From Mobula hypostoma (lineage: Eukaryota): a stretch of DNA of 64,000 bases. Shown here piece by piece: positions 1-64,000 of this stretch. Within the stretch, counting starts at the first letter, position 1, and every line of letters begins with the position of its first letter. The stretch covers positions 84,074,001-84,138,000 of the forward strand of contig NC_086097.1 in NCBI RefSeq assembly GCF_963921235.1. Reading direction: 5' to 3'. The notes beneath the pieces were generated by a model, which saw nothing but the letters and a program-made list of their open reading frames with translations, was not told the origin of the DNA and did no database searches. The position numbers and the translations under genes were made by a program.

Positions 1-350
1 CCCCTTGGTATGAACATAGAATTCTCCAACTTCTGGTAACTCTCTCCTCCTCTCTTCCTCTATCCCTATTTCACTCTGCCCCCTCCCCCAGCTGCCTATC
101 TCCTCCCTCATGGTTCCGCCTCCTTCTTCTACTACCCATTGTTTTCCTGCCTATGACATCCCTGCTTCCCCTCCCCCACCCCTTTGTCTTTCAAATTACT
201 GGTCTTTCAACTGAACCTACAAGCATTCTTCAAATCCTTCCCCCTCCTTCTTTGTTCAGTCCTGACGAAGGGTTCTGGCCTGAAATGTCGACTCATCGTT
301 TCCACTGATGCTGCCCGACCTGCTGAGTTCCTCCAGCGTGTTGTGAGTGT
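1..350 (+). mobile_element. Penelope-like element 3' terminal repeat fragment with minimal hammerhead motif (257-294)
   Basis: Begins with a GIY-YIG C-terminal remnant (GGTATGAACATAGAATTCTCCAACTTC), then a pyrimidine-rich tract and CAGTC-CTGACGA-...-GAAA-TGTC-GACT. Homologous to the Penelope ends at 49261 and 54579. Confidence 0.75.
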
Positions 351-715
351 TACAGGAGCCTTATATCTCACACCAACAGGCACAGGAACAGTTATTAATC
401 ATCAGGCTCCTGAACCAGCATGGATAACTTCACTTACCTCAACAATGAACTGCTTCCTCAACTGATCAATTCACTTTCAAGAACTCCACATCTCATGTTC
501 TTAGTCTTATTTACCCATTTATTTATTTAGTATTTTCACAGTTCATCTTTTTTTGCACTTTGGGTTGTCAATCTGTGTTTGTGAGTAGTTTTTCATTGAG
601 AATCTATTATATTGCTTTGTTCTGTGAATGCCTGCAAGAAATTGCATCTCAGGGTTGTATAGGTTACATATATGTAACTTTGATAATATATTTACTTTGA
701 ACTTTGAACTTTATA
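350..715 (+). mobile_element. Rex1/Babar-type LINE 3' end fragment
   Basis: Ends ...ACTTTGATAATATATTTACTTTGAACTTTGAACTTT, a short tandem tail like the other Rex1 ends in the window. Confidence 0.5.
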
Positions 716-719
716 GAAA

Positions 720-916
720 CCCTTGGGATTCTCTTTCACCTTGTCTGCCACAGTAACCTCATGTCCTCTTCTTGCCCGCTTGATTTATTTCTTCAATTTC
801 CTCTTGATCTTCTTATACACTTCAATCACCTCATTTGATCCTATCTATCTATACTTTAAATGGGCCTTCTTTTTCTTCACCAGGGTCTCAATATCCACCA
901 ATAAACAAAGTTCACT
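720..916 (-). mobile_element. Old CR1 LINE ORF2 fragment, left half (continues at 18142-18360)
   Basis: Minus strand resembles the CR1 ORF2 linker region. The sequence resumes collinearly after the outer LTR element. Confidence 0.65.
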
Positions 917-1312
917 TGTAACAGTGGAGGTTGCTGGGCTGGGTTTGAACTGGGATTGTTATGCTCAAGTTTTGTTTCTTTAATCAGTGGTCTTCAAGGA
1001 GAGACTTAGACCAGGTGGACCCAAGTGCAGAGGGGACTGGAGATGAGGATGGAACTAAACAAAGAATCTTTACTTGTGAACTGGTTAGTAGAGAATACAT
1101 GCTAGGACTCAAGAATCACTACACACAGGGTAGGTAAACTCAGGACTGAGCAAAGATGAACAAAACAGAAAACTTAAATAAACAACAAGACACAGTGCAC
1201 TGATAACTAAGATAACACATAGGTGAAACTAATCAACTAACAATTAGGGGTGCAGGAGTATCGGAACCTGGAGGACTTTGGGGCCCCCAGGTGGTCAGAC
1301 TGAGGCATGACA
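917..1312 (-). repeat. 3' LTR of the sushi-like element
   Basis: TGTAAC...ATGACA. Shares long blocks (GGAGAGACTTAGACCAGGTGG, GGTAGGTAAACTCAGGACTGAGCAAAGATGAA) with 17781-18141. A purine tract precedes it on the minus strand. Confidence 0.85.
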
Positions 1313-1349
1313 GGAATCCCCATACCTTTTCCTGACTGGCTGCTGACAT

Positions 1350-4300
1350 CCCAGGGCAATGGTGAAAGGTTTTGATCAGGTCTAGGTCCAGAATGTCATG
1401 GGGGTGGCCGGGGGGTACCCACAGTGTTTCCTGTGGGCTATATTCCTCCCATTTCACCAAGTACTGGAGCAGCCATGAACCAGAAAAGGATCCAGAAGCT
1501 AACAGATGGTGAACACTGGCAAATGATGCAAAGAGCTGTGGGCAAACTCAGGACCTTGCCAGCAGACTGCACAGAAGGAGCTTTGGATGGCAAACATGGA
1601 AGGTGGAGTTGACATTCATGGTATATGTCCACTAAAGATGGTAAATAACTGGGTTGATCTGAACCTTGATAGTCTGATGTAGCATGGCACTGGTTTCTGA
1701 GACTTAAACCACAGAGGGATGTCGTTGATAGATAGATTTTTTTGACCAGGAGGGAACAAATGCCGCAGCAGACTCTGATGGTTGGCTTGCTACTGTTGTT
1801 ACAGAGAGGCCTTCGGCAGGGCTGCCTGAACTTTCCTCCATTTTTGCCAGCAATGGCAAGCTAGCTGTTCAGCAGACAGGACTTCCACCTCGGACTCCTT
1901 CTAGGGAAACAGAAGTGGGGGGGGTGGGGGTAACCAAAACGACTCTCGAAGGGAGACATACCAGTAGAAGAGCAACACAGTGTTATCAGCAAGCTTTGTC
2001 CAGAGCAAGTGATTGCTCCAGGTGGATGGATGACACCTCAGGTTCTTCTCCAGGTCCTGGTTGGACCTCTCTGCCTGCCCAGTGTACTGGGGGGTGAAAT
2101 CCCAATGAGAGACTGACCATAACTTTAATAAGCCAACAGAAGGCCTTTCAGAACTGGAAGACAAACTGAGGGTCTCAGTCAGAAACAGTGTCCTGGGGAA
2201 AGCTGTGTACCCTAAACATGTATTGCAGCATAAGGTTGGCCATCTCCCAAGCTGAGGGAAGCTTGGTATGGGCACAACGTGACAAGCCTCAAAGAACTGG
2301 TCCCTCACCACCATAATCCCAGTGTTACCTTGTGATGTTCGCAGACTGGCAATGAAGTCTGAGGAGGTAAGGGACCAGGGATGGGAAGAAATGGACACTG
2401 GGTGTAGTAGCTCCTGTGGATGTGAACTGGGTTCCTTGTTCCGGTCGTAGATGTGTCAGGCTTCCATATAGGAATTGACATTCCCATACATGCCCAGCCA
2501 CCAGAACTGCATGTACTCTTCCATTTGAGCAGTCCTTAGATACCCTGTGATATGTGATGTGTGCTCTCATTGTTACACATCTAATTGGACAGATTTAGGG
2601 ACAAAAAGACGACAGACAACATGGTGTGCTGCCAACTGGGTCTGCCTTGTGCTGTTGTGCTCTCCTGATGATGACCTCAACCTCCCATTGGAACTGTGCC
2701 ACCAGCCTGGACCTTGGGAGGATGGGACAACGACTAGGTCTTTTGGTTCAATCTGCCTGGAGAGGGCATCCAGCTTCTGATTCTATGAGCCTGAGATTCG
2801 CTGAGATTCGCTGAGATTCTCTGAGGTAATGATAAGATCAAAATGGTTATTAAAAAAATGAGACCCGCAGCCTGGTGTGAATTTAACCACTTTTCCTCTG
2901 GAGTATAGGCCAGGTTGTTGTGGTTTGTCCAGACAACAAATGAATGTTTGGCCACCTCCAGCCAATGTCTCCACTCCTCCATGGCTAATCTGATTGTCAT
3001 CAGCTCTCTATTTCCTGTGCCATAACTCCTCTCCGCAGGGGAGAACTATTGGGAGGAGAAAGCACAGGGTTGGAGTTTCTGGTTAGATGGGGAGGGGGGG
3101 ATGTGAATGAACAGCCCCAACCCTAGCATCAGAGGTGTCTACCTCAGCAGTGAATGGCAGCTCAGGGTCAGGGACAGCAAGCACAGAAGTCTTTGTGAAG
3201 TGACACTTCAATTCTCGAAAAGTCACCTCAGCTTCTGGGGTCCAGCAAAATGGGCCAGCAGTCAGGCAGAGTGGTAAGAGGTACTGTGATAGAATTGAAG
3301 TTGTGGATGAACCTCTGGTAAAAAATCTGCGGACCCCGGAAATTGCTGGAGCTCTTGATCATTGTGGGTTGTGCTCAATCCCTGATGGCTTGGGTCTTGT
3401 TAGAGTCCATCTGCAAGTCCCCATTTGGTGGAATTACAAATATCTATCACCAAATATAGACTGGAGTTCTTTGATGAAATAACAGGCAGTGGATATTGTT
3501 TACTTGGATTTTCAGAAGGCTTTTGGCATGGTGCCATACATGAGGTCCTTAACAAGGTAAGAGCCCATGGTATTACAGGAAAGATACTAGCATAGATAGA
3601 AGATTGGCTCTCTGGCAGGAGGCAAAGAATGGGTAAAAGGGCCCTTTCTAGTTGGCGGCAGGTCACTAGTGGTGTTTCGCAGGGGTCGATATTGGGACCA
3701 CTTCTTTCCATGTTTTATGTCAATGACGATGATGATGATGGAATTGATGGCTTTGTGGCCAAGTTGACAGACAAGACAAAAATAGGTGGAGGGGCAGATA
3801 GTGTTGAGGAAGCAGAAAGTCTACAGAGGGACTTGGACAGATTGAGAGAATAGGTAAAGAAGTGGCAGATGGAATATAGTGTAAGGAAGTGTATGGCCAT
3901 GCACTTTGGTAGAAGGAATAAAGGCATAGACTATTTTCTAAACAGGGAGAAAAATCAAAAATCAGAGGTGCAAAGGGTCTTGAGAGTCCATACAAGATTT
4001 CCTAAAGGTTAACTTGCAGGTTGGGTTGGTCGTAAGGAAGGCAAATTCATTTCAAGAGGACTAGAATATAGGAGCAAGGATGTGGTCCTGATGCTTTGTA
4101 AGGCATTGGTTAGACTGCACTTGGAATATTGTGAGCATGTTTGGTCCCTTATCTAAAAGATGTGCTGCCATTAGAGAGGATCCAGGAGAGGTTTCCGAGA
4201 ATGGAAGGGTTAACGCATGAGGAGTGTTTGATGGCTCTGGGCCCATAGTCATGGAATTTGACTGAAACCTACCAAATATTGAAAGGCCAAGATAGAGTGG

Positions 4301-6756
4301 ATGTGGTGACAGTGTTTCCTACAGTAGAAGAGTCTAGGACCAGAGGGCACAGTCTCAGAATAGAGGTACGTCCATTTAACATAAAGATGAGGAAAATTTT
4401 CTTTAGCCAGAGGGTGGTGAATCTGTGGAATTCATTGTCATGCGGGGCTATGGAGGCCAAATAATTGAGTATATTCAAAGCAGAGGTTGATAAGGTCTTG
4501 GTTAGTCAGGGGGTCAAAGTCATGGGAAGAAGGCAGGAGAATGGGGTTGAGAGGGTTAATAAATCAGCCATGATGGAATGGCAAAGCAGACTCAATGGGC
4601 CAAGTAGTCTAATTCTACTCCTATGTCTTACGATCTTTGAGACAATAAACCCGAGGAAGGACACTGTAGATGTGGAACTCACTCTTTTCCAGCTTGATGA
4701 ACAGTCGGTTCTGGAGTAAACAATGTTCATGGTAGGACTTGGAGAAGACGAGTGCACCATCCAGGTACATGAAGACAAAGTGATGTAGAATCTCTTGGAG
4801 AACTTTGCTGATAAAGGTCTGGAAGACCGTAAGAGCATTGATAAACTAAATGGCATCATGAGATATTCATAGTGGCCAGAGGAGGTGTAAAAAGCTGGCT
4901 TCCATTCATCACCCTCCCAAATGTGGGCCAAGTTGTATTCACTTTGGAGGTCCAGTTTAGTAAAGATGGTTGCTCTTTGCAGCAACTCGAAAGGCATGGT
5001 CATCAGTGGCAAGGGATACAAATTCTTCACTGTGATCTTATTGAGGCCATGATAATCTATACGTTTTCTGAGACCTTCAGTCTTTTTTGTGATGAAGAAG
5101 GTGGCTGCACCACTAGGGGATGTAGAGGGATGAATGAAAATGGACACGGTTATCACAGACATACTCCTCCATGGCCACCTTTTCTGGAGCTGATAGGGAG
5201 TAGAGTACCCTTTGTCCTCTAGGTTCCAGGCAACAATTCAATTGCGCAGTCATAGATTCAATGAGATAGGAGTGGTGTGGCCCTTTTCTTACTACCAGGT
5301 TTGCGTACTCAGGAAGAACTTGGGATAGCTCAGGAGAGACTGGAGACATCTGGGAGAGATGGGTAGGCATATGGCCCAACAGCAAGAAGAACATCCTTGG
5401 AGTGCACTGGTGGACTAGTTAACTTGTGGGTTGTGGAGAGCGAACCAGGGTTGTCCTGAGATGAATGGAAACTCAGGAGAATGTACATGGTGAAACTGGA
5501 TAGTGTTGGTATGCTGTTCTATATGTAGAAGATGAGAGCAGTGAGGTGGCAGGTCCTTCCAGGACCTAGAGGTTTCCTGTCCAGAGCTGTGGCTATTGCT
5601 GGGTGGATGAGATGGACAAGGGACACTTAGCAATGTTTTGCTAAATTGAGGTCCAGAAAATGGCCTGCTGCACCAGAATCCATAAAGGGCTCTAACAGCA
5701 TGTTTTTGTTGGCCCCAAGAGATGGGGGTAGACCTGGGAGGAATGGTGGAACCTATCACACATCCCCCTCCCCTGGACTGGTCTAGATTTTTCCCGACAA
5801 CTCAGGACGGGCAGAAAAAAAATTGCAGGGCTCACCACAGCAGAGGCAACACTTTCCCTTTATTCTCTGGTCCCGCTCAGCTGGAGGAACTAAGGTTCTA
5901 CCCAGCTGCGTCGGCTCTTCTGGAGGACGTTGAGGGGAGCTGGGGAGTGTGCATTACCACACCAAGTCCAACGAGGCTGGAGGGGCTCAGAGATTGGCAA
6001 CTCTAGAGGACTCACTGTGGTGCTCTCTTCTCCTTTCCTGGAGATGATTGCCTATATCTGGATGGAAGAATCATTGAGTCTAGGGATCCTGAGCTGGGTC
6101 TCTGGCTGCCAATTAATTTTTAATTTCACCTAATAACCCATGGTGGAATATGGCCAGGAGGGTTTCAGTGCTCCAACCACTCTCTACCAGAAGGGTGTGG
6201 AATTCAGTTGTGTAATCAGCCATATGCTATGAGTGCTCTGACAAAGTTCGAGGTGCTGGTTGGCTGCCTCTCATCTGCTGATTGGGTGGTCAAACACCTT
6301 CTCCATCTCTCCGATGAAGAAGGATATATCTGCACAACCCAGAGAGAGGTCTTCTCCCAGAGCACTGTAGCTCAGGCAAGAACACTTCCAGAGAGGAGAG
6401 AGATGATTTAAGTCATCTTGCAGTGGTCAGAGGGGAGCCTGGTGGGTTGCAGTTCAAAAGCCAGAGAACAATGTGTGAGAAGCCTTGCACATGTCCCTTG
6501 GTTGCCATCAGATTGCTCTGATGCCACCATGGGAAACTGGAAAAGGACAAGCAGGTGATGTCTCTTTGTTGGCTGGAGACTCAGGAGTTGAGGGGTGAGG
6601 AGGATAGCAGCAGGAGTTTGCTGGCTCAGCTGGGGGGTCTCAGTAGAGCATCTGTAGTGTGGTTAAGATCTGCTGGAACATATGCACATGTCTACCTACC
6701 ATGATTTCCCAGCTGGCCAGCACTGATCGGAGATGCTCATACTTTGTTGGGTCCAT
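1350..6756 (-). pseudogene. Sushi-like gag-pol remnant (gag, PR, RT, RH, INT, chromodomain) with many stops and frameshifts
   Basis: Domain motifs are recognisable in fragmented minus-strand ORFs in the order PR-RT-RH-INT-CHD. Confidence 0.85.
3425..4630 (+). mobile_element. 5'-truncated CR1 LINE inserted in the sushi RT region
   Basis: VTSGVSQGSILGP and RTRGHSLRIE..FFSQRVVNLWNSL motifs plus CR1 3' tail. The host RT frame ([10 protein letters not shown] / LQMDSNK) resumes on both sides. Confidence 0.9.
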
Positions 6757-6762
6757 GTTTGG

Positions 6763-6773
6763 GCTCAGTCTTG
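6763..6773 (-). promoter_or_regulatory. Putative self-priming primer-binding site of the sushi-like element
   Basis: Minus-strand CAAGACTGAGC next to the 5' LTR is complementary at 10/11 positions to minus-strand LTR GCTCAGTCCTG (17959-17969; 1141-1151). In the 3' LTR that segment lies ~29 nt downstream of TATTTAAG. Confidence 0.6.
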
Positions 6774-6830
6774 TTGTAATGGCGGGGGTGGGGTAGGGGA
6801 AGGGAAGGGGTTGCCATGCTGGGTTTGTTC

Positions 6831-7711
6831 TGTTACGTAACCGGCAACAATGAATATCAATCGAGACAGGTTATATAAAAACAACCAAACATTTGTTAAA
6901 CACGGATAAACGATAAAAAAAAAACCCAAAACTTTAACCGGAAATTAACCGTTATGCAGCCGTTCAACAAATCATCACTCGGCACTGGTTCTTAAAGCGT
7001 TAAATGCGAAAACAGTTCTTAAAGCGATAAAGTCAGATATAGTTCTTAAAATGGTAAATTCAAAAGTCCAACAGATTTATACGTTCAATTGGGAGAGACT
7101 TCTCTGGAGAAAGATTTCTTCATAGACGCGACTTTCCTGCTGGTTCTGTATACAGGATTCACGATGCAGTAAATAAACAGTTTAAAAGAACTGACCTTAA
7201 ATTCTAGAGAGAGCAAACCTTTGCATGAACTCTTTGCTGGTTTGGCAAGATTTATCTTTGATGCAGGTCACTACTCCTTCAACGAAGACTCAATAAGGTC
7301 GATCCTTTGTTAAACTGCCAAACGATACCGACTCCTCTCAATCCTTCGGTCCTGTATTTCAATAAAGTCTTCACTCTCCCTTCTACTGCTGCTGGAATAA
7401 GGTACATCAGCACATCTAGCAAAAATTTCCAGTCCAGAAATATTGTACCTTGCAACAGAATGCACAACCATTTCAAAAATGAAACTGCGTCACAAAAAAA
7501 ACATGCAACAGAAACGGAGACACAGCACATTCTACCTGGAAATCTAAAAACTAAAAACTAACTGCGTCATTTGGGGTCTACCCTTATATACCCGTGGTGC
7601 ACATGTCATCATGTGACCTCACATCGGCGGGAAAATTACATCGGGGACCTCCAAAAGACCATTACATCATTCTCACAAAAAAAAACACAGATCTCCTTGA
7701 GGCATGTAACA
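6831..7711 (-). repeat. 3' LTR of the Gmr1-like element
   Basis: TGTTACGTAACCGG...GGCATGTAACA. Near-identical direct repeat of 16894-17776. Confidence 0.95.
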
Positions 7712-8085
7712 CCTCCCTCCAAAAAAAATTGGTCTCTTAAAGAACAAAATTTTAACAATTAACAATTTATACAAAAAAAATACAAAGGTATAAAATTTAC
7801 AACATACACAATACATACACAATATATGAAATTTTCGTTATTTTTTTTCTCCAACGGCTTTCTGAGAGGCGGGACTGCGCAGGCGTGTGACGTCGGGCAG
7901 TGCAGCGCGGCAGATTTAAAAGGAACAAAGCCTCATAGAGCGGGCAGCGTAGTTTGCGGGCGGCAGAGTGAGCCGGGAGCAGAGTGAAGACTTAAGGGCT
8001 TCGGCTCACTGGGCTTAGGCGGAAGCGGGCGAAGCGAGGAAGGTTTGACATTCATTTTCTGTTGCTATTTGAGGAGAGGGGCATT

Positions 8086-9017
8086 ATGACTGTGAGGGCA
8101 GTTTGCTGTTCTCGGTGTCGGATGTGGGAGGCCCTGGAGTCTCCAAGCCTCCCGGACGTCTACATCTGCGCCAAGTGCATCGAGATGCAGCTCCTAAGGG
8201 ACCGCGTTACGGAACTGGAGCTGCAGCTCGATGACCTTCGTCTGGTCAGGGAGAGCGAGGAGGTGATAGGAGTGGAAGGCAGGTGGTCATGGCGGGGCCA
8301 CGGGAGGCAGACAAGTGGGTCACGGTTAGGAGGGGGAAGGGGAAAAGTCAGGTGATGGGGAGTACCCCGGTGGCTGTGCCCCTTAACAACAGGTACTCCT
8401 GTTTGAGTACTGTTGGAGGGGACAGCTTACCCGGGGGAAGCGACAGTGGCCCTGCCTCCGGCACAGAGTCTGGCCCTGTAGCTCAGAAGGGTAGGGCAAG
8501 GAAGAGGAGGGCAGTTGTGATAGGGGACTCGATAGTAAGGGGGTCAGATAGGCGATTCTGTGGACGCAGTCCAGAGACCCGGATGGTAGTTTGCCTCCCT
8601 GGTGCCAGGGTCCGGGATATTTCTGATCGTGTCCAAGATATCCTGAAGTGGGAGGGTGAGGAGCTAGAGGTCGTGGTACAGATAGGTACCAATGACATAG
8701 GTAGGAAAAGGGATGAGGTCCTGAAAGGAGAATATAGGGAGTTAGGAAGGGAGTTGAGAAAAAGGACCGCAAAGGTAGTAATCTCGGGATTACTGCCTGT
8801 GCCACGTGACAGTGAGAGTAGGAATGCGATGAGGTGGAGGATAAATGCGTGGCTGAGGGATTGGAGCAGGGGGCAGGGATTCAAGTTTTTGGATCATTGG
8901 GACCTCTTTTGGTGCAGGCGTGACCTGTACAAAAAGGACGGGTTACACTTGAATCCTAGGGGGACCAATATCCTGGCAGGGAGATTAGCGGGGGCTACTG
9001 AGGTGACTTTAAACTAG
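8086..9017 (+). pseudogene. CR1 ORF1p (zinc finger/leucine zipper + SGNH esterase), one frameshift near 8270
   Basis: CSRC..CAKC..LELQLDDL in ORF 8062-8355; VIGDSIVR, GTND and DGLHLN in ORF 8283-9017. Confidence 0.9.
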
Positions 9018-9022
9018 AATGG

Positions 9023-12000
9023 TTGGGGAGTGGGAATCAAATTAAAGAGGCTAGGCGTGAGGAGGTTAGTTCACAACAGAGGGATGGGAACCAGTGCAGA
9101 GAGACAGAGGGGTGTAAAGTGAGCGTAGAAGCAAAAAGTACAAAGGAGAAAAGTAAAAGTGGCAGGCCGACAAATCCAGGGCAAGCATTAAAAAAGGCCA
9201 CTTTTCAACATAATTGTACAAGGGCTAAGAGAGTTGTAAAAGAGTGCCTGAAGGCTTTATGTGTCAATGCAAGGAGCATTCGTAATAAGGTGGATGAATT
9301 GAAAGTGCAGATTGTTATTAATGATTATGATATAGTTGGGATCACAGAGACATGGCTCCAGGGTGACCAGGGATGGGAGCTCAACGTTCAGGGATATTCA
9401 ATATTCAGGAGGGATAGACATGAAGGAAGGGGAGGTGGCGTGGTGTTGCTGGTTAAAAAAGAGATTAACGCAATAGAAAGGAAGGACATAAGCTGGGAAG
9501 ATGTGGAATCGATATGGGTAGAGCTGCGTAACACTAAGGGGCAGAAGACGCTGGTGGGAGTTGTGTACAGGCCACCTAACAGTAGTAGTGAGGTCAGAGA
9601 TGGTATTAAACAGGAAATTAGAAATGTGTGCAATAAAGGAACAGCAGTTATAATGGGTGACTTCAATCTACATGTAGACTGGGTGAACCAAATTGGTAAA
9701 GGTGCAGAGGAAGAGGATTTCTTGGAATGTATGCGGGATGGTTTTTTGAACCAACATGTCGAGGAACCAACTAGAGAGCAGGCTATTCTGGACTGGGTTT
9801 TGAGCAATGAGGAAGGGTTAATTAGCGATCTTGTCGTGAGAGGCCCCTTGGGTAAGACTAACCATAATATGGTGGAATTCTTCATTAACATGGAGAGTGA
9901 CATAGTTAATTCAGAAACTTAAAGAGGGGTAACTTTGAAGGTATGAGACGTGAATTAGCTAAGATAGACTGGCAAATGACACTTAAAGGATTGACGGTGG
10001 ATATGCAATGGCAGGCATTTAAGGGTTGCATGGATGAACTACAACAATTGTTCATCCCAGTTTGGCAAAAGAATAAATCAAGGAAGGTAGTGCACCCGTG
10101 GCTGACAAGAGAAATTAGGGATAGTATCAATTCCAAAGAAGTAGCATACAAATTAGCCAGAGAAAGTGGCTCACCTGAGGACTGGGAGAAATTCAGAGTT
10201 CAGCAGAGGAGGACAAAGGGCTTAATTAGGAAGGGGAAAAAAGATTATGAGAGAAAACTGGCAGAGAACATAAAAACGGACTGTAAAAGCTTTTATAGAT
10301 ATGTAAAAAGGAAAAGACTGATAAAGACAAATGTAGGTCCCCTGCAGACAGAAACAGGTGAATTGATTATGGGGAGCAAGGACATGGCAGACCAATTGAA
10401 TAATTACTTTGGTTCTGTCTTCACTAAGGAGGACATAAATAATCTTCCAGAAATAGTAAGGGACAGAGGGTCCAGTGAGATGGAGGAACTGAGTGAAATA
10501 CATGTTAGTAGGGAAGTGGTGTTAGGTAAATTGAAGGGATTGAAGGCAGATAAATCCCCAGGGCCAGATGGTCTGCATCCTAGAGTGCTTAAGGAGGTAG
10601 CCCAAGAAATAGTGGATGCATTAGTGATAATTTTTCAAAACTCGTTAGATTCTGGACTAGTTCCTGAGGATTGGAGGGTGGCTAATGTAACCCCACTTTT
10701 TAAAAAAGGAGGGAGAGAGAAACCGGGGAATTATAGGCCGGTTAGCCTAACGTCGGTGGTGGGGAAACTGCTGGAGTCAGTTATCAAGGATGTGATAACA
10801 GCACATTTGGAAAGCGGTGAAATGATCGGACAAAGTCAGCATGGATTTGTGAAAGGAAAATCATGTCTGACGAATCTCATAGAATTTTTTGAGGATGTAA
10901 CTAGTAGAGTGGATAGGGGAGAACCAGTGGATGTGGTATATTTGGATTTTCAAAAGGCTTTTGACAAGGTCCCACACAGGAGATTAGTGTGCAAACTTAA
11001 AGCACACGGTATTGGGGGTAAGGTATTGGTGTGGGTGGAGAATTGGTTAGCAGACAGGAAGCAAAGAGTGGGAATAAACGGGACCTTTTCAGAATGGCAG
11101 GCGGTGACTAGTGGGGTACCGCAAGGCTCAGTGCTGGGACCCCAGTTGTTTACAATATATATTAATGACTTGGATGAGGGAATTAAATGCAGCATCTCCA
11201 AGTTTGCGGATGACACGAAGCTGGGTGGCAGTGTTAGCAGTGAGGAGGATGCTAAGAGGATGCAGGGTGACTTGGATAGGTTGGGTGAGTGGGCAAACTC
11301 CTGGCAGATGCAATTTAATGTGGATAAATGTGAAGTTATCCACTTTGGTGGCAAAAATAGGAAAACTGATTATTATCTGAATGGTGGCCGATTAGGAAAA
11401 GGGGAGGTGCAACGAGACCTGGGTGTCATTATACACCAGTCATTGAAAGTGGGCATGCAGGTACAGCAGGCGGTGAAAAAGGCGAACGGTATGCTGGCAT
11501 TTATAGCGAGAGGATTCGAGTACAGGAGCAGGGAGGTACTACTGCAGTTGTACAAGGCCTTGGTGAGACCACACCTGGAGTATTGTGTGCAGTTTTGGTC
11601 CCCTAATCTGAGGAAAGACATCTTTGCCATAGAGGGAGTACAAAGAAGGTTCACCAGATTGATTCCTGGGATGGCAGGTCTTTCATATGAAGAAAGACTG
11701 GATGAACTGGGCTTGTACTCGTTGGAATTTAGAAGATTGAGGGGGGATCTGATTGAAACGTATAAGATCCTAAAGGGATTGGACAGGCTAGATGTGGGAA
11801 GATTGTTCCTGATGTTGGGGAGGTCCAGAACGAGGGGTCACAGTTTGAGGATAGAGGGGAAGCCTTTTAGGACCGAGATTAGGAAAAACTTCTTCACACA
11901 GAGAGTGGTGAATCTGTGGAATTCTCTGCCACGGCAAACTGTTGAGGCCAGTTCATTGGCTATGTTTAAGAGGGAGTTAGATATGGCCCTTGTGGCTACA

Positions 12001-12036
12001 GGGGTCAGGGGGTATGGAGGGAAGGCTGGGTTCTGA
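9023..12036 (+). pseudogene. CR1 ORF2p (APE endonuclease + reverse transcriptase), one frameshift near 9917
   Basis: NARSIRNK, GITETWL, GDFN (APE); PGPDG, YRPVSLTS, GVPQGSVLGP, FADD (RT). ORFs 9023-9922 and 9943-12036 are otherwise uninterrupted. Confidence 0.95.
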
Positions 12037-12231
12037 GTTGGATGATCAGCCATGATCATAATAAATGGCGATGCAGGCTCGAAGGGCCGAATGGCCTACT
12101 CCTGCCCCTATTTTGTATGTTTCTATGTTTCTATATACAGTCTTATCTTTCAGCACTTTACAAACTAATATACAGTAGGAGTGTTACAAATGTTAAAATA
12201 CCACTCCAAAAAACAAATTTTCATTGTACAT

Positions 12232-15200
12232 TTAACATCTAGATAAACAATCAGCGATCACGTTATATTTACCCTTAATATGAGTGATCAAAATATTGTA
12301 CTCCTGTAATATTAGACTCCAATTTAATAACCTTCTATTTTTTTTTTCATCTTACTCAAAAACACTAACGGATTGTGATCGGTATAAACTGTGAGTGGTT
12401 TATGAGTAGTACCAACATACACTTCAAAATGTTGTAAAGCCAAAACAAGAGATAACAACTCTTTCTCTATTGTTGAATAATTTCTTTGACGGGCATTAAA
12501 TTTCTTAGAAAGATAAGCCACCAGACAATCAACTTCATCACCATCATCTCTTTGAAGTAACACTGCTCCTGCAGCTTCATCACTAGTATCTACAGCTAAC
12601 AAAAATATTTTTTCAAAGTCAGGAGATTTAAGTACAGGTTGACTACATATTATAGTTTTCAATTTATCAAATGCCTCCTGACAAGACTCTGTCCAAACAA
12701 ACTTTTCATTTTTCTTCAAGAGATTAGTCAATGGAAGAGCAATGTTGGCAAAATCTTTACAGAATTTTCTGTAATATCCTACCATACCCAAGAATCTTCT
12801 GAGAGTTTTTCTACAAGTTGGAGTGGGTACTTCTAAAATTGCCTGAACTTTTGCTTGAACAGGTGCTAATTTCCCCTGACCCACAACATAACCAAGGTAA
12901 GTAACTGTGGCATGATCAAATTCACTTTTAGCTAAGTTAATAGTTAAGTTAGCTTTTGAAAGTCTCTCAAATAGTTTCTTCCCTGCAGTAATATGTGCTT
13001 TCCACGTATTATTTCCTGTAACTAAATCATCAATATATGCATCTGTATCTTTTAATTCCTGAATCACACTATTAATCATCCTCTGAAAAATACCTGGTGC
13101 ATTCTTCATCCCAAATGGAAGAACATTATATTCATATAACCCAGAGGGGTTACAAATGCAGAAATCTCTCTACCTCTATCCGTCAATGGAACACACCAAT
13201 AACCTTTTAACAAATCAATTTTTGTAAGGAATTTGGCCTGTCCAACTTTATTCACACAATCATCTACCCTAGGGATTGGATATGCATCAGTTTTTGTCAC
13301 AGCATTCACCTTTCTGTAATCTGTACAAAACCTAATATTATTGTCTGGCTTTGGCACCATAACGCACGGTGAAATCCAATTCGAATTAGAAGGTCTAATA
13401 ATATTATTCTCTAACATATACTTAATTTCTCATACAGCAAGTTCACATTTTTCCCTGTTCATTCGATACGGATTTTGTTTTAAGGGTTTTGCATCTCCAA
13501 CATCTACATCATGCGTAGCTACGGTGGTTCTTCTAGGGAAGTGTGGAAATAAATCTCTATATTTAAAAATTAACTGTTTCATCTGCTCTCTCTGCTCTGG
13601 CTGTAAGTGAACTAATTTTTCATCAATATTTTCTAGAATTTTTGAATTTGGTAACCTGGCTGAAATAATTTTGGGTTTAAAATGAGTTTCAGATGAATCC
13701 TCCATTAAGTTTTTATCAAGATCAGACTCATTATTGATCACAACAGTCATAGTGGCAATCTCTCTCTCATAATACCGTTTTATCATATTTATATGACACA
13801 GCTGTGTTGTCTTTCTCCGATCTGGCGTTTTTACCACATAATCCACATCATTTACCTTAGATTTAATCTCATAAGGTCCATGAAATTTGGCTTGTAATGG
13901 GTTCGTTTGCACTGGGAAAAGAACCAACACCTTATCTCCAGGCTTAAATGACCTCATCCTAGCTTCCCTATCATACCAAGCCTTCATCTTCTCTTGAGCT
14001 AACTTTAAATTTTCCTTGGCCAAGCTACAAGCTTTATACAACCTTCTTTTAAATTTTAAAACATAATCTAGCAAATTAGTATGTACTTCTTTATTAATCC
14101 ACTGTTCCTTCAACAAGGCCAAAGGTCCTCGAAATCTATGTCCAAACACAAGTTCAAAAGGACTAAAATCTAATGATTCCTGTACTGCCTCCCTTACTGC
14201 AAAAAGTAGTAAAGTATACCTGCATCCCAGTCCTTTTCATTTTCCACACAGTATGTCCTAATCATAGTTTTTAGTGTAGAATGAAATCTCTCCAAGGCTC
14301 CTTGTAATTCTGGATGATAGGCTGAGGAAATAATCTGTTTTGCTCCCAGTTTATAAACTATCTGCTGAAACAACCCAGACATAAAGTTACTACCTTGATC
14401 TGATTGTATTTCTTTAGGCAACCCAAAATAAGTAAAGAATTTTATAAGAGCCTTTGTCACAGTTTTGGCTGTTATATTCCTAAGAGGTACTGCCTCTGGA
14501 AACCTAGATGCTGTGCACATAATAGTTAATAAATATTGATGTCCAGTTTTAGTTTTTGGCAAAGGACCTACACAGTCTACAATGATTTTTGAGAACGGCT
14601 CACCCAATACTGGGATTGGTTGCAGTGGGGCCACTGGAGTAACCTGTTTAGGTTTACCCACAATTTGACACGTATGTCATGTTCTACAAAATGTCACCAC
14701 ATCTTGTCTTAAACTAGGCCAATAAAAATGTTTAGAAACTTTGTTCATAGTTTTCTTTACACCTAAATGACTACCCAAAGGAATACTATGAACCAGATTT
14801 AAAATCTCATTTCAGTAAATTTTAGGAACTACTACCTGATGATTAACTTCCCATTCCTCACTAGCAGGAATTGTAGGCAATCTCCACTTTCTCATTAATA
14901 CCCCCTTTTCAAAATAATATCTGACTGGCACTTTTTCAATTTCACTATCTGGAAGAGCTTGTTCTTTTAATTTAACTATCTCAGGATCTCTACCCTGCTC
15001 TGCTATCATCTCCTTCCGAGAAAAAGACAAATCTTCCTGGTCAGACTTAACACCAAAATCCTGATCAAATAATATAGGTAAGAAAGTTTCTGATACATCC
15101 TCAAAATTCGAATCTTGATTTGAACTGTCATGGGTAACAACCTCATCCTTTACATCACTCTTTTTAGCCATAGCTCTTGTTACAACACAGGAAGAATCTG

Positions 15201-16762
15201 TGTTAGAATCCCTCTGTGGTTCCTCAGAATTTGAATTTATTGTCAAATTGCACTTCAGGAAAAACTTGTCCACCTGCTAAATCATTCCCTAGCAAAAGAG
15301 AAACATCATTCATAGGTAAACTGGATTGTAATCCTACTTTAACAACCCCTGTAACTAATCCTGACCTTAAATTTACTCTATGTAAATGTACTGGCATAAG
15401 GGCACTTCCAACTCCTCTTATATAATTTACCTCATGAGTGTCAGACTCATCACTAAACTTTAGCACCCTGTCTAATATTAGTGATTGAGAAGCTCCGGTA
15501 TCTCTAAGTATCCTTATTGGTACTGAATTGGATCCTTCTTTCAAGGATACAAATCCTTTTGTTATATAAGTTTCATATCCTTTCTTAACTCGGTCAGACT
15601 CTAACACATCTTCATTAATATTTTCTGAACCCTGTGGCTTTACAAGTTTTTCAATATGCTGCACACAAGCATCTGGGTCTACTTCTTTCTCTTTCCTTTT
15701 CAATCGAAAGCAATTAGCTACTACATGTCCAGGTTTTTTACAATAATTACAAACAATACCAGAATGTCTTTCCTTCACATGTCTCCCTTCATCCTTACTT
15801 ATCTCACTAACTTCAGATTTAATGTCTGATTTACCTTGACTCTCTGTGCTAGTTTTCCTTTTAAAAATTTTACCTGGAGAAAATTTATTCTTGTGAATTA
15901 AAACATACTCATCAGCTAGTTTAGCAATTTCCTGCAATGTAGCAGTGTCCCGTTTATTTAAGTATGTTCTCACTTCAACAGGAATGCTTCTTTTAAATTC
16001 CTCCTGCAAAATCAACTCTTTTAATTTATTGTTCTCCCCATTCACATTTTTAGAGGAAACCCATCTCTCAAAACACACAAATTTCTTACAGGCAAATTCC
16101 ACATAAGTTTTTTCCACCGATTTCTTCAAACTTCTGAATCTTTCTCTATACGCTTCAGGAACCATCTCATATGCCTTTAATATACGTTGCTTAACAATAT
16201 CATAATCCAGTGCTTGCTCAGCATCTAAAGCTGTATAAACTTGTTGTACCTTGCCTTTAATTACACTTTGTGACATCACTGGCCATAGCTCTTTCGGCCA
16301 CTTTAAACTCAGAGCAACAGTTTCAAAATGTTTGGAAATATTTGTCCACTTCAGCTTCATTAAATGGAGGAGCCAAAATAACCTCACGACTAGCAATAAA
16401 CTGTTTCATAGAACCAGAAGACTGATTCCCGGACTTCAATTTCTGCATCTCTAGCTCAAATTTCCTCTGGTTTTCAGTTTCTTTCCGACTCTTTTCCAAA
16501 TAAGCTTCTAATTACTTTAACTGTATTTGTTCAAGATGTAACTGCATTTCCAGCTTACTCATTGGAACTTATCTAACACCTCCTCATCAAACAATTTCAA
16601 AGTAATATAATGCTCAGTGATTTTTCTTTGTATGAAAGCCTTGGTGGAATTCTTCTTAATTCCTTTAATATCCAACTTCCTAGCAATCTCCAATACCTCA
16701 GGTTTTCTCACATTCACTAAAGACCCTAAGTCAGGTGTGTCCATAAACCCGTCAATATCCAT
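12232..16762 (-). pseudogene. Gmr1 gag-pol: SCAN-like capsid, CCHC knuckle, protease, integrase, RT, RNase H (several frameshifts and stops)
   Basis: CNYCKKPGHVVANC, LRDTGAS, IVDCVGPL..SDQGSNF..YHPELQGALER (INT, 14194-14661), FCTDYRKVN..KIDLLKGY and YIDD (RT), AVDTS..NYSTIEKE (RH). Ends VIADCLSRC* at 12232. Confidence 0.93.
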
Positions 16763-16868
16763 TGTTGCTGAATACCACTCACACCGATCAAACCAAAAAA
16801 AAATCAGATATTTCCCTTTTCCAAATCAAAATGGCAATTACCAGCACTTAAACTCAAAATCCGAACAC

Positions 16869-16886
16869 ATCCCGGATGAGCCCCCA
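16869..16886 (-). promoter_or_regulatory. Primer-binding site, tRNA-Pro
   Basis: Minus strand TGGGGGCTCATCCGGGAT, one mismatch from the canonical PBS-Pro TGGGGGCTCGTCCGGGAT, 7 nt from the 5' LTR. Confidence 0.9.
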
Positions 16887-16893
16887 CAGATTA

Positions 16894-17776
16894 TGTTATG
16901 TAACCGGCAATAATGAATATCAGTTGAGACAGGTTATATAAAAACAACCAAACATTTATTAAACATGGATAAATGATAAAAAAAACAAATGAAAACTTTA
17001 ACCGGAAGTTAATCGTTATGCAGCCGTTCAACAAATCATCACTCGGCACTGGTTCTTAAAGCGTTAAATGCGAAAACAGTTCTTAAAGCGATAAAGTCAG
17101 ATATAGTTCTTAAAATGGTAAATTCAAAAGTCCAACAGATTTATACGTTCAATTGGGAGAGACTTCTCTGGAGAAGGATTTCTTCATAGGCGCGACTTTC
17201 CTGCTGGTTCTGTTCACAGGATTCGCGATGCAGTAAATAAACAGTTTAAAAGAACTGACCTTAAATTCTAGAGAGAGCAAACCTTTGCATGAACTCTTTG
17301 CTGGTTTGGCAAGAGTTATCTTCGATGCAGGTCGCTACTCCTTAACGAAGTCTCAATAAGGTCGATCCTTTGTTAAACTGCTGAACGATACCGACTCCTC
17401 TCAATCCTTTGGTCCTGTACTTAAATAAAGTCTTCACTCTCCCTTCTACTGCTGCTGGAATAAGGTATGTCAGCACATCTAGCAAAAATTTCCAGTTCAG
17501 AAATATTGTACCTTGCAACAGAATGCACAACCGTTTCAAAAATGAAACTGCTTCACAAAAACAAACACGCAACGGAAACGGAGACATAACACGTTCTACC
17601 TGGAACTCTAAAAACTAAAAACTAACTGCGTCATCTGGGGTCTACCCTCATATACCCATGGTGCACATGTCATCACGTGACCTCACATCGGCGGGAAAAT
17701 TACATCAGGGGACCTCCAAAAGACCATTACATCATTCTCATTAAAAAAAACACAGATCTCCTTGAGGCATGTAACA
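16894..17776 (-). repeat. 5' LTR of the Gmr1-like element
   Basis: Direct repeat of 6831-7711, adjacent to the PBS. Confidence 0.95.
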
Positions 17777-17780
17777 GTTC

Positions 17781-18141
17781 TAGTGAAGTTCTGCATCTTT
17801 AACCAGTGGACTACCAGGAGAGACTTAGACCAGGTGGGCCCAGGTGCAGAGCAGACCAGAGACAAGGATGAATTGAGCAAAGAATCCTTACTTGTGGATT
17901 GGTTGGTAGCAGCCACAGGCTAGGACTTGGAACCCACGGCACACAAGGTAGGTAAACTCAGGACTGAGCAAAGATGAATGTAACAAAGGGAATTTAAGTG
18001 AGACCAATAAAACAACGTCCACATGCACTGGTAACTAAAACAAGACAAAGGTGAAAATAATCAACTTATCCCTCCAACAGAGGAGGAGGAGCATCAGAGT
18101 TTGGAGGACACTGGCAACACGAGGTGGTCCAAGACAAGACA
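17781..18141 (-). repeat. Main part of the 5' LTR of the sushi-like element (remainder at 6775-6830)
   Basis: Homologous to 917-1312; split by the Gmr1 insertion at the GTTC TSD. Confidence 0.85.
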
Positions 18142-18360
18142 TTCCTAAAGCGGTTAGTCTTGCCTTTTATCCTAACAAGGACATACAGTTCCAATTCTGC
18201 ACTTCCAATATTTCACTTTTGAAGGCCTCCCACTTATCAAACATCATTTTACCAGAAAACAACCTACCCTGATCCACGCTTACCAGATAGCTTCTAATGC
18301 CATCAGAATTGCCCTTTCTCCGATTTAGAATTTTAATCCAAGCACCATTATATAGGGACC
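18142..18360 (-). mobile_element. Old CR1 fragment, right half (continuation of 720-916)
   Basis: Minus-strand GRLFSGKMMFDKWEAFKSEILEVQ is CR1 ORF2-like. Confidence 0.65.
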
Positions 18361-19220
18361 ATTCCAGTAGAGAGACTCTGGTCCACTCTATCATTCCCAC
18401 CAACCATTACTTTCCTTACGGCACTTCCTGATGCAACTGCGGGTGATACAACACTTGATCTTTCACCTCTTCCCTTCCCACTATTGAGGGACACTAGTTG
18501 TCTTTCCAGATAAAGCAGTGATTTACGTACACTTCTTTCAATGTAGTCTACTGTATTCACAACGTGGTCTTTGCATCAGAGAAACCTCATGAAGATGAGA
18601 TAATCGCTTTGTAGAGAGCCTATGTTGAGTCTGAACGAATTTCCCATTGCTCACCACTTTAATTTTTCACTCCCATTCTGAGCTATCTGCGGCCTCCTGA
18701 ATTATTACAATCAGGCCCAACACCTGCCTGAGGAACATCTTCCATATAGGAACATTACAGCCTTCTGGACTTTATAACAAATTCTACAATTTAAGGTTGC
18801 TCGATTTCTGCCTGTATCCATCATTCATCTGTGAAAATGGCTGAGTTGTATGTTTTTTCCTTTCTCAGTGTTTTTTGTTAATTTTGTAACTCCTATATTC
18901 TTCTACATTCTTACTAATCTAAATGTCCCATTCAGTCAAGGACCAGGTAGCCTTATTTATCATTTATCCCCATTCACTTCAATTTGACCCTACCAAAGGC
19001 ATCCAACCTTCCCCCAACCACTTCATTCTCCTCTGCAGCTTAATGTGCTTCTTGTCTCTCCTACCCAGCTCAGATGAATATGGCTTTTGTCCTGAAGCTG
19101 CTGCTGTCTCCATTTCAGTTCTGACAAAAGGTATTCCATCTGCAACATTAATCAGGCTTCTCTTCCTACAGATGCAGCCTGATCTGCTGAACATTTTCAG
19201 CATTTTCTGTTTTTGTTGAG
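18360..19220 (+). mobile_element. Old Penelope-like GIY-YIG/3' fragment with decayed hammerhead motifs
   Basis: Degenerate similarity to 48460-49340 (GTAGTCTACTGTATTCAC..., GAGGAACATCT..., GATGCAGCCTGATCTGCTGAACATTTTCAGCATTTTCTG). Confidence 0.6.
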
Positions 19221-19459
19221 AAATCAGAAAAAGAAGATCAATGAACTAACCCAGGAACTGATGAAGCTATTCGTTTCAGAAAGAATTGTAGTTTAGCTAT
19301 TGCACACTTACGAGCAGTGAAACAAGCCTGATCAGAAAATCTGAGCATTGGTTCTTTGGCTGCCTATAATATAAATAAAATGCCCAAGTTAGTTCCAATA
19401 TTCAGCTGGAGCATCTGTACTTAGAGTAAATATGTGTCAGTGTCACAATGAGTCCAGAT

Positions 19460-20345
19460 GAAGCTTTTCCAGCATATGTTTTTGGAGACATAACAACGTT
19501 CTCAAAGTTGTAACAGAAGCGGTTGAGCAGAGAGTACTGCAGCACAACTTATCTCATGCCCCATGCTGCACAGAACATCGCATATCATTTGTGAAAGAAG
19601 GCTCCAAGTCAAGGGTGTACAGCATAGGCTCACGATCAAGCATACTTTCTTCAGCCAATGATTGGTGTGTCAAGGCTGACTTGGACGGGAAAGGCAGTTT
19701 CCCGGAGCAAATAGCTTTTACAACATTGCGTCCAGATATAATCGTATGGTCTGACACCAGTCGAGAAGCGGTTATTGGTGAACTCACAGTCCGCTGGGAA
19801 GACAACATCGATGAAGCCCATGAGCGCAAGTTAACCAAGTATGCAGAATTAAGATCAGAGTGCAGAGACAGAGGGTGGAAGGTCTCATGCTATCCATTCG
19901 AAGTAGGCTGCCGTGGGTTTATTGCGTTCACTCTCCAGAAGTGGCTGCGTGACTTTGGCTTCACTAGAAGTGAGATCAAGTCAACCAGCAGGGCTGTAGC
20001 TGAGGCAGCAGAGAAAGGATCAGCATGGGTGTGGACCAAGTATATCCAGAGGGGCAGATAGTCAGACAGTGTATACATATCTTGCAAACCCTTCAGTAGT
20101 TGCATAGACACCTGAAGAGTAGACTATCTGTTGGATGGAAGTGATCAACAACTCTGATAGAGGCAGATGCCAAGTTTTTAAGCTCACCAGTGGGAGGTTG
20201 TGCTTTAGCACTGCTGGCCCACCACCTCGAGGGAGTCTTGATCATAAGCGGGCCAAAACTCCTGAAGACAGGTGGCAAATCAATTGATAATCCCACTGGT
20301 GATAGCACAGAACAGTTAACATCTTAGTCCACGTGTATTTTGTAA
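19460..20345 (+). mobile_element. Hero-type RLE non-LTR retrotransposon, 5'-truncated (family A)
   Basis: WRHNNVL, LRPDIIVWS..IGELTVRWE..RKLTKYAEL..PFEVGCRGF is a restriction-like endonuclease domain. Stop at 20061, then a ~280-nt 3' UTR. Confidence 0.85.
20184..20302 (+). ncRNA. Candidate structured RNA (permuted hammerhead-like core + kink-turn) in Hero family A 3' UTR
   Basis: 12-bp closing stem and five further helices that map one-to-one onto 38378-38495 with compensatory changes. See findings. Confidence 0.65.
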
Positions 20346-20859
20346 CTCTATGTTGCATTACCCTGGCATTTATATTATGATAATGAAAAATAGCAGTTAC
20401 CCAGAAGATGATGGGATATTCCGATGAAATGAATGATATGACAAGACAGCCTGAACTTGTTAGAATGCAGCATTATATGTAGTTTATTGGTGTACTTCTG
20501 AAAGACCTGGTAGTACTAGATATAAAGAAAGAAAGATATTCTTTTCACCAATATAATTAGTTTCAACAGGCACAGTAAAATCACTGCCTTCAAACAATTT
20601 AGAATTAGCTTTCTAGATGTTAGTTCAGAACTGCACACAAATTTTCCCAATAATTATTTTACCATGTTACTCACCACAACAATGTTTTCTTTCATTGTTA
20701 AAATTGATAATAATCTGTATGTTTTTACTCCTTTCTGTTAGCATTATTGAGTGGGTTGGAAGTTTAACCATTTGAAAACTTGAGTCCCTCATGTAGACTG
20801 GGATAAGCTTCAAATTGCTGAGGCACTACACCTTCGTACAGCAAGTTTGGGTGTGAAGA

Positions 20860-21085
20860 CCCTAAGTATCTGATTTACTCTGGAAGCAGAAGGTTCAGGA
20901 TTCAACACCCATACTAGAGACTTGATTACACAAGTGCAGATGACTTCTCAGTACATGAGATATTTTACTGCCTGTGATGCCTTTTTTCAGAAAACATATT
21001 AAACTGTATTCCTGTCCTCTCAGATAGCCAGGCACATGGCACATTTTGAAACATGGCAGGGAAGTTGTTCAATATTAATTCCAGC
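20860..21085 (+). mobile_element. Degenerate DeuSINE (SacSINE1-like)
   Basis: tRNA-like head (AGAAGGTT..GATTCAA..AGAGACTTGA) followed by Deu-domain-like CTCTCAG..CATGGCAC..TTTTGAA..GCAGGGAAGTT. Recognised from memory of the consensus. Confidence 0.5.
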
Positions 21086-21609
21086 AATGTTTTGGATGTT
21101 GGCAATGAGCAATGTCTAAGCTTCAGAATTTCTAATTTGTTTTGGAGTATCATGAGTCTAGAGCTGTTCTATAATAATTGGAAGTTCTATTTTTCCTAAC
21201 AGGATTACGCTGTGCATGCTGTAATGTAACTGGGGAACATGGGTAAACAAGAATGAGCCTTGCCCACAAAACACCACTGAAATGTTTTGGCTTGTGGGAA
21301 ACCACACCCACAGCTTTGTCAATGTCAAAGTTAATAAGGCTATTAAATGCCTTTGAAAATCACAAAGATTTAAAAAACTGTTAAAATGTTACAAAGTTAT
21401 GTTTTTATAAATAAAAAACTAAAATCAACAGAAACCATCCCCTCTCAGTGCTGCTGGACGTGCAGTGCTTCGACAACTGCATTTTGTGCTCAGTTTCTGA
21501 AATGAGTTCCACTGAAGTTGTTGGAATGAAATTCTGAGGCAGAGCTCAAATCTCCATACTGCATGTCTAGCATTAACAATGGGACTGAGCTTCAGGCGAT
21601 CATTTCTTT

Positions 21610-21900
21610 TGTCCTTAAGCATTTCACCTTGCTTAAAATGTTGTCCCCAAAGTGTCTTCACAGCAGCCAGCTTTGAGCCCAGGAAGAACCTACAGAGATG
21701 AAAGTGTTAAGTGACCAGATCATTCACTTTCTAATGATGATAGTTCAGGGTCTTTTACGTCCTTCTGAGAGAGCACAAAGGTCTTCTGTCCTACGTCCCA
21801 AAGCAGTTTTCCTTCCATAACATTCTGCATTAGTGTTCTTCACTGAAGAGGGACTTCAACATACAATTTCCTGAGAAAAGAAAGTAACCACTGAAACTTT
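21610..21900 (-). mobile_element. Degenerate DeuSINE (SacSINE1-like)
   Basis: GGGTCTTTTACGTCCTTCTGAGAGAGCA and GGGACTTCAACATACAATTTCCTGA match the reverse complement of the same family. Confidence 0.5.
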
Positions 21901-22870
21901 CGTACATAACATTAGAAATAGAACAGAAGTAGGCTTTTCAACCTCTCATGCCTATACGGTATTCCTTTTCAATAAGATCACAATTGATTTGGTTTTGTCA
22001 GCATCACTTTCTTTCACTAACACCATATTCCTTGATTCCCGTCATATCCAAAATCCATTGATCTCTGCCTTAAATGCAGGTCCTCCACAAGTGCCTGATT
22101 TCATATGCTCCTATGCATTACAATCAAGAGCTTAAAAGACCGATGAGATGGGTTTGCCAAATGCAGGAGTGCTCTGGTGTGTGGGAACTCATTTGCAGCT
22201 GTATTTTCAATTTGTAAAGTGTGCAGGTTATGAACAGTTAACTGAAATTGAATCCTATCTGACCTTGGGGAGGGTTTACTTACTCAACACTTGAACCTTC
22301 ACAAACCTGGTGGAAAATATACAGAGATTTTATAATGCAAAATATAAAATGTTGACTTTACTGTTTCAAGGAAGGTAGTTAAGTAGGTTTCATTTATAAA
22401 ACTATCTGTGTTTTCTGTAATAGATTTAATCTGGTGGAACGTACACTCAGTGGGTACTTTGTTAGGTATATCTGTACACTAGACCATGAATGCAAATATA
22501 TAATCAGCTAATCATGTGGGAGCAACTCAAAGCATAAAGAGCATGCAGACATGGTCAAGAGATTCAGTTGTTGTGCAGGCCAGACATCAGAATGGGGATG
22601 AAATATGATCTTAGTGACTTTGACCATGGAATGATTGTTGGTGCCTGGCGGTGTGTTTGAGCATTTTGGAAACTGCAGATATCCTCAGATTTTCATGCAC
22701 AGCAGTCTCTAAAGTTAATAGAGAATGGTATGATAGACAAAAAACATCCAGTGACCAGCACTTCTATGGGTGAAAACGGCTTGTTAAAGAGAAGCCAGAG
22801 GATAGTGGCCAGACTGGTTCAAGCTGATAGGAAAGTGACAGTAACTCAAATAACCAAATGTTACAACAGT

Positions 22871-23368
22871 AAGGTGTAAGGAGTATCCAGGGAGGGGTTA
22901 GTACCTCTGGTGAAGGGACTTGTCATGTTCATTCTGGGGTAGCTCCCTCACTTTTGGTCCCCACTGGACACTTAGCTCTCAGCTGTGGCTCCAAGTAGCT
23001 GCTTGCATGTGACATGGACCACACCCTGGTACACCAATTTGACAGGTTGGATAGGGACATGCCTGTCCGAGCCTGTGAAGTCAGCTCCGGATGACTGGGT
23101 GGACGAGATCAACAGTGAGGTCCAATGGCCAGGAAGGCAGCACTGCAACGCTCGAGGAGAGAGGAGAGCGAAGAGCATGACAGGGGCATGAAGGTCATGG
23201 TCATCCACTGCGACCAAGGAAGACCCTAGCTTGTGCTGCTTGTTCGTACCACTTGACCTGGACTTGTGAGGTTGAGAGAGTGGAACTGCCCCAGTGCAAT
23301 GCTTTTCCACTTTAAAAACTCTTCCTCACAGGTTTCCTGTCATCGTCAGACATGATGGACAACCACCG
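22871..23368 (+). mobile_element. ~500-bp non-coding retroposon-like insertion (possibly RTE-derived)
   Basis: Interrupts the Tc1 sequence. Flanked by CAACAGT (22864-22870) and CAACAAT (23369-23375), a likely TSD. Confidence 0.6.
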
Positions 23369-23487
23369 CAACAATGGTGTGCAGAAGGGCATCTCTGAAT
23401 GCACAACACACCAAACTTTGAAATGGATGGACTATAGCAGCAGAAGACCACAAACATAAACTCAGTGGCACTTTATTAGGAACAGGA

Positions 23488-23770
23488 ACGTGGTAGAGTA
23501 CTGGCAAGCACAACATTTTACAATACCAGCATCCGGGTTCAATTCTCACTGCTGTCTGTAAGGAGTTTGTACATTCTCCCCGTGACTGCATGGGTTTCTA
23601 ATGGGCTGTAAGGTTTCTTCCCACAGCCCAAAGATGTACCAGTTGGTAGGTTAATTGGTCGTTGTAAATTGTCCCGTGATTAGACTAGGGTTAGATTGGG
23701 GGTTACTGGGTGGCATGACTTGAAGTGCTGGAAGGGCCTATTCCATGCTGTACCTCGATAAATAAATAAT
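23488..23770 (+). mobile_element. tRNA-derived V-SINE (HE1-like)
   Basis: B-box GGGTTCAATTC, V-domain GGAGTTTGTACATTCTCCCCGTGACTGCATGGGTTTC, (AATA)n tail. Confidence 0.8.
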
Positions 23771-24674
23771 AATAAAGTGGCCACTGAGTGTATGTGAATA
23801 AAAATACACTATGTAAAACAGTTGATGTGAATTCTCTCAATGCTCCATGTTATGTTTTAAGATCACTGCTGAGTCACGAGGTCTGTCAGGTTCAGGAAGC
23901 GTAAGATGATCCGTTGTGTTCTCCAGAGTCAGACAGATCATTTTGGTATCTAAAAAAAAACCCAGAGATATAATTTTAGCTATATGGCTTGGATTAGATC
24001 CACAACATTAACCAAAGAATGTAAAGACATTGTCTCTTCAATATGATGCTGGAAGTTATCTTGCAAAATCTGTCACCTGTTGATGAATTTGGCGAAATTA
24101 GCAACAGATATTTTGAGTTTGTGAACTTGATAGGTTCAAGGTGGCATATTAAGTTCTGACTTGACGTTGGGTTCTATCAAGAGGTTCTTTTTTTCTGGTT
24201 AACCTTAAGCCTCCCTCATCTCACTCAAAGTTGAGTGCTGTCAGTGATGGGTATCTTACCACTTCCTCTTAGACATAATAGGAGGGCTGATGGACCATGT
24301 TATTTGACTCTACAGCAAGGGTGCGAGTAAATGTCTGTACCATTTCACACTGAACTGTGAAAAGGACATTGTCTTGAATTGAGGTTACTTCCACAGTTTC
24401 TTCCTTTGTCTGATTAACCACAAGAAACTTTTGATTCACTGAATGTACACTGCTCTCAGTGTAAGTGCCAAAATAATACAATGGCTTTTATAAGAACCAT
24501 GTTAACAAAAAACATAAAAACAGAAAATGAATTCAGAGGACAAATGAAATCAATTGAATTGCCTCTATTTATTACTTTGTAGGAATTCTCGTTAAACTGA
24601 TTTTCTAAATTCAAGTTTAAACTCTATAATTGCAAGTTTGAAACCTGGCTCCATAAATGTCCAATCATGGATGT

Positions 24675-24795
24675 CCCAAACATCTAAAAGTTGTTGGTGA
24701 ATGCAACAGGCTAGGCAGCATCTCTAGGAAGAGGTACAGTCGACGTTTTGGGCCGAGACCCTTCGTCCCTTCGACCCTTCATCAAGAGTGTCTCG
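24675..24795 (-). mobile_element. Penelope terminal fragment with rearranged minimal hammerhead
   Basis: Reverse complement of the GACGAAGGGTCTCGGCCCAAAACGTCGACTG motif, with a local CCCTTCG duplication. Confidence 0.65.
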
Positions 24796-24849
24796 AGTTT
24801 GATGCCTGCTGCTCATTTACTGAATAAAACCTTCTATATCCAACAGCAG

Positions 24850-25150
24850 TAGTGAATCTCCGGTGACTTTCTTCACAGTCACAACACTCCCAAGCCTGGT
24901 CACAAAGTTATCAATTCCGTCAATCAAATTATTGACATATGATGTGCAAAGAAACAGTCCCAACACCGATCCCTGCACAATATCACTGGTCACCAGCAAC
25001 CAATCAGAAAGTGTCCCCTTTATTCCCACTCTTTGCCTCCAATTTCCTGAATTTTGCTCTTTTCCTTCTTATAGAGTAGTGACATTTGCGATTCACCAGT
25101 TCTCTGGAACCATTGTAGAATCTAGTAGTTCTGGAATGATATTAGTGATC
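24850..25150 (-). mobile_element. CR1 RT fragment
   Basis: GIKGTLSDWLLVTSDIVQGSVLG. Confidence 0.7.
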
Positions 25151-25324
25151 TGTATTTGTTGTAATAGATTTAACTACTTAAAACTTCATTAGAAGATTTC
25201 AATTACGTTTTGAAAATGTCTTCATAATGTTACATTTTTATTTGTTAACTATTATTAATAGCTTTGTAAATCTTTCTAAATCTCAGGGCCAACTTGTCTC
25301 ATAAAAGGTTATCTGAAAATGTGC

Positions 25325-26140
25325 ACAGTGGCGCAATAAGTAAAACTACAGTCTCACAGTGCCAGAAACCCTGGTTTGTTCCTGACCTCAGATGCGTCTA
25401 TGTGGATTGTATGGGTTTCCTCTGGGTGCTCTGAATTCCTTCCATGTTCCAAAGACATGTGGGTCAGTTGGTTAATTGGACACTGCTGATTGCCAGTCTA
25501 CAGTGTAGATGAGTTAATAAAATGCAAGGAGAATGTGATTAATTTAGGATTAGAGGTAGGATTGATAGATGTGCTTAGACTTCATAAGATGATATGAGGT
25601 ATTAATAGAGGTAACAGCCAGCACTTTTTCTCAGGCAGAAATGGCTACTACAAAGGAGTATAATTCTAAGGAGATTAGAAGAAAGTATGTGGGGATGTCA
25701 GATGTAGGTTTTTCACACAGAAAGTGGTACTGTAGTTGTGTGGAACGTGATGGCAAGGGTGGTGGTAGAGGCAGAAACATTAGGGACATTTAAGAGACTC
25801 TTAGATAGGCTCATGCATAAAAGTAAAATGGAGGGCTCTTGCACTAGGAAATCATTAGATTGATCTTGGAGTTGATTGACAGGTTGGCACAACATCCAGG
25901 GTTGAAGGATCTGTACTGTGCTGTACCGTTCCGTGTTCTAGAGTAAATGGGTGTTTCACAGCTGGCATGGATTTGATGGACTTAAGGTACTGTTTTCATC
26001 CTGTGTAATTCTTTGACAAAGGTTCTAGGGAGAAGGTCGGAGAATGGGATTGAGAGAGATAATAATTCAACCATAATGGAATGGCAGAGAAGACTCGATG
26101 GGCTGACTGACCTAATTCTGCTCCTATATCTTATGGTTTT
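25325..26140 (+). mobile_element. V-SINE followed by two CR1 3' fragments
   Basis: V-domain at ~25400-25480; CR1 3' motifs at 25570-25940 and 26010-26140. Confidence 0.6.
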
Positions 26141-27139
26141 ATGGACCTTATGAGTTGATACAATAAAAATGTTATATTGATATAGATAATTGTGGATTTG
26201 TTTCATTGTGTGGGACTTATCTGTCTTCTGAAAATGCATGACAGCTCCATGGTAAGTACTGTATGTAGAAAAGACCTCATCTTGTCACAGACTCTGTTCC
26301 TATCCATTGCTTGTTCACTCTCAGTAGTTTGTCGCTCTCTCTCCTAGCCTTGAACAGTTCTTGACCAAGATACGCTTCCAGGCCACGTCTTTCATTGAAT
26401 TTACTGCTTTTATTCCTCTTGCTGACCACAGTCTGGAGTACAGCCAGATTGTTTATAATCTTAGCATTCAATGGCTCCATGAACATAAGTTTCTGCAGAT
26501 GCTGGGAATCTTGAGCAACATACACAAAATACTGGGGGTACTTAGCAGGTTAAGTAGGATCTATGAAAAGGAATAAACAATTAATGTTTCAGGCTGAGAC
26601 ACTTCATCAGGACTCATCAGAACGGTATCTTGCATTTCTCATCCCATGCCTTTCTATGAGCAAGATCACTACTACCTACCTCCAACTTTGCCTAACTCAT
26701 CAGCTGCTGAAATCCTCAATTATGCCTTTTCATCAACAAATGCAATTGTTCTAATTCCCTACTCCTCATCTTGGATTATGTGCCCCCATCCCAACTCCAC
26801 TGCCTCCTTCCTCCAATAAAATGTCTGGCCTGTGGCCAGACATGTGTGTAGAACAGGAGCACCCAATATAGATTCTTGGGAATCAACAGAAATGCACAAA
26901 CTTTCAATGAACCAAAAATTCTGTCCTTCATGACATCATCCTCCTCATCCAATCAATGGGAATTCACCATCTCAGGATCTTTGTCTGCTTGTAATGGAAA
27001 TGGATTTCAGAATAGTTTGGTCTATGATTTTTTTCTGTAGTACTGAGGAATCAGACAGATGCAAAAGCCACTTTAAAAGTAAAAGAATGTCTAATGCAAC
27101 AAAAGCACTCAGCACTAATGCATTCAGGTCTGCAGCTGG

Positions 27140-29575
27140 ATCTTCAACTTCCTCACAGACAGGACCCAGGCTGTAAAATGAGGGAACAAGCTCTCCTCTA
27201 CAATCACTCTGAGTACTGGTGCCCACAAGGCTGTGTACTCAGCCCCTGCTGTACTCACTGTACACCCATGATTGTGCAGCCAAGTTTCCTTCAAACTTAA
27301 TTATAAGTTTGCTGATGACACCACAATTGTCGGCCATATCTCGGGTAACGATGAGCTTGAGTACAGAGAGGAAATTAAGAACCTGGTGGCATGGTGCGAA
27401 GACAATAACCTATCCCTCAATGTCAGCAAGATGAAGGAGTTGGTTATTGACTTCAGAAGGAGTAGCGGACCGCACGACCCCATTTACATCGGTGGTGCGC
27501 AAGTGGAACAGGTCAAAAGCTTTAAGTTCTTCGGGGTCAATATCACAAATGACCTGACTTAGTTGAACCAAGCAGAGTCCACTGCCAAGAAGGCCCACCA
27601 GCACCTTTACTTCCTGAGAAAGCTAAAGAAATTTGGCCTGTCCCCTAAAACCCTCACTAATTTTTATAGATGCACCGTAGAAAGCATTCTTCTAGGGTGC
27701 ATCACAACCTGGTATGGAAGTTGTCCTGTCCAAGACCGGAAGAAGCTGCATAAGATCGTGAACACAGCCCAGCACATCACACAAACCAATCTTCCGTCTT
27801 TGGACTCACTTTACACCGCACGCTGTCAGAGCAGTGCTGCCAGGATAATCAAGGACTTGACCCACCCAGCCAACACACTTTTCGTCCCTCTTCCCTACGG
27901 GAGAAGGCTCAGGAGCTTGAAGACTCATACGGCCAGATTTGGAAACAGCTTCTTTCCTTCGGGCCTGAATGATTTCCGTCCAGTTGCACTCACCCCATCA
28001 TTGCAAAGTGCTTTGAGAGACTGGTTCTATCACATCTGAAATTCTGTCTGTCCTCTACCCTGGACCCCCATCAATTTGCCTATTGCACCAACAGGTCAAC
28101 AGGGGATGCCATCTCCACGGCACTTCACTCTGCCCTGACCCACCTGGACAGCCCCAACTCTTACGTCAGAATGCTGTTCATTGACTTTAGTTCGGCATTC
28201 AATACTGTGATCCCCTCCAAGCTGATCGTCAAACTTCACCAGCTTGGTATCAGCTCATCCCTCTGCAATCGGACCTTGAACTTTCTGACTAACAGACCCC
28301 AACCAGTTAAGTTAGACAACCTCTCCTCCTCCACTCTCACCCTGAACACCGGCGTGCCTCAAGGCTGTGTGCTGAGCCCTCTTCTGTACTCCCTTTTCAC
28401 CTATGACTGCGTTCCTGTACATGGTTCTAACTCCATAATCAAGTTCACAGATGACACCACGGTAGTTGGTCTGATCAGAGGGGATGACAAGACAGCCTAC
28501 AGGGACGAGGTCCAGCACCTGGCTGTGTGGTATGCTGACAACAATCTGGCCCTTAACACCCAGAAGACCAAGGAGGGCATTGTGGACTTCAGGCATGCCA
28601 GGAGTCACACTCACGTCCCCATCTACATCAACGGAACTGTAGTGGAGCATGTATCAAGCTTCAAATTCCTTGGTGTCCACATTTCCGAGGATCTCACCTG
28701 GTCCCTGAACTCCTCCATCCTGATCAAAAAGGCGCATCAGCACCTTTATTTCCTGCAAAGCATGAAGAAAGCTCACCTCTCTCTCAGGATACTGACGGAC
28801 TTTTACCGCTGTACCATTGAGAGCATACTCACCAACTGCATCTCAGTGTGGTATGGCAATTGTCTCGTATCGGACCGCAAAACACTCCAGCGTGTGGTGA
28901 AAACTGCCCAGCGGATTATCGGCACCCAATTGCCCACCATTGAGAACATCTACCATAAACACTGCCTGGGCAGGGTGAAAAGCATTATCGGGGATGCATC
29001 TCATCCTAACCATGGACTTTTTACTCTCCTCCCATCCGATAGGCGCTACAGGAGCCTCCGCTCCTGCACCAGCAAGCACAGGAAGAGCTTCTTCCCTGAG
29101 GCTGTGACCCTGCTGAACCTCTCATCACAGCGCTAAGCAGTATTGCATCCGTATTGTACTGTCTCAGTACTTTTATATTTGCGTGCTGTAGCACTTTTTT
29201 ATTCGCAGTTATTTTGTAAATAACACTATTCTTTGCATTTCTGGTCAGATGCTAAATGCATTTCATTGGCTTTGTATCTGAACTCGGCACAATGACAATA
29301 AAGTTGAATCTAATCTCATCTTTCCAACTGTGATAAGACTGCTGAACGGATCCTGACCCGGATCTGGGCTCTACCTTCCAATTATCCGGACCTGCCTCTC
29401 AGTTTTTTTGCACTACCTTACTTCCCTTTTCTATTTTCTATTTATGATTTGTAGTTTAAATTTTTATCATATTTACTATCGATTTGTACTCCAGGGAGCG
29501 CAAAGCGCAGAATCAAATATCACTGTGATGATTGTACGTTCTACTATCAATTGTTTGGCGACAATAAAGTAAAGC
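27140..29575 (+). mobile_element. Rex1/Babar LINE 3' part (outer), interrupted at 27957
   Basis: [36 protein letters not shown]. Resumes at 29326 and ends GACAATAAAGTAAAG. Confidence 0.85.
27958..29318 (+). mobile_element. Rex1/Babar LINE (inner, 5'-truncated) with 321-aa open RT segment at 28171-29136
   Basis: [26 protein letters not shown]; tail GACAATAAAGTTGAATCTAATCT; 7-bp TSD TCTTTCC (27951-27957 / 29319-29325). Confidence 0.9.
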
Positions 29576-29649
29576 AAATGATTGCTGCCAACCTTCTATT
29601 AAGGATGATACTAAAACAGGTAAGGACCTAGGTATAATGCTTATTTAGA

Positions 29650-32220
29650 ACCTGTAAGGATAAAAAAAACTATTATGGGAATCATATATAGGCCTCCAAA
29701 TGTGAGGTTGAGATTGCGAAGGGAGCTGGTAAAGGCATGGAATCAGGGTAATGATACAACTGTAATGGGGGACTTCAATATGCAGGGGGATTGGGAAAAT
29801 CAGGTTGGAGTCAGAACGCAAGAGAGGGAATTTGTTGAATGCCTATGAGATGGCTTTTAAGAGCAGTTTGTGCTTGAGCCTACTTGGGGAAAGGCTATCT
29901 TAGACTGGGTGTTGTGCAATAACCCAGATCTTATTAGGGAGCTTAATGTAAAGGAACCCTTAGGAGACAGTGATCATACTATGATTGAATTCGTACTGCA
30001 ATTTGAAAGGGAGAAAAATAAGTCACATGTATCAGTATTGCAATGGAATGAAGGGAATTACAGTGGCATGTGAGAGGAGCTTGCCCAGGTGAATCAGAGG
30101 AGGATACTGGCGGGGGTGACAGCAGACTAGAGGTAGCTGAAGTTTCTGGAAATATGTTCACTAGGGGCAGGGTAGATACGTCCCACAGAAGAAGTTGTTC
30201 TCAAAAGCCAAGGGTAGGCAACCATGGCTGACAAGGGAAATTAAGGACCACATAAAAGCCAAGGAAAGGGCATATAAGGTAGCAAAAGTGAGTTGGAAGA
30301 TGGATGATTGGGAAGCTTTTAAAATCCAACAAAAGGAAACTAAAAAAGCTATAAAAAGAGAAAAGATGAAAATTAAGGGCAAACTAGCTAATGATATAAA
30401 GCAGGATACTAAAAGTTTTTTCCAGTTATATAAAGAATAAAAGGGAGGCAAGAGTTGATATTGGACCACTGAAAAATGATGCTGGTGAGGTAGTAATGTG
30501 GGACAAAGAAATGACAGATGAACTTAATGGGCACTTTGGATCAGTCTTCACCATGGAAGACAGTAGCAGTGTGCCAGAGGTCCACAAGTATCAGGGAGCA
30601 AGATTGAGTGCCATTGCTATTACAAAGGAAAAAATGCTAGGCAAACTCAAAGGTCTGAAGGTGGATGTCACCTGGACCAGATGGACTACATCCCAGAGTC
30701 CTGAGAGAGTTTGCTGAAGAGACAACGGATGGATTGGTCATGATCTTTCAAGAATCACTTGATTCTGGCATGGTCCTGGAGGACCAGAAGATTGCAAATA
30801 TCATTCCTCTCTTTAAGAAGGGAGGAAGGCAAAATAAAGAAAATTAGCCAGTTAGCCTATCCTCAGTGGTTGGGAAAGTGTTGGAGTCCATTATTAAGGA
30901 TAAAGCTTCGGAGTACTTGAAGACTAATGATAAAATAAGTTAAAGTAGGCATTATTTCTGCAAAAGGAGATCTTGCCTGACAAATCTGTTAGAATTCTTC
31001 GAGGAAGTAACAAGCAGGATGGACATAGGAGAGGCAGTGGATGTCATTTACTTGGATTTTCAGAAGGCATTTGATAATGTACCACACATGAGGCTGCTTA
31101 ACAAGATAAAATCATGTGGCATTACAGGAAAGATACTGGTATGGATAGAGGAATGGCTGACAGGCAGGAAGCAGTGAGTGGGAATAAAAGGGACCTTTTC
31201 TGGTTGGCTGCCAGTGACTAGCGGTTTACCTCAGGGGTCCGTTACTTTTCACATTGTTTGTCAATGATTTGCATAATGGAATTGATGGCTTTGTGGCAAA
31301 GTTTGTGAACGATACAAAGATAGGTGGAGGGGTAGGTAGTGCTGAGGGAAGCAATGCAATTGCATCAGGACTTGGATAAGTTGGAAGAATGGACAAAAAA
31401 GTGGCAGATGGAATACAGTGTTGGGAAATGCACGATAATGCATTTTGGTAAAAGGAACAATAGTGCAGATTAATATCTAAATGGAGAGCAGGCTCAAACA
31501 GACGGGCAGAGGGACTTAGGAGTCCTCGTGCAAGAATTCCAGAAGGTTAATTTACAGGTTGAGTCTGTGGTAAGGAAGGCAAATACAATGTTGGCATTTA
31601 TTTCAAGGAGAATAGAGTATAAAAGCAAGGAGACAATGCTGAGGCTTTATAAGACTCTAGTCAGGCCGCACTTGGAGTATTGTCAACAGTTTTGGGCCCC
31701 ATATCTCAGAAAGGATGCGTTGTCATTGGAGTACAGAGGAGGTTTACAAAGATGATTCTAGGAATGAAGGGGTTAACATATGAGTATGTTTGGCAGCTTT
31801 GGGCCTGTACTCACTGGAATTTAGAAGAATGCGGGGAGATCGCATGAAACCTACCAAATGTTGAAAGGACTAGATAAGGTGGATGTGGAGAGAATTTTTC
31901 CTAGGGTGGGGGTATCCAGAACTAGAGGGCACAGCCTCAAAATTGAGGGGGGGGGGACCTTTTAGAACAGAGGTAGGGAGGAATTTTTTTAGCTAGAGAG
32001 TAGTGCATCTGTGGAATGCTCTGCCACAGATTGCGGTGGAGGCCAAGTCCGTGGGTTTATTTAAGGCGGAAATTGATTGTTTCCTGACTGGTCAGGGCAT
32101 CAAAGGATATGCTGAGAAAGGTGTATGGGGTTGAGTGGGATCCAGGATCAGCCATGAATAGTGGAACAAACTCAATGAACTGAACGTGGCCTAATTCTGC
32201 TCCTATCTCTTACGCTCTTA
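29650..32220 (+). mobile_element. Degenerate CR1 ORF2 and 3' UTR
   Basis: GDFN, PGPDGLHPRVL and RPHLEYC motifs in broken ORFs; CR1 tail. Confidence 0.9.
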
Positions 32221-32979
32221 AAACCTCATGCAGAAGCCTGTGCTGATTTGAGGGTCAGCTTTTACTTGGCCAGTAAATTCCAACGTCATGAAACTAAGAG
32301 TTTAAATTGTGTTCGGTTGGGGCATTCACTCTTGCTTTATACTAATGATTGGAAACATTGAGATTTGCTGATTATTGAAAAAACTTAAGTCAAGATTGCA
32401 ATTTATAATCTCCATAAAGTGCAATAAGGTTGACATAACTATGAATGCACTGTCAGTCATATCACATATTAGCACCTGCCTGCAGGGACACCAGCAATAC
32501 TGTACCAGTAGGCCATTCCTCAACCAAATGGGATTGGTCAGTACTCCATCTCTACATTATTAATGCATGTGGAGCAGTTTTAAAATAAGGTGAAAGGAAG
32601 TCTAAGTTCCTCGTATTGTCAGATTGGAGATCGGGTGAACGTGAACAAACATTAATAGGCCCTTGGAGAGTTTTACTGTTTTTATTGGTTCAAAGCAAAT
32701 ACAAAGCTTCCAGCTCTATCAATGAATGATCCGCAGCGATGGAAGGCTTTTTAAAAATTTGCCTAATGAATGTTTAGCAGTACATTACTAAGGCATTATT
32801 TATCAAGCAGGAACTTTCACAAGTAGGTCAGTAGAAAAGAATATGCTAGTCATCCATTGGTCTCCCTTGGTTTCATGTAGTTCTTTGCATGATGGAAGGA
32901 GGCCATTCAGCCACTGAGCCTGAGATCAATCTCAAAGCAATTCCGTTCCGCACTTACATCCATCACTACAGATTCCTGA

Positions 32980-33730
32980 CATCTGGGCCATGACATCTTC
33001 TTGCAGCTACCATTGGGCCGGAGGTACAGAAGCCTGAAGCCCCATACCACCATGTTTAAGAACAGCTACTTCCCTTCAAGCTTTCCATTCTCAAATCAAC
33101 TAGCTCAACCCTAATCATTACTTCAGTATAGCAACATTATGACCACTTTGACTACTTTCACTACTATGGATTTTATTTGTTGGTTCTAATTGTGTTCTTT
33201 TTTGTCTAATTGATGTTTTGCTTGGAAATGTTGTGTCTCTGATACTATGTGCCTGTGATACTCCTGCAAGTAAGTTTTTCATTCCTCTAAGTTGAGGACC
33301 ACAACCTTGTCATAGGGTTTGGAGGCTTGTGTCCCTCAGTAACCCTGAGACCTATGTTGGCTGGAGTCAGGGCCTTGTGCTTTGGCTCTTGGCATGGTCA
33401 CTCTTGCCGGTCAGGTCAAAGGGTAGAGGCCAGACTAAGAGTGGTCCACCGGTCCTACAGGTTCAGGGGTTTAGCTCAGGGCTAACAACACTGTCTGGCC
33501 AAAAAAGTTTTTACAGAAACAGCAATGAAGAATCCTTCTACATCTGTGTGCAATTGAAGAGCCTGAACCACACCTGGGGCACAGTGAGAAAATGGCCAAG
33601 GACAGATAGAGGTAGAGGACATCTTTTGCTGCGCTGAGTGCCAGTGGCACAATGGGCAATAAGTAGGTTTTCATTGCATCTACTGTATGCATCCATGTAC
33701 TTGTGCATATGACAGTAAACTTGATTTTGA
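32980..33730 (+). mobile_element. Rex1-type 3' fragment interrupted by an RTE-derived element
   Basis: GGAGGTACAGAAGCCTGAAG..AAGAACAGCTACTTCCC and tail ATGACAGTAAACTTGATTTTGA. Confidence 0.6.
33284..33660 (+). mobile_element. Bipartite RTE-derived non-autonomous retroposon (copy A)
   Basis: RTE-like 5' UTR (GGACCACAACCTTGTC..GGGCTAACAAC) joined to an RTE-like 3' end; approximate TSD AAGTAAGTTTTTCATT/AAGTAGGTTTTCATT; homologous to 39952-40358. Confidence 0.65.
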
Positions 33731-33744
33731 CATTCCCACCTATT

Positions 33745-33980
33745 TTCTCTTACACACCTGTTAACTCATCCCAAATTCTACCACCATACAGCACACAAGG
33801 GGTTATTTACAAACACCAATTAGCATGTGATATAGGAGAAATGAAAGCAGCTGGGTGAAACCCACACAGATATGGGACAAATGTGCAAACTTCACACTGA
33901 CAGCACCAGAGGTCAAGAGTCAACTGGGTTGCTGGAATTTGAGAGAGTAGGTGCACCATTTACTGCACCTCCATGCTGCC
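33745..33980 (-). mobile_element. Degenerate V-SINE
   Basis: GAAACCCACACAGA..GTGCAAACTTCACACTGACAGCACCAGAGGTCA is the reverse V-domain and head. Confidence 0.6.
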
Positions 33981-34274
33981 TCATTGCAATAAGCAGAGCT
34001 GGTGTGGAAGGAGAAACATCAGAGCAAAAAGACTAAAACGTGAAAGGATTGGAAGGAAAGGATCGGCTGTGATTTCTATGGTCAAGAAATCCCCAAACAC
34101 TAGCTGGTAGTTTATTTTATTTTTACTGGCAGCGAGTGGATTTTTTAAAATAATAGCAGGTGCTGGGTAGGGGAGATTTAAGTTATGTAACTATCTCCTT
34201 AAATGAATAGGTTTGCACTGGAGTTTAGCAAACATTGCAAGGCTCATTGTTAAAACAGATTTGGATGCAGGTGA

Positions 34275-34410
34275 TAAACACAAGTAATTCTGCAGATGCT
34301 GGAAATCCAAAGCAACACACCCCAAATTCTGGAGGGACTCAGCTGGTTAGGCAGCATCCATGGAAATGAACAAACTGTTGACGTTTTGAGCTAAGCCCCT
34401 TCTTCAGAAG
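34275..34410 (-). mobile_element. Penelope terminal fragment (decayed hammerhead)
   Basis: TCTGCAGATGCTGGAAATCC..GACGTTTTGAGCTAAGCCCCTTC. Confidence 0.6.
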
Positions 34411-34709
34411 CCTTTTCTATGCAATAAGGAGGTATAACTGCGAGGTACAATGCTCAACAGACAATGGAACGTAACTGGCACCAACTCTTGTTTATCTGAG
34501 AGCAGGCAGTGAATGAATATTGGGCAGGAGGCCATCTTGTATAGTCCTTGTATAGAATCATAGCCCATAATTGGGTACTTTATACTTTGGAGTCGCAGGG
34601 CAGAAATTAATGTAGCATCTCTGACTAACTTCTCATTCACTTTCATCATTCTCCTCCAGAGTACTTAGTGTTTTCCTACTCTGCACGGCACAATAACAGG
34701 TCTTTGTGT

Positions 34710-35070
34710 GCAATGGCTCACTGGTTGGAAGGTCAAATGGAGTCTTGCATGAGGGAAATATCAGGAAGGATCCTCTAAGATCTTGGAAAGGATACAAAGG
34801 ACGTTCACTGAAAGAGTACCAGGAGTGAGGGAATTCAGTTCTGTGGAGGGAATGGAGAAAGTGTGGTTGTCTCCACAGGGAAAAAAAACCTGACAAAATC
34901 CTTCAAAATTATGAGCAATTTAGATAAAGTAACTGAAGAAAGACTGATTCTACTTGCAGAGGAAACAAAGGGTGCTGTTTTAGTTGAATTAGAAAAGGAA
35001 CAAGAGGGAGAATAAAGAGAATTATCCTCCCTGAGTGAACTATTGCGATAGGGACTGTAATGCCTGAAAG
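34710..35070 (+). mobile_element. Old CR1 3' fragment
   Basis: Degenerate LERIQRTFTERVPGVR-like segment. Confidence 0.5.
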
Positions 35071-35074
35071 TCAC

Positions 35075-35220
35075 TCTCCCTCCCCCTACCCTTTCATTCT
35101 GGCTTCTGCCCTCTTCCTTTCCAGTCCTGATGAAGGGTCTTAGCCTGAAATGTTGATTGTTTCCCCTCCATATATGCTGCCTGACCTGCTGCGTTTCTCC
35201 AGCATTTTGTGTGTGTTGAT
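35075..35220 (+). mobile_element. Penelope terminal fragment with minimal hammerhead (35122-35159)
   Basis: CAGTC-CTGATGA-AGGGTCTTAGCCT-GAAA-TGTT-GATTG. Confidence 0.7.
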
Positions 35221-35366
35221 ATAGTAGATTCAATACGGGATTGGATATTGAGATTAGAGAAGAAAGTATTTCTCAATTATACAAAAGAGCAGAGAAGTGT
35301 GACCGTATGAATGGTCCTTTAAAAGAGCCAGCTGAAAAAATCTGTGAAGAAAGTCTGGTTACTTAC

Positions 35367-35569
35367 CATTTTGTTTATGTTTCTTTATTCTTTCATAACT
35401 TCGGTAGATCATTACAAGAACTAGTGCTTCTGTAAGCTGAAATACCAAGAAGATTATTGGAAATAAATAAAGAGCACCAATCTCCTCTTGAGAGAAAGTA
35501 ACTTTCAGGATGGTGGAACAGAGCTGAATGTTTTGGAATCCAGTTTCCATAGAAACTGTCCGTGTGCAC
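35367..35569 (-). CDS. slc10a1: Na+/taurocholate cotransporting polypeptide, coding exon 4 (203 bp)
   Basis: ttttacag|G acceptor and AATG|gtaagt donor; RCTRTVSMETGFQNIQLCSTILKVTF..IGALYLFPIIF matches NTCP. Phase fits exon 3. Confidence 0.92.
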
Positions 35570-35609
35570 CTGTAAAAGCAGAGGAGACAGGTTGAAAGTG
35601 GGTTTCAAT

Positions 35610-35810
35610 TTACTTATTTTATTTATTGAGATACAGCATGGAATAGGCCTTTCCAGCCTTTGAGCTGCGTCACCCAGCAACGCCCCCCGCCCCCGATTTA
35701 ATCCTAGCCTAATCAGGGGGCAATTTACAATGCCCAGTTAACCTACCAACCGGTACGTCTTTGGGCTGTGGAAGGAATCTGGAGCATGTGGAGGAAACCC
35801 ATGCCATCAT
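35610..35810 (-). mobile_element. V-SINE 3' part, ~40 bp from the exon 4 acceptor
   Basis: Reverse complement of the 23488-23770 family. Confidence 0.75.
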
Positions 35811-37170
35811 AAGAACGTGGAAGCACATGATAAAATAGGCCAAAATCAGCATGGTGACCTTGGGGGGAAATATTTCCTGATAAAATCTGTTGGAATTCTT
35901 TGAGAAAATAACAAGCAGGATAGACAAAAGAGAGTCAGAAGATGGTGTATATTTAGAATTTTAGAAGGCCTTTGACAAGGAGCTGCACATGAAGCTGCTT
36001 AACAAGAGCCCATGGTATTACAGGAAAGATACTAGCATGGATAGAAAATTAGCTGACTGGCAGGAGGCAGAAAATGGGAATGAACGGGGCCTTTTCTAGT
36101 TGGCTACAGGGTCACTAGTGGTGTTCCACGGGAGTTGGTGTTGGGACTACTTCCTTTCATGTTATATGTTACTGATTTGGATAATGCAATTGATGGCTTT
36201 GTGGCCAAATTTGTAGATGATACAAAGATAGATGGAGGGGCAGGTAGTGTTGAGGAAGCAGGGAAACTGCAGAGATGGACTTAGACAGACTGGGAGAATG
36301 GACAAGGAAGAGACAGATGGAATATAGTGTGGGGAAGAGTCTGGTGTCATACACTTTGCTATAAAGGCACAGTCTATTTTCCAAATGGGAAAAGAAATTC
36401 TAAAGTCAGAGGTGAAAGGGGACTTAGGAGATTTTGTACAGGATTCCCTAAAGGTTAACTTGCAGATTGAGTCAGTGGTAATATAGCCAAATGCAATGTT
36501 TGTATTCATTTCAAGAGGACTAGAATATAAAAGATACAATGCTTGGTGTTAAGCTGAGGCTTTATAAGACATTGGTCAGACCACTCTTGGTGTATTGTGA
36601 GCAATTTTGGCCCCTTTATCTAAGAAAAGGTATGCTGACTATGGAGAGGGTCCAGAGAATGTTCATGAGAATGATTCGGGGAAAGAAAAGGTTAACATAT
36701 GAAGAACGTTTGATGGCTCTGAGCCTATACTCAGTGGAGTTTAGAAGAATGACGGGTGGGGGGAATTTCAATGAGATTCTCCCCCCTCATTATTCTAAAC
36801 CATTGAATATTGAAAGGCCAAGATAGAGTGGATGTGGAGAGGATTTTTCCTATATGGGGAAGCTTAGGACCAGAGGGTGCAGCCTCAGAAAACAACGATG
36901 TCCATTTTGAACAGAGATGAGGAGAAATTTCTTTAGCCAGATTGTTGTGAATCTGTGGAATTCATTGCCACCGATGATTGTGGAGGCCAAGTCAATTGGT
37001 ATATTTAAATCAGAGGTTGACAGGTTCTTGATTAGTCAGGGCATTCAAGTTTATCGGGGGAAGGCTGGAGAATGGGGTTGAGAAGGATCATAAATCAGTC
37101 ACGATGGAATGGCAGAGCAGACTCAATGATCTGAATGGCCTAATTCTTCTCCGCTTTCCTATGGTCTTAC
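35810..37170 (+). mobile_element. 5'-truncated CR1
   Basis: RT-to-3'-tail motifs (LRLYKTLVRP, ERVQRMF, GTGAATCTGTGGAATTCATTGCCA). Confidence 0.88.
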
Positions 37171-37603
37171 CTGTAAACACAGCTGTAAGATTATGATTCA
37201 GTTTAGGGTTAGTCCCCTTGTGGACCTATCGATAGTTGTGCTTATTGTAGAAACCTTTAAAAATGATTGTGAAGTTAATTGGCAACTATAAATCTCCCCT
37301 GGTGTAGGTGGGTTGAGAGTTGATGGGCATGTGAGAATGAGAGCAGATTGTAGGAAAATAGTTGGGGCTAGGATGGGTGGAATTGTTCTGTCGACCAGCA
37401 TTGATTTAATGGACTGAATAGCCTCCTTCTGTATTATAATGAAATATGAAAAATTAGTCTCTTTTTTTTTAAAAGAGTCAAGAACTCTCTCCATCATCAG
37501 GTGCTCAGAATTTCCCTTGGTGATATTAACAGCCCTGTGAAATTTCCGTATGAATTCTAGCATGTAATGGCTTTAATCTTATGGCTGGGTATATTTCTTT
37601 AAG

Positions 37604-38515
37604 ATGATCTTTGGAAAGCTGAACCACACCGCATCCAATTTCTCATCCAGGCAGTGTACGATGTGCTTCCAAGCCCATCAAACCTGCACACATGGGGCAA
37701 GGCAGAGTCACCTGCGTGCCCACTGTGCTCCAAGTGAGGAACCCTGGAGCACATCCTCAGCGGCTGCGCAAGGGCACTTGGTGAGGGACAGTACAGGTGG
37801 AGGCATGATCAGGTCCTGAAGACCATTGCTGAAGCCGTCAGCACAGGAGTTGAGTGGGTGAAGTGGTCCCGACCCTCCAAGCAGACCATTGCCTTTGTCA
37901 GAGCTGGGGAGCAGCCAATACCTGCCAAAAGAACATCTGCAGGCATCCTGACCTCTGCAAGGGACTGGCAGCTGTTGGTGGACCTCGAACGGCAGCTGAA
38001 GTTCCCCAACCATATCGCAGCCACCACCCTGCGACCAGACATTGTCCTACTGTCTGAGTCTACTAAGCAAGTGGTGCTGCTGGAGCTGACAGTCCCATGG
38101 GAAGATAGCTTGGAACAGGCCTTTGAAAGGAAGCTCTCCAAGTATGCAGGACTGGTCAGCAACTGTCAGCAGGCTGGATGGAGAGCGAGGTGTCTGCCAG
38201 TGGAGGTTGGCTGTAGGGGATTCATAGCCTGTTCTTTAGTTAGGGCCTTCAGCATTTTGGGTATCGAGGGAGAGAGGAAGAGGAGAGCCATCCGCAGTAC
38301 CGCCGACGCGGCAGAGAGGACCTCAAGATGGCTGTGGCTCAGAAGAAGGGAGCCATGGAGTCATACGTAGCTAGCCATCTGGACACAAGCTGGGGTCTGA
38401 TCAGCCCCGGCTGGGTCACCTGGAGGAGGTTGTATGATGTTGAAAGACCCGAAACACCCGATGATTCCAGGAACATCACTGAAGATGTGTCCAGAAGCAT
38501 CAGTAGATGTATATA
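37604..38515 (+). mobile_element. Hero-type RLE non-LTR retrotransposon, 5'-truncated (family B), in slc10a1 intron 3
   Basis: AVYDVLPSPSNLHTWG, CPLC..LEHILSGC zinc knuckle, YRWRHDQVL, LRPDIVL..LELTVPWE..KLSKY..PVEVGCRGF. Stop at 38370. Confidence 0.9.
38378..38495 (+). ncRNA. Candidate structured RNA (permuted hammerhead-like core + kink-turn) in Hero family B 3' UTR
   Basis: 10-bp closing stem, five further helices, and CUGAAGA / GAAA / GUA placed as in a hammerhead core. See findings. Confidence 0.7.
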
Positions 38516-38693
38516 CACAACAGTAAGAATGTAGTAATACCCTTAATACGTACTTTTACTCTAATTCCTACCACACTTATCTGCGTGCAAAATCAAGTTT
38601 ACTCTTTGATTGTAGAATCATAAAGAGAGGTACTGAAGACAAGTATTTTGATTGTTATGACAGAACTACTTGTACTCCAATAAATCACGTTAC

Positions 38694-38872
38694 CTTTTAG
38701 ATAATCTGCATAAACTTGAAAGGGCATATCCTAAAGTGTATCCAACAGCAGGCATCAGTGCTGTGGTGACAATGAGGCGAGGGATGAAAATAGTCCACAA
38801 AGTAGCCCCAATCAATGTTACTGACAAGATGACAATTATTATTGCAGCAATGAGAAAAATGAACAGGCCAGT
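38694..38872 (-). CDS. slc10a1: NTCP coding exon 3 (179 bp)
   Basis: tctttcag|ACT acceptor and AAAAG|gtaacg donor; TGLFIFLIAAI..PRLIVTTALMPAVGYTLGYALSSLCRLS. Confidence 0.92.
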
Positions 38873-39951
38873 CTGAAAGAGAAACACGTGAGATTATTAC
38901 AATAAAATACAATCTGTCAATGGCTCAGAAATCGGGAGTGCACTTCAGTGGCTGTTAGCCACAGGGTGTCCCTGTATTCAACTCAACTGAGTACTCAAAC
39001 TTCACTGAAGTCATATTTGGAATTTCTACAGAGGGTCACAGTTGCAAGAATGAAAATTTAATTTTAAAAGTGTTGGTGATACTAGCGAGTAATCATATAA
39101 CTCTTCTGGGTGCTACCTTATCTATTTATTTCAAATTTATTAATGGTGCCATTGGAATAGAACCGAGCAATTGTCCGAAATGCCCACTAGTATTATCAGC
39201 AGGAATTTCTTGCTTAATGCTCTCCCGAGAACGGATTTAGTCCATGTGGTGGTTTTAACGTGATAAAATCATTGATCCTCAAAATATTGTTTTTAAAAGT
39301 TTGTTCAAATTTATATTCTTGATCTTCTCCTTCGAAGGAGGGACTAGTGCATTGCATCTCATCATATACTCTTTCTTTGAGAAAAGTATGGGAACACATA
39401 TCATCCATGCTTAATTTGAGAATGCAGTGATGCATCTTATTATATCTTGAATTGTAATGATTATTTAAAAGTGGAAAGAATCTAGAGCGATCTACCTTCA
39501 GTGCCGGAAAGCTTTTATTTTGACAACAACAATTTTGGCAATTACAGCCTCTATTATTGTTTTCCTTTTGTACATACTGTAGGTGTGGAATGATCTGTCT
39601 GGATGACATGTAAACAAGAACTTTTCACTGTATCTCTGCACATGCGACGGTGAAATAATCCAATTACCAATGATATCCATTACAAATTGACAGTTCAGTT
39701 AAATGCAGCAGTCTCTATTATAAAACAGGGAAGTTCAATATTTTATTATTTAATCAAGAACACCACCACCAAATTCATGGGACTGATGATTAAGGGCAGA
39801 GGTAAATTGTATATTAAGAACTCAAGGAATGAACACAAATAGCATAAAAGTAAAAGTACATAGTGAACAGTTAAAGTATGGTTGCAAACTGCAACTTTTC
39901 CAGGGTTGAGCTAGGACATCATTATGCCTAAAATCTGATCCAAATTCCGTA

Positions 39952-40358
39952 GCCTCCAAGAGGGCCACAACCTTGTCGTGGCTTGAAGGCTTGAGTGCCT
40001 CAAAGCTGTGTTGGCTGGATCAGGGCTTTATGCTTTATCCCTTGGTAGGGTCATCCATGGTAAACAGGTCAAAGGGTAGAGGCCAGAATAAGCGTGGTCT
40101 ACGGGTCCTCCAGATTTGGGGTTTAAGCTCAGGACTAACAATCCTGACTGATAAAACAAAATGATTATGGAAACAGTAATGAAGGATCCTTTTACATCTG
40201 AATGCGATAGGGTTTCCACGTCTCCAAATGGGGCTTGCATGACTAACAGCGAAAACTGAGAGGAAGCTACTGACATGATGAAGGGTGCCGTGAATTCTAG
40301 CAGAGATAGAGAACTTTCATTGCTGCCCTAAACGCCAGTGGCATAAGGGCAATAACCA
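39952..40358 (+). mobile_element. Bipartite RTE-derived non-autonomous retroposon (copy B)
   Basis: TSD CAAATTCCGTA (39941-39951) / CAAATTCCATA (40359-40369); same head and tail as 33284-33660. Confidence 0.7.
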
Positions 40359-41179
40359 CAAATTCCATACACAAGAAGTGGAGGAGTGTTTGCTTTAAGT
40401 TTTGGAAGTGGCTAAAATTTTGACATTTTATATCCTATGAAACATAAACACAGGTTAAATAGTGGGTTTAAAATTAACAAAGTTTTCTTTGCAAAGTTGA
40501 AAACAATTCTCTTAGTCAATACTCTGTCAATGGAGTGTTAGCTTTGGCTATATCTTTGTACCTTGCTCAAGGAGATGGCTACCTACACCCATACAGACAG
40601 ACATAGCTGTATTTAATTAAATTCCTTGCCTACAGTTATCTAGGAAGAAGCTCTGTTTGGCTGGAAGGAGGGGAAAGGAAAGTGGAATTTCCAATCTATA
40701 CTTTTAGTTTTTGTACTTCTCAGGATTCAGACATTACCAGCAAGACCAGCATTTACTGGCCCACTCCAACTGCCTTTGAGAAGTTGTTTTCTTGAACCTC
40801 CTTTGGTGAAGATGCTCCCTAGTGCTATTGAGTAGGGAGTTCCGGGATTTATCACCATAAATGAAGGAACAGCAATATACAGCATTTCCAGATCAGGATG
40901 ATGTGTGGCCATAAGGGAACATGACATTCTCATGCACCTTTGGTGATTTCCCTCGAGTTGAAAGTTGTTAGGGAGGTGCTGCTTGATCGGCATGGGTGAG
41001 AAACTGCAGTGCAATTTGTAAACAGTATACAAGGCATAAAGGATATCCCGATTCAAAGAACATATATATTAGCAACACACATTATTAGCACTTTAGTTTC
41101 CTAGAACTGTCTAAGAAAATAATTCTAATTGTAATTCAAAATGTACAAAGTATAAAAAAAAATCAATAAGTATCCGGGA

Positions 41180-41912
41180 ATGGGTGGACTATTATTTAGA
41201 TGGGGACAGAATTCGAAAGTCAGAGATGAAAAGGGACTTAGGAGTCCTTGCGCATGACCTCCAGGTTGATTCGGTGGTGCTGAAGGTGAATGCAATGTTG
41301 GCATTCTTTTCTAGAGGTATAGAACATAAGAGCAGGGATGTGATGTTGAGACTTGGAGTATTGTGTGCAGTTTTGGGCTCCTTATTTTAGAAAGGATATA
41401 TTGACATTGGAGAGGGTTCAGAGAAGATTCACGAGAATGATTCCAGGAATGAAAGGTTTACTGTATGAGGAACATCTGGCAGTTCTTGGGTTGTATTCCC
41501 TGGAGTTCAGGAGAATGAGGGCGGATCTCATAGAAACATTCCGAATGTTAAAAGGCCTGAACAGATTAGATATGGCAAAGTTATTTCCCATGGTAGGGGA
41601 GTCTAGGACAAGAGGGCATGACTTCTGGATTGAAAGATGTCCATTTAGAACAGAGATACGGAGAAATTACTTTGGTCAGAGGGTGGTAAATCTGTGGAAT
41701 TTGTTGCCACGAGCGGCTGTGGAGGCAAAGTCATTGGGTGCATTTAAGGCAGAGATAGATAGGTTCTTGATTAGCCAGGGTATCAAAGGGTATAGGGAGA
41801 AGGCAGGAGAGTGGGGATGACTGGAAGAATTGGATCAGCCCATGATTGAATGGTGGAGCAGACTCAGCAGGCTGAATGGCCTCCTTCTGCTCCTGTATCT
41901 TATGATCTTATG
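41180..41912 (+). mobile_element. CR1 3' fragment
   Basis: ORF 41353-41820 EYCVQFWAP..RVVNLWNLLP; CR1 tail. Confidence 0.9.
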
Positions 41913-42003
41913 GAACTTGTATCACCTTTAAAAGAGCTTGGAAGGATACTAGGGCCTTAGAAAAGTTCCACTATTGTTTCATTGGGATGCTGTGTGACGT
42001 GTA

Positions 42004-42552
42004 CACTCAGTGACCACTTTATTAGGTACAGGAGGTATATTTCTGTATGTTCCTGGTCTTTTGCTGCGGGAGCCCATCCTCTTCAAGGTTTGACATGTGT
42101 GCTCAGAGATATTCTTTTGTACATCACTGTTATAATGTGTGGTTATTTGAATTACTGTCACCTTCGTGTGAGCTTGAACCAATCTGGCCATTTTGCTCCG
42201 ACCTCTCTCACTAACAAGGCATTTTTGCACACAGAGCTGCCACTCACTGGATGTTTACTGTTTTACGCACCATTCTCTGTAATCTCTGAAGATTTTTGTG
42301 TGTGAAAATCCCAGGAGATCAGCAGTTTCAGAGACACTGTACTCAAATCACCTCATCTGGCACTAACAATCTTTCAATGGTCAATGTCACTTAGATCACA
42401 TTTCTTCCCCATTCTGATGTTTGGTCTGAACAGCAGCTGAACTTCTCGACCATGTCTGCATGTTTTTATGCATTGAGTTGCTGCCACATGATTGGTTGAT
42501 TTAGATATTTGCTTTAAAGAGAAGGTTTACCTAATAAAGTAGCCACTGAGTG
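42004..42552 (-). mobile_element. Internally deleted Tc1-like DNA transposon (copy 2)
   Basis: TA-CACTCAGTGACCACTTTATTAGGTA...TACCTAATAAAGTAGCCACTGAGTG-TA; minus-strand MARLVQAHTKVTVIQITTHYNS transposase remnant. Confidence 0.9.
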
Positions 42553-43078
42553 TAGAATTAGTAAAGTAACAAAAGAAAATATGAACTCATTATTTAGAAC
42601 ACCACCAATTACAATGTGATTTAATAGATCTGGAAAAGATTAAAAATATAAACGTTTCCAGTAGATGAGATATCAGTAATTAGTTGTTACACTTAGGGCA
42701 GAGAGTAGCAGAATCTCCTTCACAGGGAACCATATGAACAAAAGGAACTATACAAACATTCAAGACAGTTTAGGGTAAGTAAATGAATGGGAATGGACTA
42801 AAGAGATTTGGTAAGAGGGTGTTTAAAATGAGCAGATCGATTAATGTGCATTGAAATACCAAAGCAGACTGTTTGAGCTGTCTGCTCTTGCTCTGTGCCA
42901 CATGTTTTGTGCACTTTGTACAGCTGCATGCATGGGAAGATGACGGGGCGGTGGGTTAAGGGCTTTGGAGTAAACTGAGTCACATGCACCAGGAAATCTG
43001 ATGAGGACCACAGGAAAGTTCAATTGAAAGGCTTTTAAAAGAATATAAATTTAAGTGTTAAAAATGGCAATATCCTAC

Positions 43079-43280
43079 CTTGGTTATGACCTTTGAATAC
43101 TTTGGATACCTGTGATTGAGAAAGATGCCAATACTGCAAGGAATGAGTGTTGAGACGAGGGTTAAAATAATTTTTCTGTATGGCACTTTATTAACCAATG
43201 ACAGGCCCTTGCAATAGAGATAAAGAAGGAGGGGCATCATGCCAAGTGCCAACGTTGTAGAGCATGTGGTCATCACAATA
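43079..43280 (-). CDS. slc10a1: NTCP coding exon 2 (202 bp)
   Basis: tttccttgcag|T acceptor and AAG|gtagga donor; [41 protein letters not shown]. Confidence 0.95.
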
Positions 43281-43544
43281 CTGCAAGGAAATAACAACAG
43301 AAAAGCCTTAGCAAAGATCAAGAATAAGCAATTAATTGTTACTTGTAAAAGACAATGATACTGATTTGAGCGATGGTGAGTTAAATGTATCTCCTCACTG
43401 ATCATGGTTACAGGTTTTCCTTGTAAATCCTATTTGATACCAGAGAGTGGATTTAAAACCAGCCTATATTTGTGAGGTGATTTTAAGTCAGTCCACCAGT
43501 GTACTTTAAGTTTTCTCCAAATGTCATCCATGTAGACACCATGA

Positions 43545-43885
43545 CATCTACAGCACTGCAGCACAACTAGCAGAGGCCCTACCTCTCAGCATCTGAGTTC
43601 TTTCCAGACCCATGACATTGTCTCTACAGAGTTTGTATATTCTCCCTGTGACTGCATGGATTTCTCCAGTTTTCTTCCACACCCCTAGGACATGCAGGTT
43701 CATAAATTAATAGGCATGGTAGATTGCACCTAGTGTATAGGTGAGCGGCAGAATCTGGGAGCAGGTGATCAGAATGTGGTGAGAACAGAATGAAACGAGT
43801 GTATGATTATTGTGTATTTAGGTAATTGATGATTGGCACAGACTTAGAGAGCTCCAGGGCCTGTTCCCATGCTGTATGACTCTAC
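43545..43885 (+). mobile_element. V-SINE
   Basis: GAGTTTGTATATTCTCCCTGTGACTGCATGGATTTCTCC V-domain and CR1-like tail. Confidence 0.7.
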
Positions 43886-45195
43886 GACATCTGACAGCAT
43901 GCTTTTATTGGGGTGAGGGGCTACCTACTTAGCAAAGCAGTTAAAGAAGAAGCCAAGATTCCTAAGGGCAACATTTCAATTGGTCTTTCTGAGATCAGCA
44001 ACTCCAGTCCACACAAGGGAATCTGAGTCTCCACTGAGCCAATGGAAGGAGACTTATGTATTTACAATCTAAGTACTTTGATGAGGAAGCTAAAGATTAT
44101 TAGGGTGAAAATACTTTCAGAGGTGTTGCTAAACTAAGTTCTTGCTTTCCCAAATGAGTAGTACGAGAGTGTACCAGATGAATAGTAGAATCTAGGCAGA
44201 ACAAAAGGGGATTAGTTTAAGTGGATGCTTATTGAATGCAATAAGTTTACATGGGCAGTTTCCACAGTGGGTGTGGACATTGGAATTTCGAATGGGAATA
44301 TCAATGAGAAGCTGAATGAATCACTGTAACATGAGGGTAGAATTACATTTGTGCACCTGATCTGATTGCATGTCCCTTTTTCTATTTCACACAGAGACCA
44401 TGCATGCGCCTAAATTTTATGTGTGATACAGCGGGCAATAGACTACAAAGGCAAGCAATTTCTCAAGGCACTGAGTGATAATTGAATGCTTTAGTACTTG
44501 GTGAGTAATGCTGCTAAATGTGCAGTTATATTGACTATCTAACTGTCATTAAATGCTGCCTTGAATAAATCTTCCAAGGTTTAAATAACCTTGAAAATAC
44601 ATATTTGGCATTGGTTTTGAGTTGTGGAAAGGCAAATATTTCTTCTTTTATACAGCGATAGTGCTAGCAATCAAAATAATTAAAAATCTGTTGTTGAGGT
44701 GTCAGGGACTATGTCAAGCTGCTATAAATTTATAAATAATACAAGAAAGGCTGACTTTTTAAAAGAGAAGTAGCTTCATTTCAATCTGCCAAAGGGTCTG
44801 TGACCTGAAATGTTAACCCTGTTTCTTTTACCACAGGTACCAGCTAACGTGCTGAGATTTTTTCCAACATTTTCTGTTTTTACTTCAGATTCCAGCATCT
44901 GTGGGTTTTGTATTTTCATTCAGAACTTAAACGGATGAAAGCAGCCTTTAGCGAAAGCACTGTTTTCTTTCACACAGTAACTTTTTAACAGTGGTTTGCT
45001 TTTGCCAAAGATCATTTATGTGCCCCTGAAACTCCAGAAAGAGTTGGGTTCTATTGACCAAGTCAAATCGAGTTTATTGTCATACTCACAAGTATGGTGA
45101 GACAGGTACTTTCAGCAGCGTCACGACACACAAAACACAAATTATACAAAATAGTGTAGAAAAGGCTATGAAAAAGGAGACCAGCTATCTCATAC

Positions 45196-45593
45196 CTGAG
45201 ATTCATATCTCCATCCACTGCTAGTGAGAAGATATTGGAAAGTGTTCCACCAGGACAGCATCCACAGATCAGGACAGAGAGAGCTTCGATGGAAGACAGT
45301 CTGAAAATCTTTGAAAGGCTAAAGGCTGTTAAAGGCATAATTCCATATTGAGAAAACAATGCAATCAGGACCGCTTTTGGCTTTAAGATATATTCCTTGA
45401 TCCTTGATATTTCCATTGTGCAGCCCAGAGATATCATTGTGATGAACAAAATGATGATAGAAGTGATACTTATGGCCAGATCTGTTAGCTTTCCCATTGC
45501 TCCATACCTCCATTCCAATGTTGCATTTATGCCAGGTGTGGAGTTACCATTGCTAACCTCTGCCTGAAAGTGTTCCATGCCAGTGATGTTCAT
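45196..45593 (-). CDS. slc10a1: NTCP coding exon 1 (398 bp)
   Basis: ATG in GTCAAAATGA context; N-glycosylation sequons [56 protein letters not shown]|gtatga donor. Phase 2 matches exon 2. Confidence 0.95.
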
Positions 45594-46379
45594 TTTGACC
45601 ACAGCAATTCTTGCATTACTCCAAAATCTTGTTTGCTTTGTAGCTGAGAAACTAATGCTCTCCAGATATGAAGTAGTCAGAGTGTTAACCACATTAAGGG
45701 CTGGCTTTGCAAAGTATTTTGAAGCATTTGTATCTATTCTTCTGAATTCATTACTGAATGAACTCTCTATACTTGACGAGTTCTGGCTCTGAGTATTAAT
45801 GAGTGTCGTTTAGAAATTCCATTCAGCTTAGTGTTTCAATGGTAACAATAAGTCATTCAGTTCCTTACACTTTAAATTTAATTACTTGGGAATTATGAAA
45901 AAAAAGCAATTATGTATTTGCCTGTTATCAATCCAATCATTTTATGCATGACTCAAAATTCTATGATTCCAGGGAACTGAGCAAAGAATATTTTTGTCAA
46001 TTTTACAAGTCATTCTAGATTTGCATACAAGTCATTTCCTGTTCCTGCAGTTTCTAGTGAAATTGTCTAGTTGTTCTATTTTAGACTGCAACTATTCCTC
46101 TGTGTGGAATCCTTAGAGTCAAGTCAAGTCTATTTAAGTTTATTGTCATGTGCAAAAGTATGGCGAGGAAGAGGTACAATGAAAATCTTGCTTGCAGCAT
46201 CACATGCACATAGGCTTAGACAACAAATAGTACATCAATTTTATAAGCCAGTGAAGAGAAAAAAATCTTTGAGACAAGGCATCAGTGTGAAAAAACGCAA
46301 TCAGTGACAAGTTCATCGTGGTGCAAGAGATGATCCATAGTGTTTCATTGCTGAGGTAGGATTAGGGTGCAGGTTAGTT

Positions 46380-46646
46380 TATTTATTAAGATACAATGCA
46401 GAATAGGTCCTTCTGGCCCAGCAATCCCCTGATTTAATCCTGCCCTAATCACGCGATAATTTACAGTGACTAATTAGCCTACCAACTGGTATGTCATTGG
46501 ACTGTCGGAGGAAACTAGAGCACACGGAGGAAACGCATGCGGTCACAAGCAGAACATATAAACTCCTTACAATCAGCGGCAGGAATTGAACCTGGGTCGC
46601 TAGTACTGTAGAGTGTTGTGCTAACCACTATGCCATCATACCACCC
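46380..46646 (-). mobile_element. V-SINE
   Basis: Reverse tRNA head (GGAATTGAACCTGGG..CTAACCACTA) and V-domain. Confidence 0.8.
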
Positions 46647-47009
46647 CAGAACCTGATGGTTGTAGGTCACTGAACCTAGTTGTGTGGGACTTCAGGCTTC
46701 TGTACCTCCAGCCTGATGGTAGCCCTCATTCCCCAATCTTTCAAGAATTTACTTACTTTTGTATTAAATACTTCTAATATTCTAATCAGCATAACTCTCA
46801 TGGATAGAGAATTCCAGAGAATCACCTCACTTTACAGAAAGAAATTTCTATGCATCCCAGCATGGAGGGACTAATATAAGCAAATGGATTTAACATAGGT
46901 AAATATCATGGTCAGATAAGGTGGACCAGAAGGGTCTGTCTCTATGCTGTACATTTCTACAATTCCAAATACCCACTCTTATCACGAAACTGTTCTATTG
47001 TTCAAAACT

Positions 47010-47555
47010 CTCCTGCTGGAGAAAAATATCTTGTCATGTTCAGTTGCAGTGGCTTCTGTGGGGTCAACTGGAGATGTTATTGTCTTTTATAAACATATTT
47101 TTCATGATTGCAAGACCCTGCTGGACATTAAGAACTTAAGGTAGTGCAGGTCTACCCCAGCGAGTTGTTCATTGGCAGGGAAACTGAAAGAGCTGGACCT
47201 GGTGCATATCGTGCTGCTGTCTGTGCCAGCGAGGCATTGGAAGAGTCAGTGCATGAAGGTGGTGGGCAATACAACAGCAAGTAATCATTTTAGTCCCTTT
47301 TCTTGTGATTGAAAGACCTTGCTAGACATTGTTAATGTGGAATGCTGCAAATCCGATTCACTGGTTTACTGGTGGATGGCAGGGGTGGACTATTTTTGTG
47401 TGTGACTATTTTGCTGGTACCTTATATGTGCTTTGTGCTGTGTGTGAGTGAGTGTTGGTACTGCTTTGCACCATGCCCCTGGAGGAACGTTGTTTCACTT
47501 GACTGTATTCATGGATATTCATGTATGGCTGAATGACAATTAAACTTGAACTTGA
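47010..47555 (+). mobile_element. Non-autonomous repeat with Rex1-like tail
   Basis: Ends GAATGACAATTAAACTTGAACTTGA. Confidence 0.45.
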
Positions 47556-47589
47556 GCTACTATGTTATTTCCACCCTTAAACTATAAAG

Positions 47590-47995
47590 TCATAAGGAGC
47601 AGAATTAGGCCTTTTGACCCATTGAGTCTGCTTAGGATTTTATTTATTTCAATAAGATCATCTTATTCTTCTAAACTCCAAAAATACAGACACAGCCTGT
47701 TTGGCCTTTCTTGATGGGACAATTCCCTCATTCCAGACATTAGCCTGGTGAGTTTCCTTTGCACTGCCTTCAATGCTATTACATCCTTTTTTGATAAGGG
47801 GACCAAAAGTGTATAGAATACTCAAGGAGGCAAAATCTCTCCACTTACTGTACCTACATGCTAATTTTTTGATTCATGCTCAAAAACACTCTGTGCTTCA
47901 GTATTTTGCAGTCTCTTGCCATTTAGATAAGAACCTGACTTTTGATTCCTCTTATTGAAGAGCATGACTGCATGCCTTACCGCATTACATTCCAA
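47590..47995 (-). mobile_element. Old CR1 3' fragments
   Basis: AGGAGCAGAATTAGGCC and GGGGACCAAAAGTGTA are reverse CR1 motifs. Confidence 0.6.
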
Positions 47996-48459
47996 TCGAC
48001 CCTGTTGTGACCTTCCCAAAACTTCTCTCGGTTTGATCAATTGAATGGCAACATGCCAGTCACTTCAAAGGATAAAGGGTTGGGGAAGAGGCTGTGCTTT
48101 GAATGCAGCCTTCCAGATAAGGTAGAGGCAGGAAACATTGAATCTGTTTGCCTATTGTTTCCCTTTCCCAGGATGGCAATACTGTTAGATATTCACTGAC
48201 CTGCATGTGTTTCGTAGCACTTATTCTTGTCACATTATCATTAACCTGTGAGCTCAGACTAAAAGTAGATTTCCACAAAGAGTTTTCCAAAGCACGAAGG
48301 TTTCAAGGCTCACGATCCGTGATCACCACTTGATTATTGCTGTTGTTGGGTGAACTCCAAATTTTGACTAGCTTGTGAAACCACCCCTGGGTAACAGGAC
48401 AGATTGTGATCACAGCCCTTGGTGAAGTCCAACAAAACAGGGAAAGGCAGCCTAATACA

Positions 48460-49340
48460 TCCCTTGTCCATTCATCCTCCCCATCCCCTCCCACTGATCT
48501 CCCTCCCGGCACTTATCCTTGTAAGTGGAACAAGTGCTACACATGCCCTTACACTTCCTCCCTCACCACCATTAAGGATCCCAGACAGTCCTTCAAGATG
48601 AGGTGATACTTCACTTGTGAGTCGGCTGGGGTGATATACTGTGTCCGGTGCTCCCGATACAGCCTTCTATATATTGGCGAGACCTGACGCAGACTGGGAG
48701 ACCGTTTTGCTGAACACCTATGCTCTGTCCGCCAGAGAAAACAGGATCTCCCAGTGGCTACACATTTTAATTCCATGTCCCATTCCCATTCTGACATGTC
48801 TATCCACAGCCTCCTTTACTGTAAGGATGAAGCCACACTCAGGTTGGAGAAACAACACCTTATATTCCATCTGGGTAGCCTCCAACCTGATGGCATGAAC
48901 ATTGACTTCTCAAACTTCCGTTAATGCCCCACCTCCCCCTTGTACCCCATCCGTTATCTATCTATCTATTTATTTATTTATTTATTTATTATTATCAATT
49001 TTTTTTTCTCTCCCTCTCCTTTTTCTCCCTCTGTCCCTCTCACTATACTCCTTGCCCATCCTCTGGGCTTCCCCCCTCCCCCTTTCTTTCTCCCTAGGCC
49101 TCCCGTCCCATGATCCTCTCCCTTCTCCAGCCTCGTATCCCTTTTCCCAATCAACTTTCCAGTTCTTAGCTCCATCCCTCCCCCTCCTGTCTTCTCCTAT
49201 CATTTCGGATCTCCCCCTCCCCCTCCCACTTTCAAATCTCTTACTATTTCTTCTTTCAGTTAGTCCTAACGAGGGGTCTCGGCCCGAAACGTCGACTGTA
49301 CCTCTTCCTAAAGTTGCTGCCTGGCCTGCTGCGTTCCACC
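48460..49340 (+). mobile_element. Penelope-like element 3' part (GIY-YIG + terminal repeat, hammerhead at 49261-49298)
   Basis: PGTYPCKWNKCYTCP, FTCESAGVIYCVRC..YIGET. Inverted copy of 49823-50720. Confidence 0.9.
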
Positions 49341-50248
49341 AGCATTTTGTGTGTGTTGCTATTTACAAGCTTTGCAAGGCAGAGAGACCCAGGAACAGAC
49401 AAACTCTTTCTTCTTACATTAACCCAGCCAGGTTTCTTTCATTTAAACAAAACATGTTTGTCAACACAACGTTCAACATACTCATTCATATGTCAGTTAA
49501 GACACTTTAGTGGTCACTCTCTGATATTTCACAGCACACAGCATTTACAAACGTATTTGGACTTACAAAAGAACATCCATGTCTACACAGGTAAATAATA
49601 AACTCGAATGTAGATACTAAGAAGGAATCCATCAACCTAGCTCTCAAAGTGACCAATAGACATTTAGTCATTTACAGACATCCACATGTTAATGGTGGCT
49701 GAGACTAAGAAAGAATCCAGCTGTTATCAACAAACATTCTACAGACATTAACAGCCCTACAGTGTTTACTCTGTACGGACACTTCACAGACATTACTGAC
49801 ATACAGACCTCACATGCTAAGACGAGAAAATCTGCATATGCTGGAAATTCAAGCAACACACACAAAATGCTGATGGAATGCAGCAGGTCAGGCAGCATCT
49901 ATAGGAAGTACAGACGACATTTTGGGCTGAGACCCTTCACCAGAACTAACTGAAAGAAGAGATAGTAAGAGATTTGAAAGTGGGAGGGGAGGGGGAGATC
50001 CGAAATGATAGGAGAAGACAGGAGGGGGAGGGATGAAGCTAAGTGCTGGAAAGTTCATTGGCAAAAGGGACACAGAGCTGGAGAAGGGGGGAGGATCATG
50101 GGACGGGAGGCCTAGGGGGAAAGAAAGGGAGAGAGGAGCCCAGAGGAAGATGGAGAGCAGGCAAGGAGTGTTTGTGAGAGGGACAGAGAAAGAGAAAAAA
50201 GGGGGGAATAAATTAATAAGGGATGGGGTAAGAAGGGGAGGAGGGACA

Positions 50249-51848
50249 TTAACGGAAATTTGAGAAATCAGTGTTTATGCCATCAGGTTGGAGGCTACCC
50301 AGACGGAATATAAGATGTTGTTCCTCCAACCTGAGTGTGGCTTCATCTTGACAGTAGAGGAGGCCATGGATTGACATATCGGAATGGGAATGGGACGTGG
50401 AATTAAAATGTGTGGCCACTGGGAGATCCTGCTTTTTCTGGTGGACAGAGCGTAGGTGATCAGCGAAACGGTCTCCCAGTCTGCATCGGGTCTCACCAAT
50501 ATATAGAAGGCCACACCGGGAGCACTGGACGCAGTATATCACCCCAGCCGACTCACAGGTGAAGTGTCGCCTCACCTGGAAGAACTGTCTGGGGCCCTGA
50601 ATGGTGGTGAGGGAGGAAGTGTAAGGGCATGTGTAGCACTTGTTCTGCTTACAAGGATAAGTGCTGGGAAGGAGATCAGTGGGAAGGGATGTGGGGGATG
50701 AATAGACAAGGGAGTCGCATGGGGAGCGATCCCTGCGGAAAGCGAGGGGGGGGAGGGAAAAATGTGGTTATTGGTGGGATCCTGTTGGAGGTGGCAGAAG
50801 TTACGGAAAATTATATGTTGGACCCAGAGGCTGGTGGGGTGGTAGGTGAGGACAAGGGGAACCCTATTCCTAGTACGGTGGTGGGAGGATGGGGTGAGAG
50901 CAGATGTGCGTGAAATGGGAGAGATGTGTTTGAGAGCTGAGTCGATGGTGGAGAAAGGGAAGCCCCTTTCTTTAAAAAAGGAGGACATCTCCTTCGTCCT
51001 GGAATGAAAAGCCTCATCCTGAGAGCAGATGTGGTGGAGACGGAGGAATTGCGAGAAGGGGATGGCAATTTTGCAAGAGACAGGGTAAGAAGAGGAATAG
51101 TCCAGGTAGCTGTGAGAGTCTGTAGGCTTATAGTAGACATCAGTAGATAAGCTGTCTCCAGAGATAGAGACAGAAAGATCAAGAAAGGAGAGGGAGGTGT
51201 CGGAAATAGACCAGGTAAATTTGAGGGCAGGGTGAAAGTTGGAGGCAAAGTTAATGAAGTCAATGAGCTCAGCATGCGTGCAGGAAGCAGCACCAATGCA
51301 GTAGTTGATGTAGCGAAGGAAAAGTGGGGGACAGATACCAGTATAGGCACGGAACATAGGTTGTTCCACAAACCCAACAAAAAGGCAGGCATAGCTAGGA
51401 CCCATACGGGTGCCCATAGCTACACCTTTAATTTGGAGGAAGTGGGAGGAGCCAAAGGAGAAATTATTAAGAGTAAGGACTAATTCCGCTAGACAGAGGA
51501 GAGTGGTGGTAGAGAGGAATTGGTTAGGTCTGGAATCCAAAAAGAAGTGGAGAGCTTTAGACCTTCCTAGTAGGGGATGGAGGTATATAGGGACTGGACA
51601 TCCATGGTGAAATAAGGCAGTGGGGGCCAGGGAACTTAAAATCATCGAAAAAATTCAGAGCGTGAGAAGTGTCACGAACAGAGGTAGGAAGGGATTGAAC
51701 AAGGGCTGATAAAACAGTGTCAAGGTATGAAGAAACGAGTTCGGTGGGGCAGGAGCAAGCTGAGACAATGGGCCTACCTGGCCAGGCAGGTTTGTGGATC
51801 TTGGGTAGGAGGTAGAAACGGGAAGCGCGGGATGTGGGAACTATAAAG
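50249..51848 (-). pseudogene. Penelope-like RT + GIY-YIG endonuclease (frameshifted)
   Basis: FYLLPKIHK..GRPIVS, QIKGVAMGTRMGPSYA, FLRYINY (YIDD-like), FLDLSV, VYYKPTD, VIYCVQC..LYIGET. Confidence 0.92.
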
Positions 51849-54204
51849 GTCATCTTTAAAATTTTTGTACGGTAACCCTTCGGAACCACCACTTGGTGCA
51901 CCACGGCCCTATCCTCATCGGCAGGTGCTGTCAGTGGTTTCCACGTCCTCATTAGTACCCAGTCCTTCAGATAGTAACTCATTGACTCCCTCTGAATTTC
52001 ATCCTCAGAAAGAGCTGTCCCTTTTAAAACTGCAATCTCAGGATCCCTATCCTGCTCTTCCACAAGCTTCCACCTGGACAATGACAAACCCCTCTTATCC
52101 GCCTCACTACCTGGGTCCTGGTCGAACACAGATGGTAGAAAAGTTTCAGATAAGTCAGTAGGATCTGTACCCCTGTCTTTGCTACCGCAGGCACCTGGCC
52201 CCTCCCGTCCAGATCGCTTCATTTCTGCAGCCTTTCTTGTCATGCTTCTTGTGATCGCACATGTGGGATAAAGTTCACTGTCTGCACTTGTCTCACTAAC
52301 AGCAGGCCAGCTTGTTAGCTGTAACTCTGGGTATACATCTTTTCCTGCCAGGTCATTTCCCAACAAGAGGTCCACGTTAGCTATCGGTAATTTAGGTCGT
52401 ATCCCTATCTCAAATGGTCCAGACACTAAGTCACATTTCAAAATTATTTTGTGCAAAGGCACGACCTCTGTTCCCTTGCCAATACCTTCCAGAATATTCA
52501 CTTGGTCCGTTTTTGTCTCGTCACCAAATTCTAAGATATCACTGAATATCAGTGACTGAACGGCTCCAGTATTGTGCCAGATTCTCACTGGAACTAGGGG
52601 TGACCCCTCCCTCACAGACACAAAATCCTTGATAATAAACCACTCAATCCCTTCCTGAACTTGGCCAGATCCCACCTTCCTTCGTGTAGTCTCAGCCACT
52701 GGCGCACACGCGTTGGGAGTTTCCCCTTCTCCTTTCCCATTTCTTTCTTCTGAATAAGACAGTTAGACGCCACATGGCCAGGCTTCCTGCAGTAGTAACA
52801 GGTAAAACTGGAAAACTTATCTTTGGTCAGTTTCCCCTCCTCTTTACCTCTGTCACTAGCTCCCGCCTTGTTTTCTGTTTTACTCGGCGGATTATCATGG
52901 TAACTCTTCTGATAACCCTTGCTCGGGAAAAACGTAATCTTATGAGTCAGGGCAAACTTATCCGCTAACCTAGCAGCCGCGGAAAGAGTCTCAACCTCTT
53001 TCTCTTCTAAGTATGTCCGTATCTCACTAGGGACACACTCTTTAAATTCCTCGACCAGCATCAGCTGTCTCACTTTGTGGTAGTCCTCGTCTACCTCTTT
53101 CGAGGCACACCACCAATCAAAGTACCTCTCCTTTTCACGGGCAAACTCTATATACGTCTGGTTCCCAGACTTCCTCAAACCCCAAAACTTCTGTTGGTAC
53201 ACTTCTGGCACCATTTCATAGACCTTAAGCACAGCCTCCTTCACAGCATCATAATTAGTCGGCTCAGTCACAGACAAGGCAGAATATGCTTGCTGCGCCT
53301 TCCCTTTTAACACACTTTGCAGCAATACTGCCCAGTCCTCCGTCAGCCACTTCCTGTTCTGAGCCACTTTCTCAAAATGTAGGAACTACCTATCAACGTC
53401 TCCTTCAGCAAACGGAGATACCAACTTAATTTCCTGACTGTCATTAATTGATACACCCCTCTCGCCACCACTGCCTGACACTTGACCCTCTTGATGCTGC
53501 ATCTCCCTCTCAAACTCCCTCTGTCTTTCTGCCTCTTCTCTCTGTTTTTCTGCCTCTTTAGCCTCGAGCTGTTTCAGTTGCAACTCATGCTGTCTTTTCC
53601 TATCCTCAGCCTCTGGCCTGCATATCCTGAATCTCAGCCTCAGTAAGTTTACCTCCAGCGAACATTCTCAATACATCCTCAGTAAATTGTTTCGTCAAAA
53701 CATAATATTCAACTATTTTTCTTTGAATTTCTATCTTAGACATACCTTTCTTTACCTCAATTCTCAATTCTTTAGCGATGTCCCGCACAACGTCCTTTTT
53801 AGCTCTCTGCAAAATCACAGGGTTTGGCTTTGCCAGAAATTTTGCAACATCCATTTCTGTTGTTTTTCCACACAAAGATTAATTACAAGGGATTTCCCCA
53901 ATCAAGACAAGCCCCCACACAATTTCAAAAATTGGCTCCAACCAAATTTGATCTGATCCTGGACGAGCCCCCAATTTTGTCACGAACCCCGTGATGGGTT
54001 GAAAAGGACCAGCAGAAACGGAACACACCTGGAGTCTGGTTTACTATAAATTAAGACTATATTTATTACTACTACGAATTAATATCATTAAACTGGATAA
54101 TACGATACAGGTTATAAACTATTTATATATACACACACAGTATATCCGTAAATGTGTGTGTGGATACAAAAATCCAGGAGGTAGATATCAGTCTTACGGT
54201 GTCA
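51849..54204 (-). mobile_element. Second Gmr1-like family: partial 5' LTR (53978-54204), tRNA-Pro PBS (53956-53973), gag (SCAN-like + CCHC) and protease; truncated just before integrase
   Basis: PBS TGGGGGCTCGTCCAGGAT; CYYCRKPGHVASNC; WHNTGAVQS; HQVVVPK. All are homologous to 14812-16762. Confidence 0.9.
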
Positions 54205-54673
54205 GGAGGAACAACACCTTATATTCCATCTGGATAGCCTCCAACCTGGTGGCATGAACATTGATTTCTCTAACTTCCGTTAATGCCCCTCTTCCCCTTC
54301 TTACTCCATCCCTTATTTATTCTCCCCTTTTTTTCTCTCTCTGTCCCTCTCACAAGCACTCCTTACCTGCTCTCCACCTTCCTCTGGGCTCCCCTCTCCC
54401 TTTCTTTCTCCCTAGGCCTCCTGTCCCATGATCCTCCCCCTTCTCCAGCTCTGTATCCCTTTTGCCAACGAACTTTCCAGCTCTTAGCTTCATCCCTCCT
54501 CCGCCTGTCTTCTCCTATTATTTCGGATCTCCTGCTCCCCCTCTCACTTTCAAATCTCTTACTATCTCTTCTTTCAGTTAGTCCTGACGAAGGGTCTCAG
54601 CCCGAAACGTTGACTGTATTTCTTCCTGTAGATGCTGCCTGGCCTGCTGCATTCCATCAGCATTTTGTGCGTG
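54205..54673 (+). repeat. Inverted Penelope terminal repeat
   Basis: GGAGGAACAACACCTTATATTCC...GCATTTTGTGCGTG is the reverse complement of ~49860-50330. Confidence 0.9.
54579..54616 (+). ncRNA. Minimal type I hammerhead ribozyme motif (Penelope-type), core intact
   Basis: TAGTC-CTGACGA-A-GGG TCTCAG CCC-GAAA-CGTT-GACTG; palindromic AACGTT stem III typical of dimer-forming minimal hammerheads. Confidence 0.75.
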
Positions 54674-55119
54674 TCACATGCTAAGAGTTCAGAAAGTGTG
54701 AAATCGTCATTCGACCTTCCAAACATTCATCAAATGTTTTATAAAATTTAATATGACACAACATCTGACCTAATTGGTTTTGTGGATTTGGATTTTCCAC
54801 TTGACTTAGAACAGCTTGGGTTCCCATGAATCCCAGCTCCTTTTTGGAAGGTGATTATCCACACATTACCTAAAGATGTTGATCTGAAGAATGATTTCCA
54901 TAATCGCTGTAAATCCACAGCTTGTGCTGAATTTTTGTTGGAATTAGCCAGAACCCACTGTTGCTGTACTTTTGACAATAGGCTCGCAGTCTTTACGAGG
55001 AGCGCGTAAGATTTTTCAGAACACAGTGTTATGGAGTTCATGCAAATTTATATCTTGGCTTTGCAAATCACAAGTGTCAGTCTTAAAAGATGATATTTAT
55101 ACTGTACCACTTATGAAAT

Positions 55120-55690
55120 GGAATCACAATCAGCTTTATTATCACTGACATATGTCGTGACATTTGTTGCTTTTGTGGCAGCAGTACAGTACAAGAAAAT
55201 AAAAAAAATACTATAAGTTACAATAAAAAAATTACTAAGTTATAATAAAAGAAAATAAATAAATATGGTAAAAGAGGAGTAATGAAGTAGTATACATGAG
55301 TGAGGGAAGGAGTATTGATGGCAGGGGGAAAGAAGCTGTTCAGAGACTGTTGAGTGTGTGTCTTCAGGCTCCTGTACTTCCTCTCTGATGGTAGTACTGA
55401 GAAGAGAGCATGTCCTGGATGATGAAATTCCTTCAGGATGCACATCATCTTCTTGAGACACTACCTTTTAAAGACATTCTTGATGGTGGGAATGCTTGTG
55501 CCCGTGAGGCTGTTGGCTGGGTCTACAACCCTCTGCAGCCACTTTCAATCCTGTGCATGGGGGTCTCTACACCAGGCTGTGATGCAACCAGTCAGAATGC
55601 TCTTCACCGTACATCTGTAAAAATTTGCCACTCTTGCGTGACATACCACACCTCCTCAAACTCTTAATAAAGTATAGCCATTCGTGTGTA
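55120..55690 (-). mobile_element. Rex1-type 3' fragment
   Basis: HHPGHALFSVLPSERKYRSLKTHT..NSFFP. Confidence 0.8.
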
Positions 55691-57329
55691 AGCATAATGT
55701 ATAAATGTCAGCAATAATATCTGCCAGTAGAAACAATTTTGAATTCCCAATGCCCTGTGGTACAAACAATATAGCAAGTTTTCTAATTTACACTTCACTT
55801 TGTAACTGTGAAGCAATCAGATATTGTGTAAGTCAGAATGCAACTCAGTCTCAAAATACATAAGTTCAAAGTAAATTTGTTATATGCAACCTGGAAATTC
55901 ATTTTCTTGCAGGTACGCACAGTAAAACAAATATAATAAAATCCATTAAAAACGACACACAACAAAGACTGACAGACATCCAACATGCAAAAGGGGTCAA
56001 ATTGTATGAATAATAAAAAACTGTAAACAAGTACTGTAATGCACAGAACGTGAGCTGCAGGGTCCCCGACAGTGAGCCCACAAGCTGCTGTGTCTGCTTA
56101 GCCTCAGCGAGTGAAGCTGGTCCAGGATTGCAAAGGCTGCAGGGCAACAGCTGTTCTGAACTTGGCAGCATGGGACCCAAGAATTGTGCTTTGCACAACT
56201 TCAGAAACAGTGCTCTGTAGTTGGAAATTAGTTTAATCTGAAGGGATTAATAATGGTACCCATCTTGGGACTGGTAAGTCTCTATGCTGTTAATATCTAT
56301 GCTTAAACATCCCGATGAAGTGTTTCAGATCGAAATGCAGACAGTTTATTCCTCTCCATGGATGCTGCCTGACTTTCTGAATACCTCCAGCATTTTGTTT
56401 ATATGGTTAAACATTGTTCCTTCATTTGCTGAGCAGGTCCCCCAAACTCCAAGAAGCACTCTCTCACCCCCTCCCATTACAAAAGCATCCATTCTTTTAT
56501 CCACTCCTCCATGGCTGAAGGAAGATTGCCTGTATTGTGGTATGCCCTATAACAATTGCCTGCAGAGGATGCACCTGTTGTACAAAATGCCTGTAATTGC
56601 AATAACTTGCATTAACTTCGCTCCACAGAACTGCAACGGTGTAGCATTACACAGGGAAACCTAACAATGCCCTTTTGTAAACTTTGCAAATGATCTCAAT
56701 CTTTATGTAACTTTCAGAAATGTGTGGCCAGACACAATACCAATGAGGACACAAGGAGGCTTCTTAGACTCTCAAGCTTGCTCTAGCGTTTAATAAGATT
56801 GTGGCTAGTCTGATTGTGCCTGCAGCTTCATATTCCTGCCTACCTGCGATGATCTTTCACTTCCTTTCTTATCAAGAATCTGCCTTAAAAATATTGTCCT
56901 CCTATTGCCCTTCGAGGAGGAAAGTTGCAGAAACTCATGACCCACTGATGAAAAATAAATTCTTTCATCTCTGTCTTAAGTGGGGGTGATTCCTTATTTT
57001 GAAAAAGTGACCAATAATTCTAGGTTCTCCAACAAGAGAAAATACCGTCTCCATATCCACCTTGTCAAGACCCTTCAGTGCCTTAGATGTTTCATTAGAA
57101 TGCCCTGTGATGTTGTTTTACCAATATTAAACTCATAGACTCTCAATATTGTAGGGCTGGAAGAGGGTACAGAAACAGTTTGACTACAAGTTCAACCGAC
57201 AGTCAAACTACTTGCCTTTATGTCCATTCAGTAAGTTGAAACTGTTGATAAATATTGAAGAAATCAAAAGGACAATGAAAATGACAGTGAAATGCAATGG
57301 TACATGGTATTATTGTGAGAAGCTTACAA

Positions 57330-60255
57330 CGAGAGATAGACAAGGCATGTAAAAAGGGCTTTTCTTTAGTCATGGGGGATTTCAAAATGCAGGTAGATTG
57401 GGATAATCATGTTGGTGCTGGATCCCAAAAGAGGGAATTTGTAGAATGCCTGTGAGATGGCTTTTTAGAGCAGCTTGTGGTTGAGCCCTCTAGGAAAAAG
57501 GCAATTCTGAATTGGGTGTTGCGTAATGAACCAGATTTGATTAGGGAGCTTAAGGTAAAGGAACCCGTAAGAGACAGTGATCATAATATGATAGAATTCA
57601 CCCTGCAGTTTGAGAGTAGAAGCTAGAATTAGATGTATCAGTATTACAGCTGAGTAAAGGGAATCATAGAGGCATGAAACTGGTATTAGCCGAAGTGGAT
57701 TGAAAGGGGAAACTAGTAGGGATGATGGCAGTATAGCAATGGCTGGAGTTTTGGAAAGCGCAGGATAGATACATCCAAAGAAGAAGTAGTATTCTAAAAG
57801 GAGGATGAGATAACCTTGGTTGACAAGGGAAGTAAAAGATGGCATAAAAGCAAAAGTGAGGGCATATAATATAGCAAAAATCAGTGGGAGGTTAAAGTAT
57901 TGGGAAGCTTTTAAAAGGCAACAGAAGGCAACTGAAAGATTCATAAGGAGAGAAAAGATGAAATATTAAGGCAGCCAATAATATAAAAGAGGATACCAGA
58001 AGTTATTTTTCAGATATATAAAGAATAAAAGAGAGGCAAGAGTGGATATTAGACCGCAAGAAAATGATACTGGAGAGGTAGTAATGGGAGACAAAGAAAT
58101 GGTGGACGAACTTATTAAATATTTTGCATCAGTCTTCATTGTGGAAGATACCAGCAGAATGCCAGAATTGTGAGTGTCAGGGGGCAGAAGTGACTGTAGT
58201 TGCTATTACCAAGGAGAATGTGCTTGGGAAGCTGAAAGGTCTGAAGGTAGATAAGTTACCTGGACCAGATGGACTACAGCCCAGGATTCTGAAAGAGGAG
58301 GCTAAAGAGATTATGGAGCTTATAGTAAAAATCTTTCAAGAATCACTAGATTCTGGAATGGTTTCAGAGGACTGGAAAATTGCAAATGTCACTCCATTCT
58401 TTAAGAAGGGAGGGAGACGAAAGAAAGGTAATTACAGTTGGCCCTCCTTATCCGTGAGGGATTGGTTCTGAGACCCCCCGCGGATACCAAAAAACGCAGA
58501 TGCTCAAGTCCCTTATTTAACCTATCTCAGTGCGGGTGGACTTTAGGACCCAGGGCAGCACAGGACCCGCCACCCGCAGTGTTTCTATTCCGTTGACTTA
58601 TAATACCTAATACAATGTAAATGCTATGTAAATAGTTGTTATACTGCATTGTTTAGGGAATAATGACAAGAAAAAAAGTCTGTACATGTTCAGTACAGAC
58701 GCAACCATCGTAGCTCTTCTGGGAACGATGATGCCGCCTCGACATCAGCCGATCACGATTCTCCCGTGATCTTTAAGTTCTTGAGGCTGTAGCGCTTTAC
58801 ATAGCCAGCCAGCCATCCCTAGCACTAACACTTCCACGAACTTCAGCTTCTTTCTGCTTTATTGTGCGAATGCTTGTTTCATTCTGACCGACCTTACTGC
58901 CCACTTCGAAATGCGACGTGCCACTTTTCAAAAGATCTACTCTTTGCCTTTGAGGAATCGATTTGACCACGTAATTGTTCTTTAGGAGCCATTTTTCCAC
59001 AGAAACAAAGTAGCGAACAAACGAGACGTGAGTCGAAAAACGAGTGCTGGAGCGAGAACTTCCGGGTTTTCCCGATTCGCGGTTGGTTGAATTCGCGCAT
59101 GTGGAACTTGTGGATAAGAAGGGCCGACTGTATAGGCCAGTTAGCCTAACTTCAGTTGTTGGGAAAATGTTGGGAGTCCATTATTAAGGATGAATTTTCA
59201 GGATACTTTGGAGGCACATGTTAAAATAGGCAAGAGTCAACATAGTTTCCTTAAGGAGAAACCTTGCCTGACAAATCTTGGAATCTTGCCTTGGAATTCT
59301 TTGATAAAATAACAGACAGGATAAACAAAGGAGAGTCAGAGGATATTGTTTACTTGGATTTTCAGATGGCCTTTGACAAGGTGCCACACATGGGGCTGCT
59401 AAACAAGATGTGAGACCATGGTATTACAAGAACGACACGAGCATGGATAGCAAAGTGGCTGAATTACAGGAGTCAAAGAACAAGAACAAAGAGGGCCTTA
59501 TCTGGTTGGCTGCTGGTGACAATTGGTGTTCCATAGGGGTCTATGTTGGGACCGCTTCTTTTCATCTTGTATGTCAATGATTTGGATCATCAGGTAGCAT
59601 TGAGAAAGCAGGGAGTCTGCAGAAGGACTTAGACAGATTAGGAGAATGGGCAAAAAAGTGGCAGATGGAATATAGGGTAGGGAAGTATATGGTCATGCAG
59701 TTTGGTAGAAGGAATAAAGGCGTAGACTGTTTTCTAAATGGGGAGAAAAACAATGATGTAAAGGGCTTCGGAATTCATGTGCAGGATTCCCTAAAGGTTA
59801 TCTTGTAGGTTGAATTGGTGGTGAGGAAGGCAAATGCAATGTTAGCATTCATTTCAAGAGGGCTAGAATATAAAAGCAAAGATATAATGCTGAGGGTTGA
59901 TAAGACATTGGTCAGATCGCACTTAAGAGTATTGAGAGCAGTTTTGGGCCCGTTATCTAAGAAAAGATGTGCTGACGTTGGAGATGGTCCAGAGAAGGTT
60001 CACAAGAATGATGCCAGGAATGAAAGGGTTAACCTATGAGCAGCATATGATGGCTCTCGGTACTCACTGGAGTTTAGAAGAATGGGCTGCGAGGGGTGGG
60101 TGGGTGGAGTCTCATTGCAACCTATCAAACATTGAAAGGCCAAGATAGACCAGAAAGGATGCTTCCTATAGTGAGGGTGTCTAGGTCCAGAGGGCACAGC
60201 CTCAGGATAGAGGGATGTCTCTTTTGAACAGAGATGAGGAGGAATCTCTTTAGGC
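57330..60255 (+). mobile_element. Degenerate CR1 ORF2, interrupted by a Tigger-like element
   Basis: PGPDGLQPRILKE..WKIANVTPFFKKGG; resumes TAGGCCAGTTAGCC after 59132. Confidence 0.88.
58435..59130 (-). mobile_element. pogo/Tigger-family deletion derivative (Tigger2/MER2-like)
   Basis: TA TSD; TIRs CAGTTGGCCCTCCTTATCC / GGATAAGAAGGGCCGACTG; minus-strand MAPKEQL.. and VDLLKSG..EVGSKVGQNETSIRTIKQKE N-terminal HTH remnant. Confidence 0.9.
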
Positions 60256-60264
60256 CAATTATTA

Positions 60265-61510
60265 ACTATTCCGCCATCTCTGTGCCTACTTCTTTGGCAA
60301 AGTCTCCCCACCCTGTATGGATAACCCCTTCTTCTGTCTTCAACCCTCCTCCTCTGATCTTCTGCCTGCTCTGGACCTTTTCATTGCCAATAACCGACAG
60401 GACATCAACCATTTCAAATTCACCACTCCTCTCTCCAGTTCCAGCCTCACTCCTTCCGAATGCTCTGCTCTCCACTCCCTCCGCACTAATCCTAACCTCA
60501 TCATCAAACCTGCAGATAAGGGGAGTGCTGCATTAGTCTGGCAGACTGACCTCTAATTCTTTGAGGCCCAGCGGCAAGATACCTCCTCTTACTTACCCCT
60601 CAAACAAGATCCTACTAAGGAGGACCAGGCCATTGTCTCCCACACCATCACCGACCTTATTAACTCTGGGGATCTTCCAGCCACTGCCACCAACCTCATA
60701 GTTCCTGCACCTCGCACCTCTCATTTCTACCTCCGACCCAAGATCCACAAATCTGCCAGTCCAGGTAGACCCATTGTTTCTGCTTGTTCCTGCCTCACTG
60801 AACTCATATCTGCATACCTTGGCACAGTTTTATCCTCCCTGGTTCAGTCCCTTCCTATCTATTTCCGTGACACTTCACATGCTCTAGATTTTTTAATGAT
60901 TTCATGTTCCCTGGCCCCGAGCATTTTATTTTTCACTATGGATGTCCAGTCCCTATACACCTCCGTCCCCCACCAGGAAGGCCACAAAGCCCTCAGTTTC
61001 TTTCTGGACACCAGACACCAGACCCAACCAGTTTCCCTCCACCACTCTCCTCCGTTTAGTGGAACATGTCCTCACTCCCTCATTCCCAAAATTTTTCCTT
61101 TGGCTCCTCCCATTTCCCTCAAACAAAAGGTGTAGCAATGGGTACTTGCATGGGTCCCACTATACCTGCCTTTTTGTCAGCTACAGTGAACAGTCCATGT
61201 TCTAAGCCTACACTGGTGTCACTCCCCAACTTTTCCTCCAGTACATCAACAACTGCATTGGTGCTGCTTCCTGCACCCCATGTGGAGCTTGTCGATTTCA
61301 TCAACTTTGCCTCCAACTTCCACCCTGCCCACAAATTTACCCGGTCCATTTCTGACACCTTCCTCCCATTCTTTAATCTCTGGAGAGAGCTTGTCTACTG
61401 ATGTCTAATGTAAACCCACTGACTCTCACAGCTACCTGGACTAATACCTCTTCCCATCCGGTTACTTGTAAAAAAACCATCCCCTTGTCTCAATTCTTCC
61501 TTCTCTGCCT
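60265..61510 (+). mobile_element. Penelope-like RT fragment
   Basis: ALHSLRTNPNLIIKPADKG, FTMDVQSLYTSVPHQEG, QTKGVAMGT, NFHPAHKFT. Confidence 0.9.
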
Positions 61511-62394
61511 GGGTATGAAGACTGCACAGCTAAAACACTGAAGCTCATATTCAAGCATCTCTATATACATTAGGAAGAACCCCAATTTTAAAGTCAGGGT
61601 AAATTTGAAAAGCTGTTTGAATTTTGAAAGGGATTGTTGTCACCATAAGCAGTCTCCTTTTACTTAGAATGCATTCCATTCAAACTAGTCATAGTCATAG
61701 TCATACTTTATTGATCCCAGGGGAAATTGGTTTTCATTACAGTTGCACCATAAATGCACTGCAACTCAGGTTGAGTCTCAAACTAGGGTTTTGTTTTGGG
61801 ATGTGTTGACAGTGCATTTGCTGTTCTGTTCCCCAGGGCGTGGGAAATGGCACCTACAACTGCCTTACTGGAAAGGAAATGATAACTCAGGGAATACCAA
61901 GTAAAGGCTGTTGCTTGGAAACCATTCAGATCCATCTCCTTTTTGCGGTAGAATGACTCTAGATTTTTGAACAGTCACAAATAACCAATTTTAACAAATT
62001 GGAAAAGTCAAGTGGGCTTTTGGACTCTACGTGCTGCTTTACTGTTAAGAAGTGATGTTGACCATTTTAAAGTTATGGGTGAGACACTACACCATTCGAA
62101 TGTGACAAACATCCTTATTTACCTTCTCCTGAAAGTAAAATTCAAAGGCATATTAGCCATAAACAGAATTCCTCTTTGATTTGGAACATGGCTCTGAGAG
62201 ATAATCCAATTAATACAAATATAAATTTGGGGTGTGGGCTTTACCAGCATTTATTGGCCATCCTTGGCCCTTGAGAAGGTAGTGGGTCGGGGGAGGGCAA
62301 TTAAATGGTTGGGAGTGGCCCTTGAAGAGAGGGAGCAGTCAGTAGCTGGACATTGGAAATGAAATGGGCAGGGTAGGTGCATGAGAGTCAAGAG

Positions 62395-63356
62395 GATCAC
62401 AGAGTCACAGAGAAGTACAGCACAGAAACAGGCTCTTCATCCCATCTAGTCCATGTCAAAACCATTTAAATTGCCTACTCCCATTGACCTGCACCAGGAC
62501 CATAGCCCTCCATATCCCTACCATCCATGTATATCCAAACTTCTCTTAAACTTTAAAATCGAGTTCACATTCACCACTTGTGCTGGCTGCTCATTCCACA
62601 CTCTCATGACCCTCTGAGTGAAGAAGTTTCCCCTCATGTTCCCCTTAAGCTTTTCACCTTTCACCCCTAACCCATGACCTCTGGTTGTAGCCCCACCCAA
62701 TCTCAGTGGAAAAAGCCTGCTTGCATTTACACTATCTATACCCCACATAATTTTGTATACCTCTATCAAATCTCCCCTCAATCTTCTACATTCTAAAGAG
62801 TACAGTCCTAACCTATTCAATCTTTCTCTATAACGCAGGCCCTACGGTTGCAGCACCATCCTTGTAAATTTTCTTTGTACTCTTTCAACCTTATTTACAT
62901 CTTTTCTGTAGGTAGGTGACCAAAACTGCCCACAATACTCCAAATTAGGCCTCACCAATGTCGTATACAACTTCAACATAACATCCCATCTCCTGTACTC
63001 CATACGTTGAAAGCCAATGTGCCAAAAGCTTTACTTACGACCATATTGGCCTGTGACACCACTTGCAACAAATTATGTGCCTGTATTCTTAGATCCCTTT
63101 GTTCTACCACATTCCTCACTGAGTAATCCTCAGTGCCCTACCGTTCACTGTGTAAGACATATTCTGGTGGTCCTACTGAAGTGCAACACCTTGCATTTGT
63201 CTGCATTATGTTCCATCTGCCATTTTTCATCCTATTTCTCCAGCTGATGCAATCTCTCTGCAAGTCATAATAGTCTTCCTCGCTGTCCACTATACCCCCA
63301 ATCTTGGGGTCACTCACAAATGTGTTAATCTAGTTAATCACATTATCATCCAGATC
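62395..63356 (-). mobile_element. CR1 3' fragment
   Basis: LGLYSLECRRLRGDLIEVYKI..FFTQRVMRVWN. Confidence 0.9.
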
Positions 63357-64000
63357 TGGAGGAGAAGATGGCAACGTGATGGCAGTGTGCGTGGCCACTT
63401 CGGTGGTGATGTCTGTTATCTGTCAAGTAGGGGACCGTGCACAATTCTGATTTGATGGAGACGGACATGAGAGTACGGAGGAACATCTGGAAAACTTCTG
63501 AAATGCCCGCTTCACTGCCACTGCTACTGTGTGGTAACTGGAATCTCCGGAGCAGAGGGCCCTGAAATCCTCGGCTTTGCGTGTTTCAGCGGCCAGGGAG
63601 AGGTCGAAGGCACTCGGCAGAGGATGGTGCTCGGGAGGCTGTATCGGAGGGGCTGGTTGGAAGCTCGACGTTTTCGGACGGATGGACTCAGTGTCGGCTG
63701 TGGTCGGCTGCTTCCAAGGCATCGGCAAGTTGACGGTGTCTGGAGGTTTATGGCAGGGAGTTTCTCCCTTTTGCTGCCTACTATCGGGGACGTGGGAGTC
63801 GATCGACTCGGGGACTTTTGAGACTTTATTTACCATACCTATGGTTTGTTCTTCATCAAATTATGGTATTGCTTTACACTGCTGTAACTATATGTTGAAA
63901 TTATGTGGTTCTGTCAGTGTTAGTCTTTGGTTTGTCCTGTTTTCTATGATATCACTCCGGAGAAACATTGTATCATTTCTTAATGCATGTATGCATTTCT
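63357..64000 (+). mobile_element. GC-rich non-autonomous repeat with a Rex1-like 3' region (runs off the window)
   Basis: Abrupt start GGAGGAGAAGATGGC at the CR1 breakpoint; CpG-rich body; 3' part resembles the tail at 47470-47555. Confidence 0.45.

Follow-up and report, generated by a model that had tools for sequence, protein, structure and literature searches.

Does the 3′ untranslated region (UTR) of a degraded retrotransposon copy in Mobula hypostoma encode a self-cleaving RNA, and if so, what would such an RNA do for the element that carries it? The question is raised by a compact set of helices at positions 20184–20302 of the window, the 64,000-nucleotide stretch of contig NC_086097.1 (assembly GCF_963921235.1) that was analysed. 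The initial annotation assigned this flagged copy to a family A and proposed that it has a hammerhead-type fold in common with a family B copy elsewhere in the window. The reading that best explains the whole of the data, to which we give a probability of roughly 55%, is that the flagged copy is a decayed member of its family, and that the intact fold would self-cleave, yielding unit-length monomers that become circles and are reverse transcribed for more than one round.

The two open reading frame (ORF) remnants beside the motifs are C-terminal parts of non-LTR retrotransposon proteins of the restriction-like endonuclease (RLE) type. Pfam assigned no family to either remnant. Relatives of the window ORFs carry RVT_1, and a profile built from 21 relatives recognizes R2 proteins of solved structure (E 6.5e-9). 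The elements have a single ORF in which the reverse transcriptase (RT) is followed by a zinc knuckle and a PD-(D/E)xK endonuclease, the arrangement of the R2 group. Among the top relatives are Takifugu Q76IN2 and Tetraodon Q7T1J8, to which family B is ~59–65% and family A ~37–45% identical; we take the former to be HEROFr and the latter to be Zebulon. Zebulon of Tetraodon has a tandem structure. The “Hero” label for families A and B is plausible, and the HERO clade likewise has one ORF with RT, zinc knuckle and PD-(D/E)xK domains and is not site-specific (PMC3636483, PMC2790886). A Cys/His motif upstream of the RT is described as absent from this clade (PMC2790886); a C-x-C...H...C motif is found in one homologous protein (P0049) and at the 5′ ends of both families, and the reference HERO entries may be 5′-incomplete. 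Six copies are internally deleted, with the ORF start fused to the 3′ end (L016, L019, L023, L045, L048, L054). The window also holds other long reading frames at 9002–12036 (+), 12324–16405 (−) and 50572–53385 (−), probably further retroelements, and its positions 52344–53436 are 65% like the interior of a Gypsy-like element. The flagged ORF remnant comprises 199 codons, and the motif region starts 122 nt past its stop (Table 1).

Table 1. Positions, within the window, of the two retrotransposon copies and of the predicted parts of the fold.
Feature	Position	Strand	Remark
5′-truncated RLE-type non-LTR retrotransposon copy, family A, HERO-like	19466..20350	+	Extent common to 29 other loci
C-terminal ORF remnant, restriction-like endonuclease motif RPD..ELTV.WE	19462..20061	+	Stop at 20059–61
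P1, 5′ strand	20184..20195	+	Pairs with 20291–20302
P2 hairpin, 8 positions, loop 20204–07	20196..20215	+	Adjoins P1 and G10.1
Stem II, 10.x strand (helix a), upstream-displaced	20216..20220	+	G10.1 = 20216
Helix b, 5′ strand, counterpart of the type-SGC stem I–II interaction helix	20222..20227	+	
Kink-turn consensus, non-bulged strand (C-G-A)	20228..20230	+	
Stem III, 16.x strand, and C17	20231..20237	+	Predicted scissile bond 20237/20238
Stem I, 1.x strand (helix d)	20238..20242	+	
Stem II, 11.x strand (a′)	20250..20254	+	
G12-A13-A14 and stem III, 15.x strand (c′)	20255..20263	+	G12 is A in the flagged copy
Kink-turn consensus, bulged strand (GAA-GA-C)	20264..20269	+	
Helix b, 3′ strand	20270..20275	+	
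Stem I, 2.x strand (d′), and core 3–9	20279..20290	+	UUGAUAA in the flagged copy, CUGAUGA in the family
P1, 3′ strand, immediately 3′ of A9	20291..20302	+	
3′ tail without poly(A)	20303..20350	+	In full-length copies the tail continues into the element's own 5′ head
5′-truncated family B copy	37606..38520	+	
Family B C-terminal ORF remnant, RLE-type	37738–38370		
Family B motif, core intact	38378..38495	+	GUA 38432–34, GAAA from 38451, CUGAAGA 38479–85

The helices listed in the initial annotation were all found where it had placed them. In the flagged copy, the strands of P1, of the hairpin 20200–20203/20208–20211 and of helices a, b and d complement each other exactly, and helix c (20231–20236/20258–20263) consists of five Watson-Crick pairs and one G-U. 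The GTGC/GCAC hairpin is present as described, though its extent had been drawn too short: P2 spans 20196–20203/20208–20215, with zero linker to P1 and to helix a, and has a T-T mismatch where 26 of 30 copies have G. The nested fold of the flagged region has a z-score of −3.39, with none of 200 shuffles equally stable, and the minimum-energy folds, computed under a nested-only model, do not contain the core. The identical helix order recurs at 38378–38495, so the two families do share one fold. The family B motif in the window has a single U-C mismatch within stem III, and among family B copies the intact core is nearly invariant.

The core letters of the flagged copy are TTGATAA at 20284–20290, AAAA at 20255–20258 and GTC at 20235–20237. 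The first of these had been read as a U3-A8 covariation within the core, U3-A8 being a known natural hammerhead variant (PMC3088659). A family A set was assembled from the best 30 of 40 scored loci, out of 1748 candidates selected by likeness to the flagged copy. In this set C3 is found in 28/30 copies and G8 in 28/30, so the consensus lacks the fixed U3 and A8 that the covariation called for; 27 of the 30 read CUGAUGA, and U3 and A8 occur together in the window copy alone. Over the genome, the double change was seen in 2 of 949 matches, about the chance level of ~0.3–0.8 expected from the rates of single changes (among the first 100 matches listed, three others have A8 alone and one other has U3 alone), and it was seen in none of 21 matches from related families. 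U3-A8 is thus a rarity of the flagged copy and not a family trait. The accompanying suggestion that AAAA at 20255 reflects CpG decay fared better: GAAA is the family A consensus, with G at this position in 22/30 copies. G12 is the general base of the hammerhead, and since it is replaced by A here and the 5′ part of the element is missing, the flagged copy is probably catalytically inactive.

The core recurs far beyond this copy. A search of genome G000 for a pattern of GAAA and CUGAnGA blocks gave 3716 matches, against 104 on the reversed control, from at least six sequence families. Relatives of the ORF were also sought in metagenomes, and the best 80 of 198 loci were kept. A descriptor combining the core with stems I and III found the motif on the ORF strand, after the ORF, in 47 of these 80, with no match on the opposite strand and none on the reversed sequence. 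Of the 33 missed loci, 15 have at most 160 nt of downstream sequence, in 13 the motif looks decayed or partial by eye, and 5 have enough downstream DNA yet show no motif by eye. As a guard against circularity, a second descriptor specified helices only and no core letters. It returned 21 matches in 20 of the 80 loci, and each control gave one match in 41 kb. Among the 21, CUGAnGA (C3-U4-G5-A6-N7-G8-A9) was present in 20 and GAAA in 19, one other reading AAAA as in the flagged copy; G12-A13-A14 and the A15.1-U16.1 pair were likewise present in 19/21, the flagged copy departing at position 12. An NUH triplet (GUC, GUU, GUA or AUA) preceded the predicted cut in 20/21, and position 17 was never G among the 20 true matches, which supports, as a prediction, the scissile site originally placed after the GUC ending at 20237. 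The matches span ORFs down to ~35% identity.

Stems I, II and III covary. In a structure-blind MAFFT alignment of 29 non-redundant motifs, 89.7% of 389 cells in stems I–III were paired, compared with 63.4% after shuffling and 36–45% after sliding, and 12 of 14 pairs vary on both sides; kinship was controlled in part, through the slid controls and de-duplication. This covariation across families, together with the recovery of the core by a search blind to its letters, bears out the hammerhead-type core proposed at the outset. The motif is not confined to the G000 genome, because named teleost and amphioxus proteins extend into it at their C-termini, one of them across 42 residues (E 9e-16). In some metagenome elements (L116, L123, L132, L138, L094) tRNA-like letters lie between the ORF and the motif; tRNA genes were considered for the tRNA-like UTRs of soil loci and rejected, as ARAGORN found 0 in 12.

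A natural control is provided by a Gypsy-like LTR element that carries the last 85–90 nt of family A within its LTR, antisense to its own ORF (loci L171–L186 of G000, matching window 20259–20349). This element has SCAN, zf-CCHC and weak integrase zinc-binding matches and LTRs of ~900 bp that lie 4.1 kb apart, and most of a set of 2710 pattern matches derives from it. In the passenger, CUGAUGA is retained in none of 20 copies read, having drifted to CUGCUGA or CUGUUGA; the copies have one shared ancestor and some loci overlap, so that they count as one event and not twenty. The loss of the core in the passenger favours a function of the core within the retrotransposon. A step in sequence depth had suggested a SINE sharing the 3′ tail, which proved to be this LTR element with its last ~85–90 nt of family A. 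A matching depth step was observed in contigs of two other organisms.

The strands of the fold follow one another in the order P1, P2, a, b, c, H17, d, a′, GAAA, c′, b′, d′, CUGAnGA, P1′, and the hammerhead blocks thus come in the order S, G, C, that of the type-SGC hammerheads. Stem II is displaced from its usual position. Of 29 non-redundant motifs defined without reference to stem II, 22 contain an upstream partner for a′ that pairs perfectly over 5 bp, whereas 2000 shuffles gave a mean of 3.1 and a maximum of 9, and no perfect partner was found at the usual place after A9 (0/27), which rules out the canonical type-SGC pairing of a′ with the post-A9 strand. The G10.1-C11.1 pair is kept in 28/29. 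A9 instead continues into P1′, P1 abuts P2, and P2 abuts G10.1: P1 has at least 7 bp in 23/29 motifs, P2 at least 5 bp in 24/29, and the two abut in 16/29 (raw counts without a shuffle baseline, gaps of 0–1 nt allowed). P1 stacked on P2 would form a perfect four-way junction in place of the A9–G10.1 phosphodiester or of a single bulged base.

Helix b links stems I and II at their far sides, as the corresponding helix does in type-SGC RNAs, and has 4–11 bp in 29/29 motifs by best-helix search, with at least 6 bp in 24. Using the kink-turn definition of PMC4382518, we found that the loop between b and stem III fits the consensus (a 3-nt bulge, then tandem G-A/A-G between two helices) in 18/29 motifs, families A and B included. 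Sixteen of these 18 follow the rule for kink-turns that fold in ions alone, namely 3n=G or 3b=C (PMC4382518). Such a kink would bring stem III round onto helix b. Five motifs (L092, L097, L115, L130, L134) have no kink-turn; in these c′ runs directly into b′, with a one-sided bulge opposite, and AUA triplets are seen.

Type-SGC RNAs (HRIMA-1 and variants) cleave in vitro at 0.007–0.19 per minute (Eckert et al., 2023; PMC10085705). The present fold resembles them in its S-G-C order, short linker between stems I and II, full core consensus and extra helix, here helix b (PMC10085705). It differs from them in that block C is split, the 10.x strand and helix b lying 5′ of block S and not 0–2 nt after CUGAnGA, and in that P1 and P2 are inserted at A9/G10.1, which was assumed to be impossible (PMC10085705). 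Helix b is moreover joined to stem III on both strands through the kink-turn consensus, and the word “kink” has 0 occurrences in the available text of PMC10085705. Type-SGC RNAs came from searches of metatranscriptomes, metagenomes and RefSeq (PMC10085705), whereas the host here is a retrotransposon 3′ UTR. According to the available text of Eckert et al., no known hammerhead has more than 1–2 nt inserted beside CUGAnGA (PMC10085705), which counts against catalysis here, where P1 and P2 occupy that position. Penelope hammerheads often carry one extra base at 9/10.1 (PMC4209133). A helix insertion at this position may have precedent, since hammerhead variants “containing additional helices” are referred to in a paper of 2026, though the available passages of one source that it cites do not describe them. 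Rfam 15 gave nothing at gathering score within the window, and on six loci with E up to 10 it gave five chance-level matches, none of them a ribozyme. In the open full-text literature searched, a hammerhead was described neither for HERO nor for other RLE 3′ UTRs, split-core and kink-turn hammerheads were absent, and the term “type-SGC” occurred only in the original paper; the portion of this literature on the HERO clade yielded no ribozyme or circular intermediate. The alignments support a hammerhead-type fold that would represent a new topological variant with a split core, likely to work like type-SGC and yet outside that type as defined. We consider it likely that intact copies cleave themselves after the NUH triplet.

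The site at which the RNA is predicted to be cut does not coincide with an insertion boundary. Of 16 foreign-flank 5′ junctions, 4 are no more than 2 nt away from it, no excess over the ~3.7 expected; a script had called 20 of 43 matches foreign-flank, and 4 were dropped by eye (L210, L220 and L228 as internal, L191 as split by a later insertion), while L188, L196 and L206 were re-read, their runs having been shortened by point changes. None of 17 candidates clearly ends at H17: three resemble later insertions, most of the others are small indels, and one is ambiguous. The missing footprint is predicted by a ligated circle and also by an RNA that never cuts. Separately, one family A copy (G000:C2:91479772-91480749) is split by a later ~0.9 kb insertion beside the predicted site, and two more copies have similar inserted letters at +2.

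The element's own tail precedes the head in 53 of 60 copies that retain the 5′ head (29/30 in family A, 24/30 in family B), and the tail-to-head junction is letter-exact, with one offset in 24/29 and 23/24, respectively, and tail alleles in the rest. The extra upstream pieces vary in length: relative to the site, their starts range between +90 and roughly −1400. It is crossed by 33 of the 53, and none of the pieces begins within 5 nt of it. In 28/53 the extra piece holds the whole upstream ribozyme region, the head-to-tail arrangement of retrozymes and Penelope elements. No length change or scar was found at any of 34 predicted sites read in head-bearing loci, and no pair among 51 extra-piece copies has a shared host flank. 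Four full-length copies have two ribozyme regions one unit apart. Eight stretches chosen for long extras contain 1.2–1.5 units, with a period of 3.6–3.9 kb in five and deletions or interruptions in three; none of the eight holds two or more full units. Ordinary 3′ ends lie about −4 to +4 nt from the same junction, without poly(A) (31/40 in family A, 41/44 in family B), and in 4 of 25 metagenome loci the ORF N-terminus or start lies downstream of the motif. A search for target-site duplications around five composites found just 6–7 nt matches, in three.

Within single insertions, the two repeats have 24 rare variants in common over 5747 columns (4.2 per kb); background sharing has means of 0.5–1.7 per kb and maxima of up to 6.5, overlapping the observed value, so that this lends modest support to one template for both repeats. 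In one locus (L311) a deletion in the downstream unit is absent from the upstream piece. Extra pieces stop on the tail side of the site more often than on the other side (20 vs 7; p = 0.02, one-sided, uncorrected), which we do not count as evidence, because the truncation hazard may fall with length. Seven 5′ breakpoints lie at +12 to +22 past the site, near a′ and GAAA (L255, L271, L272, L280, L283, L304 and the LTR passenger), and possibly mark stalling of the RT at the pseudoknot.

The lack of a fixed 5′ end, the greater-than-unit length and the continuity over both junction and cut site fit cleavage, circle formation and rolling reverse transcription. Under our preferred reading, ribozymes would cut read-through transcripts of genomic copies of more than unit length into unit monomers, which would probably be ligated into circles by self-ligation or by RtcB. 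Helices P1, II, b and III, 29 bp in family A, span the cut and would clamp both ends, which should favour ligation. The RT would then be primed internally, always at one position on the tail/head junction, and would copy more than one round, thereby regenerating competent copies. Granted catalysis, a role in making circular RNA is rather likely. The genomic data also fit uncut transcripts of a tandem master with the ribozyme as a brake, as well as a dead fold on which the RT docks, and these two accounts deserve to be weighed.

In the first, which we regard as unlikely, the ribozyme is active and makes no circles: cleavage would destroy the element's RNA unless its own protein binds the tail first, acting as a timer for cis-preference or as a copy-number brake, and copies of more than unit length would come from uncut tandem master arrays. 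The structural evidence is identical to that for our preferred reading, and insertions that read through the site without a scar suit this account. So does the position of the stop codon. In 17 of 120 homologous proteins (P0003–P0122) the C-terminal residue pattern puts the last codon on the NUH triplet (window 38432–38437), so that the stop would be the first three bases past the predicted cut, and a cut linear RNA would have no stop codon. However, linear templates cannot regenerate the extra upstream piece, and the pieces reach more than 1.4 kb past the site from starts that are all different and have no shared host flank. Nor was an array of at least two units present among the eight stretches, though assemblies may miss arrays.

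In the second, the fold would be catalytically dead and hammerhead-like only in shape, and would serve solely as a recognition structure for the element's RT. RLE elements such as R2 do bind a structured 3′ UTR, the post-A9 strand is held in P1 and unpaired with a′ (0/27), and the genome has no footprint of cutting. Set against this, stem II is present with its partner upstream, covaries and keeps G10.1-C11.1 in 28/29 motifs, and all core letters as well as the NUH rule return in a search on helices alone down to ~35% ORF identity; if the fold merely bound a protein, one would not expect exactly the catalytic letters to be fixed over that distance. We consider a purely structural role quite improbable. 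That the tail-before-head arrangement has nothing to do with the fold, and arises from template jumping, of which R2-type RTs are capable, or from insertion at the heads of old copies, is very improbable: divergence within insertions (2.9–5.3%) is indeed not much below that between copies (medians 4.2–5.4%), but jumping should give ragged junctions and not letter-exact ones (24/29, 23/24), and for an element dispersed in thousands of copies it is implausible that 53 of 60 head-bearing ones should have arisen by secondary insertion.

The preferred reading, cleavage followed by circularization and rolling reverse transcription, has parallels in Penelope-like elements and animal retrozymes, which likewise have ribozymes one unit apart and partial head-to-tail tandems (PMC4209133, PMC7229834), and for which cleavage, circle ligation and reverse transcription of more than one unit have been proposed (PMC4209133, PMC7229834, bioRxiv 10.64898/2026.07.22.740005). 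For Penelope elements the circular route is a proposal; for retrozymes it has support, RtcB having circularized ~30% to >80% of their monomers in vitro (PMC4209133, PMC7229834). Their hammerheads are of type I, often minimal and dimer-dependent, in GIY-YIG or non-autonomous hosts (PMC4209133, PMC7229834), whereas the candidate described here is pseudoknotted, complete as a monomer and carried by an autonomous RLE non-LTR element. Among LINEs, 5′ ribozymes are HDV-like in R2 (PMC3774820) and twister variants in Perere-3 (PMC8501958). The predicted self-cleaving RNA described here is likewise encoded by a LINE-type element; unlike theirs, which are at the 5′ end and set the insertion boundary, it lies in the 3′ UTR, with a predicted cut site that forms no such boundary.

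The split core would break the stated assumption that the hammerhead consists of three indivisible blocks with six possible orders, and would explain how thousands of copies in a genome escape Rfam and pattern searches. The candidate ribozyme is located in a LINE's 3′ UTR, whereas the known LINE ribozymes are 5′, and it offers a testable account of why these elements are arranged head to tail. At somewhat less than even odds, and so only tentatively, we suggest that an autonomous RLE-type LINE clade, whose range takes in fish and amphioxus as well as eukaryotes of soil and sea, relies for its replication on circular RNA, produced by a hammerhead outside the six described permutations that has a split core, a four-way junction at A9/G10.1 and a kink-turn. 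Cut ends clamped by ~29 bp could also serve the production of circular RNA. If the circles are real, the template of an R2-group element would be circular and primed internally, which would bear on the basic target-primed reverse transcription (TPRT) model as well as on gene-insertion tools based on the R2 group.

Follow-up and report, generated by a model that had tools for sequence, protein, structure and literature searches.

A covarying, pseudoknotted RNA fold with a hammerhead core in the 3' untranslated region of Hero-like retrotransposons

Here we describe an RNA fold, located just downstream of the open reading frame (ORF) of retrotransposons probably of the Hero type, in which covarying helices surround the core of a hammerhead ribozyme in an unusual wiring. 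At a probability of about 0.6, we consider this 3'-UTR module to be both a hammerhead variant likely to be competent for cutting and a probable cis element for the reverse transcriptase.

No small ribozyme has been studied more than the hammerhead, whose natural forms are presented in teaching as three circular permutations. In the standard numbering, its core comprises C3 to A9, G12 A13 A14, the A15.1-U16.1 pair, and H17, which can be any nucleotide but G. According to a 2017 review, three helices are arranged around this conserved core, and the known types are circular permutations with one open helix and two helices that end in loops (PMC6155905).

Results

Host element and position of the fold

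The window, by which we mean the entire analyzed stretch of 64,000 nucleotides of Mobula hypostoma DNA, contains the following parts of the host element:

37858..38370, + strand: 3' end of the ORF in a 5'-truncated copy, C-terminal restriction-like endonuclease region, stop codon at 38368-70
38496..38519, + strand: 3' tail of the element; the flanks of different copies diverge beyond about 38519 (30 copies compared)

The fold begins 8 nt past the stop codon and ends approximately 24 nt short of the 3' end of the element. Loose ends at 38519 were found in the contigs of all four RNA-assembly runs examined, these being assembled contigs from which transcript starts and ends cannot be read. In an alignment, the C-terminal domain has motifs of the PD..E.T type, RPD..ELTVPWE..K.KY..EVGCRGF. 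A total of 413 longer homologues of the ORF, approximately 1000-1100 amino acids in length and carrying RVT_1 and zf-RVT domains, come from fish (Tetraodon and Takifugu entries among them), a ray, and lancelets. Members of the Hero clade of the R2 group are described as encoding a reverse transcriptase followed by a C-terminal restriction-like endonuclease, as lacking target specificity, and as occurring in fish, lancelet, and sea urchin (PMC3636483, PMC9004415). The flanks vary between genomic copies of the window element. Judged by sequence, the host elements are probably Hero-type non-LTR retrotransposons, and the fold is a conserved RNA module of their 3'-UTRs.

Helices of the window copy

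All six helices of the original prediction are present where it had drawn them, and the GU-A, GAAA, and CUGAAGA motifs as well as the ORF stop were likewise correctly placed. The fold consists of the following parts:

38378..38387, + strand: P1, 5' strand; pairs with 38486-95, 10 bp, perfect
38388..38412, + strand: hairpin, 38388-95/38405-12, 8 bp including one U-G, 9-nt loop
38413..38417, + strand: helix a, 5' strand, stem II (10.1-10.5); 5 bp with 38446-50, pseudoknot
38419..38425, + strand: helix b, 5' strand, forming the non-canonical arm of the kink-turn; a lone purine, A38418, comes before it
38426..38427, + strand: kink-turn, short strand GA, facing GAUGA
38428..38433, + strand: helix c, 5' strand, stem III (16.6-16.1), ending in G16.2 U16.1
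38434..38434, + strand: H17 (A); by the hammerhead rule, a cut would be predicted between 38434 and 38435
38435..38441, + strand: helix d, 5' strand, stem I (1.1-1.7); 7 bp with 38472-78, pseudoknot
38442..38445, + strand: GAAA linker joining the far ends of stem I and stem II
38446..38450, + strand: helix a, 3' strand (11.5-11.1), with covariation
38451..38453, + strand: G12 A13 A14, hammerhead core
38454..38459, + strand: helix c, 3' strand (15.1-15.6); one mismatch, U38430 opposite C38457
38460..38464, + strand: kink-turn, long strand GAUGA, a 3-nt bulge plus GA, facing GA 38426-27
38465..38471, + strand: helix b, 3' strand; 7 bp, the last a G-U
38472..38478, + strand: helix d, 3' strand (2.7-2.1), pairing with 38435-41
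38479..38485, + strand: CUGAAGA, C3 U4 G5 A6 N7 G8 A9 of the hammerhead core
38486..38495, + strand: P1, 3' strand, beginning directly after A9

Covariation supports the complete fold

The covariation by which the fold was to be judged was found among metagenome contigs in all 43 of the 43 pairs, each of which changed on both sides, including those of both pseudoknot helices. Across these contigs 90% of cells were paired, compared with 35-43% in slid controls, and none of 500 shuffles reached the observed value; within the ray's own genome, 84% of cells were paired, compared with 30-43% in slid controls. Every pair covaried in P1 (10/10, 93% of cells paired), in the hairpin (8/8), which adjoins P1 and helix a without a linker, in helix a (5/5, 91% paired), in helix b (7/7), and in helix c (6/6, 96% paired). 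By column count, helix d was 73.5% paired with 7/7 pairs covarying, a percentage that is lowered by alignment gaps; a parse anchored on the core found complementary stems of 5-7 bp, of many different sequences, in 40 of 50 rows. In this parse, stems ranged from 4 to 7 bp, with stem II mostly of 5 bp and stem I of 5-7 bp. The linker between stem I and stem II is A-rich and comprises 0-8 nt across families, and the linker before helix b is A or G in 50 of the 54 rows with a letter there. Taken by itself, the nested minimum-free-energy fold is only modestly unusual (z -2.5 and -3.4).

Distribution and the second family of the window

A 23-nt motif was found at 3832 places of the ray's own genome at up to 2 mismatches, compared with 0 for a control. 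Hero-like loci of this genome were gathered by a degenerate pattern on the protein motif EVGCRGF, which leaves out the wobble letters of both window families and gave 284 places versus 4 for its control. With a covariance model built from the family of the window copy, the fold was recovered 3' of the ORF at 29 of 30 further Hero-like loci in the ray's genome. The model also recovered it in 55 of 80 metagenome contigs encoding relatives, in these contigs always on the ORF strand, and addition of a purpose-made descriptor raised the number to 62 of the 80. The evidence extends over at least 7 families of the ray's genome and 22 sequence clusters of metagenome contigs. The most abundant family of the genome has a U-C mismatch in stem III, and only 1 of 30 of its copies passed the strict form of the descriptor.

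The prediction had also placed the same map in a second, divergent family within the window:

20184..20302, + strand: same fold in a second divergent Hero-like family; ORF ends at 20061, element ends near 20348

The model of the first family alone matched 20186-20300 with 42.9 bits (E 3e-9), which bears this out, and the next best match in the window had an E of 0.79. Where CUGAUGA and GAA would be expected, this copy reads UUGAUAA and AAA. These replacements are confined to the window copy, since most of its 29 sister copies carry CUGAUGA and GAA, and 20 of the 29 passed the strict hammerhead descriptor. On this sequence comparison, the second window copy is a decayed member of a family with a canonical core.

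A hammerhead core at a three-helix junction

Three base-paired helices, d as stem I, a as stem II, and c as stem III, meet at one junction, and all of them covary. CUGANGA is present in 49 of 50 rows, with N7 being U in 31, C in 9, A in 5, and G in 4, and the core occurs in all 22 clusters (defined at 75% identity). GAA is found in 43 rows and AAA in the other 7 of the 50. AAA is explicable by CpG decay because C11.1-G12 forms a CpG, in which a change of G to A would be expected in dead copies. A15.1-U16.1 is kept in 46 of 50 rows, and G10.1-C11.1 (alignment pair 53/103) is G-C in 35 and G-U in 6 of 46 scored cells. H17 is C in 18, A in 16, and U in 16 rows of one alignment (n = 50) and C in 25, A in 5, and U in 1 of the other (n = 31), and it is G in 0 of all 81 rows.

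These letters might resemble a hammerhead by chance in an otherwise ordinary retrotransposon 3'-UTR, but this is very unlikely, to the point of being nearly negligible. Eleven fixed letters together with the H17 rule occupy their proper strands at a junction of three covarying helices in 49/50 rows and 22/22 clusters. The strict descriptor, moreover, matched 44 of the 80 loci in the orientation of the ORF and none of the 80 in the reverse orientation, and it gave 1 match in 2.56 Mb of shuffled window sequence.

Covariation and core conservation thus bear out the proposal of a hammerhead core in a non-standard strand order, with two amendments. The order of the core strands had been described as reversed, which is correct for the linear sequence (a5', c5'-H17-d5', a3'-GAA-c3', d3'-CUGANGA) but not for the junction itself, where a 5'-to-3' walk is canonical (III > H17 > I > CUGANGA > II > GAA > III). 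The linear order is non-canonical because no stem ends in a loop. Stem II had been thought to be replaced by a junction of P1, the hairpin, and helix a; instead, helix a is stem II, with G10.1-C11.1 retained, and P1 together with the hairpin forms an insertion that separates A9 from G10.1. As this insertion has no linkers, stem II is one arm of a four-way junction. Stem III runs on through the kink-turn into helix b, which folds back to the far ends of stems I and II and forms a second, three-way junction there. The window fold therefore lacks the wiring shared by types I, II, and III, where a single helix is open and loops close the other two.

A kink-turn signature between helices b and c

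A kink-turn consists of a canonical stem, a 3-nt bulge, tandem G-A/A-G pairs, and a non-canonical stem, and its sharp bend is often held in place by a protein of the L7Ae type. Such a motif had been proposed between helices b and c, and we observed GA opposite NNNGA in 42 of 55 rows, with covariation in both flanking stems. The most divergent loci, L146 and L154, have another 2-by-5 internal loop instead of the GA/GA signature. A sharp bend at this position would be expected, given that closure of the fold requires b and c to bend back on each other.

Palindromic hairpin loops and possible dimers

The hairpin loop of the window copy contains the palindrome UGAUCA at 38398-38403. UGAUCA was found in 35/55 and 20/31 rows and UGGCCA in 6/55 and 3/31; compared with UGAUCA, UGGCCA is a double change that keeps self-complementarity. 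GACGUC, which in some hairpins is part of the stem, was left out of these loop counts. Covariation cannot separate pairing in cis from pairing in trans, and the conserved self-complementary 6-mer would suit a domain-swapped dimer, in which palindromic loops kiss first and the loop of the b-kink-c hairpin of one RNA pairs with a5' and d3' of the other to form two cores. Such a swap would also relieve strain that a closed monomer may experience (see below), and some natural hammerheads, namely viroid and newt motifs, are reported to act as dimers (PMC6155905). In several divergent lineages, however, the loop is short and not palindromic (UUUA for the second family of the window, AUCU for both L146 and L154), and the palindrome frequency has to be read against a shuffled control that is high, at 21%, because the stems were included in the test segment. 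We regard such a dimer as distinctly unlikely.

Genomic copies at the predicted site

We sampled 70 genomic copies by a motif downstream of the predicted cleavage site. None of the 70 started at 38435, and all 70 were contiguous across the site, in agreement with the earlier statement that copies keep sequence on both sides of it. Contigs of two RNA-assembly runs also span the site. Together, these observations indicate that the RNA that gets copied is uncut, and we reject cut RNA as the copied template given the absence of starts at 38435. We also reject the idea that, through cleavage of tandem transcripts, new copies would begin with the 3' part of the UTR, because the sole close triplet in the first 100 motif places (L022-L024) consists of three 5'-truncated copies.

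Upstream sequence continued in 62 of the 70 copies, and 8 were truncated. Five of these 8 start in the 19 nt before P1, one in the 57 nt further upstream, and two in the first 64 nt of the fold, so that clustering before P1 has a binomial p of approximately 0.002 when compared with uniformly spread starts. Clustering of starts just before P1 is consistent with a need for the whole fold in cis. The same 5 starts could arise if the double pseudoknot mainly blocked 5'-to-3' exonucleases or stalled reverse transcriptase, thereby protecting a minimal 3' fragment, with the hammerhead letters being secondary. We consider this highly improbable, given that the sample of 8 truncated copies is small, that an identical pattern is expected if copying needs the whole fold, and that retention of the hammerhead core letters would be left unexplained.

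Rfam and literature

Hammerhead families of Rfam gave no match at the gathering threshold in the window, none at E values of up to 10 in 38300-38600, and none at E values of up to 0.1 in 20 diverse loci. This is expected because the models assume standard wiring, and the lack of any Rfam match at the motif agrees with the prediction that standard hammerhead models would miss it. The R2 families of Rfam did not match the window fold either. A match to isrG at positions 1-123 of locus L140 was weak, lay away from the motif, and was far below threshold, and we discarded it. The proposed novelty held in that the searched literature contained no description of the fold, nor did Rfam contain a family for it, and a search for the combination of a hammerhead with a kink-turn retrieved none. 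The hammerhead core as such is known; by Rfam and the searched literature, its strand order and wiring in this sequence appear to be new.

Discussion

From its sequence, the 3'-UTR fold is most likely a genuine hammerhead variant, capable of cleavage after A38434. Stem II of 5 bp and stem I of 5-7 bp have the lengths at which natural hammerheads make loop-loop contact. We count these lengths in favor of an active variant. In other hammerheads, loop-loop contacts are described as necessary for activity at low magnesium (PMC6155905). The cut would be reversible or harmless to the template because P1 and helices a, b, and c would still hold both products together.

By analogy, the fold as a whole is probably a cis element near the 3' end of the RNA for starting target-primed reverse transcription. 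In R2Tg, a 3'-UTR pseudoknot is reported to be bound and to be necessary and sufficient for target-primed reverse transcription (PMC12222951). For the fold described here, binding by the reverse transcriptase of the element itself is suggested by this analogy and by the pattern of 5' ends of the copies.

Alternatively, the closed wiring might lock the core in an inactive state, and the RNA might serve as a hammerhead-shaped scaffold that does not cut, a compact docking site for the protein of the element. The contiguity of all 70 copies across the predicted site, with none starting there, is in line with this possibility. So is the geometry of the second junction, whose tight linkers of 1 nt and 0-3 nt are hard to fit, in rough terms, with stems II and III stacked collinearly as described for solved hammerheads (PMC6155905). 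By this rough geometry the closed fold may be strained, since helix b, with linkers of 0-3 nt, may fall short of the upper ends of stems I and II when stems II and III are collinear. In that case, the closed fold and the active conformation may be mutually exclusive. There is also precedent in R2 for a ribozyme fold that serves as a protein-binding site: the R2 protein is reported to bind the pseudoknot of its own 5' hepatitis delta virus (HDV)-like ribozyme independently of cleavage (PMC6765202). Against such a scaffold, all catalytic letters are kept in 22/22 clusters, N7 is free, and H17 avoids only G, which is the pattern of a working hammerhead. To our knowledge, there is no conserved hammerhead core without cleavage. 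We thus consider a non-cutting scaffold possible but unlikely.

A stronger form of the preferred reading, a cutting-competent hammerhead variant, would be a fourth natural hammerhead wiring that is closed, pseudoknotted, braced by a kink-turn, and active, and for which a cut-and-reseal step (or a domain-swapped dimer) is required in the Hero life cycle and conserved from lancelets to fish. We advance this form only tentatively and hold it to be rather doubtful.

Comparison with hammerheads of types I, II, and III shows three helices, CUGANGA, GAA, A15.1-U16.1, and an H17 that is not G in each case. G10.1-C11.1 and C15.2-G16.2 are also kept, the strand order round the junction is equal, the lengths of stems I and II are usual, and their far ends are tied together. 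By contrast, the Hero fold has no loop-ended stem, the linear order of its core strands is reversed, two extra helices are situated between A9 and G10.1, and stem III carries a kink-turn. It further differs in matching no Rfam hammerhead model, and its cut is a predicted one.

Among other RNAs, the SAM-I riboswitch uses a kink-turn to bend a helix, the end loop of which then pairs with a flank, and the Hero fold resembles it in having a pseudoknot that a kink-turn would enable. The discontinuous hammerhead in mammalian Clec2 3'-UTRs has the normal strand order with a long insertion; the Hero fold is similarly a hammerhead of unusual connectivity in a 3'-UTR.

Hammerheads of Penelope-like elements, retrozymes, and Schistosoma SINE-like repeats are described as likewise lying in a non-coding end of a retroelement (PMC6765202). 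In those elements the motif is an ordinary or minimal hammerhead of type I or III, situated in terminal repeats or tandem units, and its presumed function is the release of unit-length RNA from multimers. The Hero fold, in contrast, is present as a single copy inside the 3'-UTR of a restriction-like-endonuclease LINE, is wired differently, and retains both sides of the site in every copy sampled. It shares with the R2 3'-UTR element the property of a structured, pseudoknotted RNA near the 3' end of such a LINE (PMC12222951), but there is no likeness of sequence or model, and no hammerhead core is reported for R2. The 5'-UTR HDV-like ribozymes of R2 and other LINEs are similar in being a double-pseudoknotted fold inside a LINE, and they are reported to self-cleave and also to serve as a protein-binding site (PMC6765202). 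They belong to another ribozyme class and to the opposite end of the element. Whereas the HDV-like cut frees a 5' end from a co-transcript, the cut predicted for the Hero fold would fall inside the element.

In conclusion, a widespread and conserved fourth wiring would mean that descriptor and covariance-model searches are blind to part of the natural range of hammerheads, and it invites a search for further known ribozymes that exist in pseudoknotted form. With stems I and II covalently tied and its products tethered, such a natural hammerhead would make the long-discussed balance of cleavage and ligation directly testable. The fold defines a 3'-UTR module for an entire clade of LINEs that bear an endonuclease, and in the related R2 elements it is the 3'-UTR RNA that is key to the choice of template.

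Wiring of the fold

All six helices of the original prediction are present in the window sequence of this Hero-like 3' UTR:

38378-87 / 38486-95, plus strand, P1
38388-95 / 38405-12, plus strand, hairpin
38413-17 / 38446-50, plus strand, helix a
38419-25 / 38465-71, plus strand, helix b
38428-33 / 38454-59, plus strand, helix c, with one U-C mismatch (38430/38457)
38435-41 / 38472-78, plus strand, helix d

A strand walk through this copy gives two junctions connected by three rods. The first junction brings together c, d, P1, the hairpin, and a; there, c passes to d via U-A, d' to P1 via CUGAAGA, P1 to the hairpin and the hairpin to a with zero linker, and a' to c' via GAA. Core positions (G10.1, C11.1, H17, and so on) follow hammerhead numbering, with d, a, and c as stems I, II, and III. 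The core strands had been described as running in reverse order. This is correct for the linear sequence, in which the order is opposite to that of hammerhead types I to III because no stem ends in a loop, but round the junction the order is that of hammerheads: III, H17, I, CUGANGA, II, GAA, III. The proposal that a P1/hairpin/a junction replaces stem II does not hold. Helix a is stem II (G10.1-C11.1), with P1 and the hairpin as an insertion between A9 and G10.1 that produces a four-way junction with zero-length linkers. GAAA connects stems I and II at their far ends, stem III leads to helix b through GA opposite GAUGA, and the strands of b lead straight into a5' (one purine between) and d3'.

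The stem III mismatch at 38430 is kept in 27/30 copies of the Mobula genome. A T-to-G variant that repairs it makes up ~30-38% of contig depth in sequencing runs X2, X19, and X20 and ~5% in X1. A pair of short CCAG repeats bounds the segment from b' to P1' that is missing from one genomic copy (L017), apparently deleted through slippage or microhomology.

Conservation of the fold

Six aligned C-terminal domains, used to scan metagenome contigs, yielded 231 confirmed relatives, of which 80 loci at 41-85% identity were kept. A second covariance model found the fold in 55 of these, always on the ORF strand and always after the ORF. A strict descriptor (CUGANGA, GAAA, U then not-G, stems I, II, and III each of at least 4 pairs) matched 44/80 loci on the ORF strand versus 0/80 on the opposite strand, with a background of one match in twenty window shuffles (2.56 Mb). 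It supplied seven loci missed by the model, for a union of 62/80; in roughly eight of the loci still without a match, <80 nt follow the ORF.

In a 55-row metagenome alignment with both pseudoknots written in, 90.0% of cells were paired compared with 34.5-42.7% in slid controls, all 43 pairs changed on both sides, and the covariation score was 0.672 against 0.06-0.11, a value reached by none of 500 shuffles. Pairing was 93% in P1, 94% in the hairpin, 91% in a, 88% in b, 96% in c, and 73.5% in d, the last lowered by gaps, as the model does not align d. Parsed from the core outward, d has 5-7 consecutive pairs in 40/50 rows, with many different sequences. The covariation anticipated by the original prediction is present, and we put the probability of a real conserved fold at about 0.97.

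Within the Mobula hypostoma genome, the 23-nt motif at 38442-64 occurs at 3832 places with up to two mismatches, versus 0 for the control. A first covariance model, built on 13 near-identical copies with nested helices only, placed the second window element (20184-20302, plus strand) at 42.9 bits (E 3e-9), and everything else in the window had an E of at least 0.79. Further loci were picked with a degenerate protein-motif pattern designed to avoid both window families (284 places versus 4 for the control). The fold lies just downstream in 29 of 30 fetched loci (25-121 bits by covariance model), L036 giving no match. The resulting 31-row alignment, with many decayed copies, has 84% of cells paired versus 30-43% in slid controls and 33/43 pairs changed on both sides; 0/500 shuffles match the observed values.

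The second window family was predicted to share this map, and it does carry the fold. The UUGAUAA and AAA of the window copy looked like deviations from a hammerhead core, but they are particular to that copy, which is decayed: most of 29 sisters read CUGAUGA and GAA, and 20 of the 29 pass the strict descriptor. At G000 C1 54852521-54860680 (L022-L024, L091, L092), 8 kb of sequence holds three 5'-truncated copies of one family, all oriented alike, and a pair of these has ~1.6 kb in common at 96.6% identity; this cluster may be a local duplication.

A probable hammerhead-type core

The core was counted in 50 analysable metagenome rows, leaving out five of 55 with a gap at an anchor.

Core positions in the metagenome rows
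CUGANGA: 49/50 (one CUGAUUA)
N7: U 31, C 9, A 5, G 4
G12-A14: GAA 43, AAA 7
A15.1-U16.1: 46/50
H17: C 18, A 16, U 16, G 0

The CUGANGA, GAAA, and UH strands noticed in the window are both present and conserved, with CUGANGA and GAA in every one of 22 clusters at 75% identity. In hammerheads, the letters needed for catalysis and core folding are fixed, N7 is any base, and the cleavage site is any base except G. Judged by its letters, the present pattern is this signature, and the core is very probably of hammerhead type. The 31 own-genome rows have CUGANGA exact in 22, GAA in 21, and H17 as C 25, A 5, U 1, and G 0. C11.1-G12 is a CpG, so that G12-to-A and C11.1-to-U changes would be expected in dead copies from methylation decay.

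The sequence signature of the predicted kink-turn between b and c was borne out: short-strand GA lies opposite three bulged bases and GA in 42/55 rows, with covarying stems on either side. At two very divergent loci the 2-by-5 internal loop is retained but its letters differ, and the a5'-b5' single linker is a purine in 50/54 rows. In the most divergent relatives (L146, L154, L148), the GA/GA letters are swapped for another asymmetric 2-by-5 loop; these keep the hammerhead core and all helices, and their hairpin loop is short. The hairpin loop UGAUCA (38398-38403) occurs in 35/55 and 20/31 rows (alignments A2 and A4). Other lineages have UGGCCA, a double change that leaves the 6-mer self-complementary, and in yet others the loop is short and lacks a palindrome. 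The self-complementary 6-mer is a hint that two RNAs may make kissing-loop contact.

The element carrying the fold

The ORF ending at 38368-70 marks the 3' end of a 5'-truncated element. Across 30 sister copies the element ends ~24 nt past P1, and in contigs from four sequencing runs likeness to the window is lost at 38519; the fold thus occupies nearly the whole 3' UTR. The 170-aa ORF piece had no Pfam match of its own. Its 413 longer homologues (E up to 1e-5; ~1000-1100 aa) carry RVT_1 and zf-RVT and come from many teleosts, one ray, and lancelets, with Tetraodon and Takifugu entries among them. The C-terminal motifs (RPD..ELTVPWE..K.KY..EVGCRGF) read as those of a restriction-like endonuclease, and 'Hero' is the likely label.

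The endonuclease region is 83-88% identical between the Mobula genome and a ray, conger eel, flatfish, and pipefish (proteins P0003-P0007). For hosts so distantly related this is a high value, suggestive of horizontal spread or of very strong constraint. The annotated ORF continues into the fold in entries from Tetraodon, lancelet, and Takifugu (P0060, P0115, P0093), so that coding sequence and fold overlap in some lineages; the tails ..WTQAGN and ..WTQVGD correspond to P1 and the hairpin stem, and the Takifugu tail extends to a stop codon that would coincide with the first three bases of stem I. Elsewhere in the window, 14812-16405 (minus strand) holds two long open frames with a zinc knuckle of CCHC type and a DTGAS motif resembling that of aspartic proteases; they are probably a gag-pol fragment from an LTR retroelement, unrelated to the fold.

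Does the RNA cleave?

Among 70 copies of the abundant family sampled solely by a motif downstream of the predicted site, none started at that site and all were contiguous across 38434/38435. Sixty-two extend beyond 38302. The eight truncated copies start at ~38328, 38359, 38367, 38372, 38372, 38377, 38383, and 38414, five of them within 19 nt just before P1 (binomial p ~0.002 versus a uniform spread over 140 nt). This clustering suggests a need for the complete fold in a template, or protection by the fold of the sequence 3' of it.

After the predicted cut, 28 pairs in P1, a, b, and c would keep the two pieces together, which makes resealing plausible. One review reports a 2000-fold gain in ligation rate for the Schistosoma hammerhead from tertiary contacts, and describes three defined types, stems II and III that stack collinearly, and a need for helix I-II contacts (PMC6155905). 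By rough geometry, stacking of stems II and III as seen in solved hammerheads might put the closed monomer under strain. Such strain would be compatible with an inactive scaffold, with switching through helix b and the kink-turn, or with a domain-swapped dimer. Given how strictly the catalytic letters are kept, we favour self-cleavage in vitro at odds slightly better than even.

Novelty and possible role

As predicted, no Rfam 15 family matches the motif, and full-text searches of a paper library turned up no description. The section on retrotransposon ribozymes in a 2019 review lists HDV-like ribozymes in R2, L1Tc, RTE, and Baggins and hammerheads in Schistosoma repeats, Penelope-like elements, and retrozymes; Hero is absent from that section (PMC6765202).

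In R2Tg, a 3'-UTR pseudoknot is described as both necessary and sufficient for initiating target-primed reverse transcription (PMC12222951), and the R2 protein is described as binding its own 5' ribozyme fold (PMC6765202). Where the fold lies, together with the analogy to R2, makes a cis signal used by the reverse transcriptase of the element its most likely function, and we hold such a recognition role to be moderately favoured. The strictly conserved core letters suggest that this RNA also cleaves, reversibly.

What the first reader, a model, noticed from the sequence alone, without database searches (positions are those of the whole stretch)
49810..54686. Penelope-mediated capture of an LTR-retrotransposon 5' half in one TSD-bounded insertion
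A perfect 13-bp duplication (TCACATGCTAAGA) brackets three parts: Penelope 3' half (49823-51848, minus), Gmr1 partial LTR-PBS-gag-PR (51849-54204, same strand) and an inverted Penelope terminal repeat (54205-54673). Neither end of the Gmr1 piece is an integrase-made terminus: one breaks just before integrase, the other ~225 bp into the 5' LTR, probably within R. Both ends abut Penelope sequence. The simplest model is that Penelope RT switched template onto Gmr1 RNA during target-primed reverse transcription, giving a cross-class chimera. The alternative, a normal Gmr1 insertion followed by two deletions, is less parsimonious.
Basis: partly seen in the sequence, partly recalled or inferred. Interest (0 to 1): 0.75.

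Follow-up and report, generated by a model that had tools for sequence, protein, structure and literature searches.

The report
Penelope insertion carrying half an LTR-retrotransposon
In a ray genome, one dead insertion of a Penelope-type jumping gene carries the front half of an unrelated jumping gene inside it, most likely because Penelope copied a read-through RNA that began at the other element's promoter; such capture is known, but this cargo is unusual.

Summary
The anatomy is real. A unique 13-bp duplication brackets a 5'-truncated Penelope (with the 30-nt tail), the 5' half of a Gmr1-like LTR element on the same strand, and an inverted tail-less Penelope end. That outer frame is the textbook two-armed Penelope insertion. 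Public contigs bridge the right seam, show a probable empty site in one related ray and hint that another shares the insertion. All three parts are about 4% old. The two inner seams were not seen bridged.

More likely (0.45), a truncated Penelope already sat in a Gmr1 provirus, the LTR drove a read-through RNA, and Penelope RT, which initiates internally at the tail, copied only the upstream part (5' transduction). Later Gmr1 integration plus deletion stays open (0.25): the LTR piece starts with a 5/6 match to the expected terminus, so one deletion could suffice. No sign of an amplified chimera. No genome was held, so the donor, LTR length and start site are untested. Penelope capture of foreign DNA is known (rotifers); the scan noted host-DNA capture by Penelope in another genome, but not this cargo.

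The parts
49810..49822 (.). left copy of the 13-bp target-site duplication
   Evidence: exact, only two copies in the window
49823..49856 (-). Penelope 'tail' (optional ~30-nt extension), present on this arm only
   Evidence: family contigs end at two places, 49824 and 49855/6 (table 7); the other arm stops at the base matching 49857
49823..51844 (-). arm B: 5'-truncated Penelope-like element (RT core, thumb, GIY-YIG endonuclease, 3' pseudo-LTR with decayed hammerhead), frame broken near 51.6 kb
   Evidence: tblastn with a Mobula Penelope protein, 86% over 195 aa; GIY-YIG E=0.0012, below the Pfam cut-off
51845..51850 (-). inner seam J1, 6 nt unassigned; Gmr1 pol frame runs into the Penelope RT frame without a stop
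   Evidence: Penelope match starts 51844; Gmr1-family contigs stop matching at 51850/51851 in three runs (table 3); ORF 51557-52762
51851..53977 (-). Gmr1-like internal 5' half: primer-binding site 53956-53973, gag from 53854 (SCAN, zinc knuckle), protease, linker, first residues of the integrase zinc-binding region; several frame breaks
   Evidence: Pfam SCAN 5.7e-10 and zf-CCHC; tblastn with P0001, P0121, P0122, P0235; no IN core, RT or RNase H of this element in 46-58 kb
53978..54204 (-). 227-nt LTR piece: either the 3' part of a longer LTR or a complete short LTR
   Evidence: ends in TGACA before the primer site; about 315 single-copy depths in run X1 against about 18 for the internal part; 5' end ambiguous
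54205..54673 (+). arm C: inverted Penelope 3' end without tail, with an intact minimal hammerhead core at 54584-54607
   Evidence: 41 of 465 differences to arm B, 64 of 461 to the neighbouring copy A; motif scan
54674..54686 (.). right copy of the 13-bp target-site duplication
   Evidence: bridged with arm C and flank by an error-free 508-nt contig of run X1; a single-copy contig of run X9 matches from exactly 54674 and has 87 other letters before it (table 8)

Best explanation
One Penelope retrotransposition event made the whole 4.85-kb insert from an RNA that was already chimeric (5' transduction). Step 1 (inferred): elsewhere in the genome a 5'-truncated Penelope came to lie in sense orientation at the start of the integrase of a young Gmr1-like provirus, by ordinary insertion or by capture during LTR reverse transcription. 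Step 2 (inferred): the Gmr1 LTR drove a read-through RNA. Step 3 (inferred from in-vitro work on another Penelope): Penelope RT/EN made a 13-nt staggered cut and started cDNA internally at the tail, so everything downstream (integrase, RT, RNase H, 3' LTR) was left out, and copied up into the 5' LTR. Step 4 (anatomy shown, chemistry inferred): the other strand primed a short cDNA at the second, tail-less start site, giving the inverted arm, and the two ends were joined. Shown: TSD, arms, tail asymmetry, orientation, similar ages, probable empty site. The copy is dead and apparently single.
For: Outer frame matches the described Penelope pattern, inverted end plus tail on one side plus TSD (PMC3846280, PMC8557442). 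Arms B and C belong together more than either does to copy A and carry 20 and 19 private changes. Ages agree: 4.4% per arm (3.7% outside CpG) and 4.1% (40 of 965) for the Gmr1 piece against long family contigs of run X9; the run-X9 organism, 5.7% away in the flanks, seems to lack the insert, which leaves little time for three separate events. Same strand, promoter element upstream. Penelope RT initiates inside a longer RNA and extends both cut strands (PMC11167929, first two of four parts). Penelope ends mobilise intervening DNA in trans (PMC3846280). A non-LTR element nested in another Gmr1-like provirus lies in this same window (CR1-like in 6831-17776).
Against: No donor locus was seen; no genome could be searched. 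The LTR piece starts with a 5/6 match to the expected terminus, which favours a complete short LTR, and its only TATA-like words lie inside the piece, downstream of the break. Neither inner seam was shown bridged by reads. A 4.4-kb cDNA is long for a family whose copies in this window are short. The donor must have lacked an inverted arm at its own 5' seam.
Confidence: 0.45

Rival explanations
1. Nested insertion and deletion. A normal two-armed Penelope inserted first; a Gmr1-like element then integrated into arm C; a later deletion removed its 3' half together with the Penelope inversion seam. One deletion suffices if the 227-nt LTR is complete, two if not.
For: LTR piece begins TG, 5/6 match to its own inverted end (0.3-0.4% by chance per position); TATA-like words at 74-84 and AATAAA at 138 fit a U3-R-U5 layout; no letters shared with Penelope at that seam. 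The Gmr1 relative and Penelope share a 7-letter word at the position matching J1 (0.8% by chance), which suits a microhomology deletion as well as a retrotransposition seam.
Against: Needs three events at one site in a short time. The intact relative in the window has 886-nt LTRs with a 6-nt terminal inverted repeat. The mismatch at the terminus is a transversion at a normally fixed base. The same five letters also occur in Penelope about 21 nt upstream of the arm-C start, so they may not be LTR.
Confidence: 0.25
2. One reading: during this one target-primed reverse transcription the Penelope RT left its own RNA and jumped onto a Gmr1 RNA or RNA fragment, copying it to the LTR.
For: Same orientation, 5'-truncated 3' partner, direct repeats and equal ages fit. 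The Gmr1 family has RNA-run contigs (run X15, RNA is a guess). Template jumps are shown for other non-LTR RTs (PMC8857657, passages) and proposed for Penelope inserts (PMC3846280).
Against: Described switch chimeras have a full-length 5' partner (PMC2104539); here half of the Gmr1 RNA is missing and there is no poly(A) at J1 (longest A run 5), so a jump to an internal site or a broken RNA is needed. In-vitro jumps go to template 3' ends (PMC8857657, passages).
Confidence: 0.18
3. DNA-level patch: while the two Penelope arms were being joined, repair synthesis copied 2.35 kb from a Gmr1 provirus or cDNA.
For: Explains two arbitrary breakpoints and equal ages; Penelope in rotifers captures intron-containing host DNA (PMC3846280); an unchecked scan note describes a Penelope-linked 10-kb inversion in this genome.
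Against: Does not predict the same-strand orientation or an end inside the 5' LTR; 2.35 kb is long for a templated patch (own knowledge).
Confidence: 0.09
4. Assembly artefact or chance neighbours.
For: Inner seams not seen bridged; all parts are repeats.
Against: Perfect TSD, tail asymmetry, bridged right seam, empty-site candidate; the copy's own letters occur at single-copy depth in run X1 at 15 of 35 shown sites and in run X5 at 7 of 35.
Confidence: 0.03

Closest known systems
Penelope-mediated capture of host DNA in Adineta vaga (Arkhipova et al. 2013, PMC3846280; parts 1-4 of 5 read)
   Same: Foreign sequence between Penelope terminal repeats, one inverted repeat, one TSD, empty site with a single target copy, mobilisation in trans.
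   Different: There the cargo is a host gene or spacer between two direct pseudo-LTRs; here it is the promoter-gag-protease half of an LTR retrotransposon between a truncated ORF and the inverted arm, in a vertebrate.
Canonical two-armed Penelope insertions with tail (PMC8557442, passages; PMC11167929, parts 1-2 of 4)
   Same: Inverted 5'-truncated copy at the 5' end, tail on one end only, hammerhead motif, TSD.
   Different: 2.35 kb of unrelated element lies at the inversion seam.
LINE template-switch chimeras (Gogvadze et al. 2007, PMC2104539; part 1 of 5 read)
   Same: Two RNAs joined in the same orientation, 5'-truncated 3' partner, direct repeats.
   Different: 5' partner is not full length; the enzyme is a Penelope RT; an inverted arm is present.
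5' transduction by L1 and SVA from upstream promoters (recalled; searches listed no paper)
   Same: Upstream promoter, read-through RNA, upstream sequence moved with the element inside one TSD.
   Different: Penelope RT starts internally, so downstream sequence is dropped and no poly(A) is left; donor not identified here.
LINE-made processed copies of HERV-W (PMC2936387, one passage)
   Same: LTR-element RNA copied by non-LTR machinery, with an incomplete LTR.
   Different: Those keep the retroviral 3' end and carry no piece of the mobilising element (their structure is recalled).

Membership tests
EN+ Penelope-like element insertion | PLE-type RT followed by C-terminal GIY-YIG endonuclease | tested here: met
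   86% to a Mobula Penelope protein; GIY-YIG E=0.0012, 19.5 bits, under the 22.6 cut-off
EN+ Penelope-like element insertion | inverted 5'-truncated copy of the 3' end at the 5' side | tested here: met
   54205-54673, 89.9% to arm B
EN+ Penelope-like element insertion | 30-40 nt tail on one end only | tested here: met
   two family end sites, one used by each arm
EN+ Penelope-like element insertion | hammerhead motif in the pseudo-LTR | tested here: met
   core intact in arm C, decayed in B; no Rfam match; cleavage untested
EN+ Penelope-like element insertion | target-site duplication with single copy at the empty site | tested here: inconclusive
   TSD exact; X9 contig matches from 54674 with 87 non-Penelope letters before, but these letters were not displayed
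Penelope/Poseidon versus Neptune clade | [quoted passage not shown] | not tested
   no tree built
Gmr1-like LTR retrotransposon | SCAN-bearing gag followed by protease | tested here: met
   definition from bioRxiv 10.1101/2025.03.03.638093, passages
Gmr1-like LTR retrotransposon | integrase upstream of RT | tested here: met
   piece runs from protease and linker into the start of Integrase_H2C2; full order seen in the relative at 6831-17776; PMC8220671 passage
Gmr1-like provirus made by integrase at this site | two LTRs and a 4-bp TSD | tested here: not met
   one LTR piece, no second copy in the window; the relative has both
Gmr1-like provirus made by integrase at this site | intact TG-bounded 5' LTR terminus | tested here: inconclusive
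   5/6 match; family LTR length not obtained
LINE-type template-switch chimera | 5' part is a full-length RNA copy | tested here: not met
   integrase core, RT, RNase H and 3' R absent
LINE-type template-switch chimera | same orientation, direct join, direct repeats | tested here: met
5' transduction | donor locus with the same upstream sequence and seam | not testable with these tools
   no genome held
5' transduction | 5' end at or downstream of the upstream promoter's start site | not testable with these tools
   only contigs available, which show no RNA starts

The most novel reading that the evidence does not exclude
The donor was a working cross-class hybrid: an LTR-driven Gag-protease polyprotein fused in frame to Penelope RT and endonuclease, which moved its own RNA by Penelope-type target priming, so that an LTR element swapped its integrase-RT for a Penelope engine and this is one of its offspring.
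Probability: 0.05. Interest if true: 0.8.

Novelty: new variant of a known kind. Interest (0 to 1): 0.4.

Why it matters
If the read-through model holds, it is genomic evidence in a vertebrate for a consequence of the internal initiation seen in vitro: a promoterless Penelope fragment can borrow any upstream promoter and move kilobases of upstream sequence while dropping all that follows, leaving no poly(A) mark. With very many Penelope copies in rays this would be a general route for shuffling promoters and 5' exons, and it is directly testable by a donor search. The single copy itself is dead and has no shown function.

Tried and rejected
No genome is held, so genome-wide seam searches were impossible. 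Two DNA patterns from the LTR found 0 matches in metagenome contigs; gag found no relative in viral contigs. A translated LTR frame found 0 hits among cluster representatives. No RNA holder listed above a small share. The one read-laying run was swamped by Penelope contigs; 2768 joints and 10098 loose ends were not shown, among them whatever lies at 54204 and at the empty site. Chimeric proteins: of the 120 listed of 301 hits, 55 match only the Gmr1 part, 62 only the Penelope part, and 3 span the seam but are plain Penelope RTs aligned loosely. The LTR piece has no significant likeness to the relative's LTR (52 of 300 shuffles score as high), so the relative's TATA word 255 nt from its end, which would put a start near our break, is only a coincidence to note. 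A 5-bp inverted match across the LTR seam is chance-level (23%). Letters shared by arms B and C against copy A cannot be split into subfamily and donor-private without more copies. Copy A (48460-49361) is a separate, more distant insertion. Rfam gave 0 matches. Scan look-ups by sequence and nearby place found nothing. Paper searches listed no Penelope carrying part of an LTR element; searches listed nothing; the library lacks most subscription papers and I opened no supplements.
Full report
Setting. The nearest proteins are from Mobula, Hypanus and Hemitrygon, so the window is from a ray-like cartilaginous fish. No whole genome is held. Evidence beyond the window comes from one laying of public contigs of four coded runs, two protein searches and papers.

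Observation. The 13-mer is found only at 49810 and 54674; chance is about 7e-5 for any 13-mer pair within 20 nt of both ends. Between them lie arm B (49823-51844, minus; Penelope RT, GIY-YIG, 3' end), a Gmr1-like piece (51851-54204, minus) and arm C (54205-54673, plus; inverted Penelope 3' end, 89.9% to B). The Gmr1 piece has 227 nt of LTR, a primer site (read as tRNA-Pro from recall), SCAN and zinc-knuckle gag, protease and linker, and stops about 12 residues into the integrase zinc-binding region. No integrase core, RT or RNase H of it remains in 46-58 kb. The pol frame runs into the Penelope RT frame without a stop, which has a one-in-three chance. Both parts have frame breaks.

The outer frame is one Penelope event. 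An inverted truncated copy, a tail on one end and a TSD are the described pattern (PMC3846280, parts 1-4 of 5; PMC8557442, passages). Family contigs end at two sites, 49824 and 49855/6 (table 7). Arm B uses the first and arm C the second, as expected from the two start sites of Penelope RT (PMC11167929, parts 1-2 of 4). B and C differ at 41 of 465 positions and each differs from neighbouring copy A at about 65. In run X1 a 508-nt contig with no differences covers 54643-55150 and bridges arm C, TSD and flank by the minimum 31 letters. In run X9 (another organism) a single-copy contig matches from exactly 54674 into unique flank and has 87 other letters before; these were not displayed, so the empty site is probable, not shown. 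In all four runs contigs showing a difference at 54705 end 31-32 letters away, that is at the first base of the TSD, so the 13-mer belongs to the target.

Age and copy number. Arms: 4.4% each (3.7% outside CpG). Gmr1 piece: 40 of 965 (4.1%) against three long X9 contigs, 6 of 227 against one X1 contig. Flanks: 1.1% to X5, 5.7% to X9. Of the 35 Gmr1 rows shown (824 rows of the table were not shown), the window's own letter has about single-copy depth at 15 in X1, 7 in X5 and 1 in X9. This hints that the X5 organism shares the copy and X9 does not. The family has roughly 18 internal and 300 LTR copies by summed depth in X1, a rough figure. Family contigs stop matching at 51850/1 in X1, X5 and X15, and none of 120 listed proteins (of 301) is a true chimera, so nothing points to an amplified hybrid. 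A single donor is not excluded. Neither inner seam was displayed as bridged.

How the Gmr1 half got in. (1) Read-through, 0.45. A truncated Penelope in a Gmr1 provirus is transcribed from the LTR. Penelope RT starts inside the RNA at the tail, ignoring what follows (shown in vitro for the anole element), so integrase, RT and 3' LTR are lost and cDNA ends in the 5' LTR. This needs only a common nested insertion and a known trans activity; a CR1-like element nested in another Gmr1-like provirus lies in this window. Unchecked scan notes on gag-only LTR families that hold captured RNAs in place of pol give a second way to form the donor. (2) Later integration and deletion, 0.25. The LTR piece starts with a 5/6 match to the expected terminus (0.3-0.4% per position) and has TATA-like and AATAAA words in a plausible order, so it may be a whole short LTR and one deletion would do. 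Against: equal ages, a narrow time window, an 886-nt LTR in the relative, and the same five letters in Penelope just upstream of the arm-C start. From unverified recall, ray LTRs of this type are several hundred bases long; I treat that as a lead only. (3) Template jump in the same event, 0.18. It needs an internal landing site; described chimeras have full-length 5' partners (PMC2104539, part 1 of 5) and in-vitro jumps use template 3' ends (PMC8857657, passages); there is no poly(A) at J1. (4) DNA-templated patch, 0.09. (5) Artefact, 0.03. These odds are my judgement, not computed. A 7-letter word shared by the Gmr1 relative and Penelope at the position matching J1 (0.8% by chance) suggests microhomology but does not separate the models, and the relative is only about 65% alike.

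Comparison with what is known. Capture of foreign DNA between Penelope ends, within one TSD and with an empty allele, is described in Adineta (PMC3846280). LTR-element RNA copied by LINE machinery is known for HERV-W (PMC2936387, one passage). 5' transduction by L1 and SVA is recalled; searches listed nothing. PMC9977147 (passages) held nothing relevant. Gmr1 features are from bioRxiv 10.1101/2025.03.03.638093 and PMC8220671 (passages). PMC4476161 was seen only as a listing. Searches listed no Penelope carrying part of an LTR element; the library is partial and no supplements were opened.

Verdict. A real, dead, apparently single Penelope insertion with unusual cargo. It works like known Penelope capture; it fails the full-length-partner test for a classical template-switch chimera; it is not an intact provirus. 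New variant of a known kind, interest 0.4. The boldest reading not excluded is a self-mobile Gag-protease-Penelope RT/EN hybrid (0.05). The family LTR length and a donor search would settle most of it.

Noticed in passing
window 6831-17776 (minus): Full-length Gmr1-like provirus of another family: 886-nt LTRs 5% apart, 4-bp TSD, order gag-PR-IN-RT-RH, with a near-intact CR1-like element (about 8235-12036, plus) nested between RNase H and the 3' LTR.
   Followed up: partly
window 45063-45809 (minus): Exon of a sodium/bile-acid symporter (SLC10-like, Pfam SBF 7.7e-25). The insertion lies about 4-9 kb upstream on the same strand, so its LTR points towards this gene.
   Followed up: no
window 48460-49361 (plus): Separate tail-less Penelope 3' fragment of a different subfamily, tail to tail with arm B across a 450-nt spacer; forms a 500-nt inverted repeat with it.
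   Followed up: partly
window 49400-49809 and 54674-54770: The target itself seems to be a low-copy repeat of unknown kind: several contigs at more than single-copy depth in the three DNA runs.
   Followed up: no
window 60278-61505 (plus): Older Penelope fragment (78% to arm B) that extends upstream of the J1 position.
   Followed up: partly
window 262, 19258, 26610, 35127: Short Penelope-type 3' ends with minimal hammerhead-like cores.
   Followed up: no
P0125, P0127: Mobula gene models named MACC1 and phosphatidylserine decarboxylase carry a Gmr1-like SCAN gag; either captured host sequence or gene-model fusions.
   Followed up: no
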